From Rhodospirillales bacterium (GTDB lineage: Bacteria; Pseudomonadota; Alphaproteobacteria; Bin95), in contig JAYQLI010000038.1 in assembly GCA_038143065.1 (NCBI GenBank), positions 32,622 through 96,621 of the forward strand: 64,000 nucleotides of DNA. The letters are read 5' to 3'. Shown in pieces: positions 1 to 64,000 of the stretch. The notes beneath the pieces are model-generated. The model was not told the origin of the DNA, did not search any database, and saw only the letters and a program-made list of their open reading frames with translations. The number at the start of each line of letters is the position of its first letter. Positions within the stretch are counted from its first letter, which is position 1. The position numbers and the translations under genes were made by a program.

Positions 1-64
1 GGCTAATTCCGCGATGCGGTAGGAATGGGTGTGCAGCAAAGCGCCCATGTATTTGCCTGTCTGT

Positions 65-94
65 ATTGTGCCAGATAGACCCAGAAAATGTCAA
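65..94 (-). promoter_or_regulatory. Putative sigma70 promoter downstream of integrase copy 1, pointing into the upstream sibling element
   Basis: Minus strand reads TTGACA-N18-CACAAT. The same arrangement is conserved at 60098-60127, upstream of alpA. Confidence 0.45.
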
Positions 95-168
95 TATGAA
101 GTATTCAATATTTTTAGGTTGACTAAATCTTGTGCTTAACGGAAGTTTTCGAAAAAATCTTCAATCCC

Positions 169-1399
169 TTAATGCGATGAACGTATCTGGATGACAGCGC
201 CCGGAGCATCGATGGCTCGTTCGCAATATTCTGCCCAAGCAGCCATTAACTTTCGGCGTTTTTCCATCAGCGTTCCTCTTGCATATGCGGCTTCGGCCTT
301 ATCCTTGAGTTGATGCGCAAGCGCGTGCTCAATGACCTCTCGGGAATGCTGTCGTTTCGCCAGCCCAGTCTCGGAAAGTACTTCTGAAACCATGAGTCGT
401 GACTGGCACTTCCATGCGCTTCAGAACTGCACCAAGTGTCATGTCAGACAAAACCCCACCTTGCGCTGCTTTAAACACGATTTCATTACCTTTTCCCTGT
501 GGGATTTCCGTCAGAATTTCGACCGCACGATCTGAGAGCGGGACGCGATGCTCTTTACGCGCTTTCATTCGTTCCGCGGGAATTACCCATTCGCGCTTTT
601 TCAGATCAAATTCTTGCCACGTCGCTCCACGAACTTCTCCTGAACGTGCAGATGTCAGAATGAGGAACTCTAGAGCAATTGCCGCTGTCCCTTTGCGCTC
701 TCTCAGTCGTTTAATGAATGCTTCAATTTCATGATACGGCAGTGCTGGGTGATGTTTCACGACGCGGATCTTAGAAATGGAAGGTAGCGCGTTCTCTAAA
801 TTCCCCTGCCATCGAGCAGGATTTTCGCCATCTCGGTGTCCATGTACCTTAGCCCAGTCTAAAACCTTTTCTATCCGGCCACGTGTGCGTTTAGCCGTCT
901 CGGGCGTTTTGTGCCAAATAGGCTTAAGAACCTCTAAGACATGGGCCAATTCGATGTCGTCCACTGCGAGATTACCCAAGACTGGCAGAGCATGTGTTCG
1001 AAGGGTATTTTCCCATTGTTGCCGATGTTTGGCATTGCCCCATTCGGATTGCTTGTCTTCCAGAAACTGACGACAGGCATCCACAAAAAGTAAGCGCTTG
1101 CGTTGCGCTGCTCGCAACTCATCGTTACGGACTTTGCGTTCCTCGATCGGATCTATCCCAGCTGCAATCTTGCTTCGTAGTTGCCGAGCAGCTTCGCGTG
1201 CCATTGCTAGCGTAACTCCTGGATAACCACCTAAGCCGATATCTCTAACCTTATCTGCGATCTTAACCCGCAATATCCAAGAGCGCGCTCGCCCTCGGAT
1301 TTGTAATCCAAGTCCTGGAACGACGCCGACAGCGTTAAATCCAGTTTTGTTAAGGCGCGAAACTTCGAGCGCAGACAGTTCTTTTGCGATCTTTGGCAT
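169..1399 (-). CDS. P4-type (IntA/CP4-57-like) tyrosine integrase with N-terminal arm-binding domain, copy 1; one apparent frameshift near 335-345
   Basis: ORFs 329..1399 plus 169..393. Motifs: GLGLQIR..SWILR..IGLGGYP.VTLAMARE (arm domain), ARSGEVRGATWQE, RMKARKEHRVPLS, HGFRSTFRDW, IEHALAH..AYARG. Confidence 0.95.
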
Positions 1400-1572
1400 T
1401 ACCCAATATCCTACCCATTATAAAAATTGAGATTGGCTGAGACGCCGTGATACAGTATGTGACAGCTTTTATTTAATATAACACATAAAAACAGTAACTT
1501 AAATATTAAATAAAGTGTTCATATGACTACACATGAGCTTATATATACTCAGATAAGTTAGATGCAGGGGGA

Positions 1573-1586
1573 CACCTCCTCCGCCA
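1573..1586 (+). mobile_element. att core: tRNA-Ser-like 3' end fragment (CACCTCCTCCGCCA), boundary between tandem islands
   Basis: Ends in the G discriminator plus CCA typical of tRNA-Ser. Lies ~175 bp upstream of the integrase start. Repeated directly at 61600-61612 and inverted at 3015-3028. Confidence 0.8.
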
Positions 1587-1694
1587 CTTAGCCCAATACC
1601 AACAGGGCCAGACCTAACAAGTAAGCATCAGATAATACTCAGCTTTTAAACTAGGCGCTCATTGTGCCGCATCTGATTACTGACCATTATGCAG
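1573..1694 (+). repeat. Left arm of ~120 bp inverted repeat enclosing the DUF6538 integrase
   Basis: Matches the reverse complement of 2908-3028 apart from one indel, one short divergent block and one substitution. Perfect run of 59 nt at 1618-1676. Confidence 0.95.
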
Positions 1695-2915
1695 ACCAAA
1701 TTACTGACCAATCGAATCACTTACACGTTTATTCGGGGCGGCTATTACTATTTTTCCCGACGAGTTCCCGCTGATTTGCAGGGCCATTATCGCTACCCTC
1801 GTGTCGTCCAAGGGCTTCATACATCCTCCCCACAAAAAGCTCGGGTTCGGGCGAGTATTGAAGCAGCTAAGCTTGATGCCTACTGGAGCCAAATGCGCCG
1901 AGCTAGGGTCTGATGTCCTTCGAGGTTTTGTCACTCGTTAAGGGGCTACAGATGCCCCAAAGAGAGTTAACGACGGCGGATACTTCTAGTCCTGCTGCAA
2001 TTGTTGGTCAGCCTGAAGATGCACCAACATTACTCGATGCTTTGCAATTATATTTAGGTCAAAGGGTAAGGGTCGCCCGAAAACATTTCGGTTAGCTGCA
2101 GAACGAGTGTGCAGATACGTTATTGAACTGGCAGTGGGAATAAGCCTTTGACGTCATATACTCGTAGCGATGCTCTAACATTGAGGGATTGGCTTGTAGA
2201 TCGTGGCTTAACTGGCTCCAGCGTCACTCGTAACTTCTCCTATGTGAAAGCGATCATAAATTTTGCCCTTTCAGAATTTGCTTTGGATGCCCGAAAACCA
2301 TTCATTGGTGTGTATCATGATCGAACAGCAGGGGTATCCACTCGCAAACCAATTCCTGTTGCTAATATTTTCAAAGTACAGCAGGAAAATGCAGGACGAT
2401 AGATGATGATATGCGCTGGTTGGTCGCCCTGATTTCGGACACTGGTATGCGGCTTGCTGAAGGGGCAGGGTTGTTTAAAGTCTGATCTTCGAAAATTAGA
2501 CACTGATATCCTTGCGTCCGTATCCAAAAGCACAATTGGCGAAACCTAAAGACCGCCAGCAGTGAACGTATCATACCCCTTTGCGGTCAAGTTTTTATGG
2601 GCTGCTGAACGAATAGTTGGATCAGACCCAAACTCTCAGTTTGCTTTTCCAAGATATAATCAGCAGGAAACTACGAACGCCAATTCCGCCAGTGCTGCAT
2701 TAAACAAATGGCTTAAGCAATATGTACCAATCGGATGTACGTTGCACAGTTTCAGACACTCGATGCGGGACATTTTTCGATCAGTTCAATGTCCATCCGA
2801 CATTGCGGACCAAGTAGGTGGTTGGACAACCGATGGAGTAGGGCAGGGGTATGGCTCAGGTTATCCGCTCGATGTGCTGCATGGGGGAGTGGATGGAAAA
2901 GGCAATCCTGCATAA
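1689..2915 (+). CDS. Tyrosine recombinase/integrase with DUF6538-like N-terminus (frameshifted in several places)
   Basis: N-term YYYFSRRVPADLQGHY; SAM-like LRDWLVDRGLTGSSVTRNF; DTGMRLAEGAGL, LKTASSERIIP in alternate frames; C-term TLHSFRHSMRD..IADQVGGW..GVGQGYG. Confidence 0.9.
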
Positions 2916-3028
2916 TGGTCAGTACTCAGATGCGGCACAATGAGCGCCTAGTTTAAAAGCTGAGTATTATCTGATGCTTACTTGGGGAGTGGCCCTGTTG
3001 GTATTGGGCTAGAGTGGCGGAGGAGGTG
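2908..3028 (-). repeat. Right arm of the inverted repeat, including an inverted tRNA-end att core at 3015-3028
   Basis: CTGCATAATGGTCAGT...TGGCGGAGGAGGTG is the reverse complement of 1573-1694. Confidence 0.95.
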
Positions 3029-3478
3029 GGATGTCGACGCCCCCCGCTCTCCGTCAGCAAGCAGCTAACACTCTGATATTATTGATAGCAGCATTATGAG
3101 TTCATAGCAATGAGGCGCAAAATTGTCAGTAATTTGGTCTTGTAACGCAGGATTACCCCTGCGAGTGCCACCCCACCCCTAGGGTTATCGTAGACAGGCC
3201 TGATCCAAGATTAGGATTTGAGTATCGTCAACTGGCTGCATCAGGCTATTTCATTGGGACTTGACGGTTTTGCCTGTGCGGTAGGGTGACTGGTCCTGTG
3301 GCATCGTGCTGGCGGCTACTAAACCGATATATGATACTACTGTTGGGTGTTGATATTCCCAGGATATCGTTATCTTAGCATTAGCGAGGGCTAGGCATGG
3401 GCCACAGGGGTGTACGAGGTAAGAATATATGACCTCTGCCAGTGATTAGCCATGTAAGCCTGTAAACCACTTTAGGCT

Positions 3479-3583
3479 AAGTTTCGGGGTTAGATGACCG
3501 CCTTGTTGATCCTTAAAGGGTCAATGGTTCCTATAGAGATATATAGGAACCTGACCCATTAACGGTATTACTCCCCGAAACTT
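3479..3583. other. Long imperfect palindrome/hairpin
   Basis: AAGTTTCGGGG(3479-3489)/CCCCGAAACTT(3573-3583); GGGTCA/TGACCC; GGTTCCTATA(3526-3535)/TATAGGAACC(3542-3551). Confidence 0.75.
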
Positions 3584-3909
3584 CAGGCTCAGGCCCGATA
3601 GAGATACTCAACTGGTTTTCGTGATCACTTGAAGCTTTGCTGATGGTACGAACCGCATATCTACGTTGATAAATCCATTTAAAAGGCTCGACGGAGGACT
3701 AGCCAAAATGACTTTGGCCTATTAATAATGAGTTTCGGCCGAGTGCAATAGTCAGTCAGAATTTCGTAATCATGATTATCTCATATCCTAGAATGAAACA
3801 GCTTAAAGGTGTGTTTTTTGGTGCGATCAGATAATTATGGAACAAAAAATCCAGAAAAATGTAATGACTAAATATCCTCGCTGCAGGATTAAATCTTTGT
3901 ACAAGTATC

Positions 3910-4320
3910 ATGGTTTTATTGTCGATGCTAACAGCCGATATCATCAATCGCATGGAGACACGTGGATACACAAGCCATCGAAACATCTACAACATTGTTC
4001 TTGTGCGCTTTGATTGCCGGGATGAAAGATGGATCGAAACACAGAATTGTAATAAACAAATCAGGCGTTTGCTGATTGAAAATATGAAAATTTTAAACAA
4101 AGTTTTTGGGGTTGCAAAAGTTTTGACACGAATACTTTGATGTTGATGGTGACGGCGAATTAAGCGCTTCAGAACGCAATAATGCCATAAGTAAGATACT
4201 TGAGAAGATCGATACCGATGGTGATGGTCAGTTAAGTGCAGATGAACGGAACACTGCTAGAAGCATTGCCGTACGTGAAAAAATTCGTGAAAGGCTCTCC
4301 AACTGGTGTAACAATTAATG
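3910..4320 (+). CDS. Small EF-hand domain protein (start and end uncertain, frameshifted)
   Basis: Frame from 4136 reads FDVDGDGELSASE..KIDTDGDGQLSADE, two canonical DxDGDGxLSxxE loops. Confidence 0.6.
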
Positions 4321-5533
4321 CTGTCACAGTCGAGGTTGACCAGTATTGGACGCTTTCACCTCATGGAATTTCGACAATAAAGGTAAAGTGACATTTGTTT
4401 GGTGCTGTGGTGTGAAACTATGTATCAGCAATGATGTTTCAGGCAAAGAAACTGACCTAACTTCGAAATGATAAAATTGCTTGTTTACTGCATTCCCTTG
4501 TTCCATTTTCCGTTGACTTTTTATCCAGGTGATCAAATGCGCCTGGAAAGTTAGTCGCGCTCCCACATTTTTGCACCAATGAATTTGCGCTTATGATTTG
4601 CATCGGTTTGTGTGTCGAAGAATGAGTTCATGAAGATCTTATCCGACAACTATAACCTAGTTAATTGCTGAACCAGCTCGATTAGCCTGCCAGGGGCGCT
4701 TTCCATCGGCATTGAAATATTTTTAAAGAATGGGGCCTTTTGAAGCTGATAAATCTTGCGCTCTTAACAATCAAGCGCAATCCATTTCAGCATTGCTGAG
4801 ATTAGGCAGACGAAGCAAAGTACCATAAAGACCAGTCTAGAGCTATATACAGAAAAGCAGGTGTAGCATCGTTCTCAACTAGTGAGTTTGCTAATCGAAG
4901 AACTACTAAAAAATGGCGTGGGAATTACTGCGTCTATTCAATTTCAAAACACAACAAATTCGGATGAATCAATGCCAAATTATCTTGGATGCTTTTCATG
5001 AAAATACTTACTTGAAGCTTGCGCTGCTCCAAGCGTTAACCCCAAAAATCTTAGAAATTACGGAGAGTGATGCAACGGCAGGTAAGTCTGTGATAGAACA
5101 TGAGCAAGAAAAATATATTTGCGGGTCAAAAGGTGGTTATTTTTCGACAACTCTTGGTTGCTTCGAATAATTAATCGCCAATTATCGCCTATTGGCCCCT
5201 AAAGTTTTGGCTAAATAAAGCTGGCATTAGAAGGTGTAGAATTATATCAGTAACTTTTGTTTCCTGAAGGCGGTTAGTCTGATAAAAATCTTGTCTATGA
5301 CGTGTCGTATTAACCTTCTGAACTCCGTAAACTTACATCCCTCACCAAACCTTCTGCGGTCCCTGATTTAGACGTGCAGCCGTTTAAAATCGGCAAAGAC
5401 TTCGTTGTTGTAGAAGGCCAGTATCTGATTTGAAAAGCCTCGCCAACTTGAGGATACGTTTGAATGAGACCCACTCAGGCGATCATAAGCTGAGGTCACT
5501 GATCGGGGCGGGCAAAAAAACCATGTATCTCGC

Positions 5534-6361
5534 GGCAATCAGATTAAACCGCCTTGCCTGATTGCGATAGGAACAAAAAGCTTTTTAGCCATGCTAATTC
5601 TTTATCTTTCCGTTATTCAAAACCAGCCCTGAATTATCAACTTGCAGTTATGCTGTAACCCTAGGGGGTTCCCACCTCTCACTGAGAAATGTGAAGACCT
5701 TCTGCATGAACGCGGTGTCGATGTGAGCTATGGATCTGTTCGGTACTGGTGGCATCATTTAATATCTCAGTTTAGCAAGCCAGATCCAAGACGGAGAGGG
5801 AATGCAGTCTAGTAAATGGAAGTGGCACCTGGATGAAGTCTTTGTGAAGATAAACGGGGAAAGACATTACCTGGCGTGCAGTCGATCGAAGGTGAGGTGC
5901 TCGAAATATGTAATAAAAGAAGACAAAAAGCAGCTTTAAAGTTCATGAAGAAAGCCATGCGGTGCTTTAGATCGCAATGAGATCTGTGGAGATAAGCTTG
6001 GGTCTTACGGGGTGCAGCAGCAAAGAGAACTGGGCTGTTCAGAAAAGCAGGTTACAAAGCGATGGGCAAATAACAGAGTTGAGAATTCACACTTACCGTT
6101 TCGACGACGCGAAAAGGCCATGCTTCGATTTAGACGCATGCACAGTCTACAGAAGTTCGCTTCAATCCATGCCTCGTTTCACAATCTATTCAACTCGCAA
6201 AGGTTACTCTCAAAACGCAGTACATTTAAACTTAACCGTGACGCTGCTCTCACCGAGTGGCCGTCTGTAGTGATCCAACAGAATATACTCATCAATGAAT
6301 TTTGGATGCCAGTTCTTGCCCAAGCAAAATCGAACAGAGTGCTCAATTTTTTGACAGCCCC
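5534..6361 (+). mobile_element. IS6-family insertion sequence, copy A (degenerate or frameshifted transposase)
   Basis: WHLDEVFVKING.RHYLWRAVD and WANNRVENSHLPFRRREKAMLRFRRMHSLQKF. Degenerate terminal IRs GGCAATCAGATTAA and TTTTTGACAGCCCC. Confidence 0.85.
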
Positions 6362-6406
6362 AATCCGACCACTCCGCTGATGAGATTTTCGCCAGTAGAC
6401 GAGTTA

Positions 6407-7375
6407 CTAGGGGTCTTTTCTGGGCATGACAGTCTCAAGTGTTTCGAGGGCATGCTGAAATTGCTCCTCTTTGATACGGCGAAGTGTTTCAGCGTCTTCG
6501 ACACCGATAGAGTGGTTTATGGTCTGGCCTGCCGTCATGCGCCCGAGCCGGGGTAGGTCGGCAGAGATCACCGTGGCGATCTTGGGGTATCCGCCAGTGG
6601 TCTGGCGGTCGGCGAGCAAGATGATCGGCTGCCCGGTTCCAGTCACCTGAATGGAGCCTGCAACGATGCCATCGGAGGCGATGTTGTAAACCCTCAGCAT
6701 GCGACAGGGTGGCGCCATCCAATTGCAGGCCCATGCGGTTAGACCTTGCCGTGACCTTGTATCGGGAGGTGAGGAAAGTCCGGAGCGCCGGGGTGTGAAA
6801 TAGTCGTCCTGTGGCCCGAGGATGACGCGGACAGGGCCGGGACATTGGCCAGCACGCTTTGATCTGAGCGCCGTTCCGCACCGGTGGTCGGGTTCTCGCC
6901 GATGGCAGCGCGTCGCCTTTGACAAGCGCTCGGCCCTGCACGCCGCCCATTTTGCCGGGCAGATAAGTCGAGAGGCCGCCCAATTCGGGGACGATGGCAA
7001 AGCTGCCCTGGACGCCAAGGTAGCAGACGCCCGTGTCGCGGGTCGCGCCGATGCGGAACCGGGTGCCGGGTGACAGGAGGGCGCTTTGACCTGTGGGGAT
7101 CGTGGGTCGCGGTCCCGCTGATAATCTCGATTGGGACCTGGGTTCCGGTAAGCGCCACCCGTGCCGGTCCGCCTGTCACCTGCAGGGTGGGGCCCACCAT
7201 CCGGATTTCCAGTGCTGCCGCGTTTGGCGGATTGCCGACCAGGGCGTTGGCAAGACGCAGGGCGTCGATGTCGAGCGCGCCCGAAACCGGTACGCCGAGC
7301 GCCTGGTGCCGAAACGGCCGGCGTCCTGGACCGTGGTCAGTCCTGGGTGGTCGACAATGAGCCGCGCGCCGTCAC
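6407..7375 (-). CDS. pxpC: 5-oxoprolinase subunit C / allophanate hydrolase subunit 2 family (KipA)
   Basis: TTVQDAGRFG, SNRMGLQLDG, SDGIVAGSIQVTGTGQPIILLADRQTTGGYPKIATVI. Confidence 0.85.
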
Positions 7376-8098
7376 AGCAGGAACTCTCTTGTGCGGCGAA
7401 CCCGCCGGTGCGCAGGCGGGCTTCGATTTGATGGTAGTCGTCCAGCCCGACCTCGTGGAACTGCACCAGATCGCCCGGAGACAGAAGCGCCGGTTGTTGA
7501 GCAGTCTTGTCGAAAAGCAACACCGGCGTGCGCCCGATGATGTGCCAGCCGGTGGGGTTGGAATTGGGGTAGATCACGGTTTTGCCGGTGGCGGTCAGGA
7601 CCGCGCCTGCCGGGACGTTGGGCACTGGGTTTTCGCGGCGCGGCAGTGCCATGTTTTCCGGCAGGTCGCCCAGATAGGGCTGGCCCGGAGCAAAGCCGAG
7701 CATATAGACGGTCTGCACGGTGCTGGTCATGGCCCTGACGATGTCGCGCGGCGCGCGTTTTGCATAATCGGCAACGGTTTCGAGATCCGGCGCAAAACCT
7801 TCGGCCTCGACACAGATGGGAAACGACCAGCGCGCCGCCAGCGCCGCTGGCGGCCGCCCGCCGGCAGCAGCGGCAATCGCCTTTTTCAAGGCGGCCTGAG
7901 TTGTGGTCAGCGGGTCATAATGCACCAGAGCGACAGATAGGTCGGCACGACCTCGATCGGCTCCAAGTGGGGTCGGCTGCGTTGATGTTGGCGCAGAGTT
8001 GCAGGACGCGGGCGCTGGTTTCGGGGGCGACATCGGTTCCCAGCACCACCCGTGAGACCGGTATCGCCGCTTGAAAGAAACTCCATATCCACCCTCAT
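7372..8098 (-). CDS. pxpB: 5-oxoprolinase subunit B (KipI family)
   Basis: VYMLGFAPGQPYLG..LPRRENP..VPAGAV..IYP.SNPTGWHIIGRTP..LL.PGD.V.F. Confidence 0.85.
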
Positions 8099-8115
8099 AA
8101 ACGACTGCCGCCGGG

Positions 8116-8886
8116 TCAGTTGAGCGCCTGCGCCATCGGTTTGATCTCAATCCCAGACGCTTCAAGCGCGCGTCGAACTTCGGCAGCTGCTAAGTGCGCG
8201 GGCTGTCACCATGAACGCAGATGCTGTCGATGGCCACCTCAATGCGTCTGCCCGACAGGCTTTCAATGGCGCCGTCCTGAACGAAACGCACCATGCGCTC
8301 GGCGGCTTCCCGAGGGTCTTCGATCATCGCTCCCGGTGTTCCGCGTCGAACGAGCATGGCGTTGTCGTCATATCCTGTCAGCAAAGATTTCGCGGGCCAC
8401 TTTCAGGCCAACTCTTCACCGGCGCGTTCAAGTTCGCTGTTGGGCAGGACCAGAAAGATCAGCTCGGGCGCGACGCGCTTGACCGCACGGGCGGCCGCCA
8501 TAGCAAGATCCTTGTCTACGCAGGACATGTTTCCAAGCGCGCCGTGAATCTTGTAATGGGTGACCTCGGCACCGCAGGCGCGCGCGCCATGCCCTGGATG
8601 GCACCGGTGGGACCTGATAGATCAGCATTTTTTCGATCTCGACACATCCTGAACCACGATCCGGCGGCGGCCAAATCCCCAGAGATCCGTTGAAACCGGG
8701 ATGTGCCTGGATCCCGACGCCGTTGGCCTTGGCCATCTCGATGGTGCGGTGCATGACCACCGGATCGCCGCCGTAGCCCGCGAGACGTTGGCCGAAGAGA
8801 TCACCTTGAGGATCTCTTCGTCATTGCCGATCGTGTAGGCGCCGAAGCTTTCGCCCATGTCGCAGTTCAGGATCGATACTTGCCAT
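8116..8886 (-). CDS. pxpA: 5-oxoprolinase subunit A (LamB/YcsF family)
   Basis: DLNCDMGESFGAYTIGND, AHPGF.DLWGFGRR, DSICVHGDSP. Confidence 0.88.
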
Positions 8887-8895
8887 GTCGGTTCT

Positions 8896-10195
8896 CTATC
8901 CTTTGAACGAAACCACTCCGGGCAGATAGGTTACAATGCCCGGGAACAGGGTGATGAGGGAAGACCATGGCCACCATGATCAGGAAAACGGCAGGGTCGC
9001 CCTGGCAATCCGTCCGATTTTTTCGCCGGTCAGCCCCTGAATGACAAACAGGTTGAACCCGACAGGCGGTGTGATCTGGGCCATTTCGACAACGATCACC
9101 AGAAACACCCCGAACCAGATCTTGTCAAAGCCCGCATGCAGGATCAGCGGCAGGGTGATCGGCAGGGTCATGACGATGGTGGAGAGGCCTTCGAGCACCA
9201 TGCCGAGGGATCGCGTAGAAAACGAGCAGCGCGATCAGCATGAAGGGTGTCAGGTCCATTGCCGCGATTTCGGCGGAGATGGCGCGCGGTACGCCGAGAA
9301 AGCCCATGGCGCGCGACAGAAAAATTGGCGCCGGCAATGATCAGGCCGATCATCGAGATCGTGCGGATGGCTCCGAAAGCCGCCATCTACCAGGTTGGCC
9401 CAGGTCAGTGCCCTGTAAAGCGCTGACCAGCATCGCGCCCAGCACGCCAACGGCGGCGGCCTCGGACGGGCTGGCATAGCCGCCATACATCGAGCCGATC
9501 ACGACCAGGATTAGGAACAGCACCGGCCCGAGATGGCGCAGGGCAAAGATACGTTCGGTCCAGGTGAAGCTCATTTTTTCGTCCGGAACTACGTCGGATC
9601 TCAGGGCCGCACTGATCGCGAGATACCCAACATAGGCCCCAGCAAGCAGGATGCCGGGTATGATGCCCGCAATAAACAGCCGCAGGATCGACGCCTCGGC
9701 CAGAACCCCGTAGATGATCATGATGATCGATGGCGGGATCAGAAAGCCCAAGGTTCCTGCGCCCGCAAGTGAGCCCATGGCCAGGTCTTTGTTGTATCCA
9801 CGATTCAGCAGTTCGCTCATGGTGATGCGGCCCACGGTTGCCGTGGTCGCGGCGGAAGATCGAGACTGCGGCAAACAGCGTACATCCCAGAACGTTCACA
9901 TGTAGCAAACGGCCGTGTCGTTGGTGGTCCACGGCGTCAGACCCGAGAAAGCGACGACGATAGCTTCGAGCGAAACAGGATTCAGCCATCAGAATGAACA
10001 TCGGCAGGGCGATGAGTTCCGGGGTGGTTGAAACGTTCCAGGTCAACTGCCCCATCAGCAGATCGATAGGCATGTTTTTGAAGATGGCCAGGGCGACGAC
10101 GCCAACGATGTAGAGGCCGAAGCTTATCCAGACACCGGTGCGAGGGCAAGCGCAAGAAGGACAACCAGAATGGTGAGTGAGATATAACTAATCAT
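8896..10195 (-). CDS. TRAP transporter large permease (DctM family)
   Basis: ALPMFILM, SSAATTATVG, GTLGFLIPPSIIMIIYG, EMAQITPPVGFNLFVIQ. Confidence 0.9.
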
Positions 10196-10725
10196 GTCTT
10201 ACGCCTCATTCGACCGTGAATTTTCGCGGATGGCGTCGTCTTCCGGCGCTTCACCAAGGAGGAGGCGGATGTGGCGCAATGACCATCTGAATCGCCAGCA
10301 ATGCACTGTTTGAAAGCGATGACAGCCTGCGGGATCGCTAATGGAGTGGCCTCAATGGTGGAGATGTGCTCCCGCACGAGTAGGAACAAGCGCAGAACTG
10401 AAACCATTGCATGTAGAAAGTAAATCGAAAACACAGCTCCATAGCTGTTGCGAAGAGCCTCCATGATCCGCGTATTACGTTCGCTCAAACCCACGCAAGA
10501 GTGCCACACGTACGTGCCCGCCAGTCCGCAAAGTATAGGGGGCGCCAAGAAAACAGCGCACCCGTATAAGTAGGCAGCATATTCCCGGGCAAAGCTCAAT
10601 GAAGCGCTAAAGAAAAGACCTTGCTATTATTTCGAAATGATTAGCGCCGCAATTCCGAAAACCAGGATAGCAGCAAGCCCTGCAATCCAACGCGAAACCG
10701 TATCAAATGTGGTGAGAATACGCAA
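10192..10725 (-). CDS. TRAP transporter small permease (DctQ family)
   Basis: Hydrophobic ~170 aa gene between the DctP and DctM genes; SFAREYAAYL, TPLAIPQ. Confidence 0.75.
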
Positions 10726-10790
10726 ATTGTTGCCTCCGGTGCGGATTGGTCCGATGCGCGGATGGGACCGGACCAACTGTATACCCTGAA

Positions 10791-11766
10791 TCAGCGACCT
10801 GTCGCGGCTTAAAAAACTCATCTAGAACCGGTCTGGCGTCTGGAGTTTTGGCGAGGAAGTCGCCAATCATGTTTGCCGTCGCCGCCCGCATCGCTGCGAT
10901 CATACCGTCTGAGACATTCGCGGTGGCGAAGCCCGTTGTCAGCTAGATGGCCATTTGGCGGCTTCTTCTGCTTTGGAGATCGCCCAGAACTCAGGTTCCA
11001 GACTCGCTGCTACTGATTCAATGGCAGCACGATCAGCTTCGGTCAAAGCGTTCCAGCTATCGGGTTTCATTTGATTTCTGAGATAGCGAATCAAACGTGG
11101 CCCGTGGGGTAAAAGTAGTCTAAGAATTCCCAAAATTTGCCATCTACACCCGAGCTGGCAGATGTGGTTACTCCGTCGATTGTGCCTGAAGCGAGCGATG
11201 GCACGACTTCGCCCCAAGGCATTTGAACGGCTGTCATGCCGATCGCGTTGAATAGCTCGGTTGTAGTGGTTGCTTCGAATTTTTTTACACCCGACAAATC
11301 GCTAAGCGTATCGGTCTTAACCTTCGAGAAGATGCCAGGTGCGGGCCAAGGGACCATATAAAGAACTTTTTGGTTGTTGGCTGCTGCAACGTCGTCAACA
11401 ACTGGTCGGAAAAACGTGTGTAGCTCGGCCAACTCGTCGTAGCCATTCACTAAGAAGGGGATGGACTCAATACCCAGCATGGGCGCTTCGCCAACCTGTT
11501 GGCTAAGGTAAACATCGCCGATTGGCACCGCTGTCGCGGATGGCACCCAGCATTTCGGGTCCGGAGAAACCAAGCGAACCGCTTCCGTGTACGGTGATCT
11601 GAACCCGACCTTCGGTGGCTTCCGCTACGGCTACTAAAAAGAATTCGCGTTCTTTGTGTGGAAATTACCATCAGGCCACGGCAGCGACATATCCCAATTT
11701 TCGGCAAAGCCGTGCCGGTCAGTGACGCCGCTGTCAGGCAGCTATCGTTTTAGTGAAGAATGTCAT
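10791..11766 (-). CDS. TRAP transporter solute-binding protein (DctP family)
   Basis: KVLYMVPWPAPGIFS, AVQMPWGEVVPSLASGTIDGVTTS, WNALTEADRAAI. Confidence 0.85.
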
Positions 11767-11859
11767 TAGAAAACCTCCGTTTCAGTTTTGTGATGTTATG
11801 CCAATTTGGCGTTGGATTAATTTTGCGAGTGCTCTTTATCGGAGCCTTTAGATACCTCT

Positions 11860-13080
11860 CTCAAGCGGCCGAAGTTACCTCATTGTAGGCTTTTTCCCAG
11901 ACGAGGATGCCTTCGTGGATTTTCTCTGGTGGAACTGACTGTAGGCAAAGCGCAAAAAATTGCCGGGATTTTCGTTTGGGAAGCATAATCTGCCACTGCC
12001 GACTTCGACCCCATGCTCCACGGCACGAGAGGCGACGTAGTCGCCGGAATTGCTTTCAGGCAGCTCAGCCCAGAGAAAGTAACCCCACTGGGTGGATCGA
12101 CTTTTGGCTTCGGCAGGAACTCATCCAGTGTCCCTGATCCATCGATCGATATCTCGGCCAGTTTGTTCCGGATCGCATCATATGATCTGTCACCAAGTCG
12201 ATATGCTCGGCCAGTTTGTTCGACCGATCGCATCAACAATGATACGCTGCGTGAACGGCAAGAGCTGCCATCGGATTTCTGAAGTCCCATCCGTCGCACA
12301 AATCTGGCGCGCCGTGGCAATCGCCCAGCCAATCCTAAGGCCGGGGGCATGACCGCCATCGGATTTCTGAGGTCCCATCCGTCGCACAATCTCGGGAACC
12401 GGATCGCCCGATTACCCGGCCATCTGTGTCCATGGATTTGATCGGTGGGACAGGATCTTCCTCTAACGGATACGGCGATAGGGATCATCCTCAAGAATGA
12501 CGAAATCATATTCCTTGGCCAGTCGCAGAAGCTCCTGCGCCGCGCCACCGACATGGTGATCCTGGTCGGGTTGTGAAAATCCGGGATGTCGAATAGGAGT
12601 TTCGGCAGAGATTCACCGTTGGCACGCATGGTAGCCAGCCGGTTTTCAAGAATGTCGGAGCGCATACCCTCGTCGTCTTGGGGGATCGAGACAAACGTCA
12701 ACCCGTGGCTGCGCAGGCACTGCAGCGTGGTCATGTAGTCGGGGCAGTCACGATGATCTAATGCACCGGGTTAAGTGAATCGCAGGAGGAGATCGGTGGC
12801 ATGCTGGCGCTGTTTGTAATCAATACCTGGTCCGGAGTGCAGCGAATGCCATCCGCTGCAACGTAAGACGCGATCGCCTCGCGCAGGTCTTCAATCCCCA
12901 TCAAAGGACCGTATTGCATTGACTCTGCGACAAACGCCGACGCTGCCTCCGTCGCCTCGCGAGATAGGTCAGGAAAGTTGGGGGTAAACTGATCCCACGC
13001 TCAGCATGATAACCCCAGGAGCGTGATCATACACCGATTTTCCCAATACCAGCACGTCGTGCGAAACGGTATTGGCCCAT
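11860..13080 (-). CDS. PLP-dependent aminotransferase class I/II (2-aminoadipate transaminase/ARO8-like)
   Basis: MQYGPLMG..LREAIA, IPQDDEGMR, IPDFHNPT.ITMS..RR, APGLRIGW. Confidence 0.8.
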
Positions 13081-13234
13081 ATTGTATTCCCTTGAAGATT
13101 GTTTTGTTGGTTGAACCACTAAATAACAATGTTATGCATTATGCTTTATAATTAAACAAGTCAAAATGATAATATAGAATAACCATCAGAATTCATTATC
13201 TAATTCTTTGGTAAAATTTTACACGTTGAGACTT

Positions 13235-13875
13235 TTAAGATATTGAATTGTAGCCCTGGCCGTTGAGGTTGCGCTTGAATTCCGTATAACTTCCATCGCC
13301 AGATTCACACGCTGCAATCAGTTTTCTGTGCTCAGATGTTGAGGTTTAAGCGACTGGTTCATTCCAAAGCGCATACATTGGAATGAGGACTTCAACGAGA
13401 GAATTGAACCATGTAGGCTTGACGTTGCCAAAGCCTTAGAATATTGTGTTGTGAAATTCATTCAAGGCATTTATCTCTGATTGATCTTGTCGTATTATTA
13501 TTGTCTTAACTGCTCGTTGATACGCTTGAGTGATGCGACAAATTCTAAGTGCTATTTACTGCTGTGAGCCTGACTGCCTCAATTTCTAGCATCCGACGCA
13601 CTTTAAGATTTGAAGATGTTTTGGGTCATTTCAGCCACCTTGGATTGATTGGTGCGAATGTCTTTCTACAATACCGTTACCAGTAATACGATGATCGCCT
13701 CACGGATTGGCGTAACTTTTAAACCCAGGTCTTCTTCAATCTGCCTTTGTGAAATCAATTGGCCCGGGCGGTAAATGCCGGTTTCAATTGCATTTCTAAT
13801 AAATGCCTCTGCGACTTCACGCTTTGTCATTGCTACGGGGTTGTTGGTAGATAAAGATTTTTTTATCGGAGGCAT
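13235..13875 (-). CDS. GntR/FadR-family transcriptional regulator
   Basis: IRNAIETGIYRPGQLISQRQIEEDLGLKVTPIREAI wHTH. The C-terminal part is frameshifted. Confidence 0.75.
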
Positions 13876-14029
13876 TGAGCGTCACAATTTAGGTATTTGA
13901 CTGAGTAGTTATTAAGTGAAGGTGAGGAAAATTACAACGAGCAAGTAAATTTTTGATCTGATAGGCTAAATGTTTATTGTTTCGCATAATGGTCGGTAGT
14001 AACCTGATTTGGTAGAAACAAGCGGTAGT

Positions 14030-14754
14030 GTCTCAAATCTTCCAGCTTTGTGGTTAAATGCTGTGTTGAGGTTCCACTCTCATTGAGAAATGTAGAAGAC
14101 CTCTGCATGAACGCGGTGTCGATGTGAGCTATGAATCCTATTCGGTACTGGTGGCATAGATTTGGCTCTCAATTCGCAAACCAAATCAAAAAGCGCAGGG
14201 CAGGGGGAATGCAGTCCAGTAATTGGAAATGGCACCTGGATGAAGTCTTTGTGCAAAGATAAATGGTGAAAGGCATTACCTGTGGCGTGCAGTCGATCAT
14301 GAAGGCGAGGAGCTAGAAAGCTATGTCACTAAAAAGAGATTAAAAAAGCAGCTTTTAAAGTTCATTAAGAAAGCCATGCGGCGCTATGGAACTCCCAACG
14401 AGATCGTCACAGATAAGCTTCGGTCCTACAGTGCAGCAGCAAGAGACCTGGGCTGTTCGGAAAAGCAGCTTACTAAGCGATGGGCAAACAACAGAGTTGA
14501 AAACTCACATTTACCCATTTCGACGAAGAGAAAGAGCCATGCTTCGATTTCGACGAATGCACAGTCTACAGAAGTTCGCCTCAATCCATGCCTCGTTTCA
14601 CAATCTTTTTAACTCGCAAAAGTCACTTTTAAAAACAGTACTTTAAAAGTGCTTGGAAGTGATACCGCTCTCAACAAATTGAGTTAAATAGTGATTTAAA
14701 AACAATCGCAAAATGAATGCCGATTGTTTGGGGGCATTGGTCTGACAAAGCACC
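14030..14754 (+). mobile_element. IS6-family insertion sequence, copy B (5' truncated)
   Basis: MRRYGTPNEIVTDKLRSY, WANNRVENSHLP, RRRERAMLRFRRMHSLQKF. Right IR-like TCTGACAAAGCACC. Confidence 0.85.
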
Positions 14755-14982
14755 TTCGAAGTTATCATAAAGTTTGTAAAATTCGATCCCTAGGACCGCT
14801 AGTAGAAAAGAATCAGCAAGCGCTTGGAATTCACCTGATAACCAATTCAACTCAAGGCGCATCTACAATCCATACGTAAATTCGCTAAGTCGTTTCTGTT
14901 CTCTGAAGAAAGTTGCTGGGTTAGCGAATTACCCATTCTCTGAAAAATATCTGAAGTTTAATCCGCTTACGGGCCATAGATA

Positions 14983-15958
14983 TTATGAGCCGTCTGCTGG
15001 CAAGTGGGTGGAAGTCAAGAAATTGCGGGTGTTTTTTCATCCAGAATTATTGAGATTTGCTTTTCGGTTACACTAGGGACTTCAGCCTGGGAATTATGTT
15101 CTCAAAAATGTGAAACATACTCCAATTGGATGCGACTTCATTATCGTCTTTTTGTGGCAAAGTTGGTGAGCGTGCGAGCCAACAATTTACATAATCGTGT
15201 GACATCATCAGCCGGTCAATATAACCACGTTGGATCAATTCAAACAGATTAGCAATCCTTACTTCGTCGGAAATAATGCTATCAAGACCAAAACGGTCAA
15301 ATCCCACATAAACGCCGCGAGCTGCAAGAGAAGCTTGATATTCTAAATCGTTGTGCCCACAGCTATGACCGATCAGAACTTGATTGGATTTCATCTGAGC
15401 TGCGAGCATGTAGTCGATCTGATCGTGGCCACAATTATCCTTACGTGTGGCTAAGTACCGGTAATCCTATCCTCAGGCAGGACGCCTGCAGCTTGCAAGA
15501 TTTTTCTTTCGTACTCTGAAATAGTGTTTAACCCAGTCGCAATCTTTATTATGCCTGGTTTAATTCCGCTGTTCCCGATGCCATTTTCGATTTCAAGGAT
15601 GTAGTTTTCTGCAATTTCCTCGATATCAAAGGTTTCTGAATGTCGCTGACATTCCAAGTTCTTCAAAATAGACGCCGCTAGAGCAGACAATATTAATCCC
15701 GCTGTTTTGTGAAACTTCTGCCATGAAATCTATCATCACGACCCATATCGGCAGGGCAGGGATCAACAACGGTTTTTACGTCGTAGTCATGCAGTCGTTT
15801 GAAGTTACTTGTGACATGGGCTAAGGCGCTTTTTCGATCGAAAACTCTGGTGACCTGAGTCGAAATAAGGGGCATTGATCATGATGATATTCATGTATCA
15901 GGGTACGGCCAAGTTCTTCTGCGTCGATAGGACCAAGGACTGTGTTAACTTGCGGCAT
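14983..15958 (-). CDS. Phosphotriesterase-family (PTE/PLL) metal-dependent hydrolase
   Basis: MPQVNTVLGPIDAEELGRTLIHE, TVVDPCPADMGRD, GIKPGIIKIATG, IGHSCG, GVYVGFDRFG, LMMSHD. Confidence 0.85.
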
Positions 15959-16557
15959 GTAATGTCTCTCGTTCACGCTGGGATGGGCTCCAACCGTAAA
16001 AAGTAGAAGGCCCTGGTTTCTGTGGGGATGCGTTCCAATTGGCGGTTTCTTGTAACTGCGAAATTGTTAAGCATATTAGATTTCGCAAATTAGCTTTGGA
16101 CCAAATTTTAGTCAATGGTTTTGCGATAATCATTTTCTACATGGCGAAGGAAATTTTTTATAAGCAGAAGAATAATGTGTGAAGCATACTGTCGTTTAGT
16201 TGATTCATACAATTTTAGATACTTGAGATAGTGAAAATTTAACTCTTTAAGACTTCAAAAACGAAAGTTTCGACGATAGTGAGCACCGGATTAGTATTGT
16301 GGAGCCGGGAAAATTAGCATTTTATGTATATTATTCTCTAAGGAGAAAAAAATTCTTTACTTTTGTGGTGAAGTAATTACGACTTTAATAACGGCAAGGT
16401 CAAATGGTGACAGCTTTAGTAGGTGCCAATTTGTGCAAAGCACTAAGGGTTTAGTACAATGATTGCTGAGCAGCCATTGAGCGTAGCGAAGCTACTAGTC
16501 GTGACCAACTATCCCAGCCGCGATTGCGGATGCGGACGACTTAAATGGAGGATAAAA

Positions 16558-17693
16558 ATGAAACTGAATACCACTACAATGACTTCGCTCATCGGAGCTG
16601 GTCTGATCCCGGTTCGGGCCGCTTCAGCAGAGACATCTCTAAACGCAGGTTCCGGCGTGGGAGAGACAAGCTCGGCTCTACTGGGTGTTTGAGCAAATGG
16701 CGGCAAAGGCAACTGCTGAAGGCGTGAATGTTGAGGTCTTTGGCGCAGAGTTGCTTGGGCTTGGTGAAATTCCACAGGGTGTTACTGATGGGGGTCGTCG
16801 ACATAGGTCTAGTCGTCACCCCTTACTTCCTGCTGAATTTTTCGGAAATCAACCTTGCGGCGAACGCCAGTATGTTGGCTACGAGCGGCAAACCCACTAA
16901 ATGGCTGGGACCCGCTGCTGGTTTGGCAATTACCGATTATAACCTGAAGTAGCGCCGACAGTCGGAATCGGATGAAAAGGCGTAACCATGTTCTTGGGTA
17001 CTGGCGCTGGTATCCCTTATTGGTTACTGTGTAATGGAAGTCGTATTGAAAGCATCGCCGATCTAAAGGGTAAGAAAATTCGTGCGACCGCAAACTTCGG
17101 CCGCTGGGCGGAAAAAATGGGGGGCTACGGCTGTAAGCATTGGTGCTGGCGATGTTTATGAGGCTTTGGCACAGGGCGTCGTCGATTTGTACTGCAATGG
17201 AAACCGTTCAGCTAACCAATTTCTCGCTTGCAGATGTGGTGACGAGCGTAACGGCAGGGTTCCTGGCGGTATCTTTAACGGTCTTGGCGTAAATGGAATC
17301 GTGAGACATGGCAATCTTGAGCGTGGACGAGCGCAATGCATTGTTTGAAGCTGCAATCGAGTCGCATGCTGCTTACACTTGGGAATTCCAACCAGATTGG
17401 TCGCAAGAATTGGGACCGCTTGAAGAGTGGGGCATCGAAGCTGTTCAGGCAGACGACGAAAGCTTCTTGAAGCAACCAACGCATTTGTGGAATCTGATCT
17501 TGCGGTTGTTCAGTCCCAATTTACCGAAAAATATGGCGTCTCTAACGTGGTTGAAAAACTTGCAAAGATCGCCGAACTTACTGAATACTACAAAGGGTTG
17601 TTGCTGATGTTGAAACCAACGACCGTGAAGTCTGGGCTCAAATCTTTCGTGACGAAATCTTCAGCAAGATCGATAAATCGACTTACGGTATGA
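16558..17693 (+). CDS. TRAP transporter solute-binding protein (DctP family)
   Basis: Signal-peptide-like start, GVVDIGLVVTPY, DLKGKKIR, GATAVSIGAGDVYEALAQGVVD. Confidence 0.8.
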
Positions 17694-17784
17694 ATTGATC
17701 AACAATGAAGTGGCGTGCCAACTTTTTTGATTTGGCGCTTCTGATACAACAGTTCATGTTGCTTAGAGCTTATTACATGTAAAT

Positions 17785-18302
17785 GTGAGTATTATGATGC
17801 AAATTCAAAAGATACTGGATCGTGTTCTTAGGTTGACTGAATTGGTTGGTTTTTTTGCCGTTGGTTTGATGGTAGTTCAAATTACAGCCGACGTAGTATC
17901 AGAATACGTCTTTCGTTTTCCGTTGCCTGCAACGGTGACTAGTGTGTCAAATTACTATATGCTTGTAATTGCTTTTCTTCCGTTAGCGTTGGCAGAGAGA
18001 TGCGACCAGCATATCTCAGTAGAGGTCTTGTTCGACCACTTTCCCGACATATTACAGCACGTTCTAATCGGAGCTAGCTATGTTTTCAGCGCATTAGTTT
18101 TCGGTGGGTTAGCTTGGCAGACTTGGATTTCCGATGAATGAAGAGCAAGCATCGGCTCATTCATGATGGAGCAAGGCATCAAAGTGCTAATTTGGCCCGC
18201 TCATTTTATGTTGCCGCTTGGTTCAGGGCTGTTGACACTAGTTCTAATTTTTAAACTCATCTTGTACCAGGAAAAGACTTTCGAGGAGAGGACTGATGTC
18301 TA
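17785..18302 (+). CDS. TRAP transporter small permease (DctQ family)
   Basis: QITADVV.EYVF.FPLPAT..VSNYYM..IAFLPLA.AE..DQHISVE. Confidence 0.85.
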
Positions 18303-19605
18303 ACGTTGGCATAGGACTTATGGGTATATCGATGCTTCTTGTGTTGATTGCTCTACGCTTTCTATCGGTGCATCGTTAATTGTTGTGTCTTTTGGCGGCC
18401 TATTTGCAATTTTGGGCGAACGCTCCGCATGGAGTGCAGTCAGGATCGTTTCGTACAATTTTGCTGCAAATTGGCAGTTAAGTTCGGTTCCAATGTTCTT
18501 GTTGATGGGGTTCATCTGCTTTCATACAGGTCTGACAAAAGGTTTATTTCACGCTGCCAGTTTGTGGTTGTTGAGACTTCCAGGAGTGGCTACTATCTCA
18601 TCAATTTTTGCTGCTGCTGGATTTGCTTCAGTAACTGGGTCAAGCGTGGCGTGTGCCGCGGCGATGGGAGCGTATCGCTGTTCCGGAAAATGGCGCGTCA
18701 TAATTATGACATTTCATTGGCAACTGGAACAGTAGCCGCCGCTGGTACGATCGGAGCGCTAATCCCTCCATCAATTCTGCTTATTTTGTTTGGAATTATT
18801 GCAGAGGTGCAATCAGTGCGCTCTTCCTTGGTGGGATCCGGCGCTGGTTTGGTGACAGCCATTAGCTGCGTATTATAGTGTTGAAATTGGGTCAGACTTA
18901 ATCCTGAACTTGCACCGAGCGTCTTTGAAGAGGTTACTTGGGGCGAACGCTTTTCTGCACTGAAAGATACATGGCAGGTACTCGTTATCATTATAGGTGT
19001 TTTTGGTGGTCTCTTCGGCGGCATTTTCACTGCGACTGAAGCTGGTGCAGTCAGGGCGTCGTTGGCTATACCAGCGGCATCGATGAACCATTCTCTCACC
19101 TGGAGAAAAGTTGATGGAGGCTTTCCGCGAAACGCCGTTACGTCATCGACATTGTTCATCATCGCTATTGGCGCATCGTTGTTAACACGCTTTCTGGCAG
19201 TGAGTGGTGCTGGGAATTACTTGTCAGAATTGATCAGTTTTGCTGGAGACAACCCTTATCTGCTGCTGATGATTATCACATTAATTTATTTGGTATTAGG
19301 TATGTTTCTTGAGCCTATCGGAGCAATGTTGCTTAACGGTCCTGATCCTACTCCCGGTTCTAGAGCCAGCTGGCTTCAGTCTGATTTGGTTTGGAGTACT
19401 TCTCGCCAAGTTTTTGGAAATCGGAATGATTACGCCACCTATCGGCATGAATGTTTTTGTTATCAGAGGTGTAGTTGGTGATCTGGCACGGACTGGAACA
19501 ATCTTTAAGGGAGTAACATGGTTCCTGCTGGCTGACTTGATCGTTGTTCTATTACTAATTATTTTTCTAATATAATTTTTGTTTTTGCCGAATTTGGCCG
19601 GTTAA
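18296..19605 (+). CDS. TRAP transporter large permease (DctM family)
   Basis: LSSVPMFLLMG, GSSVACAAAMG, AAGTIGALIPPS, EIGMITPPIGMNVFV. Confidence 0.9.
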
Positions 19606-19705
19606 GTTTTTGATCCTAAATTGTCCAAAATTGGCCAGACCGAGTTCTCGGGAGAAACGATCTCGGCCAGAATTTTAAAGATCAACTTGAAATGTGGTAA
19701 GAGTG

Positions 19706-20635
19706 CTAGCTAAGTTTGTCTGTCAGCTCTGGTACAGCATCGAACAAATCCGCAACCAAACCATAGTCGGCGACTTGGAAAATTGGAGCTTCTTCGTCTT
19801 TGTTGATCGCAACGATAATTTTTGAATCTTTCATCCCTGCCAAGTGCTGAATCGCACCTGAAATACCAACCGCAACATATAGGTCAGGGGCAACAACTTT
19901 ACCTGTTTGACCAACCTGCCAATCGTTTGGTGCATAACCACTGTCAACCGCCGCACGTGACGCGCCAACAGCCGCGCCAAGTTTGTCAGCCAGACCTTCG
20001 ATGATCGCAAAGCTTTCTTCTGAACCGACACCACGGCCACCAGAAACAACAACACCTGCTGATGTCAATTCTGGGCGATCGCTGCTTGCGACTTTGTCTT
20101 CGACCCATTCTGACAATCCGGGGTTACCCGCCGCTGCGATACCTTCTACAGCTGCTGAACCGCCTTCGCCTGCTGCGTCAAAGTTCGCTGTGCGGAAAGA
20201 AATCACTTTCTTGGCATCTGCGGATTCAATCGTTTGAATTGCGTTGCCTGCATAGATTGGGCGTTCAAACGTATTGCCATTCACAACCGCGGTTACGTCG
20301 GTGATCACCATAACATCCAACATCGCCGCAACGCGTGGAAGGATGTTTTTGGCAGAATTTGTTGCAGGTGCTACGATATGTTCGTAATCGCCTGCCACTG
20401 AAACAATCAAATCCGCAACAGGTTCGGCCAAGCCGTTCCCATAGGCCGCGTTATCAGCGCATAGAACTTTTGCAACGCCGTCCAATTTCGCCGCCGCCTC
20501 TGCCGCGCCGCCACATCCAGCAGATGCGCACAGCACCGTGACGTCACCCAATGATTTTGCGGCACTAACTGCTTTCGCTGTGGCATCCACTGCCAACTCT
20601 GCGCCATTCACTTCTGCAAGTAGTAGAACTGCCAT
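19706..20635 (-). CDS. etfA: Electron transfer flavoprotein alpha subunit
   Basis: Intact 309 aa ORF; RPELTSAGVVVSGGRG, GASRAAVDSGY, QVGQTGKVVAP, GISGAIQHLAGMKDS. Confidence 0.98.
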   Translation of the reverse strand: MAVLLLAEVNGAELAVDATAKAVSAAKSLGDVTVLCASAGCGGAAEAAAKLDGVAKVLCADNAAYGNGLAEPVADLIVSVAGDYEHIVAPATNSAKNILPRVAAMLDVMVITDVTAVVNGNTFERPIYAGNAIQTIESADAKKVISFRTANFDAAGEGGSAAVEGIAAAGNPGLSEWVEDKVASSDRPELTSAGVVVSGGRGVGSEESFAIIEGLADKLGAAVGASRAAVDSGYAPNDWQVGQTGKVVAPDLYVAVGISGAIQHLAGMKDSKIIVAINKDEEAPIFQVADYGLVADLFDAVPELTDKLS

Positions 20636-21393
20636 TAGACTGCTCCTGCTTCTTTAAGTTTCGATACCAATTCATCAACGGAACCAACCTTGATACCCGC
20701 CGCACGTGCTTGTGGTTCACCTGTTGAAACGATTTTCAAACGTGGTGTCACATCAACACCAAGATCCGCTGCCGTTTTCGTGTCCAGCGGCTTTTTCTTG
20801 GCCTTCATGATGTTTGGAAGTGATGCATAACGTGGTTCATTCAAACGAAGATCAACAGTGATAACCGCCGGCATCTTCACTTTGATTGTTTGCAGACCAC
20901 CGTCTACTTCACGTGTCACAGTCGCACAGTCACCTTCGACACCAACTTCTGATGCGAACGTAGCTTGTGACCAACCAAGAAGGGCCGACAACATCTGACC
21001 TGTCGCGTTCATGTCATTGTCAATCGCTTGCTTACCGCACAGAACAAGACCTGGCTGCTCTTCATCCACAATCGCTTTCAGGATTTTCGCAACGGCCAAT
21101 GGCTCGATGTCATTGTGAACATCGTCTGTCGCTGTGACCAAGATCGCGCGGTCTGCACCCATCGCCAATGCGGTGCGCAGTGTTTCTTGTGATTTTTCAA
21201 CACCAATTGAAACTACCACAACCTCTTCTGCCAAACCTTTTTCTTTTAGGCGAATGGCTTCTTCCACTGCGATTTCGTCAAATGGGTTCATTGACATCTT
21301 AACGTTCGCCAGATCGACACCTGAACCATCCGCTTTTACACGAACCTTCACGTTGTAGTCGATCACGCGCTTGACAGGCACAAGTACCTTCAT
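20635..21393 (-). CDS. etfB: Electron transfer flavoprotein beta subunit
   Basis: [70 protein letters not shown] upstream. Confidence 0.98.
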
Positions 21394-21721
21394 GATCATA
21401 GGTCTCCTTTGATGATTAGTTTCTGTCATTTGATTTGAATTTTTGATTTGCATCTGAACCAATTGGGTCCGTCAACCCCGCTGATAGACACCAGTCCGTC
21501 TCGGATTCGATATGATTGTGTATCAAATAAGATTACGTCGCCGCCGAGCACAAATTTTTTGCCAATATAATGCAGGACGGAAGCCGAATAATCGGTTCTT
21601 CAATTGTCCTCGCTGGCTGAGTCGACTCACGGAGAACCGTTGTAGGCAAAGTGCAGAAGATTGGTAATTGTCACTCCCATGTTGTTATCACGTTCTTTAA
21701 GCTAAACTGAGCAGGCCAAAA

Positions 21722-22926
21722 TCAGACTTTTTCGAGTATAATTGCAATGCCCTGGCCAACGCCAACACACATGGTGCAAAGAGCATAGCGCCCGTTAATA
21801 CGCTGTAAATGGCGTGTGGCAGTCAGCGCCAAACGGCTTCCCGCTCATGCCAAGGGGGTGACCAAGAGCTATCGCACCACCATTCGGATTTACGTGGTCT
21901 GCGTCGTCTGGCAAACCCAATTCGCGGATTACGGCAAGTCCTTGCGCTGCAAATGCTTCATTCAACTCGATCACGTCCATCTGATTGATTGACAGACCCG
22001 CGCGTGCCAGAACCCGCCGTACGGCCGGGACCGGCCCAACGCCCATTATACGTGGTTTTACGCCCGCTGCTGCCATGCCGACAATTCGGGCCACAGGCTG
22101 TAAGCCATGTGTGTTGATTGCGATATCATTGGCCAAGAGCATCGCCGCGGCGCCATCATTAACACCCGAAGCATTGCCTGCCGTGACTGTCAGATCGGGA
22201 CCGTTGACGCCCCCTTAATTTGGCAAGTTTCGCAACATCAGTGCCGGGACGTGGGTGTTCATCCTCATCTATGATTATCGGATCGCCTTTCTGTTGAGGT
22301 AGGCTGACCGGGATGATTTCTTCGATAAAAATTTTCTTTTCAAGAGCAACGGCGTAGCGCGCTTGAGAACGAGCTGCAAAAGCGTCTTGATCCTCCCGCG
22401 AGATATTGTATTCAGCGGCGACGTTGTCAGCAGTCTCGGGCATGGAATGCGTGCCATGGATTTCATTCATCGCAGGGTTAACAAATCGCGTCCAATCGTA
22501 GTGTCATAAATAGCATTCGCTCGGGCAAAGGCATGGGTTGCTTTGGGTAACACAAAAGGGGCGCGGCTCATGCTTTCAACACCGCCTGCTATCATGAAAT
22601 CTGCATCACCGGACCGTATCGCGCGGGCCGCATTCCCCAGCGCATCAAGACCGGAACCGCACAACCGGTTGACTGTCGAACCTGGTACATCGACCGGCAT
22701 GCCCGCAAGTAGTGCCGCCATTCGTGCGACATTGCGATTATCTTCGCCGGCTTGGTTTGCACAGCCATAGATGACGTCGTCAAGTTTCTCCCAATTGACC
22801 TCAGGATTGCGCTCAATCAATGCTTTAAGAGGTAGGGCGGCTAGGGTCATCGGCCCGAATGGAGGACAGGGCACCGCCGTAACGGCCAATAGGTGTGCGG
22901 ATACCGTCGCAGATAAATGCGTCCAT
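21722..22926 (-). CDS. pcaF: 3-oxoadipyl-CoA thiolase (PcaF/PaaJ type)
   Basis: [71 protein letters not shown]. Confidence 0.88.
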
Positions 22927-22949
22927 GTGTTTTTCTTTCCAATCAATTA

Positions 22950-25025
22950 TTAGGCTTTGCGGATCAACGCGTCCAATAAAATGATGCCTTTTCCTTCAGG
23001 CCTTACAAGAACAGGGTTGATTTCGGCTTCTTCTACATCGGGACAAGTTGCTAGAGTTGAGACCGCTACAATCGTTCGTGCCAGCGCTTCGATGTCGCCT
23101 TTGGGTTTGCCACGGTACCCACGCAAAAGGGCGAAGGCTTTAACTTCGTTGACCATCTCACGCGCGGTCTCGATTGAAACTGGAGCTGGACGAACTGAGG
23201 CATCCTTGTAGATTTCAGTTATCAAACCACCAGCTGCAACTGTCACAATAGGGCCAATCAGTGGATCGCGGGTGACGCCGATCAATGCTTCACCGAGGCC
23301 CTTGATCATTTCTTGCACGAGGATACCGTCGATATGTGCATCTGGTTTCTTTACTGCGACAGAGGCTTTCATAGTCGTAATTGCTTCAACGACTTCTTCT
23401 AAGCTTTCAAGCCCAACCTGGATTGCGCCCATCTCGGTCTTGTGGGGCAGGTCCTCAGACACAAGTTTGGCGACCATTGGGAAACCTGAGCTACCTGTGT
23501 CTACAGGGGCTTCGGTAGCGAGGACCACTTGGGCTGGTCTGTTCACACCCAGAGCGGCAAAGACTTCACCAGCTTCAACCTCGTTCAGCATACCGCTCGC
23601 AGCACCCTCAATCAGATTGGTTACGACCCTTGGCAGGGTGGCGTCAATTTTGGGTGTTGGCGAGCAGCCTCTCAACAATAACGAGATGGTGTCCGCACAA
23701 CTTTCAACCGAACGGAAAGCAGGCACACCGCCAGATTCTAGCATGCGGATGAACTCTTCTGCATGAGGATCAGGGAAGGCAAATACCGGCGCTGCCCTTC
23801 CGTTTCGCTTCAGCCACAGCATCAACAATTGGGGTCAGCAAGCTCAGGTTAAATTGCGCAGAAGAACCAATTGCTACAACTAATGCTCCTGTTTCCGGGT
23901 CGTTGATAAGTTGAGTGACGACCGTTTTCATGGTTTCGTATTTCGTACCTGCCAAGGTTACATCAACAAGTTTACCGTGTCCGAGCGGAATTTTCTGGGT
24001 CGTTAGGATTTTGCGAGATGTTTGGCTGCAACCTTTGATTTCGACACCACGCAAAGAAAGTTGGTCGATTACCATGCCCACCACCACCTGTAGTGGACAG
24101 GACAGTGACATGCTTTTGGTCGATTGTGCATGCGCGCACATAGATAGTGCAGCAGGAGCCTCCAATAGAGCTTCGAACTGGCTCACCTGCGCAATACCGA
24201 TTGACAACAAAAAGGCGTTGACAGCCCTCTGTCCCGCCCGTAAGGGCGCCGATATGTCGAAACCGCTGAGGGCCTGAGCTTCTTCCGGACTTGCCAAGCA
24301 TATAGGCAACAATTGGTTTGCCAGCAGAATGGGCGCGGTGAGCAAACTCAGCAAGCGCTTTAGGGTTCCTAATGGTCTCCATGAATAGAATGAAAGCATC
24401 TATTTCATCGTCGTCGAGCAAGATTGAGCCGAATTTTCGCCCAACGCTGGCGCTCGCTTCAGTACCAGCCGAAATTGGGTAAAAATGTACATCCCGGGCA
24501 TGACCACGAGACAAAAGTGTACCGATCAAGCTACCGCTTTGGGAGATGACGCAATGCGTCCCGGAATTAGAGTACTTGCTTTGAAGGCGGCGTTGGTTGT
24601 GCAGCTAAAGCCTTTGCGTGTATCAACTATGCCAGTTGAGTTTGGGCCTATCAAAAAGATACCAGCGCTCCGCGCGAGCTCGACTAGTTTGCCTGACGCT
24701 CCTGTCCTCAGGTCCTGCTTCGGCAAATCCGTCAGCAAGTACCGAGACGACTTTAACGCCAGCAGACGCGCAGTCTTGTAAAGCGGCGAGGACTTGATCG
24801 GTACCAACCAGTATGTATGCGTGATCCACCCTGATCTGGGATCGCCGAGACACTGGGGTAGGCTTTAATGCCCTGCACTGTGTCACAGATTGACCGGGTA
24901 ATTTACCGGAATACCCATGCTGTTTCATAAATGACAAGGCCGAGCAGGAGCTTTGTCGGATCATCCGAGGCTCCAATTAATGCAACTGCTGAAGGGGCAG
25001 TGAGCGCTATGAGGTAGTCTTGCAT
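22950..25025 (-). CDS. Acyl-CoA synthetase (NDP-forming), acetate--CoA ligase family
   Basis: VLADGFAEAG, IGPNS.G, SHTGAL-like segment, STTGGG, ATP-grasp C-term PHKTE.G..VQEM..G.EAL.G..DP..GP, EAEINP. Confidence 0.85.
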
Positions 25026-25033
25026 GTATTTTT

Positions 25034-26205
25034 CTATCCGAAGCTCTTAGCTTGGGGTGGTCGTTGTGAGAAGCGGCGCTCGAATATACCTTCGGCTATC
25101 CGATTCTTGAGGATCTCAATAGATCCGCCTGCGATCATCCAGCCGCGTGTGCGTCTCACACAGTATTGTGCAAGGCTATCCTCGCTGAAGCCCAAACCTC
25201 CAAGTATCTGCATAGATTCATTAGCCGCGAAGAAGCCCGCTTCGTTACAGGCAAGCTTTGCCATTGCAGTATCTTGCGCTGATGGCAGTTTTGTTTCGGC
25301 GTTCACCACAGCGCGCATCAAGAGGGAGTTGTGCAGCTTCTAGTTTGGTTGCAATGTCGGCGCATTCCATTGTAGTCCCTGGAATTCGCACAGGTCACGT
25401 CCAAATTGTTTCCGAGTTGCAGCGTATTCGCGGGCTAAATTAAAGGCGTAGCGACCCCAGCGACTGCGCGGGAGGCGTTTCCGAGGCGTTCCACATTAAA
25501 ACCCGCTATTTGTTTCTTAAAACCACCTGCACCCAAAAGTATGTTCTGTTTGGGAATACGACAGTTTTCAAAATAGAGTTGTGACCAATTTTCGCCATTC
25601 ATAAAAGCAGAGGGTTTGCCGACCGTGAACCCGGGCGTACCTTTTTCAATTAAGACTGAACCAATTCCATCGACAACCCGGGCCAAAGCGAACGTAGACT
25701 AGGAATACCTCTGCCTCGGCGCTGTGCGTGCCGAATATTTTACTACCATTGATTATTACTTCTTTACCGTCTTCTGTTGCGGTTGTCCGCAATTCTGTCA
25801 CGGCTGAGCCAGCTTCAGGTTCAGACATGCCGACCGACATTACGGCTTTGCCTGCAAGGATACGTGGCAGGAAGCGGTCGCGCTGTTCGTCGGTGGCGTA
25901 TTCAGCGAAAGTCCGGATCGCACCAAAGTTACCCGCTTGAACAACGTCTGCGCTGCGAGGGCAGTCTCTGCGACCGCCTGGATCGCTAGCACGGCGTTCA
26001 TTAGTGAACCGCAAATACCGCCTTTTTCTTCTGGTATGGTGATCCCAAGCAAGCCAAATTCAGAAAACTTCTCAGCAATATCCCAAGGGTATTCGTCTGA
26101 ATGCGCACGTTGTAAAGCCCCTTCAGCTAGCTCTTTTTCCCAGCAAATTTTCAGACGGAATTGTAAAAGATTGTTTGATCTTCGGTAAGCTCAAAATTCA
26201 GCCAT
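25034..26205 (-). CDS. Acyl-CoA dehydrogenase
   Basis: LGITIPEEKGG, MSEPEAGSAVTELRTTA, INGSKIF, ESMQILGGLG, IAGGSIEI. Confidence 0.88.
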
Positions 26206-26295
26206 GACTCATCTTGTATTGTTTTATCGTTTAAGAATAGGCAAACATATGAGCAAAGAAATTGGTGTTTCATCACAAGAGGCCAACGAAAAGTT

Positions 26296-27176
26296 ATGAC
26301 AAGGCGATATCTGAATGTCCCGCTGAATCCGTTGAGAGCGTTTGCTGTCGCTTCGCAGCACAAGACATTTACCGCCGCAGCACAACAAATAGGGGTAATC
26401 AAGTCGCTATCAGCCGTCCAGATCGGTATACTTGAAGACTACTTGGATATTCAGCTTTTTGAACGCGGCGCGCGATCAGTGAAATTGACGGGAACAAGGG
26501 ACGTGCCTTTTCACTAGAAATATTCATCACCTTAGACGGTATTGCGGCGGCTACAAACCGACTATCCAGCGAGCGCGAACGAATTGGTGGATCTATATAC
26601 CCAACATTTGCTCATCATTTGTTGATGCCGAATGCCCAGCTTTTGGATGCGCGATCCTGATTATAATGTCGAAACGATGCTCATGTCGAACCGTTAGATT
26701 TTCGCAGCACGCATGTCGACGTTGCAGTTCAGCTTGGAAGCGGTAATTGGCGAGATGGAAGTCACGTATATTATTTCCGAACGTCTCGATGCGGTTTGCA
26801 GTCCTGAATACATAAAAAAGCTGGAAGCGGGCGACGTTGATATTAGACTTTTACACTCGAAATACCGCCGCCGTGCTTGGGAGATCTGGACGGCATGGTC
26901 AGTGTATCTGTACCTTTCGAGAAAGAATTAGAGTTTGAATCCTCCTCATTGACTTACAGTGCAGCGATCAGCGGTATGGGACTTGCCATTGGTCAGATCG
27001 ATATTTTGCGGCGTGAGTTGGAGGCGGGGTTGCTTGACGCCTTTTGCCTCGCCACAAGTCACAGGATCGAGTTTTTATGTCATTTGGCCGATGATCAATC
27101 GACTGCTCCGCAGACCAAACGTTTATTAATTGGCTTCTAACCGTGAACGGACAGAATCCGAATTCATTAAATATAG
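26296..27176 (+). CDS. LysR-family regulator (GcvA-like), divergent from the acyl-CoA operon
   Basis: PLNPLRAFAVASQHKTFTAAA..LEDYLDIQLFER; DVAVQ.G; AAISGMGLAIG. Confidence 0.85.
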
Positions 27177-27220
27177 CTTATGACACTTTGCTCGACCCAG
27201 ATGTAAGACTTGAGAGAGAT

Positions 27221-28208
27221 ATGAAACGCCAATCCACGATTGATATTAAAAAGTTGCGCCACATTGTAGAGCTTGCGATTTCGAAATGTGACGCGTGCTG
27301 CCGAAACTTTGGGCCCTGACTCAATCGGCGTTGTCTCGTAGCATACAAGAGATTGAAGCCGAGCTGGGAAAAGCCTTATTTACACGGCATTCGGAAAGGT
27401 GTCTCGATCACCGATATGGGTAATGATATTGCCCGGCGTGCTGAGGGAGGTACTAGAGAGCTACGAAGATCTTTTAACGACACCAGAACGAAGCACGCGC
27501 GCCATGTTCAGGCACTTAAAAAATAGGTGTAATTCCAGCTGTCGTACCAAGGCCTAATCCGAAAACCGGTTGCCTCGTTCGCGGCAGAATTTCCAGAAGT
27601 TTCAATTTCGAATACAAACTGGTTCCTCAGATGAATTGACTGCAAACTTGAAACGGGACAACTTGATGTTCTGGTTGGATATGGAAACTGGCTGCCGTTG
27701 GGAAAGCGTTTTTATCGTAAGGACTGTTGCAGAGATGCATCAAGCAATTCTTGTGCGCAAGGATCACCCGCTCAGTAGACTTGAGAAAGTGTCGGATAAT
27801 GACATCATGGTCATCCTTGTATTCTGCCGTCTTCGATGTACTCAGATCACAACGAAATCTGATGTGTTTCAGGAAAATTTGGGCTGGTCGCGACCACAAA
27901 GGTATCACACTGACGATTTTCAAACGATGCTTGCGATTGTTTAACAATAAAACAGATGCATTTTTTACCATTGCTTGGTGCAAGCATCCTCAAGTTTTGA
28001 GAAGCTAAAGGACAATTTCCTAATACTTCCCGACATAGAAATCCTTCCGCGGCAGGATTTGGTTGTGGCACGACTTTCAAATAGCCGTAAGAATGAATTA
28101 CTTACCGTTGTGACACGATTGGGCGGTTCTTACAGACGCCCTGAAGGTGACCGCCGCGAGCTAGAGGATCGCACGCAGCGGTCTGGGAGGAAGCGTTATT
28201 CGTTCTAA
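27221..28208 (+). CDS. LysR-family regulator (second), frameshifted
   Basis: VTRAAETL.LTQSALSRSIQEIEAELGKALF.R; FQFRIQTGSSDEL; VRKDHPL. Confidence 0.75.
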
Positions 28209-28232
28209 TCTTCTGGAGAGGTGTCGTGGCTA

Positions 28233-30225
28233 CTATACACTCGCTACTGTCGATGGTTGCTGGAAGTTTCGAATCGCCATACCAGGCAATAGAATTATAA
28301 TTGCCACTACGATTAACACCCAATGGTCCACATTCAACAGTCCACCCCCTGGGGCTGCCAAAACAACGCCTCCTATGAACATGAGCAAACGCGATAAAAT
28401 TCCCAAAGGTGATCTAGGCGCCTTCAATACCCTGGAGATAGCCCTGAAGGGCAGCCGCAACAAATACGATCTGATAACAAGCGCCGTTACGCAGACAAGT
28501 ATGACTTCGCCCATGTCTGCTTGCCTATTAGTGCGGGGTTCAACACAAAAAGAAAGGTATGAAGTAGATAATCGATCCTATGCGCATTTTTGACCCCTGT
28601 CGTCATACGAGACCCTGAACGAGAGATTGTGGATGCAGCAAATGCGGCTGGTGCCACAGAGGCGTTATGAAGCTAGCATACCCCAGTAAAGGAACATGTG
28701 GATGGACATCGGATTCAAACCCAACGCGATTAATGATGGTGCTAGGATAATAGCGAGAAAGATATATGCCGCTGTAACGGTCATACCAATACCTAGAACA
28801 AAACTAGTCAAAGCACCCATTATGAGCAGCAGAAAGGGATCACTCCCTGCCAGGAACACTAGGTCGTTGGTTAAGGTTCCGGTCATGCCCGTTAATTGCA
28901 GAGCGCCCACGATTAGGCCAATGGCTCCAAGAAGTGCAGAAATTTCAGCCAAAAGACAGCCCGTGGCATAAAGAAAGGCAATAATTCGCATCTTGTCCAT
29001 TCTGTGTCCTTTCTTCAATTGGTTGAGCGCCAACAGAAGGATAGTCGCATGTAAAACGGTGCCTTGGATCTTGCTTCAAGAAGATCAACATCCATATCAA
29101 AACACCAAAGACAAGTAGGTAGTGCCAGCCATCTTTAATAATCGCTGAGATCGTAGGAAGCTCTTCTTTGGGTACACCTTCGAGTTGATTTGCTGCCGCG
29201 TAGGAGATCGATCTGCATGAACAGGCCAAAGTAGTAGAGAGCGGACGGGATCACTGCCGCTAAGGCTACTTCGACGTAAGATACGTTAAGGAAATTCGCC
29301 ATGATAAAGGCAGTAGCGCCCATGATGGGTGGCATCAAAACTCCACCAGTAGAAGCGCAAGCTTCAATAGCACCGGCTGTTTTTAGGCTGCTGTTCTATC
29401 TTGGTCATAGCTGGGATCGTCAGCGTGCCAGTGGTTAGTACGTTTGTTACCGGTCCACCTGACATCGAGCCGAATAGGCCGGACGAGAAGATCGCCACCT
29501 TGGCCGGACCGCCGCGTTTATGACCCATCAGTGCAAATGCCATGTTAATAGAAAAATCCGCCAGCGCCTGTATAGATCAAAGCTACTCCAAATAGCATAA
29601 ACCCAAGAGACCAGTAGGCCGAGCGCTCGCATTGGGATGCCAAGATAACTCTCTTCTGAATACATGTGGAAGTTTGCCGTTTCCCAAATAGTTGAAGGGA
29701 CGCCAGAGATAATTTCGGGCATGCTTGCAACATAAAGCGGATACAGAGAAATGATTGCAACGACGAAAAGGACCGCCAAACCACCGGAGCGACGCCCGCC
29801 CTCTGCTAATAGTAACCAAAAAGACAATGCAGCATACGTTGCGTACTCTGGCGCGACATATTCCCAGCCATAGTCAATGATGGCATCAGATTGAATGACA
29901 AAGAAAATTGTAAAGTGCAGGTCCCGAGACAAAGAGTAGGACATCATACCAGGGGACTTTGGTTCGCGAAGATGTTTCTGTCGCAGGTAGCACTATAAAG
30001 ACCATAGCAAGCAAAGTCCCACCGATCAGGTAAAGATATCGATTTGCAAAGTAAGACCGTCCCGAAAAGTGGCTTTAAAAAAGCCAAGCAAAAAAACCTG
30101 GTTGATGCAGATCGCAACAATTATTAGCCCCAAAACAATAATAATGGTTTTCCAAACAGGCCCAAGCTCTCGATAGCGCTTAGACCCAATGTCAGTATCT
30201 CGGATGGATTTTTTTCGTTGGACAT
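28233..30225 (-). CDS. TRAP fused permease (4TM/12TM, TAXI-associated)
   Basis: RGGPAKVAI, TTGTLTIP, EACASTGG.LMPPIMGATAFIMA, LGIGMTVTAAYI. Confidence 0.88.
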
Positions 30226-30245
30226 TGTGCAGCCCCAAGTTTCAG

Positions 30246-30282
30246 AAAAAATGCGTGACGAGCCCTCGGGCCGTCACGCATT
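30246..30282 (-). terminator. Stem-loop with U-tract between the TAXI binding protein and permease genes
   Basis: AATGCGTGACG...CGTCACGCATT, an 11 bp stem, followed by T6 on the minus strand. Confidence 0.7.
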
Positions 30283-30304
30283 CATGTTAATTGCGAAGCG
30301 GCGC

Positions 30305-31464
30305 TTACCAGGTTTCAAACAGCACAGGCAGTCCGGCTTCTTTTAGAGCGGCAGAGCGGGCAGCAGCCCAGCCAGCCTTAAACTCGTCGGCGTCTTGCGA
30401 AGCGGCGGGCACATAGGCTTCCCATGTTTCTCTCAGAACTTTCTGTCGCAACAGTCCTTTTTGACGGTTGGCTTCAGCTGCTTCAGTCCAGGCGCCGATT
30501 TCTTTATAGTAGCGTACTGCACCGGCATTTATCGGTACAAGTGAACCCTCTAGATTTTGACGATCCAAAGCCCAGCCACCGTTGGCAGGCGCTTTATCAC
30601 GATAATTATCGATATTTTCGTACATCCACTTGGTCATTGCATATGACATATTGTCGTCGCCATTGATCGATATCAGTACGGGATAAGGACTGGTGATCCC
30701 CTCCATTCCACCTTTGGGCACCGCGGCACCTACCGTGCAAACTTGTGGTTGGTACCACGGTACAACACCCTGTAGGCGGGCCCAGCCTTCTGTATCATCA
30801 TGTGGTGTTTCAATGTGTTTAACGCCACGAGGACCTGCTTGCATTTTCACCACGGTGCCCGAAGCTGTCGAAGTTTGAGTGAAGTCAATCTGACCGGCAA
30901 TGATGCCATCAACAGCGGCACCATTGCTGCCCACGTCGATTACTTCAACATCGTCCAGTGCGTTAACCCTGCAAATGCTAGCTGAGCTTTGGCGCCGAGG
31001 AGGAACGCCGCCGACGATCGTACCAGACCGAGGCGTTTGCCCTTAAGGTCGGCCATGTTATCCACGTCATCTAGATCACCTGCAATCGAGAATATGCTTG
31101 AACAAGCGTCCGAAATATTGTGCATCAGTATTGAGGTTGGCTGTAGGCCCCAAGCGCGTTCTCCGAAGGTAAACACGCCCTCTTGAGAATAAACATTGTC
31201 TGAACCGGTCGCAGAGAATTGTGCTTTCCCACTGAGAAGGGGAAGAAGGCGGGAAATGTCGTTCTTGCCTGGCAGGGATACGCAAGTTCACTTCGTCGGT
31301 TTGTTTCAGGACACTGCCGATGGCTATGGACTGAGCATTGGCAGTCAGCCGGTCCCGTAGGTTGTCCATACAAGCGTCTTAGGTAATTGGTCGCTTTCTG
31401 CTAAAAGCAGAGCCAGCATTTAATACTAATGCAGCCACGCCGCACGTTTCAAGTTCCGTTTCAT
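30305..31464 (-). CDS. TAXI-family TRAP solute-binding protein
   Basis: AQSIAIGSVLK, F..RAWG.QP, DLKGKR, AGPRGV, VPINAGAVRYYKEIGAW. Confidence 0.82.
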
Positions 31465-31559
31465 TTATCACTCCCATTTGATATTCTTATAAGAAAAAAA
31501 ATATGCATAAGAGAATGATTCTGTCTACTCTTAATTGTTAATTGAATTAGTATTTTGTT

Positions 31560-31973
31560 TTAATCATGCTGATTCGAAAAAAAACGGCTTGCGCGCGCGC
31601 GTATATCTTTCGATTCTCATCAGTCATTTCAGCTTCAACAAAAGGTATTTTGCCCGCCCCCAATTACCTTGGCGCTTACTGATATTTCGCCCGGATGCAC
31701 TGCCATCAAAATTGGATGTTTATTGGTAACGTTCTTTTGTCGTGGCTTTCCAGGGGCGACATAGCCGACTAGCCCTATGGCGTAATCCAGGTGCTCGCGA
31801 TGACGCCACCGTGAGCTATATGCAGAATATTTAGGTGCCTTTGGTCTATATTAATACCAGACCCGACTTCTTCCAGGGGCTAGTGCGATAACCTTGATAC
31901 CTATTAAATCGTTGAAAGAACCAAGGTCTTTTCCCATAGGTACATCTGTGTCCCATATAGTTTCGTCGGCCAT
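31560..31973 (-). CDS. PaaI-family hotdog thioesterase (not in ORF track because of frameshifts)
   Basis: Hand translation: MADETIWD..FNDLIGIKV..HLNILHIAHGGVIAS..DYAIG..SAKVIGAGK..FVEAEMTDE..YARAQAVF. Confidence 0.75.
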
Positions 31974-32443
31974 GCGGTGTTACCTCACATCTGATTTTTT
32001 TCTTTTTGAGAGTTCATCTTGGATTTAATCTCAAGTAACTTAAGTGTGTGTTTGTACCGAAAACTCAGGAGCGGAAATCGTATTTGATTTGATGATCGGA
32101 TTATGGTTCTGTTGCTAATTTTATTCATGGTGCTCATTGCGAAGATTTCGAGTGGAGTTCGAGAGGTGGGGGTGTGCGTTTTGTAGTCACGGATGTTGAT
32201 TAAATTTACAGAACCTGTCTTGCTTTCGTTGATGGATTAGAAGATTTAACAAGCGAGTGACCGATTTTTTGAGAAGCATTAAATTTAATTTATAAGAAGA
32301 TTTTACGATATAGAAGAAATTTCTTTAAAAAGACACAAATTCTTTTTCTCATGCCTCCACGAATAAGAAACAAATGCGGAGATTTTCATAGAATGTAGCC
32401 AAGAAGCTGGAGGGCGGACGCCAATTTGGGCGTACCAATATCC

Positions 32444-33220
32444 TTAAGAATGAAGCATGCTGGCGGATCCGGCAGCTCAATGCCCGAACCGCCATCGACT
32501 GGAATAACAGCGCCAGTTATATACTCTGCGCGCTCTGATGACAAAAACATGCAGAGGTCCAGCTACTTCTTGCAGCCTTCCAGTTCGTCCCATTGGTATG
32601 GTTTTGAGGCGCTTTTTCTAAAGCCGTTTCAGTTGGGTAGACGCGTTTTAACCCTTCGGTTTCACCAATCAAGCCTGATCACCGAATTGACCCGATACCC
32701 TCGGAACCCCACTCCATCGCGAGCGTGCGAGTGATCGGGTCGACGCCGCTTTGGCGGCGTTGGCATGTATTTTGCCCAATCTGCTCGCAGGGACTGACCC
32801 GCGAAATGATTTATAATTGAACCACCTGGTTTGGTCATATGGATAGGCTGCTCATCACGTGGTAGGTGCCCATGCGCTATCATTCTCAAAACAGAGCGGA
32901 AACCGTTGGATGAGATGTTTTTCGCTAGTGCCCAAAAATTTCCTGCAGCGCCAGAAATAAGAACGTCGATTGCTCCGAAGCCTTCCGTACACTTCGCGAA
33001 TGCAGCCTCTACTTCTGCGACATGTCGTACGTCGGCTGCGCAACCGTCAGCTTCTGTACCCATTTTCACGAAGTTCGGTTACCGTATCAACTTTGTCTTG
33101 AGAACGTGAAAAGACAAATAGCCGAGCACCGCTTTCAGCAAAGCCCTTTGCTATACCGCGATTGATACCGCGTGTTCCTCCTGCTACAACAACTGTTTTG
33201 CTTTTGCCGTCGTATAACAT
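32444..33220 (-). CDS. SDR oxidoreductase, peroxisomal-type 2,4-dienoyl-CoA reductase-like
   Basis: VVVAGGTRGIN, ADVR, IDVLISGAAGNF.A.A..ISSNGF.SV, RVNSVI. Confidence 0.78.
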
Positions 33221-34353
33221 TAAAGCGTCTCCTGGCTGGACAAAACTACGGTTCCTGCTGCGTGAAACATACCTCCAACTCCATGTACGACTGAAACTTT
33301 TGCATCAGGCACCTGTGCTGGCGAAATACTGCGCATTTGGCGAACGCCCTCTTGTAATGCATACATGCCATACATACCAGAGTGCATGTAGGAAAGACCA
33401 CCGCCGTGGTATTCATCAGTAACTTGCCGCCCGGGCGCGTGTTACCCTTGGATGAATGCCTCTCCGCGATCAACAAAACCCAAGTCTTCCAATCCATAAA
33501 TTGGGAGGTGAGCAAAGGCATCATAAATCATCAGGTGATCGACGTCTTCATGCTTGATAGAAGCTTCTGAAAAGGCGCGCGCGCCAGAAATACGGAATGC
33601 TTCAGAGGAGGTAAAGGTTTTCATTTGACTGATGCCTGCTGTCTCCGCACTTTATCCAGTGCCATGCACGTAAACTGGTTTGGTCGGAAAATCCTTGGCG
33701 CGTGCGGCCCCGGTGTAATGATCAATGCGCCCACCATCTGACACAAGGCAACATTGCAGTTTGCGGAACGGATAGCTAATCATCTTCGAGTTTAGTACAT
33801 CGTCCACAGTGATTGGATCACGAAAAGCTCGCGCGGGGATGAAATCCTGCCCATTCCCGCTGCACAACGGCGACCATTGCAAGTTGCTCGTCAGTGACGC
33901 CGTATTTTTCATGTAGCGCATAGTGCAGGAATCGTAAAACGAGTTGGCGGAGCAAAAGCACCATATGGGGATTTCGAATTGCATTTCTGTCTGGTTTGGA
34001 AATACAGAAATGAACTTGCCCAGACGATGGCGTCCGCTTTCTCCATGCGTGATCAAAACAGTCGAACATTGGCCTGATGATCGCAGCGAGCGCGTGACGT
34101 AGGATAATAAATGAGCAACCTCCAACAGACGTGCCGTCAACCCATTCAGGCGTAATGCACCTGGAAGTAGCTGGCGATTTCGCAAGCGTCATGCGCAGCG
34201 GTGGCTAATCCATCGATGTCCTTTGCCGTCAGAATCCGCCGTTCGCCATTGCGTTCAGCGCGGCATCCGCATGAATTTGCGTTGCCCATATTGGGTTTAC
34301 CCATGTCCTGTGGACTCAGCAGCACCGACGATGGCGATTTTTGGTTTCGTCAT
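33220..34353 (-). CDS. SCP2-type thiolase-superfamily protein (Ltp2-like aldolase candidate)
   Basis: DGTSVGGCSF, LQCCLVSDGG, DHLMIYDAFAHLPIYGLEDLGF, MNT.GGGLSYMHSGMYG. Confidence 0.85.
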
Positions 34354-34369
34354 GACCAGTCCCTCCTAT

Positions 34370-34773
34370 TTATTTGCAGGCTTGAATTGCGGTAGTGTGA
34401 TGTTGTCCGTCACTTTTTCGAAAGTGACCTCCAACTGCATATCCAAGTGCAGCGCTTCCGGTGTTTGGTCGCAATCAAGGATGTTGCACATCATACGAGG
34501 ACCTCTTCTAGTTCCACAACTGCGATTGCAAAGGGGGGCTCCAGACCTGGGGTGGGAATATGATTTATTACGTAAGAATAAAGAGTTGCTTTTCCGGAAG
34601 CATTGAATTCAGACACATCGCGTGACGAACAGTGTGGACAAAAAGGGCGTGGTGGGAAATAAGCTTTCTGGCAGTTGCAGCAGCGTTGGAGCTTTAGGCA
34701 GCCCTCTTTCGCGCCATCCCAATAGGATTGTGTTTCCGGTGTCCGGTACCGGCAATTTGCGCTCAGTACTCAT
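34370..34773 (-). CDS. DUF35 Zn-ribbon/OB-fold protein
   Basis: LPVPD..FW.G.R.G.L.LQRC.NC..FPPRPFCPHC; GPRMMCNILDCDQTPEALHLDMQLEVTF. Confidence 0.85.
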
Positions 34774-34832
34774 AGTGCTTATTCCCTTTTTGGAGCGACT
34801 CACCTAAGATAAGCCGATTGGTTCAGGGGAGT

Positions 34833-35713
34833 TTATTTAGTGAGACGGTCACCTTACCATTGTTAAGGACGACAATATCGCGCTCAACAGACCGTGCTCG
34901 AAATGAGAGACGGTTTGGTTGTCTTGCCAGATTTCAGTGCGGATCGTTTCACCGGATACAGACGGGAGCCGAGAACCTAAGATCAAGGCTGCGCATCTGC
35001 TCTGTTTTATATTCACAACAAGTCCTAAGAACCGCGTGCGCCGCAATTCCGAGTGTGCACAATCCGTGTAAAATTGGTACATTAAAACCAGCCGTCCGAG
35101 CTGTTTCTGGACAGGCGATAACATTAGATTGGTGCTCTGGAAGACAGTCGATAGATGTAGGGCCAAATTCTTGGTGGTTGAAAGATCACAGACTGTGTCT
35201 GGTTCACGGTCAGGCAATTTGTGTACAGGTTTGGCTGGCGTTGCTGGGCCATCAAATCCGCCATTACCTCGCGCGAACGACGTAGTTGTAACTGTGGCCA
35301 AGAGTTCGTCGTTATCAGCATTATAAATATCGCGAGTGACATAAAAGAGGTGCACCTTTATCAACACCCATATCAACGATACCATCAACGCGCGAGGTTG
35401 CTCGGACGGTGCCAGCCACTGGTAGTGGGGCATGCATTTCGATGTTTTGCTCACCATGAAGAATCTTTTTCCAATCCACCCCGGTGTTGGGATCTCTGAA
35501 CCAATGGCCAGGACGCGATAGAATTACTGACATCCATGGCAGCGCAGAAAATTTGGACCGTTCTTCGAAAACAAAGTCTAGTTGTTTTTCGTCCATAGGG
35601 TCGCTTCCGACGCCGACACCAAGTGCATACAGAATAGTATCGCGTTCTGTGTAGGTTTGGATGACCTCTTCGAAGGGCCAGTTTTTCAGGAAGATTGTAG
35701 TCTAGTCACTCAT
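34833..35713 (-). CDS. Double-hotdog MaoC dehydratase (enoyl-CoA hydratase 2 / BaiE-MFE2-like)
   Basis: YTERDTILYALGVG, ILHGEQ.IE.H.PLP, RG.GGFDG, LALIYRL, PILHGLCT.G. Confidence 0.85.
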
Positions 35714-35723
35714 ATGCATTCTC

Positions 35724-36637
35724 TCAGATCGGGTCCCAGCTGAACACGTCGGCAGAGCGCTCAAGCGGAACTAACGATTGATTGATCGCAGGGAATGCTA
35801 TTTCAATTATCCGTTGGGGCGTCCAGCCTTCTGCAGTGTGCAGTGCGCGCGATGGGCGAGTCTGGCTCATTAGAAAGATTTCATTGTTACGCGATGTGAA
35901 GATCTGTCCTGTAATATGGTTAGCCGCCTCCGTGCTGAGAGAAACTGCCAGAGCGGCAACCTTACTTGGCTTCATTTCTTTAAACTTTTCAAAGCGCTGT
36001 TTTTGCGCTTCGTCGTTAGGCTGAGTGTTCGCTATAAGTCGGCTCCACGCGAATGGAGCAATCGCGTTCGAAGTTACGTTGTAGCGCGCCATATCTAGGG
36101 CGATCGAACGAGATAGGCCGACCATACCTGCTTTGGCCGCGGAATAGTTTGCCTGTCCTACGGCACCGATGATGCCTGCAGTAGACGTCATGAAAACGAA
36201 ACTTCCGGATTGCTGCGCACGGAAATGCGGCGCAGCCGCTCGAGAAACATTAAAGCTACCGTGGAGATGTACGTCGATTACAGCCCGCCAGTCTTCAGTG
36301 GTCATCTTGTGAAGATCGCGTCACGCAGAATGCCTGCATTGTTAACTATAATGTCAATCTGGCCAAAGTCGTTAATTGCTTGCTGGACCATTTCCTCTGC
36401 CTGATTTACGTCCGACACCGATCCTAGATTTGCTGAGGCGTCGCCGCCGGATTCTTTGATTTCCTTGACAACATCAGCTGCTGGCGTGTCACCAGAGCTC
36501 TCGCCCGTCAGTGATTGGCCAAAATCATTTACAACAACTTTTGCACCTTGCTCGGCCATCATCAGGGCTACTCCACGTCCTATGCCCCGTCCAGCGCCAG
36601 TTACTAGTGCAACTTTCCCTTCAAGTAATTTTGCCAT
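35724..36637 (-). CDS. SDR 3-hydroxyacyl-CoA dehydrogenase (MFE-2/HSD17B4 N-domain-like)
   Basis: LVTGAGRGIGR, VVVNDFG, VNNAGILRD, VIDVHLHGSF, GQANYSAAK. Confidence 0.88.
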
Positions 36638-36698
36638 GCGTATTCTCCATACTCGTTAGAAGTAAGTCTAGTGTAGAAATAATAAAAATGTAAATAAA

Positions 36699-36714
36699 AT
36701 TCTATATAGAAAAT
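36699..36714. promoter_or_regulatory. Putative IclR operator (ATTCTATATAGAAAAT)
   Basis: Near-palindrome repeated at 37734, 39904 and 40161, all in promoter regions around the IclR gene. Confidence 0.5.
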
Positions 36715-36829
36715 ACAAATAAAGAGAATATCAATCAAATCAATGCTTGGAGGGTTATTAGGTTAGAATAAATTAGTTATATCAGGCATTATCTGAGGTT
36801 TGCGCGATAATGAGGCCAATCAGAATTAT

Positions 36830-37712
36830 TACATACAGAAAGAATCTGCTTTGTTGTGAGTGTTTCGCCGAGGTACCACGATGCCAAGAAAGCTGGCCCA
36901 AACGGGAATCATGTATCCCACAATTGAATAAAAAACTGGACCCGCCCTGCTAACGGTTAGGGTTCTAAGTGTTGCCCAACTCCCGATAGTATAACCCCCA
37001 GTATTAAGATGGCACCGATCGGTGCGAGATCGGATATTTGGGTCGAGGAAATGACAACTCTTTGGCAGGCTTTAATTGCGCTTATAATTCCTAGTGGAGA
37101 TAATATTGCCCCTAAAGCAAGTGATATGGTGGTTATTTGTAAAGGCGGAATTTGCGGCATTCGTTTTAACATTATGGTGCTAAATGCGTAAAGAGCGCAG
37201 GAGCTAAGTAGGGTAAGCTGGGCTATAAGCGTGATGCCTGGGCTATCTAAAGCAGCGGGTCCAATCAAAATAAGGAGTCCAAAAAATCCAATTGTAAAGC
37301 CGGTCCATTTTCGTTTCGTAATACGCTGATTTAGTATAGGCTTCGCTAGCAGTAAAACAAAAAGTGGGATGATCGAAAAGATTACAGCTGCAAGGCCACT
37401 GACTAAATATTGCTGCGACCATGCGAGTGCTAGTAGAGGTAACACTTGACCGCATAAGCTGAATGCAACTAGCCACGCCCAATCAACGTGATTAAGGCGT
37501 CTTGCTTGGCCTGTAATTAGCAATATTGGTGTAATGGATAGCGCTCCAAAAGACAGGCGCAGAAAGGTGATTTGTAAAGGAGTGAAGGCGCCTAGTGCCA
37601 GTCCATTTAGAAGAAAACTTGACCCCCAGATCAGAGTTAGTATGACGATATTTCGGTAGGCATTGGTATGTGAGCTATCTGGTGTCGTATCGGTCATGCG
37701 CATATCGTACAA
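36830..37712 (-). CDS. DMT/EamA family transporter
   Basis: LIWGSSFL, P..ITFLRL, SQQYLVSGLAAVI, G..IGF.G. Confidence 0.85.
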
Positions 37713-37733
37713 TCAAGAATTATAGAGAAAATT

Positions 37734-37752
37734 ATTTTCCACAATAGAAAAT
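37734..37752. promoter_or_regulatory. Putative IclR operator (ATTTTCCACAATAGAAAAT)
   Basis: Same motif family, upstream of the EamA gene. Confidence 0.45.
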
Positions 37753-37875
37753 AAATTTTTGATTGACAATGTTTTGGCTCGACTTGTCCAAACACGCTTA
37801 GCATTATCTATCTGGATGGCTTATGGGGCTAGCTGTTTAATGCATCTGGTTTGCGCTGAGTTACATGGCGCGCGA

Positions 37876-38653
37876 CTAGCTAGGTGACAGCATCGTGCCG
37901 GTTGCGCGACGAGATAGGTCCACCATCTCTGGTATCAACTGATCAAGGTCCCTTTGTTCGATCTGCTCAGAAATTCCGATGGCGCTAACCGCTAAGATTG
38001 CCTGATCTTCCGCATCTAAAATCGGAACTGCGACAGAGGTGATACCGCGGGTAAAATTACCTTTGTCTATAGCGTATCCACTATCCTTAGTTTTTCGCAC
38101 TTCGCTGTACCAATCTTCGAACAACATGGGGTTTGACTGGCGGATACGGTTGTAACGACGTTCGATGCTGGCTTTTGGTAAATCGCTCCATGCTGCAAAG
38201 CATCTGCCGAAGGCGCCACTGAAGATTGGAAGTCTTTGACCGATGCCACGGGATATGGCTAGTGGAGTGTTCGGTTCTGCGCGGTCCACTACCAGAACCC
38301 TGTCATCGTCGATGACCTGCCAAAGGTTCACCCCAATATTGAACTTCAGTGCAATGCGCTGAAGTTCGGGGTGTAGTAGACGGATATGAGCTTCTCGATC
38401 GAGCGCCCCTTGCGCCAAGGAAAGCACGCCTATTGAAACGTAGTAAGTTTTGGTTGACGGATCGAAACCCACAAGCCTCTCGTGTACAAAGGGTTTTGAG
38501 CAGGTTGAAACATGTTGACGGATTAAGTTTCAAATCCCGTGCAACTTGCGTTACCCCTACGCCTCGTTTCTCGTTAAGAAGGTAGCGTAGCACCGCGATG
38601 CCGTTTATTAGTGCTCCGACCATTTTTCCACTTGTTCCATCACCTGTGTTCAT
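37876..38653 (-). CDS. IclR-family transcriptional regulator
   Basis: GVTQVARDLKLNPSTCFNLLKTL HTH; IGQRLP..GA.GR; GYAID.G....GITSVAVPI. Confidence 0.9.
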
Positions 38654-38864
38654 GGTCGGATCCCGATTTTGTTGATTTGCTCAGTTTCTTATCATAGCAG
38701 TCTAGGTCGTGGAGGCAACAATATCTAGCTGGTGTAGGACTTGACCTCTGAAATTCGGATAGGAAGTTGGATATCACTGCAAGCTTTTGACCATTCCAAG
38801 CCATCTCCCCAGATATAGTATAGTTGGCACATGTGGTGGCGTGATAGTTAGACATTGAGATGCT

Positions 38865-39800
38865 TCAGCGGCAAGCCAGGGCAATGCCATGGCATTTTTG
38901 GCGAAGTTTGCCGGTTGCGCTAAGGGTAACGTATGCCGTGCTTAAGTCATCCCCGCCGAAGCAGATGTTGGTGACGTGGCTGTCTGGCATAGGGATGTGG
39001 CGGAAGTTCTTGCCGTCAGGTGAGGTTACAGTGATGCCACCGTTAAACAATGTGGCAACACAAATATTACCCTCGCCGTCCACGCTAAGTGAGTCGAACC
39101 CTTGGTAGAAACCGTTTGCATCTGGCATGTTTAAAATTACGCGGCCATCTTTACCTTTGACCCGCCCAGTGTCGGATTTTATGATACCAGGAGCTTCGAT
39201 TTCGTACGCCCAAAGGCGACCAGTGTGTGTTTCGGCTACATAGAGCTCGGTTCCGTCGGGGGACAGACCTATGCCGTTAGGGCGGTCCATTGGGAAAATA
39301 CACTCTCTAATTTCAGAGCCGTCGGGCTTAGCATAATAAACGCCTGTAACATCCTTGTGCCGTTCAAATTGAATGCCACAATCAGTAAACCAGAACCCTC
39401 CAGAGCCGTCGAATATAAGGTCATTTGGTGCGCAAAGCGGGTGGCCGTCACACTCAGTATACAAGGTTTCAACTTCCCCTGTGTCTGGGTCGATACGCTG
39501 AATGCATCCCCGTGTACGATTAAGCGCAGGGCCGTCAATATGGTATTCGCCATTGTCTCCCAGCACTACATTAATGCCGCCATTATTACACACAAATAGC
39601 TTACCCTCTGGGCCTACTGCTATTCCGTTTGGGCCACCGCCGGTCTCTGCAATAGTTGACTTTGACCCATCGGGGCCAACTCTAGTCAGTCGACCTGCGC
39701 CGATTTCGACCACTAAAACATCACCATTTGGAAGGGCTACTGGGCCTTCGGGAAAACAAAGGTCCTTCTGTGACGATTTTCGAATTCGGCTAGTGTCATC
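38865..39800 (-). CDS. SMP-30/gluconolactonase/LRE family lactonase
   Basis: FPEGPV, GGGPNG, PNDLIFD..GG.WFTD, PNGIGLSPDG, TNICFGG.DL.TAYVT. Confidence 0.9.
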   Translation of the reverse strand, partial: DDTSRIRKSSQKDLCFPEGPVALPNGDVLVVEIGAGRLTRVGPDGSKSTIAETGGGPNGIAVGPEGKLFVCNNGGINVVLGDNGEYHIDGPALNRTRGCIQRIDPDTGEVETLYTECDGHPLCAPNDLIFDGSGGFWFTDCGIQFERHKDVTGVYYAKPDGSEIRECIFPMDRPNGIGLSPDGTELYVAETHTGRLWAYEIEAPGIIKSDTGRVKGKDGRVILNMPDANGFYQGFDSLSVDGEGNICVATLFNGGITVTSPDGKNFRHIPMPDSHVTNICFGGDDLSTAYVTLSATGKLRQKCHGIALACR

Positions 39801-40160
39801 TGTGTATCTCCTATGGTTGGGGCGATCGCTCACTTACTAGCTTGCGGCCATGACATAGAAATGATGGCTGGGTGCATTCGACGCGTCAACAAAAGAAAAA
39901 CTTATTCGGATAGAAAATAAATGAGCCAACTTTTTCTGAGGCATTTCAGTGTGGTTTGCTTATTCATTTAACATGTTTTAAGGATTATTCAGCAAGCGCT
40001 CGTCTGAATGACACATTATATGTTCACATTTTTTATACGATAAATTTCATAAACAAAGTTTATGGCTGTGTAATAATTGGATTTTACAATTCGCAGCGTT
40101 TCTCATGGCTGGATGAAGACGAATTGAATTAATATCTTGGCAATATTGGAGATATCAATT

Positions 40161-40176
40161 ATTCTACATAGAAAAT
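40161..40176. promoter_or_regulatory. Putative IclR operator (ATTCTACATAGAAAAT)
   Basis: One mismatch to the 36699 copy; upstream of the divergent SDR operon. Confidence 0.5.
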
Positions 40177-40266
40177 AAAATTATTTATTTTGTGTGATTC
40201 GCGATGATGCTGACTCGTAATTGAGATGTGGGTGTATCACGTTTTGAGCCATTAAAGGACAAAGGC

Positions 40267-41042
<776 letters not shown>

Positions 41043-41045
<3 letters not shown>

Positions 41046-42167
41046 CGGGGTCTTTAACTGGTTTAAAAGGTTATTGAAATGGCTGGGATTGGTCCCTGCC
41101 CTTTGGCTGGCCAACTGCTAGCTGATCATGGGGCAGAGGTTTTTGTCATTGATCGCGACAGTGGTGCCACTAACCCTGCCGATGTTGTAAACCGACGCGG
41201 CAAGCACTCAATTGCGCTGAACCTGAAGTCGCCTGAAGGGATCAGTACGATAAAACGTTTAGTTGCCGAGGTCGACGTTCTGATAGAAGGTTATCGCCCT
41301 GGTGTTATGGAACGGCTGGGTCTTGAACCCGATGTTTGTCATGAGATAAATCCCCGACTTATTATCGGGAGGATGACAGGATGGGGTCAAGTGGGGCCGT
41401 TGTCGCTTACGGCTGGTCATGACTTGAACTATCTGGCGGTTACTGGCGCGCTAAGGGCAATGGGACCCGTAGATCAGCCACCGCCACCGCCACTTAATCT
41501 TGTCGCTGATTATGGTGGTGGCACAATGTTTCTACTATTTGGTATTTTGATGGCACTTTACGAGCAGGGTAAAAGTGACAAGGGGCAAGTTGTTGACGCA
41601 GCCATGGTAGATGGCGTATCCGTTATGTAGTGTTTTCATGGGCTGCTGGCTGCAAATCAAATAACGCCGGATCGTGAAGCGAACCTGTTAGATGGAGCAG
41701 CGCCTTTCTATCGCTGTTATGAAACAAAAGATGGCCACTACTTGTCAGTAGGTTGTATAGAGCCACAATTTTTGCCGAATTTTTACGCCTTGCAGGGTTA
41801 CCTGAAGAACACCTCAGTACACAATATGGTGAAAAGACATGGCCACAACTTAGGGCTGATATAAAAAATTTATTTCTTCAAAAAAACCACAAGGAATGGA
41901 TGGAGATTTTTGATGGGACCGACGCTTGTATTGCGCCAGTGTTGGACTGGAATAACGCGGTTGAGCACCCACATAGTTGAACGTGGGATATATGTTGAAG
42001 TTGATGGCGTAATGCAAGCTAATGCAGCGCCCAGGCTTAGCCGAACTCCGGCCGGTGCCCCGAAAGGCTCCGGTAACAAAGGCGCAGATTCCCAAATAAT
42101 TCTTAAGCGGTTTGGTTTTTTAGATTCAGAGATAAGCTCGCTAATCCATACAGGTGCGTTGTTGTAA
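41043..42167 (+). CDS. CaiB/BaiF CoA-transferase family III, alpha-methylacyl-CoA racemase-like
   Basis: [37 protein letters not shown]...[31 protein letters not shown]. Confidence 0.88.
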
Positions 42168-42395
42168 TGGTATTCAATCAACGAATACCAGAGCTCTCAT
42201 TATGAATTGGACATGTGGCAATCATAAGGCGATATATAAAGTTCAGGATGGAGACATCGAAAATAGCAGGCTGTTTTAGACAAAGCAAAGTTGAGAATCC
42301 ATTGCTCGACGCGTTTTGCCGAGAGTTGGTTGTAACAAAATGAAACGCTCCGGTTTGGTTCAATAATCGGTTCATTTTTAAAGGGGGTATGAAAA

Positions 42396-43990
42396 GTGCA
42401 GTTAACTCATTGCCTTAAGCGCGCATTATCAATCAACCCAAATGGCCCAATTTGTGTGAGAGCAGATGGTACACAGCGTAGTTATCGCGAAGGTGTGGAT
42501 CGTATTTCTAGACTAGCTGCGGGCCTCCAATCACTTGGGGTCAAGCAAGGTGAGCGTGTTGGCATCCTTTCGCTGAATAGCGAGTTTTATTTTGAGTCAA
42601 CAATGGCTGCAGTTTGGGCGGGGGCAGTATATGTGCCACTAAATTGGAGGCTTACACCTCGTGAGCTGGCGTTTGTAATGAACGATGCGGGCGTTAGCGT
42701 TATGTTTGTGGATAGCGCCAATTACACCCTTTCGCAAAAGATCAAGCCTAGGCCGAGTCAATGGGTAAAAACAATTCTGATTGGAGATAAAGCGGCTGCA
42801 GGGAACAATGTAGTAGAATATGAGGAGTTGATCCGGTCATCTCAACCGGTTCAGTGCACCGAATGCAACAGTCAAGATCTTGTTTCGCTGAATTTTACAG
42901 CAGGGACCACTAGTCGCTCCAAAGGAGTGATGTTGAGTCATGACAATATGTTCTTTAATGCCGTGAACACGTTGGCCGGTCTGGGAATGACCTCGGAGGT
43001 CGCGGTATCTTCATTCTGGCCCAATGTTCCATCTCGGCGACGGTGCGTCCAGCTTACCGCTGACGCTAGTGGGAGGCGGCCACGCCTATGTACAACGCTT
43101 TGATGTTGCTGATTGTTTGGCAACCATTGAAGCGTGTAAAATCACGCACGCGCAATACGTGCCAACAATGATAAAAATGCTGCTAGACCATCCAGATATT
43201 CATACTCGCGACATGACCAGTCTCGAAAAGGTTTTGTACGGTGCCTCTCCAATTGAAGATGAAGCTTTGCGTCGTGCGATAAATTTGTTGCCTAATACTC
43301 AGTTCATCCACGGCTACGGCATGACAGAAACAGCGGGTATGGGCACTATGTTGCCAGGCAAATATTCAACTTTAGAAGGGGCTGATGCAGCCAAGCGCCG
43401 GTCCTGCGGTCAAACCTGTTTGTTGAGTGACACAAAGATTGTGGACGAGAAAGGCAAGGAATTATTGGCAAATGAGATCGGAGAGATCGTAATGAAGGGT
43501 CCTCAGATCATGATGGGCTATTGGAACTTACCTGAGCAGACCTCTGAAGCACTGAAAGACGGATGGCTGTATTCTGGCGACCTGGGATATATGGATGAAG
43601 ATGGTTTCTTATATATTTCGGGTCGCAAAAAGGACATGATTAAAACCGGTGGTGAAAATGTGTTCGCGGTCGAAATCGAAAATATCATTGCTGAAATTGC
43701 AGGTGTAGTTGAATGCGCAGTCTTTGGCTTGCCTGATCCTAAATGGGACGAAATCATAGCCGCTGTAATTGTGACGCGCACAGGCATGACCGTGACTGAG
43801 GAGGAGGTCGTTAGATTCTGCCGCGAGCACTTGGCACCCCTACAAGTCGCCACGTGTGGTGCATTTCCAAACAGACCCTTTGCCACAAAGTGGAGCGGGC
43901 AAAATCCAAAAACGTGAAATTAAACAATCCCTCCTTGCCAGGATGGCAGTCGAGTAAGCCAGCGCGGGGTCAGAGATAACCTATTGTTAG
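42396..43990 (+). CDS. Long-chain fatty acid--CoA ligase (AMP-forming)
   Basis: FTAGTTSRSKGVMLSH, YGMTET, GWLYSGDLG, RKKDMIKTGGENV. Confidence 0.9.
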
Positions 43991-44005
43991 CGAAGTGGAA
44001 AGCAA

Positions 44006-45158
44006 ATGAAACGTAAACTGTTCGAACCAGAACACCAGCAGTTTCGGGATGGCGTGCGCCGCTTTTTCGAAGCTGAACTCCAGCCGCAATACGAAGCCTG
44101 GGAAGAAGCCGGTGAAGTATCTCGGGAAGCTTGAAGGCCATGGGTGCCCAAGGCTTTTTGTGCACCCAAATACCTGAGGAATATGGTGGCTCTGGTGTAG
44201 ATGAAAGATTTGCCGCTATTTTGATCGAAGAGCAATATCGTTTGGGTATGTGCGGTGCGGGATTCCCGCTGCATTCTGACTTAGTCGCGCCCTACATCGT
44301 GGATTATGGCACTGAAGAACAGAAACGGAGGTGGCTACCGGGAATGGCAACTGGTAATATCATTTCCGCGATTGCGATGACTGAACCTTCGGGTGGATCC
44401 GATCTTAAAGAGCTACGGACGACTGCAAAGCGGAATGGCAAGGGATTTGTACTGAACGGTCAAAAAGACTTTCATTACGAACGGTTACACTGCGGATCTA
44501 GTTATTGTTGCAGCAAAAACCGGATCCAGCCGCTGGCGCGCACGGCATTAGCTTGTTCTTAGTTGACGCGTCTTTGCCGGGCTTCCGACGGGGACGCAAA
44601 CTAGATAAGATTGGACTGAAGGCAGGTGATACAGCCGAGCTGTTCTTTGATGAAATTCAGCTGCCAGAAGATGCGCTTTTGGGCGAAGAGGGTAAAGGCT
44701 TTTATATGCTGATGCATCATCTTGCATGGGAGCGTTTGACGGTAGGGATCAATGCGGTTGCAGTCGCGGAAACCGCTCTGGACTGGACGTTAGAACATGT
44801 CAGCCAGCGAAAGCATTTTGGTGGTACCATTCTTGACTTGCAGAACACCCAATTCCAATTGGTGCGTTGCAAGATGGATATTGAGATGGGGCACGCATTT
44901 ATTGACCGATGTTTGGAAGCTCAGATCGCCGGTGAATTGACTGCGGATGAAGGTGCGATGGCTAAAATTTGGGGAGCTGAGATGCAGGACCGCGTGATCG
45001 ACATCTGCCTGCAGCTTCATGGTGGTTATGGATATATGAGGGAATATCCGATTTCGCGTTTGTGGACTGACAGCCGCTATCAGCGGATTGCAGGGGGTGC
45101 GACCGAAGTCTTGCTTCACGTCATTGGCAAGACCATAAAAGCCGAGATGCGACATTAG
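44006..45158 (+). CDS. Acyl-CoA dehydrogenase (LCAD-like)
   Basis: IAMTEPSGGSDL, DTAELFFD, ERL, CLQLHGGYGYM.EYPI. Confidence 0.9.
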
Positions 45159-45182
45159 CCATCACTGATCGAAAGATAAAGT

Positions 45183-46624
45183 ATGACCAATTCAGTATAT
45201 CCTGATGTAGCCCTTTTCATCGGTAACCGTCGCATCTTGGCAAATGAAAGAGACACGATCGCCTCCATAAACCCGGCCACAGGAGAAGAGCTCGGCAAAA
45301 TTCCTCGGGCGACCTTGAAAGATATCGATGATGCTTTTCGTGCCGCCAATGAAGCCTTTGCCGTGTGGTCCGAGTTGTCGGGCGTGCAGCGGTCTAACTT
45401 CATGATGAGGGTAGCTGAAAATCTGAAAGCACGTGCAGAAGAAATAGCGCACATGATTACGTTAGACTTGGGCAAACCACTCAACAGAATCCCGTACTGA
45501 AGTCAATACCGCAATAGGAATTTGGCAATGGAACGCTGAGGAAGCACGCCGGTTATATGGCCGTGTGATACCTAGCCGTAGTGTTAACTCGCTTCAGTAT
45601 GCAGTTAAGGAACCGCTCGGGCCAATTGCTGGATTTTCGACTTGGAACGCACCTTTGATTACACCATCACGTAAGATTAGCAGTTGTCTGGCTGCTGGGT
45701 GTACAATTGTTGCAAGGTCCGCGTCAGAAACTCCATCGCCGTCGGTTGCGATTCTTGAAGCAATTGTCGAAGCTGCGCTACCTCCAGGGGTCGTGAACCT
45801 ATTGTTCGGTAGCGGTTCGCAGATTTCGGCAAAATTATTAAGCTGCCCAGAAATCAAAGGCATTACATTCACCGGGTCAACAGAGTTGGGACGTCAGTTG
45901 GCTTCGGAAGCGATGCAAAGTATGAAACGTGCGACTATGGAGTTGGGCGGCCATGCACCCGTCTTGGTTTTTGCTGATGTAGACATTGAAGCTGCTGCTA
46001 AGGCTAGCGTGAAAGCAAAGTTCCGTAATGCCGGCCAGGTGTGTACATCGCCAACACGGTTTATTATCGAGAAACCTGCATACGAAGAGTTTGTTGCGCA
46101 TTTTTGTTTCGGAGATGAAAGCGATCCGTTTGGGCAATGGTATGGACCTTGAATCCCAGATGGGGCCATTGGCGCATTCCGGGCGCGTCGCCGAGCTGCG
46201 TGAGCTGACCGAAGACGCGCGTCAGAAGGGGTTTCGTATCGAGATGGGTAACCTCCCAAAAGAGGCTAGCCCAAATTTCTATCCACCGGTTGCAATTATT
46301 GATGCGACACCGGATTGCCGAGCAATGAACCATGAACCGTTTGGTCCAATGGCGCTACTTGCGCCGTTCGATACTATTGATGAGGCACTTTGCGAAGCCA
46401 ATCGTCTGCCGGTTGGTTTGGCGGCCTATTGCTTTACAGAATCAAGCTCCATCACAAACACGACTGCGCGTCGGATACGGGCCGGCAACGTGATTTTCAA
46501 CCAGTTTCAGGCCTCGATGCCCGAAACACCCTTCGGTGGTATTGGAGATAGTGGCTTTGGTTGCGAGGGTGGTTCCGAAGGGATTGACGCTTTTACTGTA
46601 ACAAAATACGTGAGCCGCGGCTGA
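45183..46624 (+). CDS. NAD-dependent aldehyde dehydrogenase (succinate-semialdehyde DH-like)
   Basis: FTGSTELG, MELGGHAP, FRNAGQVCTSPTR, EPFGP, PFGGIGDSG.G.EG. Confidence 0.9.
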
Positions 46625-46708
46625 GCGTAACGCAACGGATATCATGTGTCGGTACGAAATAGTCTAATACTGTTCCGAGATGCTGATGCAGAACTAAGGA
46701 GCTTGAAC

Positions 46709-47489
46709 ATGACTGAATATCTAGGACAAACGCGTCGCGAACTAGAAAATGGCATTGGTGTAGTCACTATGGACTTTCCCGAGCGGCGCAACGCATTGTC
46801 GAAGGGATTGTTGGCCGATCTACGCAGGCACATGGCCGAACTGGCAAATAACCCGGATTGTCGTGTGATCGTGCTGACTGGGGCGGAAGGGCATTTCTGC
46901 GCGGGCGGAGATGTGAAAAAGATGTTGGAGACAAACCACATCAATGGGCCTCAAAAGCTAAAAGATATGCATGAAGTTGTACATGCAATATTTGAGACCA
47001 AGAAGCCCGTTATTGCAGCAGTCGAGGAGCGGCGTCCGGCGGCGGGATGGCATTTGCGGCAGCCTGCGACGTAGTTATTGCGGCGGAAGGATCTCATTTC
47101 AGTGCTGCGTTTACAAAAATTGGGATTATGCAGAGTTTGCCACGTTTATCACGTTACCAATGCGTATGGGAATGGGGCGCGCCAAGCTTTTCTTACTGAC
47201 TGGTGAACGCTTGTCCGGTGAAAAAGCTGTTGAGCAGGGGTTGGCTGACATTCTCGTTCCAACAGGAACTGCATTGGCAAAGGCAGTAGAGCTCGCACAA
47301 ACATTTTCCGAGATGCCTGGACTCGCTTTGGGTATGACAAAATCAGTGATGAACCGCTTCCCAATGACGCTGGACCAGGCGCTAAAATTTGAACTTGAGG
47401 CGCAGGTTAAACTGTTGGTGTCCGATGATCACTATGAGGCCCGTTTGGCTTTCATCGAAAAGCGCAAGCCCGTTTTTAAGGGGCGCTAA
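46709..47489 (+). CDS. Enoyl-CoA hydratase/isomerase family protein
   Basis: PERRNAL, VLTGAEGHFCAGGDV, KPVIAAVE, AFIEKRKPVFKG. Confidence 0.9.
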
Positions 47490-47944
47490 GAATTAATTTA
47501 AATAAAATCCTCGTATTGGTAAGGTTGGCCATTGGGGCACTGTATCCTTGCATGTTTATGTCATAGAGTTCGCCCTGTTCAGAGGGGATAATCATACTGG
47601 ATGAGTGAATATAGCCAGTCGGTCGATAACACCCAAGATCTATCTTACAGGAGTGCGATCGAATGTTGGATTTTTTGTTTGTGGTCTATGTTTCTTAACG
47701 TATGCTGAAATACATCATTTCTCGTCGCCTACAAAAACGATATTGGGTGGCTAAAACGAACCGGGATGTATCATCGTTTTAAGACATCCACAAATATTGT
47801 TGTTTCAGTATTGCCCAAGCTTCGTGTGCGCCAATTATCTTTGTCTTAGGGGAAGTCTGAATTTCCGATATTGATCTGAGTTCATCACTCGTATCAGCCG
47901 TTTTATTGAGAGTGAAGTACTTGTGAGTATTGATGATCGCGGGT

Positions 47945-49054
47945 CTATGCTGCCAACCCTCCTGCGGCAGAAAGCCTGTCCATATGAAAATCTCGGTCAC
48001 CCCAGGCGATTTCCGCCATTGTCAGGCGTTTGAAATAGTGGCTGATCGCATATTCCATTGTCATGCCTACACCGCCGTGCAGTTGAATTGACATTTGACC
48101 GATTTCGCGTGCAGCGTCACATATCTTGATTTTAGCTGCCGAAAGCGCCAAATCGCGTGTTTGGGCATCGGGGACCTCACACATCATACTTGCGTAAATC
48201 GACATCGAACGGACCTGTTCGATCTCTACCACCGCACCGGCCACCATGTGTTGCAACGCCTGAAAAGAACCGATTGTTCGTCCGAACTGTTCGCGGGTTT
48301 TCATGTATTCTACTGTAATCTCAACGGTTGCTTCCATGGCGCCAAGTGCCTCGGCAATGGTGACTGCTAGTGCTTTGGCATGGGCTTTTCCGATTGCGTC
48401 TTTAGCGGTAATTCCGCCTGTCAGACGTTTGGCAGGGGTACTATTAAACGTGATCTCAGCGGCGCGTTTTCCATCCTGTGTCGAATAGCCACGGACTACA
48501 ATACCGGCTGCACCTTTGCGAACAAGGTAAAGTGCGACATCGCCATCAGGCGTGATTGCGGTAACGAATAGCAGATCGGCTTCGGCTCCAAATTGAACCA
48601 TGGTCTTGAAGCCGGTCAGCAAGTCTTGTTTTGAGGCTTGGGTTGCCATGGACACATCTTTGTCATTATTACCTGGTTCAACATGCGCCCAAGCAGTCAA
48701 TGTTCTGCCATCAATTATGCCTTGCGTCGTTTCGCTACGCAGGTCCTCGGAGGCAGCCTCGAGCAAGGCAGGTGCGATGACCATGGCTGTCTGCCAAGGT
48801 TCGTTGACAATCGCACGGCCCATAGCCTCTCCGACAATCATCACATCGATGGATGATCCACCTAGCCCGCCATCTTTTTCGGCAAAAGGCAGAGCAAACA
48901 AGCCGAGTTTAGCAAGGCCACACCAAACATCGCGATCCATACCTTGGGCAAGGGCCATATACCTTTTTCGTGCCTCAAAATCATAATAATCTGCCAGAAA
49001 ACGCTCCAGGCTCTCTGATAGCATACGTTGTTCATCGCTTAATTCGAAATTCAT
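47945..49054 (-). CDS. pimD: Pimeloyl-CoA dehydrogenase small subunit-like acyl-CoA dehydrogenase
   Basis: Intact 369 aa ORF; MNFELSDEQRML..YDFEARKRY, REQFG..IGSFQALQH, SIQLHGGVGMTMEY. Confidence 0.75.
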   Translation of the reverse strand: MNFELSDEQRMLSESLERFLADYYDFEARKRYMALAQGMDRDVWCGLAKLGLFALPFAEKDGGLGGSSIDVMIVGEAMGRAIVNEPWQTAMVIAPALLEAASEDLRSETTQGIIDGRTLTAWAHVEPGNNDKDVSMATQASKQDLLTGFKTMVQFGAEADLLFVTAITPDGDVALYLVRKGAAGIVVRGYSTQDGKRAAEITFNSTPAKRLTGGITAKDAIGKAHAKALAVTIAEALGAMEATVEITVEYMKTREQFGRTIGSFQALQHMVAGAVVEIEQVRSMSIYASMMCEVPDAQTRDLALSAAKIKICDAAREIGQMSIQLHGGVGMTMEYAISHYFKRLTMAEIAWGDRDFHMDRLSAAGGLAA

Positions 49055-49062
49055 GTGACTCT

Positions 49063-50256
49063 CAAAATCCTAAAATAGCTTTGCTGATGATGGTTTTTGG
49101 ACCTGGTCAGAACCACCATAAATTGATGCTTTTCTGAAGTTAAAGTAGTTCGGTGCCGAACGTTCTACCCACGCAGGGCCTATTCGCGCGTTCTTACATT
49201 CGGCGCCATGAACCCTAGGTATAACCTGATCGCCTGCTAATTCCATGAACATTTCGGTCATAAGTTGCTGGGTCTGGGCGCCCTTGAGTTTAATCACTGA
49301 AGTTGCTGGATCAGGTTCGTCGCTTGAATGTCCTGATTGGATCGCTGAAAGCACGCGCAAAGCAGTCATTTCCATTGCCTTGACTTCGATCTGGGCTTCA
49401 ATAAATCTATCGCGGAAACGTGGGTGATCCCAAAGTGCTTTGCCACGAACCATTCGGGTTTGATATTTCTTTGATCTGTTGCAGTCGCGCTTCCATCAGG
49501 CCAACATGCGCAGCACCCAAACGCTCATGACCCAAGAGAAACTTAGCATAGGTCCAGCCCTTGTTAACTTCACCAATCATGTTCTCAGCGGGTACTTTGA
49601 CCTCTTGCAGAAAGACCTCATTTATTTCGCACGCGCCATCCATGGTTTGGATCGGGCGCAAAGAGATACCTGGGCTTTTCATGTCGATCAAGAGAAAGGA
49701 AATACCCTCCTGCTTTTTGCCTTTGTTGGATGTGCGCACAAGGGTGAACATCCAGTCTGCATGCTGGAGCATAGGTGGTCCAAGTTTTTTGACCGTTCAC
49801 AACCCACTGTTCGCCATCCCAAGTACACTTAGTTTGAAGAGCAGCGAGGTCAGAGCCTGCGCCGGGTTCAGAAAAACCCTGGCACCACCAATCATCTAGG
49901 TTAGCAATGCCTGGCAAAAACCGTTTCTTTTGTGCCTCGCTACCGAATTGAAGGATGACCGGACCGATCATGCTGACATTGAAGTTTAGAGGTTGTGGTG
50001 CGAATAGAGCTTCAGTTTGGTTGTGGAAAATATAGACCTTCGAGGCGGACCAGTCAGTACCACCCCATTCAACAGGCCAGCGTGGTGTAGCCCAACCTCG
50101 CACGTTTAGCTTGCGCTGCCAATCAACGATCATTTCCTTAGTTGGGAAAAAGCCGTTGCGTAAGTGTGTGCGCACTTCGTTATCGAGGTTTTCAGCCACA
50201 AAGTCGCATATTTCCTGGCGGAACGCCTCTTCCTCTTCCGTGAACTTCAGTTCCAT
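49063..50256 (-). CDS. pimC: Pimeloyl-CoA dehydrogenase large subunit-like acyl-CoA dehydrogenase
   Basis: WWCQGFSEPGAGSDLA.L, KQEGISFLLIDM, YFNFRKASIYGGS. Confidence 0.78.
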
Positions 50257-50275
50257 ACTCTAACCTCCTAACAGA

Positions 50276-51933
50276 TTAATGACCCGATTTTGCCGCTTCC
50301 TGGTCTCTGAGAATCTTTCGGCTAGGCTTGCCCACCCCGGTTCGTGGTAGCTCCGAGCGAAACTCCAAATGGCGGGGTATCTCGTGACGCCCGAGCCTGT
50401 CCGCCAAGAACGTGTTCAACTCGTCCAATGTAAATTCGTCTGCTTTGGGTTGGAGTACTACGAAAGCCTTGCACTTTCACCGCGAAAATCGTCGGGAACA
50501 CCGATCACCATCGCCTCAAGAACATCAGGATGCAGATTGATCGCGTTTTCTATCAACTGGGGATACATTGAAGCCTGCGGAGATAATGATTTCTTTCTTG
50601 CGGTCAACTATGTAAAACCAACCATCTTCATCCATGTAGCCAATGTCACCGGTAAGGAAATATCCGCAAGAATTAAAAAGTGCGGCATTCTCTTCGTCGG
50701 TTTTATTCCAATAGCCACTGGTGACGTTCAGCCCCTTGATGACGATTTCACCATGTTCGCCGGGCGCAAGCACGTGTTCGCAATTTTCTACGGCCACGAT
50801 CTTGAGATCGATGCCTGGCATAGGGATGCCGATTGTACCCAGCTTGTCGTCTGGCATATCCACAGGAACTAACGTTCCGGCGGGCGATGTCTCAGTCATC
50901 CCCAACCACCTCTCAATTCCAACCCAGTAAGCTTGCGCATACTGTTATATACAGCGCGCGACAGGGGCGCACCGCCGGAGCCAATATATTTGAGCGACGA
51001 CAAATCGATTTTCTTTGATGCCGGGTACGGCCAAAATTGCAATCCACGACGTAGGTACCCCAGCCATCGAGTTAATTTTTTTTTCAGCGATTTCGTGCAC
51101 TGCCGTTTCTGCATCAAACCGTTGGCGCAAATGGAAACAACAGCCCTCACTTGAACGCCGGATCAGTCCTGATGATGCGCCGAGAATGTGGAACAACGGT
51201 GCAAAGAAAAGAGTGGTTGCCCCCGGTTGATGCGCTGGTTCGCTCTTGGAGTGTTCAAGATACATTTGCTGCGCACAGGCGAGATTGCCATGGGTCAGCA
51301 TGGCCGCCTTAGGAATTCCCGTGGTTCCGCCAGTATATTGAAGAATTGCGAGTTCATCTGGTTGCATTTTAGTGGGTGGCTTAGGTGTTGCTTCACACCC
51401 GTTTAGCAATTCCTCGATCGGTTTTGCGCCGTCAATGATCGGACAATCTCGCCCATTTGCTGAAAAGTCATCGTGGCACAGGAATAGCGGGGGGCATTGA
51501 CCCTCATCCATTAGAGATCTAAATTTTTGGCAAAATTCTGGGCTGCTTAGGGAGATGATGATCTTTGCCCCACAGTCTTCAAGCTTGAATTTTAGTTCAT
51601 TTACCGCGTCCATAGGGCTGAGGTGGACAACAGTTCCACCCATCCACAAGATGCCGAAAAAGAAGATAGGGTGCCATGGACAGTTGGGCAAATGCAGTGC
51701 GACCCGATCGCCTTTTTTGATACCAATCGCACAAAAAGCGGCTGCGGCCTGGGCGATCAGGCCATGCATCTCGCGATAAGTGAAACTTTGCCCGTAATAC
51801 TCTATCATCGTGAGGTCGCAATGTCGCAGATATGCTTCGTGCAGGATCCCGTGACGCTTTGGGGCACTGGTGTGAAATCAGGATCGGTACCTTCGGGGTA
51901 CCATTTGTACCAAGGGCGAGTTTCGGTAGGCAT
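50276..51933 (-). CDS. pimA: Dicarboxylate--CoA ligase
   Basis: LPNCPWHP..FFG, LQYTGGTTGIPKAAMLTHGNL, GWGMTETSP, FLTGDIG, VDRKK. Confidence 0.75.
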
Positions 51934-51934
51934 C

Positions 51935-54017
51935 AATTGCTTTCCTCGCCGAACCAGGACGAAAAGGTTGTGCCTTTTTCGGCAAGTTTCAAAAGCAAGG
52001 TGCTGGCAGAAGCGTATCATCGCCGGTGATTCTCGCGTAGTACTTTAGCTTCTGAGGGAGTGTGTCCAGACCGACCATGTCAGCATAGAACATTGGTCCA
52101 CCCTTAGCGACTGAAATCCGTAGCCATAGATATAAATTAAATCGATGTCAGAGCGCGCGGCCACGCCTTCATCCAGAATACGCGCTCCTTCATTGATCAA
52201 CGAAAGCACTAGCCGCTCTGTGATTTCCTCGTCTGAGATTTCACGTCGTTTGACGCCCTCTTTTTGGGCTACCTCTGCAATCAGAATGTCGATGGCGGGA
52301 TCCGGGATCGGAGTGCGAGACCCTTTGTCATATAGGAAATACCCGGCACCCGTTTTCTGGCCATACCTCCCAAGTTCTGTAATTGCGTCAGCGACAGGTG
52401 AACGGCGGCCAGCTTCGCGCCGCGCCGCATAGCCGATATCGAGACCCGCCAAATCACTTACCGCGCAAGGTCCCATTGCAAAACCAAAGTCCTGTGCAGC
52501 TTTGTCTAGGCGTTTCGGCGAGACACCGCTCTGCAACAACGCCTCGACCTGACGGGCGCGGGTATAAAGCATTCGATTACCTACGAAGCCGTTACATACA
52601 CCTACTGTGACTGGTATCTTCCCGGCCCTTTTGCCGACTGCATTTGCGGTGAGCAGCACGTCGGGCGCAGTCCTTGCGCAGCGGATGTTTTCAAGAAGTC
52701 TCATAACGTTAGCTGGCGAAAAGAAGTGCATGCCCATTACGTTTTGAGGCCGTGTAGTGACATTAGCGATCTCGTTAATATCAAGTGTCGACGTGTTCGA
52801 CGCCAAAACTGCGCACGGGTTGGCGACCTTATCTAGTTCTGCGAAAATCTTCTTTTTGAGGTCCAGTTTCTCGAAAACGGCTTCGATGACCATGTCAACA
52901 TCGGCCGTCGCAGTCAAAGACGTAGCACCTTTTAAGGCGCCCAGAGCTGCGTCGACCTCTGCTGTAGTTAAATCACCCCGAGATTGCGTCTTTTGAAATT
53001 GTTCCTAATTCTCTCCAAGCCCAATTTCAAATTATCTGGATTTATGTCGATCAGCGTCACTCGGAAGCCGTTAATTGTCAGACACATAGCGATTCCACTG
53101 CCCATCGTTCCGGCTCCGATCACGGCAATACGTTTTACGTCTCTTGGCTTTACTTCCTTGCCAAGACCAGGCACTTTCAGCGCCTTTCTTTCAGCGAAGA
53201 ATAGGTGACGTTGCGCCTTACTTTCTGATCCATTAAGCAACCGCATAAAAGCATGGCGCTCGCGCTGCGAGGCTTCTATGAAGGATAGCTCGAACGTATC
53301 ACGAATGGCTTGAACACAGGCCTTTGGGGCCTCCAGTCCACGGTTGCGTTTCAGCAGCCTAGCTGCGTCATTCTCAAATGCTCTCCTGTCCTTAGCATCA
53401 ATCATGGAATTGTCTTGGCTTAATCGGCGAATTGGCTTGTTCAGGAAATTCCTTGCAAATGCGATGTCGCCGTTATTGACCTCATCGCCAATAATTTGGT
53501 CCAGCAGACCTAGTTTCAAGGCACTTTTCAGCATCAATGGGAGGTCGCCTTCAACAATCAGCTCAAGCGCAGCAATGGGACCAATTAGTCTTGGCAATCG
53601 CTGAGTTCCACCCGCGCCTGGCAAAAGCCCCAACTTTACTTCAGGCAGCCCTAGTTTAGCCTTTACGGAACCAACACGGTAGTGACATCCTAGTGCCAGT
53701 TCCATCCCACCACCGAGCGCCGCACCGTCGATCGCAGCGATAATAGGCTTTTCTGACGCTTCGACCGCGTTGATGAGTTCCCTGAGGGTCGGTTTAGCAG
53801 ATTCAATTCCAAATTCATTGATGTCCGCTCCGCCGCTGAAAAAGCGGCCTTTGCCCTTTAGAACGATCGCTTTGATTGAAGTGTCTGCAATTAGTTCCTG
53901 CAATTTGGAAAATATCCCAGTGCGAACTGAGGCTCCCAACGCATTAACTGGCGGATAGTGGAATTCTATGAGGGCGATATCACCGTGTTTGAGAGTGGAT
54001 ACGTTACGAAAACTCAC
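51935..54017 (-). CDS. pimF: Enoyl-CoA hydratase / 3-hydroxyacyl-CoA dehydrogenase fusion
   Basis: PPVNALG, GGGMELALGCHYR, VIGAGTMGSGIA, VIEAVFE, ASNTSTL, GMHFFSPANVM. Confidence 0.8.
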
Positions 54018-54983
54018 GGAAGAACCTCTTTTAATAAGCTTTAAGAGAATTTGATCTGCACACTCGGTACGTTAATCCAAACCTTCGATTTACTAACTTA
54101 CGTTAGGCTAACAAAAGTGTGGCATAAGCCCATGTGCTTGATCATTCACTCTTTTCGAACAAAGTTACACAGAACCCAAGACTTAAGGGGCGAAGGTGAA
54201 GACAAAGTGATACGTTTTACGATAGTTTCTTTTTTAATTACGATTAGAACCAAAGTTCGCGTACCCCATGACAACAAGAACAGATTAAACCCTACGAGCT
54301 TCGCATGACAGTGATCAGAATTCACAATTGGATGAGCTATGGTTATATGTATGTGACCGATTGTTGAACCCAGCCTAAGGTAACCTTTCAAGGTTAGAAT
54401 TAGACTTCCGTTTAAACGTGCCCAGTTTGCCTGCGTATGATCTATAGAGCATAATGGGTTTCACGAGTGGCAACCATTACCGCACGCTGTTAATTATTTG
54501 TGGGTGCGAATTACTATATTCCTTGCTACTCTAGAATTACGTAGCCGTTCTCTGTATGTGCTTGGTAGGTGCGCCAATAAAAGTTATGCAGACTAACTTG
54601 GTTTTAGCCGAGTTGGTTCACGCAAAAGATTTAAGTAACGCCATATACAAAACCAATACGAAAACTGTACACGTTCGCTGGCAAAAAAATTAGGCCAGCG
54701 AAGAAAATCATTGGGAGCTAATCTACTGGCCTAACGTGAGTAGACGTGTGTCCAACGATTAATTAGCAACTCGCTGGCCAAACACACGCGCTAAAAAATG
54801 ACACTTTAGCAAAATCCGTTAACATTGACACTTATTATTGGAATCTAAAGGCTCTTTTTGATGACACACATAATTTTATGGTGATTTTGCTAGAGGCTAA
54901 TTGTAAAGTTTCTCATGCGTAGACGTTGATTTGAATTTTGATTTTTGGTTTCTATCAATGAGAATTAGTTTTGGAGAAAGCAT

Positions 54984-55972
54984 GTGAGCAAAGCCCACGT
55001 CATAAATGAGTTTGGATCACCAGAGGTTATGCAATGGAGGGACTGGCATGTTCCTGATCCGTCACCTGGCGAAGTTCGTCTTAGACATACAGCGATTGGA
55101 GTCAACTTTGCTGATACTTATCACCGTGGCGGAATTTCTCATCCTTGGAAGGTAGATAAACCCCCCGTTGTGATAGGATTCGAAGGTGTGGGTATAGTAG
55201 ACGGAGTAGGTGAAGGTGTCACAAATTTCCAAAACAGGAGATAAAGTTGCTTATGGTATCCCACCCCTAGGTAGTTATGCAGAAACTCGGAACTACCCCG
55301 CAGATAAGCTTTGCATATGCCTGATGGTTTAGAAGACAAGCAAGTGGCTGCGCTTCTTATGAAAGGAATGACAGCACATTATTTGTTACATCGGACATAT
55401 GCAGTGCAACCTGGTGATACTATTGTCGTACATGCTGCTGCTGGTGGTATGGGTTTGATTTTATGTCAATGGGCCAAAGCATTGGGAGCTACGATTGTTG
55501 GTACAGTATCAACGCATGAAAAGGCTGAGGCAGCAAGAGCTGCTGGGTGCCATCACGCTGTAGTGCGTTCTGAGCAAAATTTTGTTGATGTTGTTCGGGA
55601 AGTGACTGACGGGAAGGCGCTGCGGTTGTTTACGAAGCAATTGGAAAAGACACTCTAAGTGATAGTCTGGATAGCCTGTAGAATGATGGGTGTTTGCGCG
55701 GCTTATGGGCATGTTTCTGGACCACCTGATCCCATTGACATAATTCAGGATTTGGGACGCCGAGGTTCACTCTTCATTACCCGGCCGGCTATCATGCACT
55801 ATGTTGCGAAACGATCCGATTTAGAATGGACAGCACGTGATTTTATTTCAGGCCATCGGTGATGGTATTTTGGATGCAAATATCAATTACGAATATGCAT
55901 TAAAAGACGCGATGAGCGCATTCTGCGATTGAAGGTCTGGGACAACGCTCGGTGCGAGCACTGATACCATAG
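54984..55972 (+). CDS. qor: NADPH:quinone oxidoreductase (zeta-crystallin/MDR)
   Basis: AIGVNFAD.Y.R.G, KGMTAHYLL..TY.VQPGD..VHAAAGGMG, GSLF.TRP. Confidence 0.85.
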
Positions 55973-56044
55973 GTGAACATCTGGCTACACCAGTGGCAAT
56001 CACTCCGATGTTTGTAAGCGCTATTTGGCGAGTCCTGCTCTTTT

Positions 56045-56387
56045 TCAATTTGGATACCATTTAGCGCGAAAGCCATCTTCACTATTCGACCACTGTCTTC
56101 GCCGTATCCATCCGAGCTGGAGAGCAGCAGCTAGCTCTCCCACGTGAGGCATGCCACCTTTTCGACCTTTCATGCGCACTTGCAGCTCGAGCAGGCGGAG
56201 CCCTTGTTGTTGCGATACGACTGGTATCGCATCCACTTTTTTTTGAAGCCTTACGTGTAGCGGCGCGAGTGTTTGCGTTTCTGATGCGTCCGATGTTACG
56301 TGATCGGGCTGGCGTGTCTGATACGACATCAATGCAGATAAAAGCCCGTCCCTGAACTGTTCGTTATCTCTCGAATATTTCGTCCAT
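56045..56387 (-). CDS. Hypothetical protein of the satellite-like backbone
   Basis: GGAGG RBS, then MDEIFE...LQVRMKGRKGGMPHVGELAAAL..LGWIRRRQW..FRAKWYP. Same strand as, and downstream of, the primase. Confidence 0.55.
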
Positions 56388-56807
56388 TTTCACCTCCTGT
56401 TGTGATCACTCGGTGTGGCTTTAATTTGTTCGTCGCGTTGCTGTTATAATATAACAAAATCGATGCGATGTATCGTCTATCTGTTGTGACACAAAAAATA
56501 TTATCCCGAATTCAATGGCGAAGCTGGAGATGGCGCATCGCTAAAGCGCAACTCCCGATATGTGGCAAATCGCCTTCACGGCCTCTTAGGCAGGATTGCA
56601 GGTCTAGCAGGCTCAGGCCCTTGTGCTGTTCGCTGGTGTCTGGGAGAGCTGTAGGCGCATGTGCGTAGGTTTCAGGGACGCTGTGTCGTTTTCCTGTGTC
56701 TCGGTCTGCTCCACTAGGCATTGCTGCAATTGTGCGATGAGGCCCTCTGCGAAGTTGTCAGTCATGATCCGCACCTCCTGTGGTGATTAAGGGGCACTCG
56801 CCCAAGT

Positions 56808-57046
56808 GTTTCGGTCCAGTTTCCGGGACCCGGTCCCCCGTAGGGGTGGAAAGTCCGGAAACTGGAAACTCTCAATGTTTTCAATAAGTTGTGAGGTGAA
56901 TATTTAGGTTTCCGGCGGCAATTTGAAGCAGACGAAACTGCACATTGCACCAAGCTTGTCATTGAAAAGTGAAGTTTCCAGTTTCCGAACCGAAAGCCGG
57001 AAAGTGGAAACAGGCGCTGAGAGCGTAAACCTTAGGCATCGGAAAC
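56808..57046. other. Putative replication origin (GGAAAC iterons)
   Basis: Eight exact GGAAAC/GTTTCC copies in ~230 bp, a perfect 15 bp inverted repeat (56856-56870 / 56973-56987) and an IHF-like TTCAATAAGTTG, directly downstream of the primase-helicase. Confidence 0.7.
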
Positions 57047-57109
57047 CGCCTTTCGGTGGAGCATCAGCCGTTCCTAAGGGGCGGGCAGCTTATCCAAATC
57101 TCGTATCCC

Positions 57110-59343
57110 CTAACGGGGATGGGGACCGTCACTCTCTTGCGGCAACAGCGCAATATTGTTCCCAGCAACTGAAGTGCCTACGCCGTGTTCATTCATATAC
57201 CGACCTTTGACATCAGCCCAAGGCACTTGGTCCACTATTCCAGAAAACAGATTTGAGGCAGCCATTGCCATCGTCTCAGGGGTCCACTTTTTGCGTCCGT
57301 TTTGAGCCTGCGCAAACCGTGCGTCCAAGTTTACAGGTACAGGTACCCCAACACCGTCTCGGTTTGCAAGTATGACTGGCTCAATCCTGAACCAGTTTGC
57401 CTTACTGTCATGCGGAGCAAAGTTCATCTTGCCCACATCCATGCGAATATAATCCCTGACGGAGAATCAGGATGTCGCCTTTCTGCAGTCTTTTTGCCCA
57501 TTCGAGCGATGGTAACAGCTGATAGCTCACTCCTTAATCGATGAATCCCCCGCGCCCCGATTCACATCCCCAGCATGAGCCTCAGTGTCCCCACCAATCT
57601 TTTTGGTATGGTGGGCAATATTAATCGCAATACCGTGATTTCCAGCAAGCCTTTTAAAAATGCTGACAATTTGATCCATTGCATTGTTGTCATTTTCAGG
57701 CGCTGTATGTGTTGAGATGAACGGATCAACGAACAAAGCTTCAATTTTCCTCTCTGCTATAAAAGTCTCAATTTTATCAAGATCAGGCCCACGCGATACG
57801 CGATTATCAACGTGGTAAGCAAAGCGGATAGGTCGTAAATAGCCACTGATCGTGTAAAGACTTCCCTCGAGTTCAGCCGGATCAATGGCGATTGAACGTT
57901 CGCCTTGACACACGCCGTTGTACAATTCATTTTCGGTCATCCTTCATTATTGACGAGCAACACATTGCATCTACGGACCGGTCCGAGTCTTAACAAGTCG
58001 CGACCAGTGGCAACGCTCACCGCAGCTATAAGTTGTAACATTGATTTAGCAACGCCACCGGGACCAACAATCAAGCTTATGTTCCCTCCAGAAGGAGCCT
58101 TGGAATTATCCAGTCTCTCTTGGGAATGGATTTTACATCCTCCAAAAGCTGACTGTGATAGGTCATCAGATCAAAGTCGCCATGAAGATCATTTTCGGAT
58201 TTCGCTTGGCCTTGATTCAATGCGGTTGAAGCTTTTAGATCGCCAAAGTCTTGACCAGGATTGTCAAATTCACGCGGGGACTTTGTTTCTCCCAAAATGG
58301 CGTCAATATTTGCGTTTGCGGAGGGGACGTCCCAACCGTAATCCTCGGCCATAAGAAAGATTTTCTCATGCGAAGTTATGGTCGGTGTAAAGCTTTCCCA
58401 GCTAGCCTCAGCATCATCTAAATCAAACTTTTCGGACTTTTTACTCCACTCTAGCCAAGCCCGCTTTGCTTCATCTCCTCCATCATCGTCCAGCGTTTTT
58501 GCAGCGTGCCCAAGTTTGATCCACAACTTTCGGTCATCGCTAGGAATAGCGTCAAAAGCAGACTTAATCTGAGCAAGTAGAAATGGTGTTTTCAATATTT
58601 GTGTGGCCGTTGCAAAGGGATTTTCTGAAGGATTGCCAGAGCGACAAGCCGAGATATGCGCGGTGACGTCACCCAAATTCGCTACAAGATTCCCTCCGAG
58701 AAGTGTGAAGCTCTACTGTGACCGGAAGGTTTCACACGCGTGTTGCTATCCGGCTCTTTGACAAGATTTCATCAACTTTTAGAGGCGCTCGCGCAGAAAT
58801 TTCCACGATCTTGCTCCTTTCAACGGGTTGTAGTTCGGTTGTTCTGGGCGATATACGGACGCGTCAAATTTGATTGCACTGTTGCTAAATTCCGTTTCGA
58901 TCTTGGTCTCGATCAGCGCCTGAAACGAGTCTCCCAGTTTGATGCGTTCATCCCGACTTACTTCACGATCAAGTTGGATTATCAAACGCATGCAGGGGCA
59001 CTTCAGGAGTGCTGGAGGCAGTTTCATAAGCATAGGCGCAATATTGCCCAATTTCGCGATGAACCGACTGCTGAACTTTCTCCCCCTCCATGTAGTCGAT
59101 ATCCATCGAAAGGAACGCGCAGGGCTCAGCATGGTTGGCTAGCTTGTAATTGGCATCACGCGGGTATTTCTCGGTATCGTTGTGGGGGCCAAAGGCCATT
59201 GGACCACAAACGTATAGCTCCTTTTTGCGGCCGCGGTTGGTTTCCAAGTGCTCTACTAAACCGCCGAAATCATCCACAACCAGTTGCTTGGGAGTGTTAT
59301 CGTATTTGTTGCGCCCTGCAGAAAAACGAATAAGGGTGCTCAT
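57110..59343 (-). CDS. Primase-helicase fusion: AEP-like N-terminus + PriCT-2 + AAA_25 (RepA-like) helicase, frameshifted
   Basis: MDID..YETASSTPE.P.MRLII.LDREV, FDASV; IPSDDRKLWIKLG.A..W.EWS.KSEKFD (PriCT-2); IVGPGGVAKS Walker A; FVDPF..ENDN..M..HHTKK. Confidence 0.85.
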
Positions 59344-59346
59344 TGT

Positions 59347-59631
59347 TTACTCTGCAGCCAGTTTGCCGACCAAATCGATATCCTCTGCCGACCAAACCTG
59401 AACGTCCCCCCAACTTGTTTGGAGCTGGAAAGTTCCCTGCCGAAATCATGCGGTACATAGTCGACTTGCTTATGGGAACCAATCGAGCACCATTTGGATC
59501 TTTTTCAGTTAGGAGACTTGAGGTCTTGATCGTCATCCAGCGTTTGAAACGTGAATTGTTTCTCTGGGTCCAAGAGTTGGAGAGAGCGCTTGGCCGGTTT
59601 AAGTCTGGGATCATTGGCGCGTTTTTGACAT
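59347..59631 (-). CDS. AlpA-family regulator/excisionase (second)
   Basis: LVPISKSTMYRMISAGNFPAPNKLGGRS..W. Confidence 0.8.
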
Positions 59632-59728
59632 GCTGTCGTTACTTTGTCGTTCCTTGAGAGGCAACACAAATTTAGGCCGACAGACGACGTCAAACTTGGT
59701 TACTGAATGTTCTTGTTTCTGTTAGGGC

Positions 59729-59963
59729 TTAGTTGCCGTTGAGATACGCGCGGACATCTCCAACGCGCCATCGGCTTGGAGTCTTGCCTATACGCAGGGG
59801 CTTCACGAAGTAGCCCAGTTGTATGTCACGGTAGATTGAAGATCGACTTCGTGATGCGAGTGGAGCTTACCATTTTTAGGTCAACCAGAGCGTTATTTGG
59901 AAGTGCCTCAAAAGTTTGAATACAATCCAATTGCACACCCAATTTATTTAGGTTTTGGTCCAT
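59729..59963 (-). CDS. AlpA-family regulator/excisionase (first; not in ORF track)
   Basis: Hand translation across frameshifts: MDQN..FEALPNNALVDLKMVS..SRSRSSIYRDIQ.G.FVKPLRIG..SRWRVGDVRAYL. GGAGG RBS. Confidence 0.7.
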
Positions 59964-60097
59964 TTTCATGGCCTCCAAGTTATTTCAACTGTGGTAAAGC
60001 AACATAACTAAGCTCCAGCAAATCTGGTCAGCTTGGCTACTTCCGAGACCGGTAGAAATGGGTATGCAACAAAGCGCCCATGCATGTGCCTGTCTTG

Positions 60098-60127
60098 AGT
60101 GTGTCAGATAGACCCATTGCATGTCAA
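60098..60127 (-). promoter_or_regulatory. Putative sigma70 promoter for the alpA-alpA-primase operon
   Basis: TTGACA-N18-CACACT, conserved with 65-94. Confidence 0.45.
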
Positions 60128-60203
60128 TATGATGTATATAAAATTTTTGGACTACTAAATATTGTCACTTAGACGGACGTTTACGATAAAAACTGTCGCT
60201 TTA

Positions 60204-61432
60204 TTAAGATGAACGTATTTGGATTACAGCTCTGGCATCGGAGGCCCGTTCGCAATATTCTGCCCAAGCAGCCATTAATCTCCGCCGTTTTTCCATAAGC
60301 GTTCCTCTTGCATATGCAGCTTCGGCCTTATCCTTGAGTTGATGCGCGAGCGCATGCTCGATGACCTCTCTTGGGAACGCTGTCGTTTCACCCGCCCAGT
60401 CTCGGAAAGTGCTTCTAAAGCCATGAGTCGTGACTGGCACTTCCATGCGCTTCAGAACTGCACCGGGAGTGTCATGTCTGACAAAACCCCACCTCGCACT
60501 GCTTTAAACACGATTTCATCACCTTGGCCCTTTGGGATTTCCGTAAGAATTTCGACCGCGCGATCTGATAGCGGGACGCGATGCTCTTTACGCGCTTTCA
60601 TACGTTCTGCGGGAATTACCCATTCACGCTTTTTCAGATCAAATTCTTGCCACGTCGCTCCACGAACTTCTCCTGATCGTGCCGATGTCAGAATGAGGAA
60701 CTCTAGAGCAATTGCCGCTATACCGTTGCGTGCTCGCAGTTGCTTAATAAAGTCAGCTATCTCAGGGTAGGGCAGAGCTGGGTGGTGTTTCACGACGCGG
60801 ATCTTTGAAATGGAAGGTAGCACGTTTTCTAAATTACACTGCCATCGTGCAGGGTTATCGCCATCTCGGTGTCCATGTACCTTAGCCCAGTCTAAAACCT
60901 TTTCTATCCGGCCGCGTGTGCGTTTAGCCGTCTCGGGCGTCTTGTGCCAAATAGGCTTAAGAACCTCCAAGACATGGGCCAATTCGATGTCGTCCACTGC
61001 GAGATTACCCAAGACTGGCAGAGCATGGATTCGAAGAGTATTTTCCCATTGTTGCCGATGTTTGGCATTGCCCCATTCGGATTGCTTGTCTTCCAGAAAC
61101 TGACGACAGGCATCCACAAAAAGTAGGCGCCTTCGTTGCGCTGCTCTCAATTCATCGTTACGGACTTTGCGTTCCTGTATCGGATCGATCCCAGCTGCGA
61201 TCTTGCTTCGTAGTTGCCGAGCAGCTTCGCGCGCCATTGCCAGCGTAACTCCTGGATAACCACCTAAGCCGATATCTCTAACCTTATCGGCGATCTTAAC
61301 CCGCAAGATCCAAGAGCTTGCTCGCCCTCGGATTTGTAATCCAAGTCCTGGAACCACGCCGACAGCTTTAAATCCAGTTTTGTTAAGGCGCGAAACTTCA
61401 AGCGCAGACAGTTCTTTTGCGATCTTTGGCAT
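60204..61432 (-). CDS. P4-type tyrosine integrase, copy 2; apparent frameshift near 60465
   Basis: ORFs 60452..61432 plus 60204..60446. Same motifs as copy 1; about 20 substitutions in ~320 aa by hand count. Confidence 0.95.
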
Positions 61433-61599
61433 TACCCAATATCCTACCCATTATAAAGATTGAGATTAGCTGAGACGCCGTGGTGCAGTATGTGACAGAT
61501 TATCTGAAATATAACACTTAGTAACAGATACTTAAAGGCTAAACAAAGTGTTCATATGACTACATATGTTTACATATACTCAACGTTAGATGCAGGGGA

Positions 61600-61612
61600 C
61601 ACCTCTCCGCCA
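61600..61612 (+). mobile_element. att core: tRNA-Ser-like 3' end fragment (CACCTCTCCGCCA)
   Basis: Same context as 1573 (TTAGATGCAGGGGAC ACCTC(C)TCCGCCA). Similarity to the 1-1586 block stops essentially here. Confidence 0.8.
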
Positions 61613-61812
61613 CAATCTGAAAATGAAGCAATTTCAAGCACTTAGGTGATGGTGATAGCGTTATAGATTATTTTTATTACTATTTTTGCATGAGTTAGAA
61701 ATGATAGATAGAGCACACTCCGGTTTCGATTATGCGCTACCTACTTCAAATTTCGAAATGGTACTAATCTTTCCGATTTTTTCGTGGTTTCTGAATTTCA
61801 CGAGCTGCCCGA

Positions 61813-62625
61813 GGCACTGTCAGATTAAATCGCCTTGCCTGATTTCGTTAGGAACGTAGCTTTTTAGCCATGCCGAATTCTTTATCTTTCCGCTATTTCA
61901 AAACCAGCCCCGAGATTATCCAACTTTGCAGTTATGCTGTATGTGAGGTTCTGGCACTCACTGAGAAATGTAGAAGAACTCCTTCATGAACGAGGTGTGG
62001 ACGTAAGCTATGAGTCTGTTCGGTATTGGTGGCATAGATTTGGTTCCTTCGTCTGCAAGCCAGAGATCAAGAAGTGCAGAGCAGGGGCATGCAGTCCAGT
62101 AATTGAAATGGCACTCGATGAAGTCTTTGTGAAGATAAAAATGGTGAAAAGACATTACCTATGGCGTGCAGCGATCATGAAGGTGAGGTGTTAGAGTTAC
62201 GTCACCAAAAAGAGACAAAAAAGCAGCTTTAAAAGTTCATGAAGAAAAGCAATGCGCCGCTATGGAACACCAAACGAGACAGATATTTGGATCCTACTGT
62301 GTAGCAGCCGCCAGAACTGGCCGTTTGAGAAAGCAGGTTACCAAGCGATGCGGGCAAAAATAACAGAGTTGAGAATTCACATTTCTACTTCTTCGCCGAC
62401 GAGAAAGTGGCCATGCTTCGATTTAGGCGCATGCACAGTCTACATGTTCGCTCAACTATGCCTGTTTCACAATCTATTGAACCTGCAAAAGGTCACTCGA
62501 AACGTAGTACATTCAAGCTTGACCGTGACGCAGCTCTCACCGAGTGGCGTTCGTTAGTGAGCCCCATAGAGTATGAGCCATCATATGAATACTTCGATGC
62601 TTGGGATCGTTTGTCTGACAGGACC
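61813..62625 (+). mobile_element. IS6-family insertion sequence, copy C (813 bp)
   Basis: IRs GGCACTGTCAGATTAA / TTTGTCTGACAGGACC; LSLRNVEELLHERGVDVSYESVRYWW, LDEVFVKI, MRRYGTPNE. Confidence 0.88.
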
Positions 62626-63350
62626 TGCAGGTCCGCTTCATTAATACCCTAAATCTCGGCAGTGCTACTGTGGGGATCGGATATGTTTTCCAGTAAACAT
62701 GGACTCTGCCACCACTCTTAACACAGCGTTCGGCATCGGCATATAATCCCCGTTAGCTCTAACACATTCCAGGAACATGTAAGCGAGTTCCTCCGAGTAC
62801 CTGCACATTGGGTTGTCTTTAAGATCTAAGTCTAGCCAAACACAGTTAATCGTGGAAAGCGTCTCTGTCGTACGAGAATTACGCGACCATAGACGTGCTC
62901 ATACAGACATAAGCATCGAAACTGTCTTCATACATCAGATTAGACGCGCTGCGCTCATGTGCATCGTGGAGACACGGAAACTGGAATAGTGTCCTGCACC
63001 CATTGTATGTTGCGTTGAAGCCGTGGCTTGCGCACTTTGCGCCCCTCAGTTTGAGCTACTTCATATTCTTGCAACTCGCGTTCATAACGACGCCGATTGT
63101 CTTCTTTAGCTCTGCTTCAAATGCACCATCAATATCATTCTGAAGTCCAAGCGCATTGCTTCTTCTGCAATCGTTATGTAGTGATCTTGTTTTACGTCTT
63201 CAGAGCCATGCAGAAAATAGACATGGTCCGCAGACGTCCAAGACCCAGCAAATCGACGCACAAGCGTCTCGACCAATCCCAGTTAACACTCTCCTCTATC
63301 TTCTGCTACCCGCAGCAATACCTCGTCAATACGTTCCATCAAAAATGCCT
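62626..63350 (-). pseudogene. RepB-primase-like replication protein, truncated by IS6
   Basis: Hand translation: DAYVCMSTS..TINCVWLDLDLKD..MPMPNAV..SGGRVHVYWK. The reading frame runs into the IS6 right IR. Confidence 0.6.
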
Positions 63351-63592
63351 TCATAAAATAATCAGCCAAAGCCTTGGCCAAATCACTCTACAAAAGGCTG
63401 ATTAATGTCAGGTTTAAGTTGGGGATTGTTATTGGAGCGACTAACCCTGACACCCGTCGCTAGCTATAAATAGTGGCAGAGCTGAGTGGGGTTCGTTATC
63501 TATACAGAAAAATATAAGTTCTCTGATGGAACTAGGTAAAACTATGTCAATCGAAGTGAAACTATTAGTTTGGATTTAGAAGAGGTAGCACG

Positions 63593-64000
63593 ATGTCAGT
63601 GGGACTATTTGCATTCACTCAAAGATGTGTCATTGATGGCCAAGGCAGCAGCGGCCTCGCTAGATGATGTCGCAGCTGCATCGTTGAAGGCGACTTCAAA
63701 AGCAGCAGGAGTTGTTATTGACGATGCTGCTGTAACACCCAAATATGTCGTCGGCTTTGCGGCAGAACGAGAGCTTCCAATTATTCGCGCAATTGCTATC
63801 GGCTCTCTGAAGAATAAGTTTTTTTACATCTTACCGTCAGCACTTATCTTAGGATTTTTCTTACCTTGGCTGATCCATCCTATCCTTCTAATCGGCGGCT
63901 TGTATCTCAGTTATGAAGGTGCGGAAAATACTTTCTCTTACTTCTAGTGAAGCTTCAGAAGAGAAAGTTAAGGATGAAAAGAAACAATAAAATCAATACT
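63593..64000 (+). CDS. DUF808 (YedI-like) inner membrane protein, runs off the window end
   Basis: LDDVAAAS.KA..KAAGVVIDDAAVTPKYV.G.AAERELPII..IA.GSLKNK, YLSYEGAE. Confidence 0.88.

Follow-up and report, generated by a model that had tools for sequence, protein, structure and literature searches.

The question raised by this locus is why a tyrosine integrase gene should be enclosed by two inverted copies of what appears to be its own attachment sequence. Integrative islands, as they are taught, carry one attP that gives rise to two direct repeats on integration. The preliminary description of the stretch analysed here (the window, 64,000 nucleotides of contig JAYQLI010000038.1 from a Rhodospirillales bacterium) proposed that the integrase may invert the gene that encodes it, using the arms as sites. 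The account favoured here, which as a combination of identity and mechanism is considered reasonably likely, is that the repeat belongs to a second attP lying inverted behind the integrase gene and that this copy may serve the integrase as a third site.

The inverted repeat and its surroundings in the window

Comparison of the two arms bore out the reported repeat: positions 1573-1694 (plus strand) are the reverse complement of positions 2908-3028, with 94% identity. The arms align in three blocks, namely 1573-1588/3013-3028 (16 nt, 100%), 1589-1610/2990-3011 (22 nt, 100%) and 1618-1694/2908-2984 (77 nt, 99%), which are set apart by an indel of 1 nt and by a dissimilar stretch of 7 nt. The perfect run within them is 59 nt long (1618-1676) and is bounded by one mismatch at approximately 1677. 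With 1560-1720 as a query against the whole genome, the only matches were the query itself and the right arm (94%, E 1.5e-47); the similarity of the pair is far above chance and a chance origin is excluded. The inner edges fall where the preliminary description placed them, the left arm closing with ..TTATGCAG, whose ATG is at 1689, while CTGCATAA opens the right arm, and the DUF6538 integrase alone is found between the arms. The tRNA-end att core reported at the start of both arms was likewise found (CACCTCCTCCGCCA) and is similar to the 3' end of tRNA-Sec of the same genome (..CCCACTCTCCTCCGCCA). ARAGORN identified no tRNA genes in the window, where just a Sec-like 3' end of 14-16 nt is present.

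Repeat and tRNA-Sec comparisons place the core (O), CACCTCCTCCGCCA(CT), at 1573..1588 (plus strand). It is followed by the P' arm at 1589..1694 (plus strand), consisting of the integrase leader up to ATGCAG, the same anatomy being present at the related locus L045; core and P' arm together form the left arm. The right arm at 2908..3028 (minus strand) is an inverted copy of both, as found by repeat comparison and genome search. By analogy with 10/11 related loci, the right-hand copy would run on past 3028 into an inverted P arm (3029..3300, minus strand, extent approximate) and so complete an inverted attP. Positions 3161-3271 share 71% identity with the P arm of a paralogue in the same genome (C5). 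Positions 3029-3050 are still tRNA T-arm-like, as is the P side of attP in the sister species G002; an argument that the window integrase stands flipped, based on the longer right-hand tRNA-like piece, was dropped on account of this G002 attP. No partner of 3029-4200 was found elsewhere in the genome, and hence no attR for the window copy, so the full layout at this position is drawn by analogy.

Two direct copies of ATTACTGAC (at 1676 and 1700; 1676..1708, plus strand) bracket the ATG and are candidate arm-type Int sites; the motif occurs across the window at the chance level (11 found vs 10.7 expected), its clustering alone being notable. An additional 16-nt exact inverted match, absent from the preliminary description, links 1693-1708 to 3125-3140 (minus strand). 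The latter copy lies 97 nt past the right arm and is a candidate arm-type site in the putative P arm. Equivalent second matches were identified in 7/80 loci (the best 80 of 297 relatives), and exact arm-type 8-mers recur in the P arm of only 3/17 loci.

The gene between the arms (1689..2943, plus strand; ORFs and profile match) encodes a DUF6538 tyrosine integrase, the family tested being defined by PF20172 together with PF00589. It is frame-broken, with pieces in at least four frames (1689-1913, 1913-2095, 2148-2402, 2562-2915, then a C-terminal frame that reaches 2943). DUF6538 is matched at 1689-1910 (E 1.4e-20, 73 bits, cut-off 27); none of the later pieces matched a Pfam profile at E 0.01, and no intact R..HxxR..Y domain is present in one frame. 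The last piece aligns to the HSFRHS and GYGSGY tyrosine region of intact orthologues. The gene is a broken or mis-assembled DUF6538 integrase. Contigs from 4/4 metagenome runs show indels relative to the window at 2060, 2130, 2382, 2493, 2509 and 2882; these are Logan contigs covering 0.24-0.32 of words, in pieces of 110-570 nt of which none bridges an arm, and cover is absent at 1910-2000 and 3639-3700. Since it is frame-broken, the window integrase cannot flip itself, and in this respect the proposal of a self-inverting gene fails for the window.

To the left of the core lies a P4-type tyrosine integrase (169..1399, minus strand; Arm-DNA-bind_3, Phage_int_M and Phage_integrase), which is also frame-broken (356 aa at 329-1399 plus 74 aa at 169-393) and points away from the shared core. 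Its upstream region (1400..1572, minus strand) shares 85% identity with 61433-61613, the region upstream of a second P4-type copy, and the core at 1573..1588 is the junction common to the P4-type island and the DUF6538 element. The second P4-type island end (58077..61613, minus strand), identified by profile matches and repeat comparison, contains a PriCT-2 primase piece, an AlpA-like piece, a frame-broken integrase (60204-61432), its upstream region and a core-like CACCTCTCCGCCA; the window is therefore a tandem array of islands. The DUF6538 element in it is a decayed remnant beside a P4-type island, with neither tRNA nor attR, and the place of the tRNA is taken by the P4-type island end with the same Sec-like core. 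The genome's own selC locus is free of this element, and its flanks show no synteny to the sister species.

Inverted attP copies in related islands

The inverted-arm layout was identified around 7/23 DUF6538 integrase loci of this genome. Each such paralogue possesses its own arm pair linked to a tRNA end, the arms beginning with tRNA-Phe, tRNA-Arg or Sec-like ends; C5 carries a complete inverted attP plus a distal direct core (503 nt, 94.6%), and C36 shows this layout in part. Intact orthologues of 385-388 aa adjoin tRNA-Sec in two sister species and have the same inverted layout. At L045 the arms are 86 nt long and 100% identical, the left one running up to the start codon and the right one setting in 10 nt past the stop; at L044 they are 100 nt long (95%). 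In G003 the integrase is intact and the right arm is decayed. These genomes have several such islands apiece, and five others contain 2-9 DUF6538 domain matches each.

A survey of other genomes, in which inverted repeats flanking the integrase were counted from 30 nt upwards, covered the best 80 of 297 relatives, which are mostly from marine Alphaproteobacteria and are not mutually independent. Within these best 80 of 297, the integrase match is stop-free at 71/80 loci, and the search of homologues for a right arm, suggested earlier as a check of the inversion idea, found it at 50/80; where flanks are adequate the repeat is present in 31/45 loci and absent in 14/45. Within the same best 80 of 297, the right arm opens 4-57 nt behind the gene in 22/50 loci and lies 333-2464 nt behind it, with other genes intervening, in 28/50. 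The arms co-vary as that check had anticipated, 39/46 matching their own partner best, and related leaders are paired with different tRNA cores that have changed in both copies.

The mirrored sequence extends beyond these arms. In 10/11 loci with long flanks, the sequence past the right arm mirrors that upstream of a distal direct tRNA-end repeat, the mirrored stretch being 140-500+ nt long with 86-100% identity; a complete inverted attP together with a distal direct core was seen first in 5/5 loci and later in 10/11. The presence of mirrored P-arm sequence at the distal core means that these islands have direct attL and attR plus an inverted attP behind the integrase. Reading the inverted arms as the ends of the island therefore fails for the relatives, which keep direct attL/attR (10/11 loci), and a three-site island takes its place. 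The repeat very probably represents the core and P' arm of a second full-length attP, itself made up of a P arm, a core and a P' arm, that lies inverted directly behind the integrase gene, and we are similarly confident that the family-wide order is tRNA 5' part, core-P', integrase, inverted P'-core-P, cargo, P-core and flank. There is little doubt, too, that direct attL/attR plus an internal inverted attP are a trait of islands with DUF6538 integrases.

Other origins of the repeat were rejected. Assembly fold-back, already called unlikely in the preliminary description, does not fit arms of 94% rather than 100% identity, nor a layout that recurs in other species. An IS-like element with terminal inverted repeats does not fit arms that are unique to each locus and islands that have direct att repeats. 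Copying of attL by fold-back synthesis does not fit an internal copy whose outer side is P-arm sequence and not tRNA.

The absence of the repeat in 14/45 loci and the decayed arm of G003 indicate that the internal site is dispensable for retention of the integrase. Locus L154 carries two internal inverted attP copies whose P arms are unlike, as is expected if elements recombine at the internal site. In the cargo of five islands, Pfam scans identified no relaxase, rolling-circle Rep, phage genes, primase or helicase, most proteins being unmatched; such scans found no mobility genes among the cargo proteins, and no excisionase was recognised.

Possible roles of the internal site

The internal copy is probably a third att site on which Int acts. 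In the mechanism proposed, which as a whole falls somewhat short of an even chance, the integrase would be a heterobivalent, lambda-like protein that combines an N-domain of three strands plus a helix with domains for core binding and catalysis, and would bind core and arm sites in both attP copies. The predicted N-domain has strands 17-20, 23-29 and 42-46, then helix 52-77. The top structural match is Tn1549 Int; full-length lambda Int could be aligned to the predicted structure over 376-394 columns, but with an rmsd of 14-17 Å. Recombination of the internal attP with attL would invert the integrase module and recombination with attR the cargo; an attP on another element, as partner, would allow further cargo to dock. 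A second attP that is inverted, and not direct, would spare the integrase from deletion, and the tRNA would be whole in every state as each copy carries the tRNA 3' end.

A more far-reaching version, which we hold only tentatively and regard as doubtful, is that DUF6538 islands form a distinct, widespread three-site class with a working inverted attP, used either for rare, self-limiting flips of integrase or cargo or as a single-stranded hairpin. As a toggle, such a site would move the integrase from the tRNA side to that of the P arm and back; as a hairpin, it would hold the integrase in its loop and give strand-specific integration with a fixed orientation.

It is unlikely that the inverted copy is instead a regulatory device, acting through antisense transcription from the inverted leader, through pairing of leader and 3' end for RNase III, or as a spare attP titrating the Int that leaky read-through out of the tRNA would produce. 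The comparison case for pairing of a 5' leader with a 3' end is lambda sib retroregulation, with its RNase III cleavage. The integrase-flanking arms are indeed less divergent than the P arms (18/1030 vs 142/3622 positions, stratified z -2.7), a contrast that is reversed in 2/8 informative loci; it counts in favour of the third-site account as well. A left arm that reaches the start codon, a right arm close behind the gene in those 22/50 loci, and short repeated motifs bracketing the ATG, an arrangement that recalls integrases acting as repressors of a promoter of their own within attL, would also suit regulation. However, antisense or RNA pairing requires the leader alone and not a full P arm, the right arm is distant and separated by genes in the other 28/50, and a simple promoter scan found no sigma-70-like site inside the window arms.

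Inverted att sites around an integrase gene are a possible substrate for inversion, and this part of the self-inversion proposal stands, the arms being att-derived; the flipped state that it calls for was not found. The tRNA is co-directional with the integrase and upstream of it in 56/70 related loci, and an opposite-strand tRNA behind the integrase was seen in 1/44 (L082), where just the 20-nt core is repeated. Inverted repeats bound the segment, as in an inverton; a further mark of an inverton, both orientations among loci, was not seen. When metagenomes were scanned for the sequence pattern of an abundant SAR116 element, 3 matches were obtained, of which 2 were informative and 2/2 co-linear, too few contigs to bound the frequency of a flipped form. 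Inverted cargo between related loci was found in 1 pair among 209 (L122/L150), which is uninterpretable as the two carry different integrases, and the analysis revealed no instance of the internal site recombining. A self-inverting phase switch, in which frequent flips would toggle the integrase between tRNA read-through and the P-arm side and so choose the cells that excise, is unproven and, with this constant orientation (reverse in at most 1/44 loci), improbable. It would draw on att copies that bracket the gene exactly, on co-varying and near-identical arms (20/50 pairs 100%, among the best 80 of 297 relatives) and on a tRNA 3' end on each arm, through which the tRNA would survive a flip; a flipped state with high integrase levels could also be so brief as to be missing from consensus assemblies. 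Yet the repeat spans the whole attP together with 140-600 nt of P arm, which is superfluous for a switch of the integrase alone, and the window's own integrase is broken. Under the third-site account, flipped elements must be uncommon or transient, and the layout is therefore not read as a frequent phase switch.

In CTX phage and integron attC, one strand exchange on a folded single-stranded site is followed by replication. A comparable hairpin attP, in which a single-stranded circle would pair both attP copies into a stem with the integrase in the loop and integrate by one strand exchange plus replication, is very improbable for these islands: the five scanned contain no relaxase, rolling-circle Rep or phage genes (most proteins being without a Pfam match), linear single strands would, by reasoning, break the chromosome, and we know of no precedent for a 1.2-kb loop on a 300-700-bp stem. 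Such folding would nevertheless explain why the whole attP is duplicated inverted and highly complementary and why both copies change along with the target tRNA, and strand-specific exchange would account for the single orientation.

That the repeat has no function, having been produced by the assembly or by a local inverted duplication that arose by accident as the island decayed, is hardly credible, for although the contig is small (ORF cover 0.45 vs 0.80-0.88 on the chromosome) and the integrase frame-broken, with assembly indels against 4/4 metagenomes, arms at 94% are unlike a fold-back, both arms are covered by short metagenome contigs, and independently assembled genomes of other species, complete ones among them, show the layout with intact genes.

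Comparison with known systems

Hin/hix of Salmonella is an invertible segment carrying its own recombinase gene. Hin is a serine invertase acting on 26-bp sites, and both orientations are common. DUF6538 islands are similar in that a recombinase gene lies between inverted copies of the recombinase's own site; they differ in having a tyrosine integrase, arms that measure 60-180 nt and are joined by a P arm, and one strongly predominant orientation. The pTN3 integrase of Thermococcales has been described to cause inversions between tRNA-derived sites (PMC5495485). It too is a tyrosine integrase with tRNA-derived sites whose inverted arrangement gives DNA inversion; as presented in the part of that report available, these are large archaeal chromosomal inversions between dispersed sites, with no built-in pair around the integrase gene as in DUF6538 islands.

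As in lambda-type attP, long arms flank a core of 14-23 nt that is a tRNA 3' end. To our knowledge, lambda-type elements carry a single attP each, unlike DUF6538 islands with their second complete attP inverted behind the integrase. The position of the integrase beside attL, with repeated motifs over its start, resembles that of KplE1 IntS, for which the sections available place the promoter inside attL (PMC2951348).

Folded single-stranded sites have been described for the CTX phage attP hairpin and integron attC (PMC3442271, PMC4792948). According to the portions of these and related accounts at hand, inverted copies of a recombinase site serve as one functional unit there and in engineered cassette exchange, much as they might in DUF6538 islands. 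The paired halves of CTX attP and attC lie tens of bases apart, and not 1.2 kb, and cassette exchange between inverted attP sites is, in the same portions, man-made.

Tycheposons are cargo islands of marine bacteria that target tRNA genes and encode a tyrosine recombinase (Hackl et al., bioRxiv 10.1101/2020.12.28.424599). In the accessible part of that preprint they resemble DUF6538 islands, being small, tRNA-adjoining islands of marine bacteria with an inward-facing tyrosine recombinase beside the tRNA, borders marked by repeats of part of the tRNA, accretion in tandem at one tRNA and cargo mostly of unknown function. They are described in that part with flanking partial tRNAs only and no internal inverted attP, unlike DUF6538 islands, and the scan of five DUF6538 islands yielded no replication hallmark genes. 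The window element differs from a tycheposon-type island in that a full tRNA at the integrase-proximal border and a distal attR are both absent.

The open-access and bioRxiv literature searched yielded no published description of an internal inverted attP, the supplementary maps of tycheposons, in which inverted tRNA snippets might appear, being material that might bear on novelty, and no papers on DUF6538. The inverted-attP layout, common to most surveyed relatives in marine bacteria, is apparently undescribed so far. A large integrase family with a second complete inverted attP right behind its gene departs from the one-attP scheme, and this second attP co-evolves with the first and tracks changes of the tRNA target. 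If active, the internal site would add inversion or docking to the reshuffling of genes by cargo islands in streamlined ocean bacteria, and would provide a single integrase with a compact, naturally occurring pair of inverted sites; if the three-site reading is true, this would be a new use by a tyrosine integrase of its own attachment site. Island finders that seek direct repeats alone will misjudge the borders of DUF6538 islands. The long inverted arms also account for the many assemblies that end close behind DUF6538 integrase genes.

The inverted repeat and its broken integrase

Self-comparison of the window showed that positions 2908-3028 match 1573-1694 as a reverse complement. Their alignment comprises perfect blocks of 16 and 22 nt and one 77-nt block that carries a single mismatch; the blocks are set apart by an indel of 1 nt and a dissimilar stretch of 7 nt, and the longest perfect run spans 59 nt. 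When positions 1560-1720 were searched against the entire 4.63-Mb assembly, the only match apart from the query region was the right arm (94%, E 1.5e-47), bearing out the inverted repeat around an integrase reported in the preliminary description. The DNA between the arms consists of one gene, the first 74 codons of which match Pfam domain DUF6538 (E 1.4e-20); the final piece can be aligned to the HxxR and tyrosine regions of intact relatives, and the gene is spread over at least four frames. Both arms start with CACCTCCTCCGCCA, and the 3' end of the genome's own tRNA-Sec is ..CCCACTCTCCTCCGCCA; a tRNA gene search of the 64-kb window found none. Short repeats (ATTACTGAC, at 1676 and 1700) bracket the integrase start codon, an arrangement for which other loci offer thin support.

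A survey of 37 family genomes found the integrase in the window's genus alone, where five of the nine other genomes possess it; in three of these five it is an ORF of 385-388 aa directly after tRNA-Sec. At one locus in the genus (L045), the left arm comprises the 3'-terminal 21 nt of the tRNA and 65 nt to the start codon, while the right arm begins 10 nt past the stop, both 86-nt arms being identical. Another (L044) has 100-nt arms with 95% identity, and at a third (L043) an intact gene is accompanied by a right arm reduced by decay to 36 nt. Self-comparison of the window's genome gave 11 close inverted pairs, seven of which enclose a DUF6538 integrase. These seven loci, from 23 DUF6538 loci examined in this genome, have arms of 57-150 nt at a spacing of 1150-1820 nt, and the integrase is frame-broken in all of them. 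The outer arm ends are tRNA 3' ends, namely Phe (contigs C5, C46 and C3), Arg (contig C37) and Sec-like (the window). The window layout is not a private accident: it recurs at other DUF6538 loci and in intact relatives.

A complete inverted attP behind the integrase in related islands

Approximately 20 kb was retrieved for each of 17 integrase loci in five genomes. At five of five loci initially, and then at 10 of the 11 with an inverted arm, 140 to more than 500 nt of DNA past the right arm proved to be the reverse complement (86-100% identity) of the stretch immediately upstream of a distal direct repeat of the tRNA 3' end; the eleventh locus finishes at a contig end. In the nomenclature of the lambda attachment site (O, core; P and P', arms), the island order is tRNA 5' part, O-P', integrase, inverted (P'-O-P), cargo of 1-12 kb, P-O and flank. 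As read from this order, the islands possess normal attL and attR sites plus a complete inverted attP behind the integrase; the boundaries of the internal copy fit attP, not attL.

The window repeat is very probably half of this conserved internal inverted attP. The P-arm partner of the window copy is absent from the assembly, yet window 3161-3271 is similar (71%) to the C5 paralogue's P arm, and an inverted match of 16 nt (1693-1708 with 3125-3140) sits where relatives show a second short match between the integrase start and the P arm, making the window copy a remnant of an island of this kind. In the C5 paralogue itself, the P arm is matched by an inverted partner at a distance of 25 kb (503 nt, 94.6%), and that of the paralogue on contig C36 by a partial one. 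The closest described elements are the tycheposons, for which the accessible part of the description gives flanking partial tRNAs only. A literature search of open-access papers and bioRxiv found no paper for 'DUF6538' and no description of an internal inverted attP in natural elements; the layout is apparently undescribed in these.

Conservation, orientation and possible function

A pattern scan limited to one genome per species gave 297 relatives, of which the best 80 were kept. These derive mainly from marine Alphaproteobacteria (SAR116/Puniceispirillales), with some from Gammaproteobacteria, and 71 have a stop-free integrase match. Behind the integrase, 50 of these best 80 loci carry the upstream region again in inverted orientation; where at least 150 nt upstream and at least 1000 nt downstream were available, this copy was present at 31 of 45 loci and missing from 14. 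Arms are 30-153 nt long, the left one typically starting right after the T-loop, and are 100% identical in 20 of the 50 pairs. At 22 loci the gene is separated from the right arm by 4-57 nt; at the other 28 the distance is 333-2464 nt, and there the interval holds at least one variable gene (DUF2938, SnoaL-like or unknown). The own partner was the best or tied best match for 39 of 46 arms; judged by these similarities the arms evolve together, and the expectation that homologues would carry a right arm co-varying with the left was thus upheld.

We tentatively prefer the reading that the internal inverted attP serves the integrase as a live third site. Such a site would permit inversion with attL or attR as well as docking of other elements, and two attP copies on one element would be stable only if inverted. 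One locus (L154; G053:C1:2127600-2147500) carries two internal inverted attP copies, mutually direct and with different P arms, which match the attL arm at 92% and 100% identity; the cargo between them contains a 932-nt exact direct duplication. This is the pattern that would be expected if another element had recombined at the internal site. At L157 and L155 the islands stand in tandem, and an internal copy is present in each. Leaders at four loci are 90-93% alike over 75-78 nt behind different tRNAs (Thr at L088 and L093, Leu at L091, Phe at L090), both attP copies carrying in each case the core of the tRNA concerned, which looks like target switching by core replacement. Divergence was 1.7% for the integrase-flanking arms versus 3.9% for the P arms (stratified z -2.7), with two of eight informative loci showing the opposite. 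In the predicted integrase structure (mean pLDDT 86), the core-binding and catalytic domains are preceded by three N-terminal strands and by a long helix; the top Foldseek match was the Tn1549 integrase, and full-length lambda integrase aligned over 376-394 columns. This model fits a putative arm-binding, heterobivalent enzyme.

It is doubtful that the repeat acts instead as an RNA regulator or by titration of Int. A true phase switch, in which the integrase flips its own gene as proposed in the preliminary description, appears unlikely. Frequent flipping should leave assemblies with the integrase reversed beside the tRNA, but an opposite-strand tRNA within 1.5 kb behind the gene was found at only one of 44 loci (L082), and the 14 well-flanked loci mentioned lack the repeat. 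Of the 70 loci for which upstream sequence sufficed, 56 have a co-directional tRNA that ends within 250 nt upstream (Leu 15, Arg 14, Phe 9, Thr 8, Gly 6, Sec 3, Asn 1). Scanning metagenomes for an abundant SAR116 element yielded three contigs, two of them informative and both co-linear; public-run contigs over the window repeat were too short to cross an arm. A hairpin attP formed in single-stranded DNA is quite improbable, and absence of function or an artefact hardly credible.

At L082, the opposite-strand tRNA-Arg lies 1055 nt behind the integrase, and only the 20-nt core is repeated, inverted, upstream of the gene. Two SAR116 genomes share a 1.3-kb segment (L122 1249-2537, L150 1661-2949; 91% identity) that lies behind the integrase in one and, inverted, ahead of a different integrase in the other.

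Assembly quality and neighbouring islands

The window is the final 64 kb of the 96.6-kb contig C38. Indels relative to the window at 2060, 2130, 2382, 2493, 2509 and 2882 were present in contigs of four of four metagenome runs (marine or estuarine). Since these contigs differ from the window in this way, the frame breaks are specific to this assembly, and may represent genuine decay or else consensus errors where contig coverage is low. Over 2060-3040 the four runs, from four studies, mutually agree against the window at eight indel places, one of which, at 3012, removes the 1-nt indel between the arms. Open-frame cover is low on the 51 small contigs of this genome (0.07-0.91; C38 0.45) versus 0.80-0.88 along the 2.86-Mb chromosome. 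The genome has 22 matches to the DUF6538 domain, 26 integrase matches (sister genomes, 0-2 integrase matches) and a contamination of 5.5%. This suggests that the small contigs are binned strain-variable island contigs of lower quality. Among the 80 relatives, the contig ends within 400 nt past the integrase match at 16 loci; in those carrying the repeat it ends 35-240 nt past the right arm, inside the repeated P arm, which is a likely cause of assembly breaks.

The window copy adjoins the end of a P4-type island, and the core is common to both. Two P4-type integrase genes (169-1399 and within 58077-61613), both frame-broken and with upstream regions 85% alike that end in a Sec-like core, form a tandem array of decayed islands; in the second module (58-61.6 kb) AlpA-like and PriCT-2 primase pieces come after the integrase. 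A stretch of 55-66% GC at about 6-13 kb begins beside an IS240/IS6-type transposase fragment and contains carboxyltransferase-domain genes (CT_A_B and CT_C_D), and ORFs of similar look occur at ~62 kb; the places concerned are 5642-6380, 6407-8165 and 61934-62652.
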